A DNA stretch of 32,000 nt from Candidatus Methylomirabilis oxygeniifera (GCA_000091165.1 FP565575.1:1770001-1802000), one strand, 5' to 3'. Positions 1 through 32,000 are shown, numbered from the stretch's first letter. The notes: generated by a model not told the origin, from the sequence alone. Translations and numbers: made by a program.

Positions 1-2747
1 TTTTTGACATAGGCCCTGACGCGCGGGTGAGCTTCGACGATGCGGCAGAATTCGCCTTCCCAGTCGCTGTCGAGGATCACCCAGTTGAGGTGACATCGAC
101 GAGCATCTGTCTCCCATCGGTCGGTTTTCGAGGTATTGAAATTGACGTGGATGGTGGAGCCGGTGGGATTATAGGGGTCGAGCACGGCCATGATGGGTCG
201 CTGTCCGACGAACGCGCGCGTAATCCCGGCAGTGATGCGTTCGCAAGCCATGTCGGCCAACGTCTTGTATTTCAATTGCGCCGGATAGGTGCCGCCCTTG
301 CAGATGAGGTACCCGTCGATCCATTGGCGGGCGATGCGCTTGAGTTGACCAAAGAGATGGAGCTTGGGGTCTTCGCCCGGGTCGCGCCACTTGGTGAGAA
401 CGAGGTGAGACACCAGCTCATATAGAACCTGCGAGGGTCGAACGTCGCCGGTGTGAACCAGATTGAGATCCACCCTTTCGCCAATGATCCCCGAGTTTTG
501 GGTCTCCGTTGCGCCGACCAGGTCCGGGGTCAACTCCAGCACGGAGTCCTCGTTGAACTCGGCGGTCAGCCGTTCCTCGGGCAATTCGATGCGGTAGCCC
601 ACGACACGGGGGAAGCGGATTTCGAGCGGATCGCGTTCGGGCCGCACGGCCCTGACGTGGATAGTCTCCCGCGGCGGCTGCGGGGGCGCGACCACCGGCT
701 TGGCGGTAAAGTCGAAAGGAATGCCCAAGACGTCGGCGTATTCCACATTGAACAGCTCCTCTTCATTCAAATCGTAGGACTGGCGACGGAGCGCCCGGCC
801 GATGACCTGCTCGCAAAGGAGTTGGGTGCCGAAGGCCCGGACGCCCAGCACATGCGTGACCGTTCTTGCGTCCCAGCCCTCGGTGAGCATGGAGACGGAG
901 ACGACGCAGCGGATCGATCCGCCCAACTGGCCATACTTGCCCACCGTATTCATGACCTCGCGGAGAAGAGTCACGTCATCGAGTTCTTTGCCCATTTGAA
1001 GTTGATCGGCGAGTTTCCCGCCGCGTTCGATGATCTCGCGGCGGAAGCGTTCGATTTCGTCGGCGGCCATGCCACGGAAGTTGTCGTCGAGCGGTTCGCC
1101 GGATTCGAGTTGCTCGCTGTCGATGAGCAACGTGTTTGGCCTGGCGAACGGGTTGCCATGCTCATCAAAGTTGCGAAACAGCGCAAGGCGGCCGGCTATC
1201 GGTGTCTTTGAGCCATCATCGTTCTCGCGGAGAAAGCCGGAGATGAAGTCATACACCAGTTTGGAGATGGCGGTGTTTTGGCAGACGACGATAAAACAGG
1301 GCGGCACGCGGATGCCGGCTTTGTCCCACAGATCGAAGGTCTTCTCGTAGTGACCGTAGAGGGCTTCAAGGGCGGTCTGCAGTTGCGGCGGCAGACTGAG
1401 TGGATCGAGTCTGGCCGACTTGCCCCGCCCTTTCTTGGGCATGTGCGACCGGATGTGTTCCCACAGATTGCGGAACATGGGCATCTCTTCGCCGGGGATG
1501 TTGTCGGCCACGGGGACGCGCGGCAGTTTGACGATGCCGCACTCGATGGCGTCCATGAGCGAGAAGTCGCTCACCGTCCACGGAAAGAGGGTGCCCTCTG
1601 CGTACCCTGAGCCGCTCAGGAAAAAAGGTGTCGCAGACAGGTCGATGACGCACGCGACGCCGAGTGTGCGGTGTACCGCTTCAAGGCCGGAAATCCAAAG
1701 GCGGGCGGCCTCCTTGTTTTTCTCGGCCTCTTTCTTTTCCTCCCCCTTCAAATCCTCCTCGTCGTCTTCTGCTCCGGATTTCTCGCGGTAGCAATGATGC
1801 GCCTCATCATTGAACACGACGATGTTCTTCATGCCCATCAGGTCGGGCATCACCCGCTGAAGCATCTGTCCCTCAGTTTCGAGGGTGTTCAACTCTTCGC
1901 CCCGACCTTGCAGGAGAGAACGCCCGCCCTTCGAGAGATCAATCCGTTCGCGGAGCTTGAAAGCGTGGTAGTTGGTGATGACGATTTTGGCCCGATTCAC
2001 ATCGTCCAGCATGTCGGCCGGCACGAGTTCACGGCTGGCGTAGTAGCTGTCCGGGTCGTTCGGCTGGAGAACGCGCAGCCGATCTTTGATGGTCAGTCCG
2101 GGTGTGACAACAAGAAAGCCACGGGTGAATTTCTTGCTCTGGGGTCGCCGCACGGCGTTGATGGTTTGCCAAGCAATCAACATGGCCATCACGGTCGTCT
2201 TGCCTGCGCCGGTCGCCAGCTTGAGCGCAAAACGCATCAGCTCCGGGTTGGCGTTATGATTGGCATTCGCCAGGTATTCAATGAACGCCTTGCCGGACTT
2301 TCCGGCTTGGGGCGCTACCTCGATGAGCCAGATGGCGGTTTCAACCGCCTCCACCTGGCAGAAAAAGGGCCTGATGCTGCTGAATTGGTGATGCCGCCAG
2401 TGCTGGAGTAGACGTGCCGTTTCGGGAGTCACCTGCCACTGGTTGGGATTCGGTAAGCTGCGCCACTGGTCCACATGTTGGCGTAGCTGATTGATGATCG
2501 AAGTCGGATCATACTGCTGCTTTTCTGTTGAAAGTCCTTTGCCTTCATTGAAAACGAGCTGTCGTTGTTCGGCTGCGCTCTTGCGTTTCCTGGGCTTTGG
2601 AATCGGCGTGATGAACTCCGCCAGACGGCGCCTTTCGATGATCTGCTGTGTAGGCTGTCCGCCGGCATCAAGCTCCCAGTGACGTGCCGGGTATTTGTAG
2701 GGGGAGTTAAGGATAGGGCGTTCGAAAAATAGATTTGTCGTGCTCAA
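1..2747 (-). CDS. res: Type III restriction-enzyme Res-like SF2 helicase/endonuclease subunit. The 3' end runs off the window, so it is not on the supplied ORF track.
   Basis: I translated the minus strand by hand. TTG at 2747-2745 has an in-frame TGA just upstream (2759-2757) and GAGGA 6 nt upstream. The frame stays open to position 1. Motifs read: N-term FFERPILNSPYKYPARHWELD; Walker A LKLATGAGKTT; DEAH box VVFNDEAHHCY; motif III DLSATPF; motif VI EQVIGRALRR; C-terminal DSDWEGEFCRIVEAHPRVRAYVK. The listed + ORFs 453..1211 and 1671..2411 are antisense shadows. Confidence 0.85.
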   Translation of the reverse strand, partial: MSTTNLFFERPILNSPYKYPARHWELDAGGQPTQQIIERRRLAEFITPIPKPRKRKSAAEQRQLVFNEGKGLSTEKQQYDPTSIINQLRQHVDQWRSLPNPNQWQVTPETARLLQHWRHHQFSSIRPFFCQVEAVETAIWLIEVAPQAGKSGKAFIEYLANANHNANPELMRFALKLATGAGKTTVMAMLIAWQTINAVRRPQSKKFTRGFLVVTPGLTIKDRLRVLQPNDPDSYYASRELVPADMLDDVNRAKIVITNYHAFKLRERIDLSKGGRSLLQGRGEELNTLETEGQMLQRVMPDLMGMKNIVVFNDEAHHCYREKSGAEDDEEDLKGEEKKEAEKNKEAARLWISGLEAVHRTLGVACVIDLSATPFFLSGSGYAEGTLFPWTVSDFSLMDAIECGIVKLPRVPVADNIPGEEMPMFRNLWEHIRSHMPKKGRGKSARLDPLSLPPQLQTALEALYGHYEKTFDLWDKAGIRVPPCFIVVCQNTAISKLVYDFISGFLRENDDGSKTPIAGRLALFRNFDEHGNPFARPNTLLIDSEQLESGEPLDDNFRGMAADEIERFRREIIERGGKLADQLQMGKELDDVTLLREVMNTVGKYGQLGGSIRCVVSVSMLTEGWDARTVTHVLGVRAFGTQLLCEQVIGRALRRQSYDLNEEELFNVEYADVLGIPFDFTAKPVVAPPQPPRETIHVRAVRPERDPLEIRFPRVVGYRIELPEERLTAEFNEDSVLELTPDLVGATETQNSGIIGERVDLNLVHTGDVRPSQVLYELVSHLVLTKWRDPGEDPKLHLFGQLKRIARQWIDGYLICKGGTYPAQLKYKTLADMACERITAGITRAFVGQRPIMAVLDPYNPTGSTIHVNFNTSKTDRWETDARRCHLNWVILDSDWEGEFCRIVEAHPRVRAYVK

Positions 2748-3383
2748 TGTGTGTCCTCAGGGGCTCCCTCTTCCTTGGGAGCCTATCGCCGCGTGGCTAC
2801 GGGGAGTGTGGCGGCAAGGCGGTAGTCCCGGCCACCTTGTTATCGAGACCGGCTATGATGCCCTACAGGGCCAGATCGGTCTTCGTCTTCGGCGTGATGT
2901 CAATCTCAGCTTGGGGGAGATTCCCACCACTCGCCATGCCCGCATCCTCTTCCTCTGTGCCAAGCAACAAAGGATAGAACCGAGTGGCCGATGTGTAGCA
3001 TTCAGTTTACACGGGTGTCAATGCAAAAATGATCCATATTGAGGGCCGTACCGGTGGGGGTAGTGGCAGTGCAGATTTCGACCAACGAACAACCACCGTC
3101 TGGAAGGCGGTAGCTTCGGAGTATCGTCGATCAAGAATAGTCTTGCGGTCAAGAACCTTTACGGCATTCGCAGATTAGGCGGCACAGGCGGCCTGTCCAT
3201 CCCCAATGAGTGGGGCATCCAGCCGTAGGTGAACCTGAGCCGACTGCTCATCCATTCTCTGTCCTCACGATCCGCTTACCGGCGTGGGTCCTTTTTGCTT
3301 TATCACGGTGGGTTCTTTTTGCATTGTCAAAACGATTCGTCTCGCGAACCAACGTGCCGGCCCAATAGGGGCACTCCCCGGAC

Positions 3384-4292
3384 TCAGGGAAACAGGTCTC
3401 GAACGCGAATGAACGGCTGCCCGCTTTCGGCCGCATGCCGCACCTTCTTCTGCATTACCGCCGTGAATGCGAGCCCCCGGTCCAGCATTTCGTGCAGATC
3501 CAATCCGTCCATGCACACGAGTCGCTTGCCGCGACCAAAGGCTGCAAGACCCTCCTCAGCGAATCCGCTGGTGCTGACGAATAGGCTGCGCGCCCAGGCG
3601 GCCTTCTCTTCAACCTTGCCGTTGAAGGCATGGAGATCCGACACACCGACCGCTGGTCCTTGCCACTTCGCCTCAAGGAGGTAGGTCTCATCCGCGAACT
3701 CGAAACTGCCATCGATCTGTTCCCCGACAAGGCGAAACGATGCCCGTGCCGCAAGACCGTAGGCGTCGAACAACTCCTTCAGGAATCGCTCGAAGGCGTA
3801 ACCCCGTGTCTGAGGGTCAAGCTGACCGGCCTGAAGTAACTCGTCGCGCAACGAACGAGAAACGGACAGATCGGTCTCGACGGGCGCGGCTGCGACCGGT
3901 GCTCGCGCCGTCGAGACCGGGCGCCTTCCGCCTAACCTCTCGATCAGGCACCAGAACTCCGTTTCGGCGTTGGGAAATGGGTCTTCTGCTCGCTTTCGGC
4001 GACGAAGCGACTCCCGGTACTCCCAAAGCGAAGTCAGCAGTCGAATCCTTGTGCCTTGATTAGTGGTTGTCAGGAAGTACCGAAGCCGCTTGGCTTTACT
4101 TGTACCCTCAGCGGAGTAACGGGGGTCGTCAATATCCACGCCAAGCTCTTCGCGGAAAAAAGTCGCGAAGGTCCGGTCGCTGAAATCCAACACGTACCCG
4201 CCGCCCATATCGAACAGGTCGTCGATGAGACGCATGTCAATAGTGCGGATTGTCATGGGCGGTGGCATCTCGTTGGCATTCTCCCCCGACAA
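3384..4292 (-). CDS. Mrr-type (PD-(D/E)xK) restriction endonuclease-like protein with an N-terminal domain of unknown function
   Basis: 302-aa ORF. The C-terminal half reads GYAFERFLKELFDAYGL...EQIDGSFEF...YLLEAKW, a D...ExK nuclease core typical of the Mrr catalytic domain. The N-terminal motif is GGYVLDFSDRTFATFF...KAKRLRYF. The first codon at 4292 is TTG; ATG alternatives at 4268 or 4256 are plausible true starts. Confidence 0.7.
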   Translation of the reverse strand: MSGENANEMPPPMTIRTIDMRLIDDLFDMGGGYVLDFSDRTFATFFREELGVDIDDPRYSAEGTSKAKRLRYFLTTTNQGTRIRLLTSLWEYRESLRRRKRAEDPFPNAETEFWCLIERLGGRRPVSTARAPVAAAPVETDLSVSRSLRDELLQAGQLDPQTRGYAFERFLKELFDAYGLAARASFRLVGEQIDGSFEFADETYLLEAKWQGPAVGVSDLHAFNGKVEEKAAWARSLFVSTSGFAEEGLAAFGRGKRLVCMDGLDLHEMLDRGLAFTAVMQKKVRHAAESGQPFIRVRDLFP

Positions 4293-4447
4293 GTATCTGT
4301 GGTGCAGGTCCCTGAAATGAATTTCAGCCCGTCGTCAGACGTCAACACACGGGCATCACCGGCCACGGTCTGCACTGCACCTTCCGGGCTCTCGCGAATG
4401 CGTCCGAAGTCGTAGTCCGGTGGATGCCCTTGGTTCGGCCCTTCATT

Positions 4448-5185
4448 CTAGTTTTTCTGATCGACAGAAAACTTCGTGACGCAATGATCTGTAACGATGT
4501 TCAGCAGCGCCGCACTTGCCTTCAATGCGCCTTCAAAGTAGGTATCGCTCGCTCCCAAGAACGTCATGCTCGGCAGTGCAGCGCCAACGGCCGTGATCCG
4601 ACGATCATAGATGTCGTTTCTGACCCACCCGTTGTGGACGCCGATGTCTCGCCGAGCCTTCATCTCTACAATAGGCGACCATACCGACAAAAACAGCTCC
4701 TCCGACATCGACAAGAGCTTAGCGATCTTCTTTCCGTAGTCGAGAGGTGTCTCGTAAAAGAGCTGGTTCAAGTGCTTCTCGGCGGCGAATCGAAGGGCTC
4801 CGTCGCGTCCGAGTTGTGCAACTACTTCGACCGTGACCTGCTCGCTGCCGATCTTTCCAGGATAGGCCATGATCACTACGGTTAGGACCGACTTCAGGAA
4901 GTCCTCCAGTTCCGACACAAGGGCGATGAATAGTTGCGATCGAATGTATGGTTGCACCCGCCGATCCTGCACCTTGACACCGGGACGCTTGTCGAGCTCC
5001 TCGAAATCAGCAGGAATGGCGTCAGCAGCGCTGCGTAAGTTGCCGAAGAACGAGAAGCTGAACGGATCCCAAGCCGCCTCCGACGTGGCGTGCGCAACGA
5101 AGCGGTCGCAGCCTTGAAGAGCTTGTAGCCGTATCAGCTTTTCATCGCGAAGAGCTTGCAACGCAGTGGCTTCGATCATACGCAC
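4448..5185 (-). CDS. Hypothetical protein, HEPN-like (abortive-infection type) candidate
   Basis: 245-aa ORF with good GC3. It is predicted largely helical. The motif EMKARRDIGVHNGW contains an R-x4/5-H signature, as in HEPN RNase domains. It sits 155 nt upstream of the Mrr-like gene on the same strand. The family assignment is from motif memory only. Confidence 0.5.
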   Translation of the reverse strand: MRMIEATALQALRDEKLIRLQALQGCDRFVAHATSEAAWDPFSFSFFGNLRSAADAIPADFEELDKRPGVKVQDRRVQPYIRSQLFIALVSELEDFLKSVLTVVIMAYPGKIGSEQVTVEVVAQLGRDGALRFAAEKHLNQLFYETPLDYGKKIAKLLSMSEELFLSVWSPIVEMKARRDIGVHNGWVRNDIYDRRITAVGAALPSMTFLGASDTYFEGALKASAALLNIVTDHCVTKFSVDQKN

Positions 5186-5695
5186 GATCCATGCTTTTCA
5201 GCCAAACTATAAGTGAGCCGCTCTTCAAGCAGACAAGGGCTATCTCCTCAATCGACTCCGCTTCTCGACAACGATTTTGTTCGTACTCTCGCATACTTAG
5301 CCTAACCGGTCAAGCCGATTGTGGTCGACACGCGCTGCCAGATTTGGCGACCTATCATCCCAACGATCGACGGTCTCTCTCGGTCGCCCGCTGGCCGATC
5401 AGCCGGGCTGCTGCCCTCGCGTAGTTCCAGCCATACGACAACTCCAGCAATGCGGGACAAGCATCCAAGCAAGGAATAGCAGGCTGCGTCGCTCGCCCCT
5501 CTCGCGCGTGCACGATTGTTAATAGGCTGTTTCTGCCCGGGGTGAATGCAGTCCTGGGTACGGCATGTTTCGTCAACCGGGCACAACGGCCATTGCGCAT
5601 GATCGTTCACCACGTCAGGCTCGTTGGCCCACCTTCCGGCTGCGATCGGGATAGACTCCCGTCGCAGTCGTTCCCTCTCATGAAAGGAGATCGAT

Positions 5696-6451
5696 ATGTC
5701 GACACGTACACGCATCCTGCACCTGCCCCCCGCGATGGACACCCGCACCTGTAGCCGCTGGGCCTGTCTGCAGCGGATGCCCGGCAGCGGGCTCGATCCC
5801 GCGATACTCACGCATCATGTTCAGCGTACGGTCGATGCCGTCGCGGCCATCGTGGTCGAGGATGCCGAAGTAAAGGGCACCCTCCAGGAAACGGAGCACT
5901 ACGTCACGGCTTTCCTCGACCGGTACTGGCCGGTAATTCCCGCGCTTGTCGGTCCCGGGTATCCAAAATCTGTGGTGGCGATGGCGGAAGAGCAGGGCGC
6001 TGTCTGTATCGAGACGCTCGTCGAGCGCACTATGCCTCGGCTCCAGTATGCGGAACGCCTCCTCGCCCATGCGCAGTCGTTCGGGTGGAGGATTCCGGAT
6101 GGAGCCGGTGGCGAGTTGGTGATTCCGGGAGTGATCGCCAGGCTGGGTGAGGATCGCCTGACCGGCACCCTTCGCATCTACGAGTGGCAGATCGAGCAGC
6201 AGAAGTTCCCCTACCTCAATGCGTTTCTCCGCTTCCAGCAGACGGGGGTCGCGCTGGGATGGCTTCGGAGCCAGTATCCGGAGCGGGAGACCGTCTATGC
6301 GGAAGTCAGCCTGCTCTCGGACACTACCTGGGAGTGGAGCCGGACGGCTCAGGAGCTTCATCTGCTGGAGGGGCTACTGCAACAGCAGGCGGATCAGGCA
6401 CAACCCTTGATGCCGTTCGGGACGCCACCAGTCCAGTTCGGAAGAAATTAG
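5696..6451 (+). CDS. Hypothetical protein (island cargo, no family recognised)
   Basis: 251-aa ORF. AAAGGAG lies 6 nt upstream of the ATG at 5696. Third codon positions are strongly G/C in this frame, unlike the overlapping minus ORF 5678..6361. Confidence 0.6.
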   Translation: MSTRTRILHLPPAMDTRTCSRWACLQRMPGSGLDPAILTHHVQRTVDAVAAIVVEDAEVKGTLQETEHYVTAFLDRYWPVIPALVGPGYPKSVVAMAEEQGAVCIETLVERTMPRLQYAERLLAHAQSFGWRIPDGAGGELVIPGVIARLGEDRLTGTLRIYEWQIEQQKFPYLNAFLRFQQTGVALGWLRSQYPERETVYAEVSLLSDTTWEWSRTAQELHLLEGLLQQQADQAQPLMPFGTPPVQFGRN

Positions 6452-6706
6452 CCCCGGTCGTGCGCACCCCAAGGGATCGCACTCCTGATCCCTGGGGGCC
6501 TTCATAACCCCTCCTCCGGCTCGTTCGATGGACCGCGAGGTTCAGCCGAGCAGCCGATGAAGCGAAAGGCACTCCCTATGCCAGAACGCACTGCAACACA
6601 TCTGCAACGTCTCACCGAAACGCTGGGCGCGCCAGTAAGTCACACTCCTGTGGTGTCCCACGCCAGAAAGCGCCGTCATCTTCGTTCTCATGATCGTCAA
6701 CGACCG

Positions 6707-6952
6707 ATGGCCACCGCACTGTCAACCCTTACGGAGGGCTCTTCAACGGCCCTCCAATCCGATATTGCGATCGAGTTCCTCGCAATAGAGTCGAATGAGG
6801 CTCCACGAGCTGAATCGAAAATTCCGCACGCTATCGAGATTCTGGTACAATGCCTCCACCAATACGTGGAGGCGCATCCGGAACGGTTCCAGATCCGAGA
6901 GACCGAGACACCTACCTGCCGGATCAAGACCGTGACCCTCAACAAGGAGTAA
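6707..6952 (+). CDS. Small hypothetical protein immediately upstream of the recombinase (possible accessory or directionality factor)
   Basis: The track ORF 6557..6952 starts at GTG. The basic, low-complexity N-terminal 50 aa look non-coding. ATG at 6707 gives an 81-aa acidic protein ending 7 nt before the recombinase ATG. No motif recognised. Confidence 0.35.
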   Translation: MATALSTLTEGSSTALQSDIAIEFLAIESNEAPRAESKIPHAIEILVQCLHQYVEAHPERFQIRETETPTCRIKTVTLNKE

Positions 6953-6959
6953 TACCATC

Positions 6960-8708
<1,749 letters not shown>

Positions 8709-8716
8709 AAGACATC

Positions 8717-9835
8717 TTAGGCAAGATAGCCGGCAGTGTCAAGGCTTTTCTGATCAGGCTCGGTGGCCAACAAGCCACAGGCGGCCGAAATGTCCAGGCC
8801 GCGACTCTCGCGAATGGTGGCCAGGATGTCGGCCGACCTCAAGATGCGTTGGAACATCTCGACGCGCTCCTGTGAAGGTCGCCGAAACGGGATGGCGGGG
8901 GCCTCGTTCAAGGACAAGAGATTCACCTTACACCGAAGGCCGCGCAGCAGCTTTACCAGTTCACGGGCGTCCTCGGATCGGTCGTTCACCCCATCGATCA
9001 GCACGTACTCGAATGTCAGCCGCCGCCGGGATGGGAGCGGATAGGCTCTGAGCGCGACCATCAACTCTTTGAGGGGATAGCGACGGTTGATCGGAACCAG
9101 CCGGTCACGCAACTCATCGGTGCTTGCATGGAGCGACACGGCCAAGTTCACCCCAAGTCCACTCTGGCCAAGCCGCACAATCTCCGGAACCAGGCCGACG
9201 GTCGAGAGGGTAATCCGGCGCGGCGGATACGCAAGACCCATTGGGTGCGACAGGATCGTGAGCGCCTTCACGGTGGCATCGTAGTTGTGGAGCGGCTCGC
9301 CCATCCCCATCAACACCAGATTGCCGATCCGCTCTCCAGGCTGAAGATCGCGCTGGAGCGCGAGCACCTGATCGACGACCTCACCAGACTGCAGGTGACG
9401 GACGAACCCCATCTTCCCCGTAAGACAGAAGGCGCAGGCTAGAGCGCACCCTACCTGAGTGGACAGGCAGGCGGTCAGCCGCCTTTCATCAGGGATCAGC
9501 ACCGTTTCGATCTGTCGCTCGTCTGTGCAGCCAAGCAGGTATTTCCGCGTGCCGTCCCGGGAGATCTCTTTCGCGAGAGGAGTAAGGGCGCCAATCGCCG
9601 TGTGCTCGGCCAGTCTCGCCCGTAACGCGATCGGCAGATCAGTCATCTCTGCAAACGTGTGTGCGTCGCGTGCGTAGATCCAATGGAAGAGCTGGCGGCC
9701 ACGGTAGACCGGCTCGCCATGGTCGGAAACCACGCGCTCCATCTCCTCAAGGCTCAGCCCTTTGAGGTCGATCTTGTTATCAATACGTTGCTCTTCCATC
9801 TCGACAATACCATGACGGTTGACCCTATCCGTCAT
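8717..9835 (-). CDS. rlmN: 23S rRNA/tRNA (adenine-C2)-methyltransferase RlmN (radical SAM)
   Basis: Radical-SAM CX3CX2C motif in STQVGCALACAFCLTG, plus GMGEPLHN and a C-terminal ISAACGLLA motif. The longest ORF starts at TTG 9919. ATG at 9835 or 9799 gives the usual length of about 360-370 aa. Confidence 0.9.
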   Translation of the reverse strand: MTDRVNRHGIVEMEEQRIDNKIDLKGLSLEEMERVVSDHGEPVYRGRQLFHWIYARDAHTFAEMTDLPIALRARLAEHTAIGALTPLAKEISRDGTRKYLLGCTDERQIETVLIPDERRLTACLSTQVGCALACAFCLTGKMGFVRHLQSGEVVDQVLALQRDLQPGERIGNLVLMGMGEPLHNYDATVKALTILSHPMGLAYPPRRITLSTVGLVPEIVRLGQSGLGVNLAVSLHASTDELRDRLVPINRRYPLKELMVALRAYPLPSRRRLTFEYVLIDGVNDRSEDARELVKLLRGLRCKVNLLSLNEAPAIPFRRPSQERVEMFQRILRSADILATIRESRGLDISAACGLLATEPDQKSLDTAGYLA

Positions 9836-9978
9836 TGCAAGCGACCAACGGGAGCGCGGCAATGTCACCGTACTTGAGGTTGCGAAAAACGATGGGAATG
9901 CTTCGTCTGCGCCTCGCAATGACGCTGGCGGGGAGATTGGTCAGGCCATGAACACGTATGAAGAACTTTATGATGCAA

Positions 9979-10728
9979 TTACTGACTGAGCCGTTTGAAC
10001 TGGCGCATCGCCTCAGCCGCCATCTCGCTCGTGGGACTCAGATCCACGACCTTCTGAAACGCCTGCCTGGCCCGGTCTTTCTCATTTGCCGACAGATAGG
10101 TAAAGCCCAGGCTCTGGTAAGCCGTAGCGAGTTCCGGCGCCTGCTTGACGGCCAGTGTCAGTTCGGCGATCGCCAGTTCCAACTGTCCTTGCACCAGGTA
10201 GGCGTAGCCCAGTCGATTATGGGCCTCGGCGAAATCGGGGAGGATGTCCAGCGCGCGCTTGAACTCCATAACCGCATCGGCAGTCCGTCCCTGGACCATG
10301 TAGACATTCCCCAGATTCAGGTGCGCCTGCTCGGGAGACAGGTAGGCGGGGTTTAATAGCGCCTGCCTGAAGGCCGTGACGGCCTGATCGTAGTCGGCCT
10401 GCTGGACAAATGCCGAACCAAGATTATTGTAGGCATCAGAAAATTTCGGGTCGAGCTGGACCGCCCTTTGAAAGGAGGCAACGGCCTGATCGAGGCGGCG
10501 ATCCATCAGGTACGCCAACCCCAAGGCATTGCGATAGACCGAATTATCCGGGGCGTCGCCGATCGCCTGACCGAACTCCGCAATCGCCTGCTTGACGTCG
10601 CCGCTGGCCAGCCGCGCAACACCTAAATTGTAATGGGTGTCGGCCTTTTCCTCCTTGACCGCCGCCTGTTCTGTGGCACAGGCGGCAAGCACACAACCCA
10701 GCAGAACGATAACGATCCGACCCCGCAT
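9979..10728 (-). CDS. Tetratricopeptide-repeat lipoprotein (PilF/PilW-like)
   Basis: Signal peptide with lipobox LLGCVLAAC, followed by repeated TPR units (A..Y.N.G..Y...G....A...F..A....P). The stop overlaps the mltG region (10728). Confidence 0.8.
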   Translation of the reverse strand: MRGRIVIVLLGCVLAACATEQAAVKEEKADTHYNLGVARLASGDVKQAIAEFGQAIGDAPDNSVYRNALGLAYLMDRRLDQAVASFQRAVQLDPKFSDAYNNLGSAFVQQADYDQAVTAFRQALLNPAYLSPEQAHLNLGNVYMVQGRTADAVMEFKRALDILPDFAEAHNRLGYAYLVQGQLELAIAELTLAVKQAPELATAYQSLGFTYLSANEKDRARQAFQKVVDLSPTSEMAAEAMRQFKRLSQ

Positions 10729-11744
10729 TACCCTGCCCTCCTGATCTGATACCGCCTCACCATCGCATCGTGCTCCCGCAGCGTATTTGAGAAGACATGC
10801 GTCCCATCATTTTTTGAGACGAAGTACAGATATCGGGAGGAAGCCGGATAGAGGGCAGCCATGACGGAGGCGCGTCCTGGGCTTGCAATCGGACCCGGCG
10901 GCAGGCCCCGGTGAAGATACGTATTGTATGGCGACGGCGCCCGCAGATTCGCTTTCGTAAGCTTGCCGCTAAACCGGGAGAGGCCATAGAGTACGGTAGG
11001 ATCGGATTGAAGCGGCATCCCGAGCCGCAGCCTGTTATGGAAGACCGCTGAGATAAGCGGCCGCTCTTCATCCGCCATCGCTTCCCGTTCGATCAGCGAG
11101 GCAATGGTCACGATATCTGCAACCGACATCTTCAACTCCCTGGCGCGCGCCTGCTCCGCAGAACCGAACATCTCCGTAAATCGATGAGCCATCAGCTCAA
11201 TAATCGCCTCCTCACCCATCCCCTTGACAAGGCGATAGGTATCCGGAAACAGGTACCCTTCAAGCGAGTCACCATCGACGTTGTACTGCCGGAGCAATCG
11301 ACGGTCCTGTAAGAGCGCCAGGAACCGTTCCTGGTCGATCAGCCCCTTTTCGTGAAGGAGTTCGGCGATCTGTCGGGCGGCAAACCCCTCGGGAATCGTC
11401 GTCTGATGGACGAGCCCTTTCCCCTGCTCGATCCGGCGGATCACCTCAAGCAGGCTAAGGCCGGGACCAAACTCATACTCTCCAGCAAGCAGGCGTCGTT
11501 GCGTGCCACGAGCGACAGCGACAGCCAGAAAGGCAGCACGACTGCGAATCACACCAGCCTCTTTCAGTGTCCTTGCGATATCGAAGGCGCCTGTCTGTGG
11601 TCGAATGACAACGGCGCGCGAAGTCTCCTTCGTGGATGGTGTACCGCCCAGAACGTACCACGCGATACCTCCTCCCACCAACAGACAGAGGCACAGCGCG
11701 ATAGCCCGTTGTGACGGCGAAGTCGTGGAGAGTGTCGTGCTCAC
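10728..11744 (-). CDS. mltG: Endolytic murein transglycosylase MltG (YceG family)
   Basis: N-terminal TM helix and YceG-like motifs: IPEGFAARQIAELL, ASLIEREA, VFHNRLRLGMPLQSDPTVLY, YNTYLHRGLPPGPIASPG, LYFVSKNDGTHVFSNTLREH. Confidence 0.9.
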   Translation of the reverse strand: MSTTLSTTSPSQRAIALCLCLLVGGGIAWYVLGGTPSTKETSRAVVIRPQTGAFDIARTLKEAGVIRSRAAFLAVAVARGTQRRLLAGEYEFGPGLSLLEVIRRIEQGKGLVHQTTIPEGFAARQIAELLHEKGLIDQERFLALLQDRRLLRQYNVDGDSLEGYLFPDTYRLVKGMGEEAIIELMAHRFTEMFGSAEQARARELKMSVADIVTIASLIEREAMADEERPLISAVFHNRLRLGMPLQSDPTVLYGLSRFSGKLTKANLRAPSPYNTYLHRGLPPGPIASPGRASVMAALYPASSRYLYFVSKNDGTHVFSNTLREHDAMVRRYQIRRAG

Positions 11745-12175
11745 AAGGAGTGCTCCTGCTGACGATGGCGCCGATCGAGGAAGCCCTGCAGGATCAGGAC
11801 GGCGGCCATCTGATCGACGCGCCGTTTCCGCTTGGCCCGCGACAGATCGGCCTCAATCAGCAGGCGTTCTGCCGCCAGACTGGTCAGTCGCTCGTCCCAC
11901 ATCGTCACCTTGACCGACCCGCCCTCTTCCAGTTGTCCGGCAAACGCCAAGGCCCGCTCCGCCGAGGGTCCGAGTGTACCGTTCATATTTTTCGGTAGGC
12001 CCACAACGACATCGAGTATACCGTACTGATCCATGATCTCTCGAATGGCACGAACGGCCGCCTCGTCTGTAGACGGCTCGAGCGTGGGCAGAGGTTGAGC
12101 GGTGAGCCCCAACTCGTCGCTTATCGCTACCCCGATCCGCTTCGTCCCGAAATCGATCCCCAGGTATCGCTGCAC
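11741..12175 (-). CDS. ruvX: Holliday-junction resolvase-like nuclease RuvX (YqgF)
   Basis: YLGIDFGTKRIGVAISD at the N-terminus, and DERLTS later. The longest ORF begins at TTG 12214. GTG at 12175, with GGGGAG upstream, gives the canonical short N-terminus. There is a 4-nt overlap with mltG. Confidence 0.88.
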   Translation of the reverse strand: MQRYLGIDFGTKRIGVAISDELGLTAQPLPTLEPSTDEAAVRAIREIMDQYGILDVVVGLPKNMNGTLGPSAERALAFAGQLEEGGSVKVTMWDERLTSLAAERLLIEADLSRAKRKRRVDQMAAVLILQGFLDRRHRQQEHSL

Positions 12176-12222
12176 TGTTTGTTGACTCTCCCCTTGACCT
12201 CTCAGAAAAACCAATCACAATA

Positions 12223-12915
12223 GTGAACATGCCACAGACAGCAACCGGACGTCGGCTCCTCTCCCTCTATCGAAATCTGTTCCGATATTTTGGACCACAA
12301 CGCTGGTGGCCGGCCCGTTCCCGGTTTGAGGTCATCGTCGGCGCCATTCTGACCCAGAATACCGCCTGGATCAATGTTGAGAAGGCGATCACGGCGTTGC
12401 GGACCGCCCGTCTGCTCAACCCCCGTGGCATCGATAGCGTGCCGCAGGAGCATCTCGCCACGCTCATCCGGCCGTCGGGTTATTATAACATGAAGACTGA
12501 ACGCCTGAAACACGTCACGCGTTTCCTGCTGACGCGCTACGGCGGGAGTGTCAGGCGGATGGGTCGGACGGGGTTATCCGAATTGCGTGAGGAGTTGCTG
12601 GGGATTTCAGGGGTCGGCGAGGAGACAGCCGACTCGATCCTGCTATACGCGGGCGACCGGCCGATCTTCGTCGTGGACGCCTACACTCGACGGGTACTGG
12701 AACGGCATGGGCTGATTGCGAAGAACACTCGGTATGGTGAGATCCAGCGCCTCTTCATGACCCACCTGCCGACCGACGCGACACTCTTCAATGAATATCA
12801 CGCCCTGCTGGTAGCCGTCGGCAAGACCTACTGCCGGAGAACACCGAACTGCGACAAATGTCCCCTCCGTTACGACTTACCGGAAGGATCACCCCTTCTG
12901 CCGCGCCCAGAGTAG
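12223..12915 (+). CDS. Endonuclease III-related HhH-GPD base-excision DNA glycosylase-like protein
   Basis: EVIVGAILTQNTAW, the helix-hairpin-helix LLGISGVGEETADSILLY, the catalytic-Asp region FVVDAYTRRVL, and a C-terminal Cys cluster CRRTPNCDKCPL. Confidence 0.8.
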   Translation: MNMPQTATGRRLLSLYRNLFRYFGPQRWWPARSRFEVIVGAILTQNTAWINVEKAITALRTARLLNPRGIDSVPQEHLATLIRPSGYYNMKTERLKHVTRFLLTRYGGSVRRMGRTGLSELREELLGISGVGEETADSILLYAGDRPIFVVDAYTRRVLERHGLIAKNTRYGEIQRLFMTHLPTDATLFNEYHALLVAVGKTYCRRTPNCDKCPLRYDLPEGSPLLPRPE

Positions 12916-14745
12916 GTTATACCCCTCCACGAAGGCGTTGACTGAGGCGACGATGATGTCGGGGGAAGTCCCGATGGCGACGATTCGGTTGCCTTCAGCG
13001 TCCTTCATGACCATGGTGGTCTCGACCGAGGCATTGGTCCCGGGTGAGCTGATTTCTACATTGTAGTCAATCAGCTCGAAGAAGAGCTTCCCGCGGGTCA
13101 AGGCGGCCTGTTTCAGGGCGTTGATGACCGCATCCACCGGCCCGACACCTGCAGCGGTCGCTTCCACTTTCTCCCCGTCGAACAGGACCCAGACGGCCGC
13201 TTCCGCCTGACCATGGAGCGACGTCAATACCTTAAAGTCCTCTACGGTGAGGATCGGTTCGTGAACCGATAGACCCTTGAGGACATTCTCAACAATATAC
13301 TGAAGGTCGGCCTTCATGATCGGCTTCCCCTTCTTCACAAACTCCTCGATCAATGATCGTACCTTACCGCCGTATTCGGCGGTCAGCTTGACGCCGAACT
13401 CCTGTCGTACCCGCGCGGTCACGTCGGTCACTGAGGGGACTGCCTCAAACAGGTTCTTATCGCCGTTCTTGGCGCCTGCGGCCCTGATCTCATACAGGCG
13501 CAGCTTCAGGAACTTCTCGACCTCCTGCATTGACGGATCGATGGTAGCGGGCGACGGGAGGACTCGTAGCGCCGCCCTGGGATCCTTGAGCCCGTTCCCT
13601 GTGGCGAGGCAGACCACCGTCTCATCCGCCCTCACACGCCCGCTGGTCAGCAGCAGCGCGAGCGCCCCGACGGGAATCGCCCCGGACGGCTCCACGAAGA
13701 TCGACTCCTGGCGCGCGATCCGCTGCTGCGCCTGCAAGATCTCGGTATCACTGAGCGATAGCGCGCATCCGCCAGATTCTCGCAACGCCGCCAGTGCCTT
13801 CAGCCCATCCAACGGATCGCCTGCCATCAGTGCTGAGGCGACCGATTCCGGTTTCTTTACAGGAATAATCTCGTCGGTGCCCTGGTTAAACGCAGCCACG
13901 ATCGGCGGACAACCGATCGGCTGGACACCGATCATCCGCGGCAAAGACGAGATCAACCCCAGCTCATAAAACTCTTTGAACCCCTTCCAGAGAGCGGCGA
14001 TGTTGGTCCCGCAGCCCATGGGAACAATAACGACGGCCGGGGCCTGCCAGTCTAACTGCTCCACAATCTCGAACGCCTGTGACTTCTGGCCTTCGACGCG
14101 AAAGGCGTAATCGCCGGCCAGATAATACCCATATCGTCGGCTCATCTGCTCGGCAATGGAGGCCGCATCGTTATACGTCCCTCGGATCTGCAGGACCCTG
14201 GCGCCATAGGAAAGAGACTGGGCCATTTTTCCGATTGGGGTTCCCTCCGGAACCGCCACATAGCATGGCAAATTCGCGATCGAGGCATAGGCGGCGACGG
14301 AACCGGCCATATTGCCGGTAGAGGCCACGCAGATCGCCTTGGCGCCTTGTTCTTTAGCCTTGGTGATTTCGACCAGCGTCCCTCGATCCTTGAACACGCC
14401 GGTCGGATTCATCCCCTCATTTTTGATATAGAGCTGCTTGATCCCCAACTCCTCCGCTAACCGATGGCACCGGTACAGCGGTGTTCCGCCCTCATCAAGC
14501 GAGACCACAAGATCGAGATTGAGGATAGGGTAGAAATCGAGATATTTGAGCGCTTTGATCGGAGAGGTCTTCAGTGAGTATCGATTGAGGCGAGCCCGGA
14601 TATAGCTATAGTCATAACGAACGCCAAGCGGCTTGCCGCAACTGACGCAACGCGAACTGCTCTCCTGCTCGGTGCAGGTCGTGCCGCACACAATGCAGTA
14701 GAGCTCATAAAACCTGGCTTCCCTACGCCGTCCCCTTGCAGCCAT
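12889..14745 (-). CDS. thrC: Threonine synthase-type PLP enzyme with an N-terminal zinc ribbon, fused to a C-terminal LeuA/CimA-type allosteric (LeuA_dimer) domain
   Basis: Zn ribbon CIVCG...CVSCG; PLP-lysine motif NPTGVFKDRG; glycine-rich loop ASTGNMAGS. The C-terminal 170 aa or so read GVGPVDAVINAL...LIDYNVEISSPGTNASVETTMVM...GTSPDIIVASVNAFVEGYNLL, as in the regulatory domain of isopropylmalate/citramalate synthases. Confidence 0.8.
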   Translation of the reverse strand: MAARGRRREARFYELYCIVCGTTCTEQESSSRCVSCGKPLGVRYDYSYIRARLNRYSLKTSPIKALKYLDFYPILNLDLVVSLDEGGTPLYRCHRLAEELGIKQLYIKNEGMNPTGVFKDRGTLVEITKAKEQGAKAICVASTGNMAGSVAAYASIANLPCYVAVPEGTPIGKMAQSLSYGARVLQIRGTYNDAASIAEQMSRRYGYYLAGDYAFRVEGQKSQAFEIVEQLDWQAPAVVIVPMGCGTNIAALWKGFKEFYELGLISSLPRMIGVQPIGCPPIVAAFNQGTDEIIPVKKPESVASALMAGDPLDGLKALAALRESGGCALSLSDTEILQAQQRIARQESIFVEPSGAIPVGALALLLTSGRVRADETVVCLATGNGLKDPRAALRVLPSPATIDPSMQEVEKFLKLRLYEIRAAGAKNGDKNLFEAVPSVTDVTARVRQEFGVKLTAEYGGKVRSLIEEFVKKGKPIMKADLQYIVENVLKGLSVHEPILTVEDFKVLTSLHGQAEAAVWVLFDGEKVEATAAGVGPVDAVINALKQAALTRGKLFFELIDYNVEISSPGTNASVETTMVMKDAEGNRIVAIGTSPDIIVASVNAFVEGYNLLWARQKG

Positions 14746-14773
14746 CGATCCTCCTCACGTATTTACTCTATGG

Positions 14774-14798
14774 AAAACCCGCTCAATCTAGCGGGGTT
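14774..14798 (-). terminator. Putative rho-independent terminator after the rhomboid-zincin pair
   Basis: The minus strand reads AACCCCGC-tagattga-GCGGGTT followed by TTTTCC, about 45 nt downstream of the stop at 14843. Confidence 0.45.
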
Positions 14799-14842
14799 CA
14801 CGGCAAGGTGTCAAGAATTTTTAAGGAACGGACACGGTGGCA

Positions 14843-15232
14843 TTACTCATACCCGGCCTGCTCCAACTCATCTTCAGAGAGGCCGAAATGATGACCGATC
14901 TCGTGTAGCAGGGTCGTACGGATCTGCGTCTGGATCTCTTCCTTGGTCCGGCAGCCCTCTTCAATCGATCGCTGGTACAGTGTAATCTTATCAGGGAGAA
15001 CCATCCCGTACGAGCTGCTCCGCTTTGTAAGCGGGATGCCGGTGTACAGGCCAAAGAGGGTGTCCCTGGGATCGATCTCGGCCATGGCTAACTCCTCGGA
15101 GGAAGGGCGAGCTTTGATCACAATATCAACATTCGAGAGCCGTTCCATCACTCGTGACGGAAGCGACGCAACCGCCTGGGCAACCAACTGACGGAACTCC
15201 TCGCGGCTCAGGGCCACAGTCCGCTTCGCCAT
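14843..15232 (-). CDS. Zincin-like metallopeptidase family protein (DUF1025/Zincin_1 type)
   Basis: HExxH motif in LLHEIGHHFGLSEDE near the C-terminus. ATG at 15232 lies 2 nt after the rhomboid stop (15235-15237), which favours this start over the track start at 15256. Confidence 0.75.
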   Translation of the reverse strand: MAKRTVALSREEFRQLVAQAVASLPSRVMERLSNVDIVIKARPSSEELAMAEIDPRDTLFGLYTGIPLTKRSSSYGMVLPDKITLYQRSIEEGCRTKEEIQTQIRTTLLHEIGHHFGLSEDELEQAGYE

Positions 15233-15234
15233 GT

Positions 15235-15930
15235 TCACGAGAGCTGATCCCCCCAATGAAGCCGCTTGCGTCGACCGGCGAACGGTATGACCATCACGAG
15301 CCCTGCCACGAACCCTCCGACATGAGCAAGCCAGGCGACGCCCCCTACCTGCACGCCCAGTGTCATGACCCCGTTCAGAACCTGGACGAGGATCCAGAAC
15401 CCCAAGACAACCAACGCCGGGATCTCCGCAACTCGCGAGAAAAAGCCGAGCGGAATCAGGGTCAGGACGCGGGCACGCGGAAAGAGGAACAGGTAGGCGC
15501 CCAGCACGCCGGAGATCGCCCCACTGGCGCCGACCATCGGGATCTTTGAAGCGGGATCAGCCCAGATTTGGGCGGCAGCAGCGCCCACCCCGGAAAGCAG
15601 ATAAAAAATCAGAAATTTCGGCCGCCCCATCCGGTCTTCTACGTTATCGCCGAAGATCCACAGATAGAGCATGTTGCCGCCAAGATGGAACAGACCACCA
15701 TGTACGAACATCGAGGTAAAGAGGGTGGCATACAGCGGGACAGGATGCGGAATGAACGGATCACCGCTGCTGATCTCCAACGGGATGAGACCATAGAGGC
15801 GGATAAACTCCACCACCTCCTGCGGCGGAAGCATCATCTGGATGCCGTAGACGAGGACATTGACGGCGATCAGCCCGATCGTCAGGACAGGGGCGCGGCT
15901 GGAGGGGATGTTATCCCTGAGTGGGATCAT
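15235..15930 (-). CDS. Rhomboid-family intramembrane serine protease
   Basis: Multi-TM protein with HGGLFHLGGNMLYLW, the catalytic GxSG in GASGAISGVLGAY, and the catalytic-His helix AHVGGFVAG. Confidence 0.9.
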   Translation of the reverse strand: MIPLRDNIPSSRAPVLTIGLIAVNVLVYGIQMMLPPQEVVEFIRLYGLIPLEISSGDPFIPHPVPLYATLFTSMFVHGGLFHLGGNMLYLWIFGDNVEDRMGRPKFLIFYLLSGVGAAAAQIWADPASKIPMVGASGAISGVLGAYLFLFPRARVLTLIPLGFFSRVAEIPALVVLGFWILVQVLNGVMTLGVQVGGVAWLAHVGGFVAGLVMVIPFAGRRKRLHWGDQLS

Positions 15931-15973
15931 ACATGCTCACACAAGCAATCAGCCCTCAGCAATCAGCTTTCAG

Positions 15974-16717
15974 CTATTGCTCAGCGCCTCCCTTTCCCGT
16001 CAACGGCACGAACAGCACAGGCGCAATCGAACGGACCTGCAATTTCCCACCGCGCTTCTCCCCGAGGATCAGGTCCTGCGTTCCCCTCGCAACCCCCACC
16101 GGAATCGCTATTCGCCCTCCCTCGCGCAACTGCTCGATCAACGGGAGGGGAATCTCCGGAGCGCCGGCCGCAACCACGATCCCGTCAAAGGGGGCAACCT
16201 CCGGCCATCCCTCGTATCCATCTCCCTGTCGGACATACACATTCCGGTATCCGAGAGCCTCCAGACGGGCGCCGGCACGCTCTGCAAGCGACGGGATAAT
16301 TTCGACGGTATAGACCTCGGCCGCCAACTCGGCCAGGATCGCAGCTTGATAGCCTGAACCGGTTCCAACCTCAAGAACCAGATGCCTCGGTTGCACCCGG
16401 AGGAGCTGGACCATGAGCGCAACAATGTACGGCTGCGAAATGGTCTGTCCTGCCCCAATAGAGAGAGGGCGGTCTTCGTAGGCACACTGCTCCAGGGCCG
16501 GCTCTACGAACAGGTGGCGGGCAACCTTCCCCATCGCCGCAATGACCCGTTCATCGACGATGTCGCGAGTCCTGAGCTGCTGCTCCACCATCCGCCATCG
16601 CGCCGCTTCTGCGCCCGCTTCATACCGGTCCGCCACGCTTCCTCCTGGAACGATCAGATTGAAGGGCCACGCGAGGGCACAGCGGCGCAAGAGCGAGGCG
16701 AACATGGAATCTTTCAC
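15974..16717 (-). CDS. pcm: Protein-L-isoaspartate O-methyltransferase
   Basis: Read: GQTISQPYIVALM, SAM motif I VLEVGTGSGYQAAILA, and APFDGIVVAAGAPEIP. The start is either GTG 16717 or ATG 16705. Confidence 0.9.
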   Translation of the reverse strand: MKDSMFASLLRRCALAWPFNLIVPGGSVADRYEAGAEAARWRMVEQQLRTRDIVDERVIAAMGKVARHLFVEPALEQCAYEDRPLSIGAGQTISQPYIVALMVQLLRVQPRHLVLEVGTGSGYQAAILAELAAEVYTVEIIPSLAERAGARLEALGYRNVYVRQGDGYEGWPEVAPFDGIVVAAGAPEIPLPLIEQLREGGRIAIPVGVARGTQDLILGEKRGGKLQVRSIAPVLFVPLTGKGGAEQ

Positions 16718-16765
16718 GGCGTCTCACGATGCAACTGCTGCGTCACGGGGCATACGCCCTGCCGG

Positions 16766-16805
16766 ATAAAAAATAACAGCCCCGATCTCCAGGGAAAGAT
16801 CAGGG
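16766..16805 (-). terminator. Putative rho-independent terminator downstream of the sigma-factor gene
   Basis: The minus strand reads CCCTGATCT-ttccctgg-AGATCGGGG (9-bp stem with one G-U pair), followed by CTGTTATTTTTTAT. Confidence 0.5.
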
Positions 16806-16889
16806 CCTATCGATTCAATGACCATACATTTCAACCGGGCGGTTCCGCCCCCTTCGCAACGCCGAACAGCACCTCAGATCACGAGAGAG

Positions 16890-17750
16890 TTAATTCAGAT
16901 AATCTTTCAGATGCCTGGATTTGGCCCACACGCATAATTTCTGCTTGGCGCGCTCCTCAATCTGTCGGACCCGTTCCCGCGAAAGCTTGAGTCGCTTGCC
17001 GACCTCTTTCAAGGTCATCGCTTCTTCCTTCCCCAACCCGAAGCGCAATTCCACGATGAGGCGCTCTCTGTCGTTGAGACTGCGAAGCATCCGCTCCACC
17101 TCTTCGCGGAGCGACCTCCGGATCAGTTCATAGTCGGCAGGAGGGAGCTGCTTCGACTCATATAACTCCATTCCAATTCGTTGTTCAAGGCCGATTTCAT
17201 CGCTGAGAAAGGCCAACTGACCTGCCCGGTGCAACGCCCCCTCCAGATCGCTCGCGCTCAGATCCAGTTCCTCCGTCACCTCTGAATCGGTCGGCTCCGC
17301 CTGCAACTGCTGAGAGAGATCCGCGCGGACGTCGTCAAGTTGCGAGGCGAGGCGAGCCTTCCGGAGCGGCAGCCTCACCGCCCCTCCGCTGATGGCCAGA
17401 GCCTGCATGATCGCCTGTCGGATCCACCAGACGGCATAGGTGATAAACTTGACATTATAGTCCGGAGAGTAGCGGCGCGCGGCTTCAAGCAGGCCGATGT
17501 TGCCTTCATTGATCAGGTCCGGCAGCGACAGACCGCACCCTCTATAGCGGAGGGCTACCTTGACCACGAAACGGAGGTTGGCCTCGACCAGTTGCTTCAA
17601 GGCCTTCTCATCTCCCCGTTGGGTCGCCTTCCCCAGTTTCAGCTCCTCCTCCTTCTTGAGAAGAGGAACCTGAGCGATCCGCTTCAGATACGCACCAAGG
17701 GCGTCGTCGGAGACCCGGTTGTAAAAGTCTGCAAATGACCCTTTCGCCAC
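16890..17750 (-). CDS. RNA polymerase sigma factor, sigma-70 family (short RpoD/RpoS/RpoH-like form with regions 2-4)
   Basis: Region 2: LVEANLRFVVKVA, DLINEGNIGLLEAARRYSP, FITYAVWWIRQAI. Region 4.2 HTH: MTLKEVGKRLKLSRERVRQIEERA. I cannot assign the subgroup without a search. Confidence 0.88.
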   Translation of the reverse strand: MAKGSFADFYNRVSDDALGAYLKRIAQVPLLKKEEELKLGKATQRGDEKALKQLVEANLRFVVKVALRYRGCGLSLPDLINEGNIGLLEAARRYSPDYNVKFITYAVWWIRQAIMQALAISGGAVRLPLRKARLASQLDDVRADLSQQLQAEPTDSEVTEELDLSASDLEGALHRAGQLAFLSDEIGLEQRIGMELYESKQLPPADYELIRRSLREEVERMLRSLNDRERLIVELRFGLGKEEAMTLKEVGKRLKLSRERVRQIEERAKQKLCVWAKSRHLKDYLN

Positions 17751-17832
17751 TCTATTTCACTCGTATGTGAAGCCGGCAGCTATGTGTAGTATGAATACAT
17801 TACGCGATGACGCTTCAGATTAACACAGTGTT

Positions 17833-18663
17833 TTACGGGTTGTCAAAGTTGCGACGCTTCGGCCTGCCGACCACAACCTCACATCCGCGGCCTATGCCGA
17901 GGAGCCGTGACGCATCTCCCTGATTTACGAAGATCTCCAGATACTCTGCGCTTCCAATGATCGCGCCGGAAGCGGCGGGGGCGACTTGGCCGTAACAGGC
18001 AACCACCGGAATCTCCAAGCCGGCAACGGATACCACGTATGCTGCAGGGGAATCCACGGTCTCCAACCGCTCCAGGTCAAGCCGGGCAATGTTCGTCATC
18101 AGATTGCCGAACCGATCGATGTAGAGGATTTCCCCTCTGATCGATGAGATCCCGGACTGTACCGGGCGCGGGATCACCAGACGGACGTAGTCATCAATGA
18201 GCTCTCCGCACTCATCAGGTTGAGCCCCAAGCGACAGATGGCCCGCTATGGGGGCAAAAATATCGCGTCCGTGAAAGGTGGCGCTGACCGGCTGGAGGAA
18301 ATATCCGGTCGCAGTAATGACCCTGACCGTCGACCCGGCCTTCGCTGCCAGCAGGGCCAGCAGTCCGTTGTCCGGGCCGATGAACAGATGGTCGTCACAC
18401 GTGACCAGGATCGGCCGACGAGGCCCGCCGACCCCCGGATCAACCACTGCGATATGGATCGTGCCGGCGGGGAAGTAGCGGTACGACGTGATAAGCAGCA
18501 ATGCCGCTTCGGCAACGTCATATGCCTTACCGCTATGACACAGATCGACAAGCGCCACATGGGGATTAATCCCAAGGATCACCCCTTTCATGATGCCGAC
18601 GAACGGGTCACTCAATCCGAAATCGGTCAGCAACGTGACAACCCGGCGTGCGGCCTCTCTCAT
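17833..18663 (-). CDS. SAM hydrolase / SAM-dependent halogenase family protein (DUF62, S-adenosyl-L-methionine hydroxide adenosyltransferase-like)
   Basis: N-terminal signature VTLLTDFGLSDPFVGIMKGVI, then VDPGVG, GPDNGLL, FHGRDIFAP and IDRFGN. Confidence 0.85.
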   Translation of the reverse strand: MREAARRVVTLLTDFGLSDPFVGIMKGVILGINPHVALVDLCHSGKAYDVAEAALLLITSYRYFPAGTIHIAVVDPGVGGPRRPILVTCDDHLFIGPDNGLLALLAAKAGSTVRVITATGYFLQPVSATFHGRDIFAPIAGHLSLGAQPDECGELIDDYVRLVIPRPVQSGISSIRGEILYIDRFGNLMTNIARLDLERLETVDSPAAYVVSVAGLEIPVVACYGQVAPAASGAIIGSAEYLEIFVNQGDASRLLGIGRGCEVVVGRPKRRNFDNP

Positions 18664-18670
18664 CCCATCC

Positions 18671-19072
18671 TCAGACTTTCATCAAAAGGCCGGTAGCCTC
18701 TGCAACGATTGTCCCGTCCTCCTGCTCGGCCCACGCCTTCGTCGTGACGGTCCTGGTATCCTGCTTGATGATCTGCCCGTAAAAGATCAATCGCGCTCCG
18801 ATGGCAGCCGGGCGCCTGAGCCTCATCTCGAGTTTGGTGGTCACAGCGTGGATGTTCCGCAAATAGGCGCCGTTGACCATCACCTCGTCAAGAATGGTCG
18901 CGATAATCCCCCCATGCAAGATATCTTTCCAGCCTTGAAACCGCTTTGGCGGGGTAAACTCAGTCCTGATCCGATCATCGCCGATCATCTCGAAATGCAG
19001 ATGCAGGCCGTCTGCGTTCTGCTTGCCGCAGACAAAGCACATCTGATCGTCTTCGTAGTCCATGAATCCCAT
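18671..19072 (-). CDS. PaaI-family hotdog-fold thioesterase
   Basis: CFVCG zinc-ribbon-like N-terminus and LHGGIIATILDEVM. The track start at 19147 abuts tRNA-Leu. Internal ATGs at about 19072 or 19063 (MGFMDYEDD...) are more plausible. Confidence 0.8.
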   Translation of the reverse strand: MGFMDYEDDQMCFVCGKQNADGLHLHFEMIGDDRIRTEFTPPKRFQGWKDILHGGIIATILDEVMVNGAYLRNIHAVTTKLEMRLRRPAAIGARLIFYGQIIKQDTRTVTTKAWAEQEDGTIVAEATGLLMKV

Positions 19073-19147
19073 CCCGCGCTTTTTCCGTTGACTTTTTAGG
19101 GTTGACCCTTTACAAGTAATGAACGTAAGCCGCTTGCTGCAAGTCAT

Positions 19148-19234
19148 GCCGAAGTGGCGGAATTGGTAGACGCGCTGCGTTCAGGGCGCAGTGGGCGTAC
19201 GCTCATCGGGGTTCGAGTCCCCGCTTCGGCACCA
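19148..19234 (+). tRNA. tRNA-Leu (anticodon CAG), CCA encoded
   Basis: GCCGAAGTGGCGGAATTGGTAGACGCGCTGCGTTCAGGGCGCAGTGGGCGTACGCTCATCGGGGTTCGAGTCCCCGCTTCGGCACCA. It folds with a 7-bp acceptor stem, a CTGCG/CGCAG anticodon stem, a TTCAGGG loop, a long variable arm and a GTTCGAGTC T-loop. Confidence 0.95.
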
Positions 19235-19254
19235 CACAAATCCAAGAAGTCACG

Positions 19255-19278
19255 GGCCTCAGGCGTCTGAGGCCTTTT
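19255..19278 (+). terminator. Rho-independent terminator after tRNA-Leu
   Basis: GGCCTCAG-gcgt-CTGAGGCC followed by TTTT. Confidence 0.6.
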
Positions 19279-19324
19279 ATGTTTCAGGCAGATGATCTCT
19301 GACAGCGATGACCGCCTCTTTGTT

Positions 19325-19564
19325 TTATGGTAGGGGGGTTTCGCAGAGCTGTTTGAGGTCCTCAAAATAACGCCGATGTGTCCGACGTAACGCTTCTTCG
19401 CTGGCTGCTTCCAGCAGGACTACTTCGTGGTCCACTCCTGCGCGATTGAGGTTCAACTCGATCTCAAGCCGTGAGTCCTCAGCATTCCGCCGCTCCGAGT
19501 CCTCGAAGGCTCTAAAGTTGACAATGCGGCCCTCGCCACGGTTGTACTCAATTAAGAATATCAT
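19325..19564 (-). CDS. Small acidic/basic protein coupled to the RelA/SpoT-domain gene; candidate cognate antitoxin or regulator
   Basis: 79-aa ORF whose ATG overlaps the upstream stop (ATGA at 19564-19561). Sequence: MIFLIEYNRGEGRIVNFRAFEDSERRNAE...VVLLEAASEEALRRTHRRYF. The function is inferred from gene context only. Confidence 0.5.
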   Translation of the reverse strand: MIFLIEYNRGEGRIVNFRAFEDSERRNAEDSRLEIELNLNRAGVDHEVVLLEAASEEALRRTHRRYFEDLKQLCETPLP

Positions 19565-20283
19565 TGCTTCTGCCCCTTTAGGTTGACTAATTCAGAGATT
19601 AGCCTGTTAAGACTGCCGGCTATTTCCTTCTTGAGGTCAACAACCCGTTCTCGCAATTCTTGTAGATTCTGCTCACTTCCATGCTGTTCAATGAGACGTG
19701 CAATTCTTAACTCTGACTCTTCTACCCTTGCTATATCTGCACTAAAAGTTGCAAGTAACCGTCGAATTGCGTCGTGACCGCCGCCATATTTTATATCCGG
19801 ATCGAAGACATCCGATAACTTCTCCGAGAGCTCCGCCCAGAGGTGCTGTAATAAAGTCCGGACTTGGATCTCGACCAACTTCCCAGAGGTCTTGGCAATG
19901 ATGTGAACCGCTCTGTAGCCATGGCTGGGATCGGCTCGGCGGTCTATTACGGACGCCCCAGGCCACATGAAAAGTAATGCTACAGCAATACTTTCTTGCT
20001 CCGTAATGTCGGCTACGACTACCCTGCACCCGGCGATATCCTGCACCTGGCTCAGCCGGATGCTTTCGCGACGGAGCTTCTCTATCAGCGAGCCCGTAGA
20101 TTTGGCTGGTCTTCCCGTTGGCTGCAATTTGAGTCCCTCACGTAGAAATCGGACTACAGTTTCGCACGCCTCTTCAAACGACCGTCGATACTCATCGAGG
20201 ATTCTTAGATCGGACTCGGTGAGAGAATCTTCCCTCAAGCGGTCTCCAAGCTGGTCAATCTGCGTATGGCTAAGATTTGTCAT
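19561..20283 (-). CDS. RelA/SpoT-domain nucleotide pyrophosphokinase, small alarmone synthetase-like (toxSAS-like candidate toxin)
   Basis: Synthetase motifs: GRPAKSTGSLIEKLRRE, VQDIAGCRVVV, HGYRAVHII, VEIQVRTLLQHLWAELSEKL. There is no hydrolase (HD) domain and the C-terminal tail is coiled-coil-like. The track start at 20316 is TTG; ATG at 20283 (MTNLSHTQIDQL) is preferred. Confidence 0.8.
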   Translation of the reverse strand: MTNLSHTQIDQLGDRLREDSLTESDLRILDEYRRSFEEACETVVRFLREGLKLQPTGRPAKSTGSLIEKLRRESIRLSQVQDIAGCRVVVADITEQESIAVALLFMWPGASVIDRRADPSHGYRAVHIIAKTSGKLVEIQVRTLLQHLWAELSEKLSDVFDPDIKYGGGHDAIRRLLATFSADIARVEESELRIARLIEQHGSEQNLQELRERVVDLKKEIAGSLNRLISELVNLKGQKQ

Positions 20284-20511
20284 GAATTGATGTAGTCCGA
20301 TGTCCGGTCTGCCCAACTATTAAGCGAGGCCGACCACAATAATGACACGCAAAGAGCAACCCCCGCAATCTATACTGACGCGAGCGGCAATGAACCATCT
20401 TGGGTCGCCCATCTCTTCGGCTAAGTCCTCTTACTCTCAATTAAGACAGGACGTGCGCCTACCGACTGACTAGCCCTGAGAGGTCTTCGACCTGATCCTC
20501 TGCCCGGCGGC

Positions 20512-23500
20512 TTACGCCAAATGCCGGCGAAGGAAATCTCGCGTCTGCGGCCAGGTGAACAGGTTCGTGTGATGGACGCCGCTCATCGAGTGAACGAGAA
20601 CGCCGGGAGGAGTCGGAACCTTCGGGTCGGGGTTGAAGATGAGGATGCGGTGTGCTGGGATGACGGGGCCGACGGTTTCGAGGTTCGGTGTCGCGTCTAC
20701 CGACCAGACATGCGCGGTGTCTACCACAAGATCGTTAGGATCGCCGAAAAATGCGTCAATGGTCGCGTCTCCGGCTTCACTGAGTAATCGTTTGAGATTG
20801 AATTCATCGCGCTCGGGTTCGTAGTTTGCGGCGATGGCAGCATAGCTGACATTCTTGGGAAGTGGAGCCGGACTTTGCAGGCGACGCAGGAAATCGGATG
20901 TGCCTTGAGCCGTCGGGTTTTGCGCGTGCAGGCCAGGAATCGCTTTCACGGCACCTCGGACCAGGAGCTGAACGAAGAGTCCGCTCAGTCGTCCGTAAAA
21001 ACCCGTCGGATCAGCATGCGCAAGATTGATCAGCACATCAGCGGCCCGACCCCAATTGTCGGGATTGGCGAGATCCGTTCCGCTGTTCGGCGTTCCGACA
21101 AACACGAGGCGTCGAACCGCGTCATCGTGATTACCCAGCTCAATCAACGCGCGCGCCACCAGGCCGCCGCGACTATGGGTAATGATGTCGAGTCGATGGC
21201 CTGTCCGTAGGCGTGGATCAAGCCGCTCCCACAGTTCCTTGGCGTTATCTTCCGGAGACTTCGACAGTGTCCAGTGGTTGTAGCCGATCACGCCGCGATA
21301 CTGTTGACGCGCCCAATCGAGAAACTGCTCGCCGAGGCCATTTATCGGGGATTCCGTCTTGCTGAACGTTCCGTGAATAATCAGAAGCACCCGATCAGTC
21401 TGGCCTGGGGCTGGTGCGCCATCGAGCCAACCCCACTGTCCGGATCGTGGCAGCGGGTCATATTGCGGACCGGATGTGATGTGTAGAAGTTGTTCGACGG
21501 CGACCGTCTCCCGATCAAATTGCTCAACCAGACGGAAAATTAATGGCTTGGTTTCATCCCCAGTGATCGTTCCGACGACCCAGCGTCCGATAACGCGCAG
21601 GTAATCCTTGAACCCACGCTCCAGACCGAGCGCGCCTCTGACCGAATCCTTCATGGCGGCCGTTCCGAGTTCGGAACCGGGCAGCGGAAGTCGCTGACCG
21701 GTATTCGGATCGATAATCTGCCATACGCGGATGCCGTTGATTTCCACAAGTTCGAATCCGGGAGTTTTCTCTGGCAAGGACTCAATGCCGCGAGCCACAT
21801 CAACGGAGAGTTGACGAATGCCTGGACCAGCGATGAGACCATCAATCTCCTTGGCTGTGGCCTGGGCCAAGCGTTTCATGCGAATGCGCGAACGGCCCGG
21901 CCGCGACGGCACCGGGGTCGGTTCCGGAGCCATTTCCCGAGCTGCGCGCTCGGCGTGCGGCGTCCACAACGACTCAAGGAGCCGAGGCGTCGGATCGCCA
22001 TAGAGCACGACACTCGCCCAACTGAGCGCACTACGCGCAGGCATCGCAACGCCTGCATTGTTCGCCGCGAGCAGATCGTCTTTTGCCATCGACTTGGCAA
22101 AGCGGAGCGCTTCGCCGAGACTTGCGCGATCGAGCAGCAGCGCACGATAAAAATCGACGGCCAGTTGAGCGGCCGCCTGATCATCTACCGGCCACAGCGG
22201 CGCGATGTAGGCGGCCACGGCCTGGTTGATGAACGCGGTGGCCAGGCCGAACACGTCACTGTGATATCGCATGGCGGAAGCCCCCGCATCCATCCCCGCT
22301 TCGCACGCATTGGCGAAGACGAGCCACGGCGGTGAATCCGTCCACGCCAGCGTGTTCCGGATTTCGCGCGCGCGGAGCATGGCGTCGCTGAGCAGCCACG
22401 CGCTGGATTCGGCATCCTTCTTGTCAAAGTACGCATGACCGGCATAGTGGATGATATCGAACCGGCCGCTGCGGAGATGTTGACGAACATCATTCACGGT
22501 GACGCGGACCCCGACGAGGGGGGTCACTCTGATCGGCACCATGCCCAAGAGTTCGTCACCGAGGCGATCGAATTCATTGATCACCATGCGCGCCTCGCGT
22601 TGAGCCCCGGGCAATTGCCGAGGTCGCCAGCCATGGGTCTTTTCGCACTGGCGCGCAAACTCGGGAGAGAATTGGGGATCACCGATGACCAACACCTCAA
22701 TTGGCCCGGGTTTCCGCTGCATCACGCGACGCGCATGGCCGGCCTCCATGAATACCTGGCGGCCAAGCGCGTAGCGATCACTGAGCATCCCCTGCCGGTC
22801 GCTGATGAGTTCCCATGGATAGCGCATGAACTCAGCAGGAATTTGCAATCGCAAATGGGGCGTTCGGTCAGGTTGCCGCCGTGTCGCTTCACTGCGCTCG
22901 TCCAGCAATCGATCGGCCAGATCCTGCAAGATATCCTCGCCGAGGCTGCGGCCGAATGACTCCAACTTTTGGCGAGCGGTTTCCGTCTCCTCCGAGCTTT
23001 GAAGGAGTTGCTGCAGCGCGCCAAGCGTCGCGTCGATGGCCGGTTGAAACACCCGGCTTTTATGCTCCGCGACAATCGCGCCGGCCACCGCCGATTCCAA
23101 TCGCAACCGATAGTGCTGCCGGCCGCCCTCAGCATCTTGTGTAATCACAGAATCAAGGGAAAGCGTCAACGCCGTCTTGTCATCGAGCGACTGAAACTGC
23201 CCTTTTAGGCCTTCAATGACTGAATCCGGGCTGATCAACCGGCGAAGCAATTCATCGCGGGCCGAACCGTTGGCATCCGACAGCATCGAACTGACAAGCC
23301 GCCACAGCACGTGCGGTTTTTCGCTGATGAGCTGGAATGCGCCGAGCAGCGCCGCCCAATGAACGCGCTTGGCGAATCGCAAGTCGAGATAATTTGAATC
23401 AGCCAACTGAAATGAATGCTCGCCCGATTTATTCGATCCCATCGGATCACGCGTCGGTGGCAGCAGTATGGACAAACCGCGATCTTTTGGTCGCGTATGC

Positions 23501-24651
23501 AGCAACAGCGCATTGCCCGACCGGGTTGAGGCCGTGAACACATCGAGCGCTTTGCCGACCAAGTCGCCGAGTTGCACAATCCGCGCTCGTTGACCGAATG
23601 TCGACTTCGTCTCTTTGCCTTCGATGACCAGCTCCCGTTGAAGATTCTTTAGCAATGCGAACAGATCGACGGCCGGCAGATGCGTCCATGCCTCCGGCTG
23701 CTTGGCGGATTGCTGTGAAGTCGGGGACTTATCGAGTCCATCGGTCGTGATCCAATCCGTTTTCCGGCCCGCTCGACTCACGGCATTGAACACATGCCAA
23801 TCGCCCAGGTGTTGCATGAGCGCCAGCGCCATTGTGTCGAGCACGCGCCCGGCATCATCGAGCGCGTCGAGATTGACTGCGGCCATCGACACATCTTTCC
23901 CGGGATACGCATCGGCCACAGTATCGACAATGATTCGACCAAGCGCGTGTGCGTCAGCATTGGGTTTGGCGGCTCGCGTCTGCCACTTGGAGAGGATGCG
24001 TTGGTACGGCCAACCGTCGTCTGGCAACAATCGCTGCGATGCGACAAGCACATGGGCCAATCTCTCCATCTGGTACGCGATTTCAACGAACGCCGCTGCG
24101 CCCATATCCAACCCAACGAGGTCGACCGGCGCGTGTCGCTTATCTGCAATCTGCTCAAGAATGGCGCGAAGCTCGTGGGCTTCGAGCGCATCTTGAGCGG
24201 TGCGGTCGTGACAAATAGTGAAAAGCTTTTGCAGCACGCGAGCGTCGATTTCTTCGGCTCCGGAACGACCCGCATCAACCGCCAAATGCTCGCGAACATA
24301 CTCAGGAGAGATTCCCAGTCCTGAGAGGATGATCGCCACATGATCGGAAGGCGCGTGCTCGATGCCCCACAGGAAAAAATCAATCGCCGTCTTCGGATCC
24401 CCCGTGTTGACGCGGCCACAATCCACCGAAGAGAGCGGCGAGGATGCGCCTTTGCTCGACTTGGGCGGCAACACATACCGCCGGGCGCCGGCCGCCGTGT
24501 CCACCTGAGCGACAACGTAACACCTGTCGACGCTTCCAACGCGACGAATCTCCTCGAAGTCTTTCTTGATATCGGCTTCCAGATGATTGTCGCCGCACAT
24601 ATACAGGAGGAACGTCCACGGCCTTGTAGCCGGGTGTTTGTGTCGAGTCAT
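20512..24651 (-). CDS. 1379-aa multidomain protein: degenerate clostripain (C11)-like domain, helical region, CHAT protease domain, Pro/Arg-rich linker, and lipase-like alpha/beta-hydrolase domain
   Basis: GGAGG lies 6 nt upstream of the ATG at 24651.
- aa 11-295 are C11-like (WTFLLYMCGDNHLE, VDLVGLDMGAAAFVEIAYQ, DDGWPY) but lack the catalytic His and Cys.
- aa 596-886 are CHAT (LRLQIPAEFMRYPWELI, IIHYAGHAYF with His739, LVFANACEAG with Cys782).
- aa 1085-1379 are an alpha/beta-hydrolase (LLIIHGTFS, nucleophile elbow ITHSRGG with Ser1160, GDPNDLVVD, SGVHHTN).
- I saw no signal peptide or TM segment. Confidence 0.9.
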   Translation of the reverse strand: MTRHKHPATRPWTFLLYMCGDNHLEADIKKDFEEIRRVGSVDRCYVVAQVDTAAGARRYVLPPKSSKGASSPLSSVDCGRVNTGDPKTAIDFFLWGIEHAPSDHVAIILSGLGISPEYVREHLAVDAGRSGAEEIDARVLQKLFTICHDRTAQDALEAHELRAILEQIADKRHAPVDLVGLDMGAAAFVEIAYQMERLAHVLVASQRLLPDDGWPYQRILSKWQTRAAKPNADAHALGRIIVDTVADAYPGKDVSMAAVNLDALDDAGRVLDTMALALMQHLGDWHVFNAVSRAGRKTDWITTDGLDKSPTSQQSAKQPEAWTHLPAVDLFALLKNLQRELVIEGKETKSTFGQRARIVQLGDLVGKALDVFTASTRSGNALLLHTRPKDRGLSILLPPTRDPMGSNKSGEHSFQLADSNYLDLRFAKRVHWAALLGAFQLISEKPHVLWRLVSSMLSDANGSARDELLRRLISPDSVIEGLKGQFQSLDDKTALTLSLDSVITQDAEGGRQHYRLRLESAVAGAIVAEHKSRVFQPAIDATLGALQQLLQSSEETETARQKLESFGRSLGEDILQDLADRLLDERSEATRRQPDRTPHLRLQIPAEFMRYPWELISDRQGMLSDRYALGRQVFMEAGHARRVMQRKPGPIEVLVIGDPQFSPEFARQCEKTHGWRPRQLPGAQREARMVINEFDRLGDELLGMVPIRVTPLVGVRVTVNDVRQHLRSGRFDIIHYAGHAYFDKKDAESSAWLLSDAMLRAREIRNTLAWTDSPPWLVFANACEAGMDAGASAMRYHSDVFGLATAFINQAVAAYIAPLWPVDDQAAAQLAVDFYRALLLDRASLGEALRFAKSMAKDDLLAANNAGVAMPARSALSWASVVLYGDPTPRLLESLWTPHAERAAREMAPEPTPVPSRPGRSRIRMKRLAQATAKEIDGLIAGPGIRQLSVDVARGIESLPEKTPGFELVEINGIRVWQIIDPNTGQRLPLPGSELGTAAMKDSVRGALGLERGFKDYLRVIGRWVVGTITGDETKPLIFRLVEQFDRETVAVEQLLHITSGPQYDPLPRSGQWGWLDGAPAPGQTDRVLLIIHGTFSKTESPINGLGEQFLDWARQQYRGVIGYNHWTLSKSPEDNAKELWERLDPRLRTGHRLDIITHSRGGLVARALIELGNHDDAVRRLVFVGTPNSGTDLANPDNWGRAADVLINLAHADPTGFYGRLSGLFVQLLVRGAVKAIPGLHAQNPTAQGTSDFLRRLQSPAPLPKNVSYAAIAANYEPERDEFNLKRLLSEAGDATIDAFFGDPNDLVVDTAHVWSVDATPNLETVGPVIPAHRILIFNPDPKVPTPPGVLVHSMSGVHHTNLFTWPQTRDFLRRHLA

Positions 24652-24743
24652 CGGGAACCTCCCCGTTCACCGCCGTGCACGCCATGGCGATCGAAAGGTA
24701 AAAAGGCCACTGATCCTCTCCGCGGGCTCTGCGGTGAAATCTG

Positions 24744-25586
24744 TTACACGGGTGAGAGGAACAATCGATCAAAGCTCACCGCCCGACCTTCGAGCTGCGG
24801 CACTTGATCGAACTTGCCTTTCTTGAGCAATTCAATCGTCCGTGCATGTAGTTCGCGATACGTCAATTGACCTTTCTTCTCCTTGATCGCTTCAACCAGG
24901 TTGTACGTCAGCGCCCCGTTGTACTTCCCGCCGATGTAGGCATCAGCGGACGTTTGCGTGTCGCGACAACCCGTGATGAGCAGTTCCGGGATATTGACGT
25001 TCACCACGTCTTTGCCTTTCTTGATCCCCTTTCTCAGCAGCGCCCGCTGACCCCTCACCGCGCCTCTGAGTCGCCGCCCCGATTCGGCCGCAAGAAGATC
25101 CAATGGAGATGGCAGGAACCGCTCGATTCGCTTGGCATCGGGCGGACGCAACTCACGCGTGTTCGACCCTGAATGGCAGCAATCCATGATGACCGTCAGA
25201 TTCACCTTCGGCGGCAGTGTATCGAATTGAGTTCGCAGCCAATCGTCGAGCAAAGGATCTTTCCAGTCAAGATCGGTCGGGCAAAGAATCTCATCCCGAT
25301 GATCCGCCTCGTCACCGCTCTTGTCCGGCACATTCGAACCGTGCCCGGAATAGTGCACCAGCAGCACATCGCCGGGTTTGGCCTTTGCGATCAGCCTTTC
25401 GATTTCGGTCTGCATGCGTTTTTGTGTCGCATCGTAATCAGCAACAACCTTGATATTGCCCTGACTGAAGCCGTAATACTTCATCAGCGCAGCACTGAGG
25501 TTTTTCACGTCATTCACGCAGCCGCGCAGGTCTGCGCCAGGAACTTTGTACTTGTTGATCCCTACAAGCAATGCCTTTTTTGCCAT
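24744..25586 (-). CDS. Peptidase C14 caspase-family protein (bacterial orthocaspase/metacaspase-like), catalytic dyad intact
   Basis: 280-aa ORF with AGGAGG 8 nt upstream of the ATG. Read: KALLVGINKY, His in LLVHYSGHGS (His82), Cys in VIMDCCHSGS (Cys137). It lies 92 nt upstream of the 1379-aa gene on the same strand, with no convincing terminator between them. Confidence 0.9.
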   Translation of the reverse strand: MAKKALLVGINKYKVPGADLRGCVNDVKNLSAALMKYYGFSQGNIKVVADYDATQKRMQTEIERLIAKAKPGDVLLVHYSGHGSNVPDKSGDEADHRDEILCPTDLDWKDPLLDDWLRTQFDTLPPKVNLTVIMDCCHSGSNTRELRPPDAKRIERFLPSPLDLLAAESGRRLRGAVRGQRALLRKGIKKGKDVVNVNIPELLITGCRDTQTSADAYIGGKYNGALTYNLVEAIKEKKGQLTYRELHARTIELLKKGKFDQVPQLEGRAVSFDRLFLSPV

Positions 25587-26022
25587 TCCAGTGTCCTCCT
25601 TTCAATGGTAGCGGTAAACTCCATCTGCACAACAGCCGTCAAGTTGACTACTCGGAATCACGATCAATTCGTTACCCCTGGAGTCGCGTCAAGGGGCGAC
25701 TCGGCATCCGATACTCTCCCCCAAGACCAGCACACCGCATTTTTTCAAAGAATTTCTCAAAAGGCGAGAGATTTCTCACGCCTCACCGAAAGAGGAAAAC
25801 GGGGAGGCAGTTTCGATGACTGCAAATGCCGACTGCCTATCATCTGAGACCATCCGGCTGCTGAGAGCTGAGTTAGCGGCAATATCCGACACAAAGCTGA
25901 AGGTGCCAAATATTTTTCAGGATACCAATCTGCCGCGTAAATCGGTACACTCGCAGTTACTCGATCATCTTACGCAAGGCGATGGTACGCTGAGCCGACG
26001 GGTCAAGCGAGGAAGGATGAAC

Positions 26023-26433
26023 ATGCAGGACGAGCTACTCAAGACTGATGAGCAATGGAAGGCGCGGCTGACGCCTGAGCAGTTTTACGTCTGTCGGCAA
26101 CAAGGGACTGAAAGACCGTTTTCAGGTGAATACTACGCGTGTCAAGATAATGGAATCTACCAGTGCGTCTGCTGCGGTAATGCGTTGTTCAGTTCGGAGA
26201 CCAAGTTCGACTCGGGGACCGGATGGCCCAGCTTTTGGGCTCCTCTTGCGCCGGATCAGATCACAACCGCGGAGGATACCACGCTGTCAATGCGACGCAT
26301 TGAGGTGCGCTGTAGCCGGTGTGGGGCGCACCTAGGTCACGTCTTTCACGACGGCCCACCGCCGCGCGACACACCTTCGCTACTGCATCAATTCTGTCGC
26401 CTTGAGGCTGGTGAAGGGGTAGGATCGCGCTAA
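26023..26433 (+). CDS. msrB: Peptide-methionine (R)-S-oxide reductase MsrB, apparently frameshifted near the 3' end
   Basis: TPEQFYVCRQQGTERPFSGEY, Zn-binding CVCCG and CSRCGAHLGHVFHDGPPP. The conserved LRYCINS motif is encoded in the +1 frame from about 26375 and ends at TAG 26420-26422. GGAAGG precedes the ATGs at 26017 and 26023. The 67-aa extension from 25816 looks non-coding. Confidence 0.75.
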   Translation: MQDELLKTDEQWKARLTPEQFYVCRQQGTERPFSGEYYACQDNGIYQCVCCGNALFSSETKFDSGTGWPSFWAPLAPDQITTAEDTTLSMRRIEVRCSRCGAHLGHVFHDGPPPRDTPSLLHQFCRLEAGEGVGSR

Positions 26434-26469
26434 CCACGTTCTCGCCTCGAGCGCGCGACGGCGCCTCTG

Positions 26470-26877
26470 TTAGGGCGTCGCCGTCTGTGGGCGCGCGATG
26501 AGCGCAGGCGATACTACCGTCCGCCCGGGTTCAAAGGGATAGCGTGGGCTCAAGAGCGGTTTGTAATCGGCCGGGAGCGGGATCGGAAACGTTGCGAGCT
26601 CCCACACTCCGGCGCCAACCCGCATCAATCCAAGACCGAAGCCCGAAAGGAAGCCGGCCGGAATCCCATAAAGCGGACCCTGCTCTCGCGCCTCATAGCA
26701 GATCGTCTTCGGCCATTCAATGAATAGTCCAAGGGTCAGGTTCGTCACACCTCTCAGAGCCTTCTGGCCCGGCGTAGAGGCGGCCAGCTCCCCAGCAACG
26801 GCCTGAGTGGTGAGGGCTGTCGATAGCGCAATCGCAAGCACACTAGCACGCACGGTCTTTTTCATGAGCGCCTCCAA
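26470..26877 (-). CDS. Exosortase-system-associated small secreted protein (TIGR04073-like)
   Basis: Signal peptide MKKTVRASVLAIALSTALTTQAVA, then RGVTNLTLGLFIEWP...GFLSGFGLGLMRVGAGVWELATFPIP...Y.P, which matches my memory of the TIGR04073 family. Confidence 0.7.
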   Translation of the reverse strand: MEALMKKTVRASVLAIALSTALTTQAVAGELAASTPGQKALRGVTNLTLGLFIEWPKTICYEAREQGPLYGIPAGFLSGFGLGLMRVGAGVWELATFPIPLPADYKPLLSPRYPFEPGRTVVSPALIARPQTATP

Positions 26878-26943
26878 CAGGTTTTAGGGGCCGCCCTGTC
26901 GCCTCCAAAGCGTACGACGCGGCACCCTATCAATTGATGACGA

Positions 26944-27282
26944 CTACTGTCTCAGTTCTGATTCTCGCGCAAGCTGCTTGACCTGCTGGGGCGACACATA
27001 GAATCGCCCACCGCAGGTATAGTTGGTCCCGGCCACCAACTCCTCTCGAATGATCTCGCTGGTCCCCATAGTAAGTCCGTAGGCCGTCCCGCCAAGCACC
27101 ACCGTCGCAGCACAGGTGACAAGCTTCAGTGGAAACGTAATGACCGTAGCAATCACGCTGATGGCGCCGGCAGACAGGTCTGCCCCGATGGTCGTCTCCT
27201 CGGCCCTTGCCCATGACACTGCTACGATCTGCACCAAGAGGCACAGCGCAAGGATCGCTGTCAGTCGCCTGAAAGGCTTCAT
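26944..27282 (-). CDS. Hypothetical secreted or membrane protein
   Basis: 112-aa ORF with signal peptide MKPFRRLTAILALCLLVQIVAVSWARA and a hydrophobic central segment. No family recognised. Confidence 0.55.
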   Translation of the reverse strand: MKPFRRLTAILALCLLVQIVAVSWARAEETTIGADLSAGAISVIATVITFPLKLVTCAATVVLGGTAYGLTMGTSEIIREELVAGTNYTCGGRFYVSPQQVKQLARESELRQ

Positions 27283-27312
27283 GCTGTTTTATCCTCCCGA
27301 CTCCAAAAAACA

Positions 27313-27340
27313 GGGTGTAGGGTGTAGGGTGTAGGGTAAA
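27313..27340. repeat. Tandem heptamer GGGTGTA x3 plus a degenerate fourth unit (GGGTAAA)
   Basis: Read directly at 27313-27340. It lies in the 124-nt spacer between the uppS stop (27407) and the start of the 26944..27282 gene. Confidence 0.9.
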
Positions 27341-27406
27341 GACGGGAGCACGCCACCATCCACACTACGAACCATACGCCTCGCACTTTGCACCTCAACC
27401 GCTCGC

Positions 27407-28204
27407 TTAGACCCCAAACCGGCGCTCGCGCTGCTGAAAGCTTCGAATGGCTCGGAGAAAGTCGATCTTTCTAAAGACCGGCCAATAGGCGTCACAAAAG
27501 TAATACTCGCTGTACGCGCTCTGCCAGAGCAGGAATCCGCTCAGCCGAACCTCACCGCTGGTCCGGATGATAAGATCAGGGTCAGGCAGATCGTAGGTAT
27601 AAAGATACTTCCCGATCTCATCGATAGAAATCTCGTCAATGATCTGCTCCAGTGGAACCATTCTTGCCGTTTTATCTCTGAGCATCGTCGCAATAGCATC
27701 CGCGATCTCCTGTCGCCCGCCATACCCTACGGCGACATTCAGGCAGAAGGCGTCGTAGTCTCGGGTCGCATCCTCTGCCTCTTGAATCGCCTTCACTGTA
27801 GACTGCGGCAGAAGCTCCATCTTGCCGATGGCCCTGATCCGCATCCGCTTCCGGTGTACCTTGGGATCTCGGGCGATGTCATGCATCTTCTTCTCAATGA
27901 GTGCGAGAAGGCCGTTCACCTCCTCCTGACTTCGCGATACATTTTCGGTAGAGAAGATCCATACCGTGACCATCCGAATCGCAAGCTCTTCACACCAGTT
28001 TAGGACCTCCTCCAATTTCTCCGCTCCTCTCCGATGGCCCTCAAGGAGCGTCGAATAGCCTCGCTCGCGCGCGTATCGCCGATTGCCGTCGAGGATCAGG
28101 CCGATGTGCCGGGGCAGCTCTCCGCCTCGAACCTCCTGAAACAGCCGCCCTTCGTACAGTCGGTACAGCAGATGCTTAAACATGCCGTATCGTTCCTTCG
28201 TCAC
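27407..28204 (-). CDS. uppS: Isoprenyl transferase (undecaprenyl-diphosphate synthase type)
   Basis: PRHIGLILDGNRRYA, VTVWIFSTEN, IRTSGEVRLSGFLLWQSAYSEYYF. Confidence 0.92.
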   Translation of the reverse strand: MTKERYGMFKHLLYRLYEGRLFQEVRGGELPRHIGLILDGNRRYARERGYSTLLEGHRRGAEKLEEVLNWCEELAIRMVTVWIFSTENVSRSQEEVNGLLALIEKKMHDIARDPKVHRKRMRIRAIGKMELLPQSTVKAIQEAEDATRDYDAFCLNVAVGYGGRQEIADAIATMLRDKTARMVPLEQIIDEISIDEIGKYLYTYDLPDPDLIIRTSGEVRLSGFLLWQSAYSEYYFCDAYWPVFRKIDFLRAIRSFQQRERRFGV

Positions 28205-28318
28205 TCACTGGCGCCACACCGGTCGCTCCTTAAATCCTTGAATCTTCACCCTCCCCATCGCAGCACCAGGGACTGCGACTGAATACAGAAGACAGGTACG
28301 CGTGGTATGATAAGGAAT

Positions 28319-29407
28319 CTACGACTCCGAAAAATTGAAGGGGGACGGCGTGATAACGCTCAGCAACAGCAGCAGCGACGCAAAGCCCAACAGCCTTCTA
28401 CGGTCATCCAACCGTGTCACATCGTTCAGTGGAGGAGGATGTTTCAGTCCCAGGATCAATGAGAGTGATGCCCAGAACAGCCACCCCGGCCAATACGCGA
28501 TCCCCATGCCGATCAGCGCCAGCAGGGTGACGATCGCCACCCTCCGGTGATGCCGACCCACCAGCGCGTACGAGATGTGGCCGCCATCCAGTTGACCGAT
28601 CGGGAGCAGATTGAGGGCCGTCACGAACAGACCGATCCATCCAGCGAATGCAACCGGGTGCAACAGCACGTCGCCTCCCTCCGGTATCGGTCCCAGCGTT
28701 AACCACTGCAGGAGCGAAAACAGAAGTGGTGTCCCTAGCGCGATGCCGGCATGTTCTTCCGAACCGGTGAGAATCAGCTCCGACCAGCGCAGCCCCACAA
28801 CGATGGCCGGCAGCGCCACGCATAACCCTGCAAGTGGTCCTGCAATCCCGACGTCAAAGAGCGCTCTGCGATCGGTAACCGGCGACTTCATCTTGATGAA
28901 CGCCCCGAAGGTCCCGAGCCCGATCGGAGCGGGGATAAAATAGGGGAGCGTGACCGCGATACCATAGCGTCGAGCGGTGAAGTAGTGCCCGAGCTCATGT
29001 ACACCAAGGATCAACAGCAGCGTGATCGCAAAAGGGAGTCCCAGCGCCAGCGACCGGGGATCGGCAAAGGGGTTGGCGCCTCGATTGGCGGCTCCTACAA
29101 ACACCGTCGTCGCAAGGGTAGCCAGCAGCAGCGCAACATTCACCCACGGACCGGTACGAAACAGCCGTTTCGCAGGTGGGACTCGGAGGATCGTCAGATC
29201 CTCCTCGCTTCGAAGCAGCGGGTAATAGCCGTGGGGCGCAAGCCGTTCCGTCAATTCAGCGATAGCCGCGACGGGATCGATCAGCAATCTTCCTTGTAAG
29301 CGGACGACTCCATCAAACAGGTGTCTCTCGCTGACCACAAAGACGTCTGCCATCTCGCGCTCAAGAAAAAAGAGGACGTCCTCTTCCGGATTCAGCCAGC
29401 TTGCCAT
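28319..29407 (-). CDS. Site-2 protease family (M50) membrane metalloprotease
   Basis: Polytopic membrane protein with HExxH in LGVHELGHYFTARRYG and a second motif, NLLPIGQLDGGH. Confidence 0.85.
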   Translation of the reverse strand: MASWLNPEEDVLFFLEREMADVFVVSERHLFDGVVRLQGRLLIDPVAAIAELTERLAPHGYYPLLRSEEDLTILRVPPAKRLFRTGPWVNVALLLATLATTVFVGAANRGANPFADPRSLALGLPFAITLLLILGVHELGHYFTARRYGIAVTLPYFIPAPIGLGTFGAFIKMKSPVTDRRALFDVGIAGPLAGLCVALPAIVVGLRWSELILTGSEEHAGIALGTPLLFSLLQWLTLGPIPEGGDVLLHPVAFAGWIGLFVTALNLLPIGQLDGGHISYALVGRHHRRVAIVTLLALIGMGIAYWPGWLFWASLSLILGLKHPPPLNDVTRLDDRRRLLGFASLLLLLSVITPSPFNFSES

Positions 29408-29540
29408 ACCTTTTTTATACCACGGACCCTATGAGCGGTCAAACTCCTCCATCACCTCTCCACGAGAGCCCGATTCTACAAAGGGGAGATATGGGGGATG
29501 TGGCTGAAGCTGATGGCTGAGCGCGTTTTTCTAATCAACC

Positions 29541-30515
29541 TCACTGATTCTTGAGGCTTGCGCGACTGACATGGTAGTAAAAGGCCGCTCGGATATTCAG
29601 TCGCTCGAAGCGCATCTGCTCAGAAAACGGACCGAAGGGGTTGGCCAGTCGGATCGCTCGAATCGCCTCGTTATCCAGCGGGGCGAGACCGGACGTCTGC
29701 GTGAGTTGCAGATCGCTTAAGCGGCCATCGCGGGTGATCCCAAAGGTGATTATTAGATTCCCAGTCAGACCCCGCGCGTCCGGAGGGTAACTCCAGACCC
29801 TTTCAATCCGCCTCTTTACCACCATCAGATAGGACGCAAACCGGGAATCCTGACTATCCAACGAGACCGTCGGCCCGGTGGCGGAACCTGTATCACCCTC
29901 ATCTCCGGTATCAGTCGCCTGGCCGGGGTATTGCCCGGCATCGAGGCTTTTCCATAGCATGGCCATTTGACCTCTGAGGTTGGATGGGCGGGTCGATCCA
30001 CCCACGCCCACGCCCTCGCCCTCGAGTGGCTCAACGTGAGCCGCCTTCGGGCCGGGAGCGGCGTCCGCGCCCTGCAACGTTCGCAGCGGCGGCGGCGTCC
30101 ACGGGGTCAGTGCGGTCTGATAGGCAGAAGGAGCATGAGGCCTCACTGTCGCTGCTGATACGGCTGGAGGAGTCACGGTTCTGCGAGAGGAGGCCGATGC
30201 AAGGCGCCGAAAGCGGCGTGAACTGGCCTGCGCTTTTTGCAGACCCGCCTGTTTTGTGCGCCGATGCGCGCGTGCTGTCGTTGTCCTAAGGGTTCTACGA
30301 TCAGGTACCGGCACAGCCCGGGTCCGAATCGATCGATCGACAATCCGAACCTGGAGCGGCCGGTCGGTAGGCAGTCCGGCAGACCGCTGCATGGCGCTGA
30401 TCAGGCCGATAAACACCAGATGCGCCAGCAGCGAAACAACGATAAAGTTGCGGATTTGCGGATGCTCAGCAAACAACATCCGCAACCCGCCATCTTGAAC
30501 CTTGACTCTCAACAC
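29541..30515 (-). CDS. tonB: TonB-family energy-transducer protein
   Basis: N-terminal TM anchor (IRNFIVVSLLAHLVFIGLISA), a Pro/Ala/Arg-rich spacer, and a C-terminal TonB domain (YLMVVKRRIERVWSYPP...GNLIITFGITRDGRLSDLQL..SGLAPLDNEAIRAIR). The start may be ATG 30479. Confidence 0.8.
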   Translation of the reverse strand: MLRVKVQDGGLRMLFAEHPQIRNFIVVSLLAHLVFIGLISAMQRSAGLPTDRPLQVRIVDRSIRTRAVPVPDRRTLRTTTARAHRRTKQAGLQKAQASSRRFRRLASASSRRTVTPPAVSAATVRPHAPSAYQTALTPWTPPPLRTLQGADAAPGPKAAHVEPLEGEGVGVGGSTRPSNLRGQMAMLWKSLDAGQYPGQATDTGDEGDTGSATGPTVSLDSQDSRFASYLMVVKRRIERVWSYPPDARGLTGNLIITFGITRDGRLSDLQLTQTSGLAPLDNEAIRAIRLANPFGPFSEQMRFERLNIRAAFYYHVSRASLKNQ

Positions 30516-30549
30516 TAGTCGTTACAATAGTCCGCAGTCGCCATATTTG

Positions 30550-31383
30550 TCAAGGGTTGATCGCCTCAGAGGCGTCTTCTCGGGCAGAGAACAGATCCCC
30601 TGCGTCGGGTGCGAAGGTCATCCAGGGAATACCGAGCGCGGGATGCCGATCTACTAGCACGGACACGCCGAAGACCTCTCGTATCGTATTCGGCCGGATG
30701 ACCTCATCCGGGGGACCATCCGCTACGACGCGACCCGATGAGAGAAGGACCAGACGGTCAAAATAGAGTGAAGACAGATTCAGATCGTGAAGCGATGAAA
30801 CAATCGTCAGACGGCGCTGAAGGTTGAGATCTTTGATCAGCGACAGCATCCGGATCTGGTGATTGAGATCGAGAGAGCGGGTCGGTTCGTCGAGCAGCAG
30901 CAAACGTGGCTGTTGTGCCAGCGCCATCGCCAGGATCACCCGCTGGCGTTCCCCTCCGGAGAGTTCGTTGTACAGGCGGCCGGCAGCAGACAGAAGATCC
31001 GTGGCGGCCATCGCCGCTCGTACCGTGTCCAGGTCCGTATGCGCAGGGCCGCGGTAGCGATGCAGATACGGGGTACGCCCCAATAACACCACCTCCCTCA
31101 CTGTGAGGGAATACGGTAGCAGTAATTCCTGGGGAACCATAGCAATCGCCCGCGCCCGCGTCATTCGGCTCATCCCACCCAGATCTTCGCCCTCGAAAGA
31201 GATCGTACCGTCCCCTGGATGCAACACGCCCAGCATCAGCTTCAGGAGCGTCGTCTTTCCCGAGCCATTCGGGCCGAGAATCGCCACCCGTTCACCAGGC
31301 TCGATACACAGATCGATCCCCGCAAGCCCGAAGCCGCTCGAATAGGTGAAATGAACGCCGTCGAGACGCACCCCTGGCCTCAT
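30550..31383 (-). CDS. ABC transporter ATP-binding protein (iron-siderophore/cobalamin FecE/BtuD type)
   Basis: Walker A GPNGSGKTT, Q-loop, signature LSGGERQR, Walker B LLLLDEPT. ATG at 31383 overlaps the permease stop (ATGA). The 125-aa Gly/Arg-rich extension up to 31758 is rejected. Confidence 0.9.
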   Translation of the reverse strand: MRPGVRLDGVHFTYSSGFGLAGIDLCIEPGERVAILGPNGSGKTTLLKLMLGVLHPGDGTISFEGEDLGGMSRMTRARAIAMVPQELLLPYSLTVREVVLLGRTPYLHRYRGPAHTDLDTVRAAMAATDLLSAAGRLYNELSGGERQRVILAMALAQQPRLLLLDEPTRSLDLNHQIRMLSLIKDLNLQRRLTIVSSLHDLNLSSLYFDRLVLLSSGRVVADGPPDEVIRPNTIREVFGVSVLVDRHPALGIPWMTFAPDAGDLFSAREDASEAINP

Positions 31384-32000
31384 CGCCACCCCGACTCCTT
31401 TCCGTTTCGCCGTAGGAGGAAAAGAAAAAGGGGACCGCCGAGCAGGGCCGTGAAGATTCCCACGGGAAGTTCCGCCGGAGCTGTGAGGGAGCGCGCTGCC
31501 GTATCCGCCAGTACCAGCAGGGCTGCGCCGGCCAGGGCCGAAGCCGGTAAGAGCCGTCGGTGATCCGACCCGACCAGAAGGCGTAGGATGTGCGGAACAG
31601 CAAGCCCCAGAAATCCGATCAGACCGCTCACGCTGACGGCAGCGCCCGTCAACAGCGCACCGAGCACAATGATCCGGCCGGACTCTCGATCCAGGTCCAC
31701 TCCCAGAGCTTGCGCCCCCTCTTCTCCCACCGTCAGCGCATTGAGCGACACCGCACAACCATATGCCGCAATAATGCCCGCAACAATGATCGGCCCTACT
31801 GCCAACAGTTGTCGCGGATCATTCACTGCGATCCCACCCATAAGCCAGGTAAAGACTTGACGCAATCGAAACTCGCTCCCCTCGAACAGCAGGATGCTCA
31901 ATGAGCCCAGATAGCCGAGAACCGCATTGACAATGACACCCGCGAGCAACAGGGTCACCGGCGAGCAGCGCCCATCTATCCGCGCAAGCCGGTAGACCAG
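31380..32000 (-). CDS. FecCD-family ABC transporter permease, with its 5' end beyond the window
   Basis: The hydrophobic C-terminal part reads VGEEGAQALGVDLDR, LLTGAAVSVSGLIGFLGLAVPHILR, ELPVGIFTALLGGPLFLFLL. I checked that the frame stays open from 31958 to 32000. Confidence 0.85.
   Translation of the reverse strand: MVYRLARIDGRCSPVTLLLAGVIVNAVLGYLGSLSILLFEGSEFRLRQVFTWLMGGIAVNDPRQLLAVGPIIVAGIIAAYGCAVSLNALTVGEEGAQALGVDLDRESGRIIVLGALLTGAAVSVSGLIGFLGLAVPHILRLLVGSDHRRLLPASALAGAALLVLADTAARSLTAPAELPVGIFTALLGGPLFLFLLRRNGKESGWR

Follow-up and report, generated by a model that had tools for sequence, protein, structure and literature searches.

A two-gene locus of Candidatus Methylomirabilis oxyfera encoding a C14 metacaspase-like protein and a pseudo-C11/CHAT/alpha/beta-hydrolase protein: a candidate peptidase-hydrolase module

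The roles and cleavage targets of bacterial orthocaspases and metacaspases are largely an open question. In a 32,000-nt stretch of Candidatus Methylomirabilis oxyfera DNA (the window), a gene for one such protein precedes a gene for a giant multidomain protein, and a reading made from the sequence alone (hereafter the sequence-only reading) had taken the pair for a candidate undescribed proteolytic cell-death or defence system. Do the two genes belong together, and if so, what kind of system might they form?

Domain composition of the two proteins

The sequence-only reading had described two same-strand genes 92 nt apart with no convincing terminator between them, a description with which the coordinates of both open reading frames, the gap and the spacer all agree (Table 1). 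The ATG of the large gene is preceded by its Shine-Dalgarno sequence 7 nt upstream and the spacer contains no terminator-like site; the two genes are therefore probably co-transcribed. Pfam, AlphaFold and Foldseek analyses backed each domain assignment made earlier. Pfam detected no NTPase domain in either protein, a PDB sequence search with the large protein returned no match, and neither PADLOC nor NCBIfam provided a model for it. The large protein has no hydrophobic stretch at transmembrane threshold and no signal-peptide-like N-terminus, in line with its proposed soluble, cytoplasmic nature.

Table 1 Features of the two-gene locus, in window coordinates
Feature	Coordinates	Strand	Details
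C14 metacaspase-like (orthocaspase) gene	24744..25586	-	280 aa; CBE69123.1/D5MH91
C14 catalytic H82	25341-25343	-	read from sequence
C14 catalytic C137	25176-25178	-	read from sequence
Intergenic spacer	24652..24743	-	92 nt; GGAGG ribosome-binding site ahead of large gene
Large gene	20512..24651	-	1379 aa + stop; CBE69122.1/D5MH90
Pseudo-C11 (clostripain-fold) domain	23752..24624	-	residues ~10-300; PF03415, Foldseek
Middle region	22933..23751	-	residues 301-573; AlphaFold model pLDDT 80.7
CHAT protease domain	21994..22932	-	residues 574-886; PF12770
CHAT catalytic His H739	22435-22437	-	read from sequence
CHAT catalytic Cys C783	22303-22305	-	read from sequence
Disordered Pro-rich/basic linker	21820..21963	-	residues 897-944
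Small alpha/beta subdomain	21454..21819	-	residues 945-1066; N-terminal to hydrolase
DUF7379 lipase-like alpha/beta-hydrolase	20515..21399	-	residues 1085-1379; PF24096
Hydrolase nucleophile S1160 (in HSRGG)	21172-21174	-	read from sequence
Hydrolase D1307	20731-20733	-	read from sequence
Hydrolase H1361	20569-20571	-	read from sequence

The upstream gene encodes a protein with a strong Peptidase_C14 match (PF00656; 3e-35, 122 bits vs a Pfam cutoff of 21.4), whose best solved relatives are the metacaspases AtMC4, Yca1 and TbMCA2 (4e-36 to 1e-27). As had been proposed for an intact orthocaspase, H82 and C137 both lie within signature motifs (SGHG and DCCHSG) that are intact in each of the 23 partner genes inspected. 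The protein also matches the PADLOC 'caspase' model (6e-21) and carries a basic p20-p10 linker at about residues 170-195. Its metacaspase-type motifs predict an Arg/Lys-cleaving enzyme.

The N-terminal domain of the large protein matches Peptidase_C11 over residues 17-282 (5e-19, 69 bits vs a Pfam cutoff of 25.8), and Foldseek aligned its model with clostripain (9cip; E 2e-16, target-normalised TM 0.57) as well as with the C11 entries 6mzo and 6n9j. Compared with the canonical C11 motifs, however, L112 replaces the His of W(N/D)HG and G184 the Cys of FDACLM, and among aligned CHAT-linked relatives in which the position is readable, the His is missing in every one and the Cys in most. With both catalytic positions so occupied, the domain is a pseudo-peptidase of C11 fold rather than an active C11 enzyme, as the sequence-only reading had it. 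The S1-pocket aspartate D182 is kept and is invariant in the family (A1 and A3).

The stretch following this domain had been described as a helical region at 300-595. The AlphaFold model instead indicated a mixed alpha/beta fold, with helices accompanied by a three-stranded sheet at 494-535, and the stretch includes the C-terminal portion of the C11 fold. In CHAT proteins without C11, matches to residues ~411-600 accompany the CHAT domain; this segment behaves like an extension at the N-terminal side of CHAT. The CHAT domain itself is well supported (6e-34, 118 bits vs a Pfam cutoff of 24), with H739 and C783 invariant in both alignments of family members (22 and 37 sequences). The earlier claim of a CHAT domain with an intact dyad, including H739, therefore stands, but the cysteine is residue 783 and not 782. 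Foldseek matches of the CHAT model included Csx29 TPR-CHAT, separase, DdvA and SAVED-CHAT (entries including 8eey, 7zoq and 8tl0).

Between CHAT and hydrolase, the basic, proline-rich linker noted earlier was confirmed and is disordered in the model, with pLDDT <50 at residues 890-904 and 915-927. Its basic cluster, R917-R927 (RPGRSRIRMKR), lies just ahead of a 'QA..GPG' motif, an arrangement that recurs in the majority of family members ending in a hydrolase module, whether or not a C14 gene lies next to them; the linker is a candidate cleavage or docking site. At the position of the small subdomain that follows, Pfam matched DUF7362 in 5 of 47 aligned DUF7379 proteins. The C-terminal alpha/beta-hydrolase (model pLDDT 84) matches DUF7379 over residues 1089-1249 (4e-39, 135 bits vs a Pfam cutoff of 33). 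Its complete Ser-Asp-His arrangement, also anticipated by the sequence-only reading, consists of S1160, D1307 and H1361, together with the oxyanion motif H1093-G1094. Among 47 DUF7379 homologs, H1361 is kept in 46 and the other four residues in all. Bacterial lipases and the phospholipase PlaB were the top Foldseek matches (E about 1e-7 to 1e-5), a distant fold likeness at about 15% identity and TM 0.3-0.6, so that the substrate could also be a non-lipid ester or thioester.

C14 genes beside CHAT-hydrolase giants

One explanation for the locus is that the two genes are mere neighbours with independent functions and no cascade between them, and synteny bears on this directly. Based on tblastn and HMM searches of stop-to-stop ORFs, and across six phyla, a C14 gene adjoins 18 of the 38 informative family loci. 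Conversely, among close C14 homologs with at least 4 kb of downstream sequence, 21 of 31 are followed by a same-strand CHAT/hydrolase giant, in five architectures. Independence would be in keeping with the remaining 10 of these 31 homologs, which have no CHAT gene downstream, and with the roughly half of family loci that lack a C14 gene within 10 kb. Against it stand the same-strand adjacency itself, with gaps of 5-650 nt across the six phyla and five architectures, its persistence at C14 divergence to about 30% identity and through a swap of the hydrolase family, and the finding that C14 never occurs elsewhere within ±10 kb of family loci. Synteny thus appears to come close to refuting a chance neighbourhood, which we regard as very improbable. 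The link between C14 and large gene is real, that is, non-random but facultative: conservation of C14 beside homologs of the large gene, to which the sequence-only reading had tied its proposal, holds as a tendency in both directions but covers roughly one family locus in two. Neighbour clustering over 56 loci returned C14 as the only conserved neighbour, and a conserved third gene was rejected on this basis.

The family is patchily distributed, occurring in six phyla but, among 185,579 species representatives, in only about 50; its flanks are unrelated, and its domains are exchanged between relatives. In sister architectures, a TPR-S, TCAD7 or WD40 head stands where the pseudo-C11 domain and middle region stand here. 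CHAT and DUF7379 occur as fusions in either order, as seen on comparing the large-protein family with protein P0043 (DUF7362-DUF7379-DUF7363-CHAT), and are also encoded separately: at locus L087 a TCAD7-CHAT gene adjoins a DUF7379 gene, and at L083 such a gene pair lies within an nSTAND1 operon beside Abi_alpha. At L084, a 927-aa C11-family member of the large-protein family, which from residue 897 onwards resembles the N-terminus of protein P0068, is followed by a DUF7379 gene. Relatives of DUF7379 are also found beside a PhdYeFM antitoxin. At two loci (L048 and L171), DUF900 replaces the hydrolase family while C14, pseudo-C11 and CHAT are kept, and in Vicinamibacterales loci and L088 the hydrolase is missing or fragmented beside a retained C14 and pseudo-C11-CHAT.

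Genomic context and a proposed mechanism

On either side of the pair lie MsrB and a RelA_SpoT gene; Pfam scans of window genes identified housekeeping genes, and small neighbouring ORFs (112-135 aa) have no Pfam match. In a relative that is ~90% identical (L001), the pair sits at the corresponding place on the chromosome and has diverged to about the degree of its flanks, and a 1,037-bp segment holding the RelA_SpoT gene is absent, which argues that this gene is an independent insertion. We rejected the toxSAS-like RelA_SpoT gene as a module component, given this indel and its occurrence in 0 of 80 related loci (L001-L080). The 'accessory block' put forward by the sequence-only reading consequently proved a weak description of the context, and a defence or mobile setting fared no better. 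On qualitative inspection, all six Pfam-annotated family neighbourhoods consist of housekeeping genes and are not defence islands, and clustering over the 56 loci revealed no recurring defence or mobile gene. Viral contigs yielded no family member, and a single weak CHAT-only match among 2.9 million of them led us to reject a phage-borne origin. A secreted lipase or protease and a polymorphic toxin were likewise rejected, as there is no signal peptide or transmembrane segment, no Pfam secretion-associated domain and no conserved immunity-like neighbour. Given its identical site and flank-like divergence in two Methylomirabilis genomes, the pair looks stably inherited rather than like a fast-turnover defence gene.

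These observations favour, in part, a physiological rather than anti-invader role, i.e. stress- or development-linked regulated proteolysis coupled to lipid or acyl-protein remodelling, in hosts with complex lifestyles (Planctomycetota, Verrucomicrobiota, Acidobacteriota, Chloroflexota, Myxococcota and NC10) and with no phage or mobile-element link. The housekeeping neighbours in every annotated context, the position and divergence shared with the flanks, a GC content that resembles theirs, the absence of the family from viral contigs and the lack of a recurring defence or mobile gene all fit such a role. However, the patchy spread, the swapping of sensor and effector domains between relatives, and the occurrence of DUF7379 relatives in nSTAND1/TCAD operons by Abi_alpha and by an antitoxin are typical traits of conflict systems and count against it. 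On balance, we consider a purely physiological role unlikely.

Our preferred reading, to which we assign a probability of roughly 0.55, is a self-contained, NTPase-free 'caspase-superfamily peptidase plus alpha/beta-hydrolase' module, made up of a sensor-protease-pro-effector protein and a caspase partner; earlier work predicted modules combining these two enzyme classes in bacterial conflict systems and in regulated cell death (PMC7159879). By analogy, a protease-licensed hydrolase would be a reasonable mechanism. The pseudo-C11 domain and middle region would form a regulatory or sensor head, and the lipase-like serine hydrolase is predicted to be held as a pro-effector behind the disordered basic linker, with the active CHAT domain upstream. 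A trigger would lift inhibition of CHAT, after which a cut at the basic linker, made by CHAT itself or else by C14 as an Arg/Lys-type enzyme, would free or activate the hydrolase. CHAT and C14 might further act on each other in a cascade of two steps, much as PCaspase is activated through cleavage by SAVED-CHAT (Steens et al., 10.1101/2023.06.23.546230), and the hydrolase, with lipid or acyl-ester substrates, would damage the cell together with the C14 protease. Judged by family-wide sequence comparison, C14 cannot be the obligatory linker protease, because half of the family loci have no adjacent C14 gene and keep the basic linker motif. Since D182 is kept while the catalytic dyad is lost, the pseudo-C11 domain may serve as an Arg-peptide receptor, its ligand being either a foreign protein or the basic linker of the same chain; inactive caspase domains have been proposed as peptide-binding regulators (PMC7159879).

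Alternatively, the hydrolase could be a regulatory or processing partner, removing for instance an acyl or ester group so that CHAT or C14 can act, with the proteases as the true effectors. Its additional weak Pfam matches are indeed to deacylases and thioesterases (PGAP1 and Palm_thioest), not to true lipase families, the Vicinamibacterales loci and L088 retain both proteases without an intact hydrolase, and for the peptidase and hydrolase of related systems Kaur et al. say only that they 'operate together' (PMC7159879). Yet in structure the domain comes closest to secreted bacterial lipases and PlaB, the same group reads such hydrolases as membrane-lipid hydrolysing effectors (PMC8195603), and a disordered, candidate cleavable linker ahead of the hydrolase fits a pro-effector, rendering a regulatory hydrolase improbable. 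Extending the preferred reading of a protease-licensed pro-effector, we tentatively entertain, while holding it to be doubtful, that the C14 clade is the dedicated partner of widespread CHAT plus alpha/beta-hydrolase giants with interchangeable heads (pseudo-C11, TPR-S and WD40). This would constitute an NTPase-free 'dual-caspase' system for cell death or immunity, with the dead clostripain domain acting, through its S1 Asp, as an arginine-peptide receptor and with proteolysis freeing a lipolytic effector. If true, bacterial orthocaspases would gain a defined pathway and defined substrates.

Comparison with known systems

Irrespective of its exact mechanism, the locus and the reciprocal synteny connect one clade of orthocaspases with a CHAT protease and a lipase-like hydrolase, a link seen in no fewer than five architectures. 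As a two-gene system it is small and genetically tractable for questions about caspase-type cascades, pseudo-protease sensors and protease-activated pro-effectors.

Several known systems share individual features with the pair. In separase, a pseudo-protease domain sits beside an active one. Separase and Csx29 (Craspase TPR-CHAT) rank high among the structural matches to the CHAT half, but the pseudo-domain here is of C11 lineage and about 300 residues upstream, and a gRAMP partner is absent. Anti-phage cell death by bacterial gasdermin systems and by Borvo (BovA) relies on proteases of caspase-like or CHAT type; no gasdermin gene lies near the pair, and the match to BovA is weak (1e-4, 19 bits), aligning residues 720-828 with profile positions 536-639 of 711 and covering the CHAT core only. 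With the SAVED-CHAT/PCaspase system of Haliangium ochraceum, a type III-B CRISPR-CBASS hybrid, the locus has in common a CHAT gene beside a second caspase-family protease gene. It differs by an extra hydrolase and pseudo-C11 domain and by having no SAVED domain (Pfam), cyclase or CRISPR genes; its trigger cannot be SAVED-sensed cyclic oligoadenylate. The likeness of C14 to PCaspase is at family level, with no solved PCaspase chain among the C14 sequence matches. Membership in the gasdermin, Craspase, Borvo and SAVED-CHAT systems was in each case rejected for want of a defining component. A common logic of protease, cleavage-activated latent hydrolytic effector and interchangeable sensors links the pair to a module in which cleavage by a trypsin-like protease switches on the partner MBL nuclease (10.1101/2025.09.03.673762), with a caspase fold here in place of trypsin and an alpha/beta-hydrolase in place of the metallo-beta-lactamase-fold nuclease.

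The term 'undescribed', used by the sequence-only reading, is too strong, given the published pairing of caspase and alpha/beta-hydrolase (PMC7159879) and the CHAT-to-caspase cascade (10.1101/2023.06.23.546230). The exact architecture, i.e. a pseudo-C11 N-terminus, no NTPase and a C14 partner, was not found in the literature searched, where nothing relevant came up on DUF7379, on TPR-S together with caspase or on caspase in Methylomirabilis. The closest comparison is with the vWA-MoxR-VMAP, iSTAND and GAP1 'ternary' systems of Kaur, Burroughs, Iyer and Aravind, in whose computational survey the caspase-superfamily domain of conflict systems always has a neighbouring alpha/beta-hydrolase gene (Kaur et al. 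2020, eLife, PMC7159879). Common to both are an active CHAT-type peptidase coupled to an alpha/beta-hydrolase and the presence of dead caspase-fold domains, and the DUF7379 family also occurs beside TCAD7-CHAT in an nSTAND1 operon (L083). In contrast to the ternary systems, the pair has no MoxR, vWA, STAND or GTPase component and no EAD adaptor domain (Pfam, two proteins), joins protease and hydrolase in a single chain with a pseudo-C11 N-terminal module, and has a separate C14 metacaspase-like gene as its sole conserved partner. It thereby extends to a stand-alone form a pairing predicted only within NTPase-centred systems, and we regard it as an NTPase-free variant of the caspase-superfamily plus alpha/beta-hydrolase pairing already predicted computationally.

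Composition of the gene pair

The window stems from Candidatus Methylomirabilis oxyfera (NC10), and its large and small proteins are 100% identical to CBE69122.1/D5MH90 and CBE69123.1/D5MH91, respectively. The coordinates and the same-strand arrangement read from the sequence alone were confirmed, with a 92 nt-long spacer that contains a GGAGG ribosome-binding site and in which no terminator-like hairpin was found. Hydrophobic segments and signal-like N-termini are absent from both proteins, in line with the proposed cytoplasmic nature of the large one.

Pfam assigned the small protein to Peptidase_C14 (3e-35), with the expected dyad intact (H82 in SGHG, C137 in DCCHSG), and three domains to the large protein, of which the DUF7379 region gave additional weak Palm_thioest and PGAP1 matches that mark it as an alpha/beta-hydrolase. 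Two AlphaFold models built from alignments of its relatives (hereafter, the family) were rated good (residues 1-900: pLDDT 80.7, pTM 0.72; residues 890-1379: pLDDT 84, pTM 0.86). In Foldseek searches against the PDB, the N-terminus resembled C11 enzymes, among them clostripain (9cip, 2e-16), the centre Csx29 TPR-CHAT, separase, DdvA and SAVED-CHAT, and the C-terminus bacterial lipases (AMS3, L1/T1, BlEst2, Proteus, Burkholderia) as well as Legionella PlaB, both at ~15% identity. The C11, CHAT and hydrolase assignments of the sequence-only reading are thus all supported.

Features of the pair, its surroundings and related loci
Feature	Sequence	Position	Strand	Size	Pfam E-value
C14 gene	window	24744-25586	minus	280 aa	
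Large gene	window	20512-24651	minus	1379 aa	
Peptidase_C11	large protein	17-282			5e-19
CHAT	large protein	574-886			6e-34
Disordered linker	large protein	897-944			
DUF7379	large protein	1089-1249			4e-39
79-aa ORF	window	19325-19564	minus	79 aa	
Indel	window	19400-20436		1,037 bp	
RelA_SpoT gene	window	19561-20316	minus	251 aa	3e-14
MsrB (SelR) ORF, as listed	window	25816-26433	plus		
Beta-propeller variant	L028	4276-10374		2,032 aa	
Sister architecture	L130	6001-12550		~1,880 aa	
C14 paralogue pair	L046	8182-9956			
C14 paralogue pair	L055	8170-9965			
C14 paralogue pair	L056	8268-9968			
Downstream C14 gene	L034	14758-16740			
Downstream C14 gene	L050	2075-4111			
Four-gene operon	L083	360-9491			

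The CHAT dyad, H739/C783, is invariant in alignments of 22 and 37 family members; its cysteine had been numbered 782. The complete Ser-Asp-His arrangement proposed for the hydrolase likewise stands, with S1160 (in HSRGG), D1307 and the oxyanion pair H1093-G1094 each conserved in 47/47 homologues and H1361 in 46/47. In canonical C11 relatives the motifs are W(N/D)HG and FDACLM, whereas the large protein reads SGLGI and LDMGAA, so that L112 and G184 replace both catalytic residues, as the first reading had it. Among aligned CHAT-linked relatives with a readable position, the catalytic His is missing in every case and the Cys in most, which makes the C11 domain a conserved pseudo-peptidase. D182 is invariant in family alignments and corresponds to the Asp located two positions N-terminal to the catalytic Cys; in clostripain and PmC11, this Asp is the residue that binds arginine in the S1 pocket.

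The pseudo-C11-CHAT-DUF7379 architecture is rare and patchy, comprising ~42 clusters at 90% identity (5.8 billion proteins) and occurring in ~50 of 185,579 species-representative genomes; with residues 1-600 as query, 74 representatives at 50% identity scored below E 1e-30. Hosts fall into Planctomycetota, Verrucomicrobiota, Chloroflexota, Acidobacteriota, NC10 and Myxococcota/'Deltaproteobacteria'. Variants end in another hydrolase family, DUF900 (L048, L171), lack the hydrolase (Vicinamibacterales), have it fragmented (L088), are split over two genes (L084) or carry a WD40-like beta-propeller N-terminal to the pseudo-C11 domain (L028).

Coupling of C14 and CHAT genes

For 38 loci of the family, 1.2 kb or more of upstream sequence was available; a same-strand C14 gene lay directly upstream in 17 of them, one (L034) had it directly downstream, and it occurred at no other position within the ±10 kb flanks. 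Locus L050, without upstream sequence, has a downstream C14 gene too, and three of five further Pfam-annotated contexts contain one. All C14 partners keep the catalytic dyad, even at ~30% identity, and clustering of neighbours revealed no other conserved neighbour.

For the reverse test, an alignment of the close C14 clade served to scan metagenome contigs. At 30 of 62 informative loci, the C14 gene was followed on the same strand by a relative of CHAT or DUF7379, or at 21/31 when restricted to those with at least 4 kb of downstream sequence. These long downstream proteins show five architectures: that of the family, DUF7379-LCAT/DUF676-CHAT-TPR-S (about 1,880 aa), DUF7379-CHAT-TPR-S (1,463 aa), LCAT-like hydrolase-M17_N-CHAT (about 1,060 aa) and an unknown N-terminal region-CHAT-TPR-S (about 1,000 aa). 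Together, the two tests establish a C14-CHAT(-hydrolase) coupling that is robust and broader than the family, but facultative. The C14 synteny anticipated from the sequence therefore holds, albeit not at all loci, and the C14 and large genes are a real, well-supported pair.

At seven loci (L122, L123, L130, L132, L143, L163, L169), a close C14 homologue lies within about 65-90 nt upstream of a gene for a ~1,880-aa protein with the order DUF7379, LCAT/DUF676-like hydrolase, CHAT, TPR-S, a sister architecture that combines a pair of hydrolase domains with a TPR sensor. In Vicinamibacterales (L046, L055, L056), two head-to-head C14 paralogues, one ~62% and the other ~33% identical to the window's C14, precede the hydrolase-less pseudo-C11-CHAT gene. 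The downstream C14 genes of two Pirellulaceae-type loci (L034, L050) encode 660-678 aa, including a ~350-aa C-terminal extension without Pfam match.

Genomic setting

Rhomboid, PCMT, sigma-70, SAM hydroxide adenosyltransferase, 4HBT thioesterase and tRNA-Leu genes flank the pair on its low-coordinate side, and MsrB, two small ORFs, UppS, an M50 protease and TonB on the other. As listed, the MsrB ORF has a ~84-residue N-terminal extension before its domain; translation probably begins at an internal Met near 26020 instead, leaving a ~430-bp divergent promoter region common to MsrB and the C14 gene.

Contig L001 (DATMXF010000163.1), labelled 'Patescibacteria group bacterium', matches the window at 89-92% identity across about 21 kb and is probably mis-binned or mis-classified. 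The alignment is continuous except for an indel, missing from L001, in which the RelA_SpoT gene lies (assigned by PADLOC to candidate system PDC-S33, 5e-30). A 79-aa ORF without Pfam match shares a 4-nt overlap with the stop codon of the RelA_SpoT gene, toxin-antitoxin-like, and extends beyond the indel boundary into sequence common to L001. The C14/large-gene pair itself occupies the same site in both genomes at flank-like identity. Housekeeping genes also surround other family members in Pfam-annotated neighbourhoods, and viral contigs returned only one weak, CHAT-only match. These observations do not support the accessory block in which the sequence-only reading had placed the pair, nor a defence island. 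Patchy phyletic spread and domain swapping are nevertheless compatible with a conflict-type module.

Possible mechanism and relation to known systems

The linker, disordered in the AlphaFold model, contains the cluster R917-R927, and a basic cluster directly N-terminal to 'QA...GPG' recurs in most family members with a C-terminal hydrolase module. We propose that the head (pseudo-C11 and middle region) regulates CHAT, that linker proteolysis may release or activate the hydrolase, and that CHAT and C14 could form a cascade, in either direction, with growth arrest or cell death as the outcome of the module. Since the basic cluster recurs both with and without an adjoining C14 gene, CHAT is more likely the linker protease, and C14 would more likely be a downstream amplifier, by analogy with the SAVED-CHAT system; both assignments are guesses.

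The last ~450 residues of the large protein also exist as free-standing ~500-aa DUF7362 + DUF7379 proteins in many bacteria; two of five free-standing DUF7379 genes examined lack a CHAT neighbour. CHAT/DUF7379 fusions occur in both orders (the family described here versus P0043, DUF7362-DUF7379-DUF7363-CHAT). At L087, a TCAD7-CHAT gene adjoins a DUF7379 gene beside a PhdYeFM antitoxin, and in Pseudomonas laurentiana (L083, OZ350628.1) a four-gene operon, CHAT-SIR2_2 / nSTAND1 NTPase / TCAD7-CHAT / DUF7379, lies close to Abi_alpha. The latter puts the DUF7379 hydrolase family inside an NTPase-centred conflict system.

In VMAP-type systems, a caspase-superfamily domain is always paired with a neighbouring alpha/beta-hydrolase gene, and many of the caspase domains found in the effector position lack activity and probably bind peptides (Kaur et al. 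2020, PMC7159879); a 2021 follow-up interprets such hydrolases as membrane-lipid effectors (PMC8195603). PCaspase is cleaved and activated by SAVED-CHAT (Steens et al., 10.1101/2023.06.23.546230), and a partner MBL nuclease is activated through cleavage by a trypsin-like protease (2025 preprint, 10.1101/2025.09.03.673762). In the literature that could be searched, neither the pseudo-C11-CHAT-DUF7379 arrangement nor its partner C14 gene is described, and PADLOC and NCBIfam both lack a model for the large protein. The suggestion of an undescribed system thus holds for the exact architecture but not for the underlying theme: the pair is best regarded as a new, NTPase-free form of the known effector theme of caspase plus alpha/beta-hydrolase, with a conserved orthocaspase partner.
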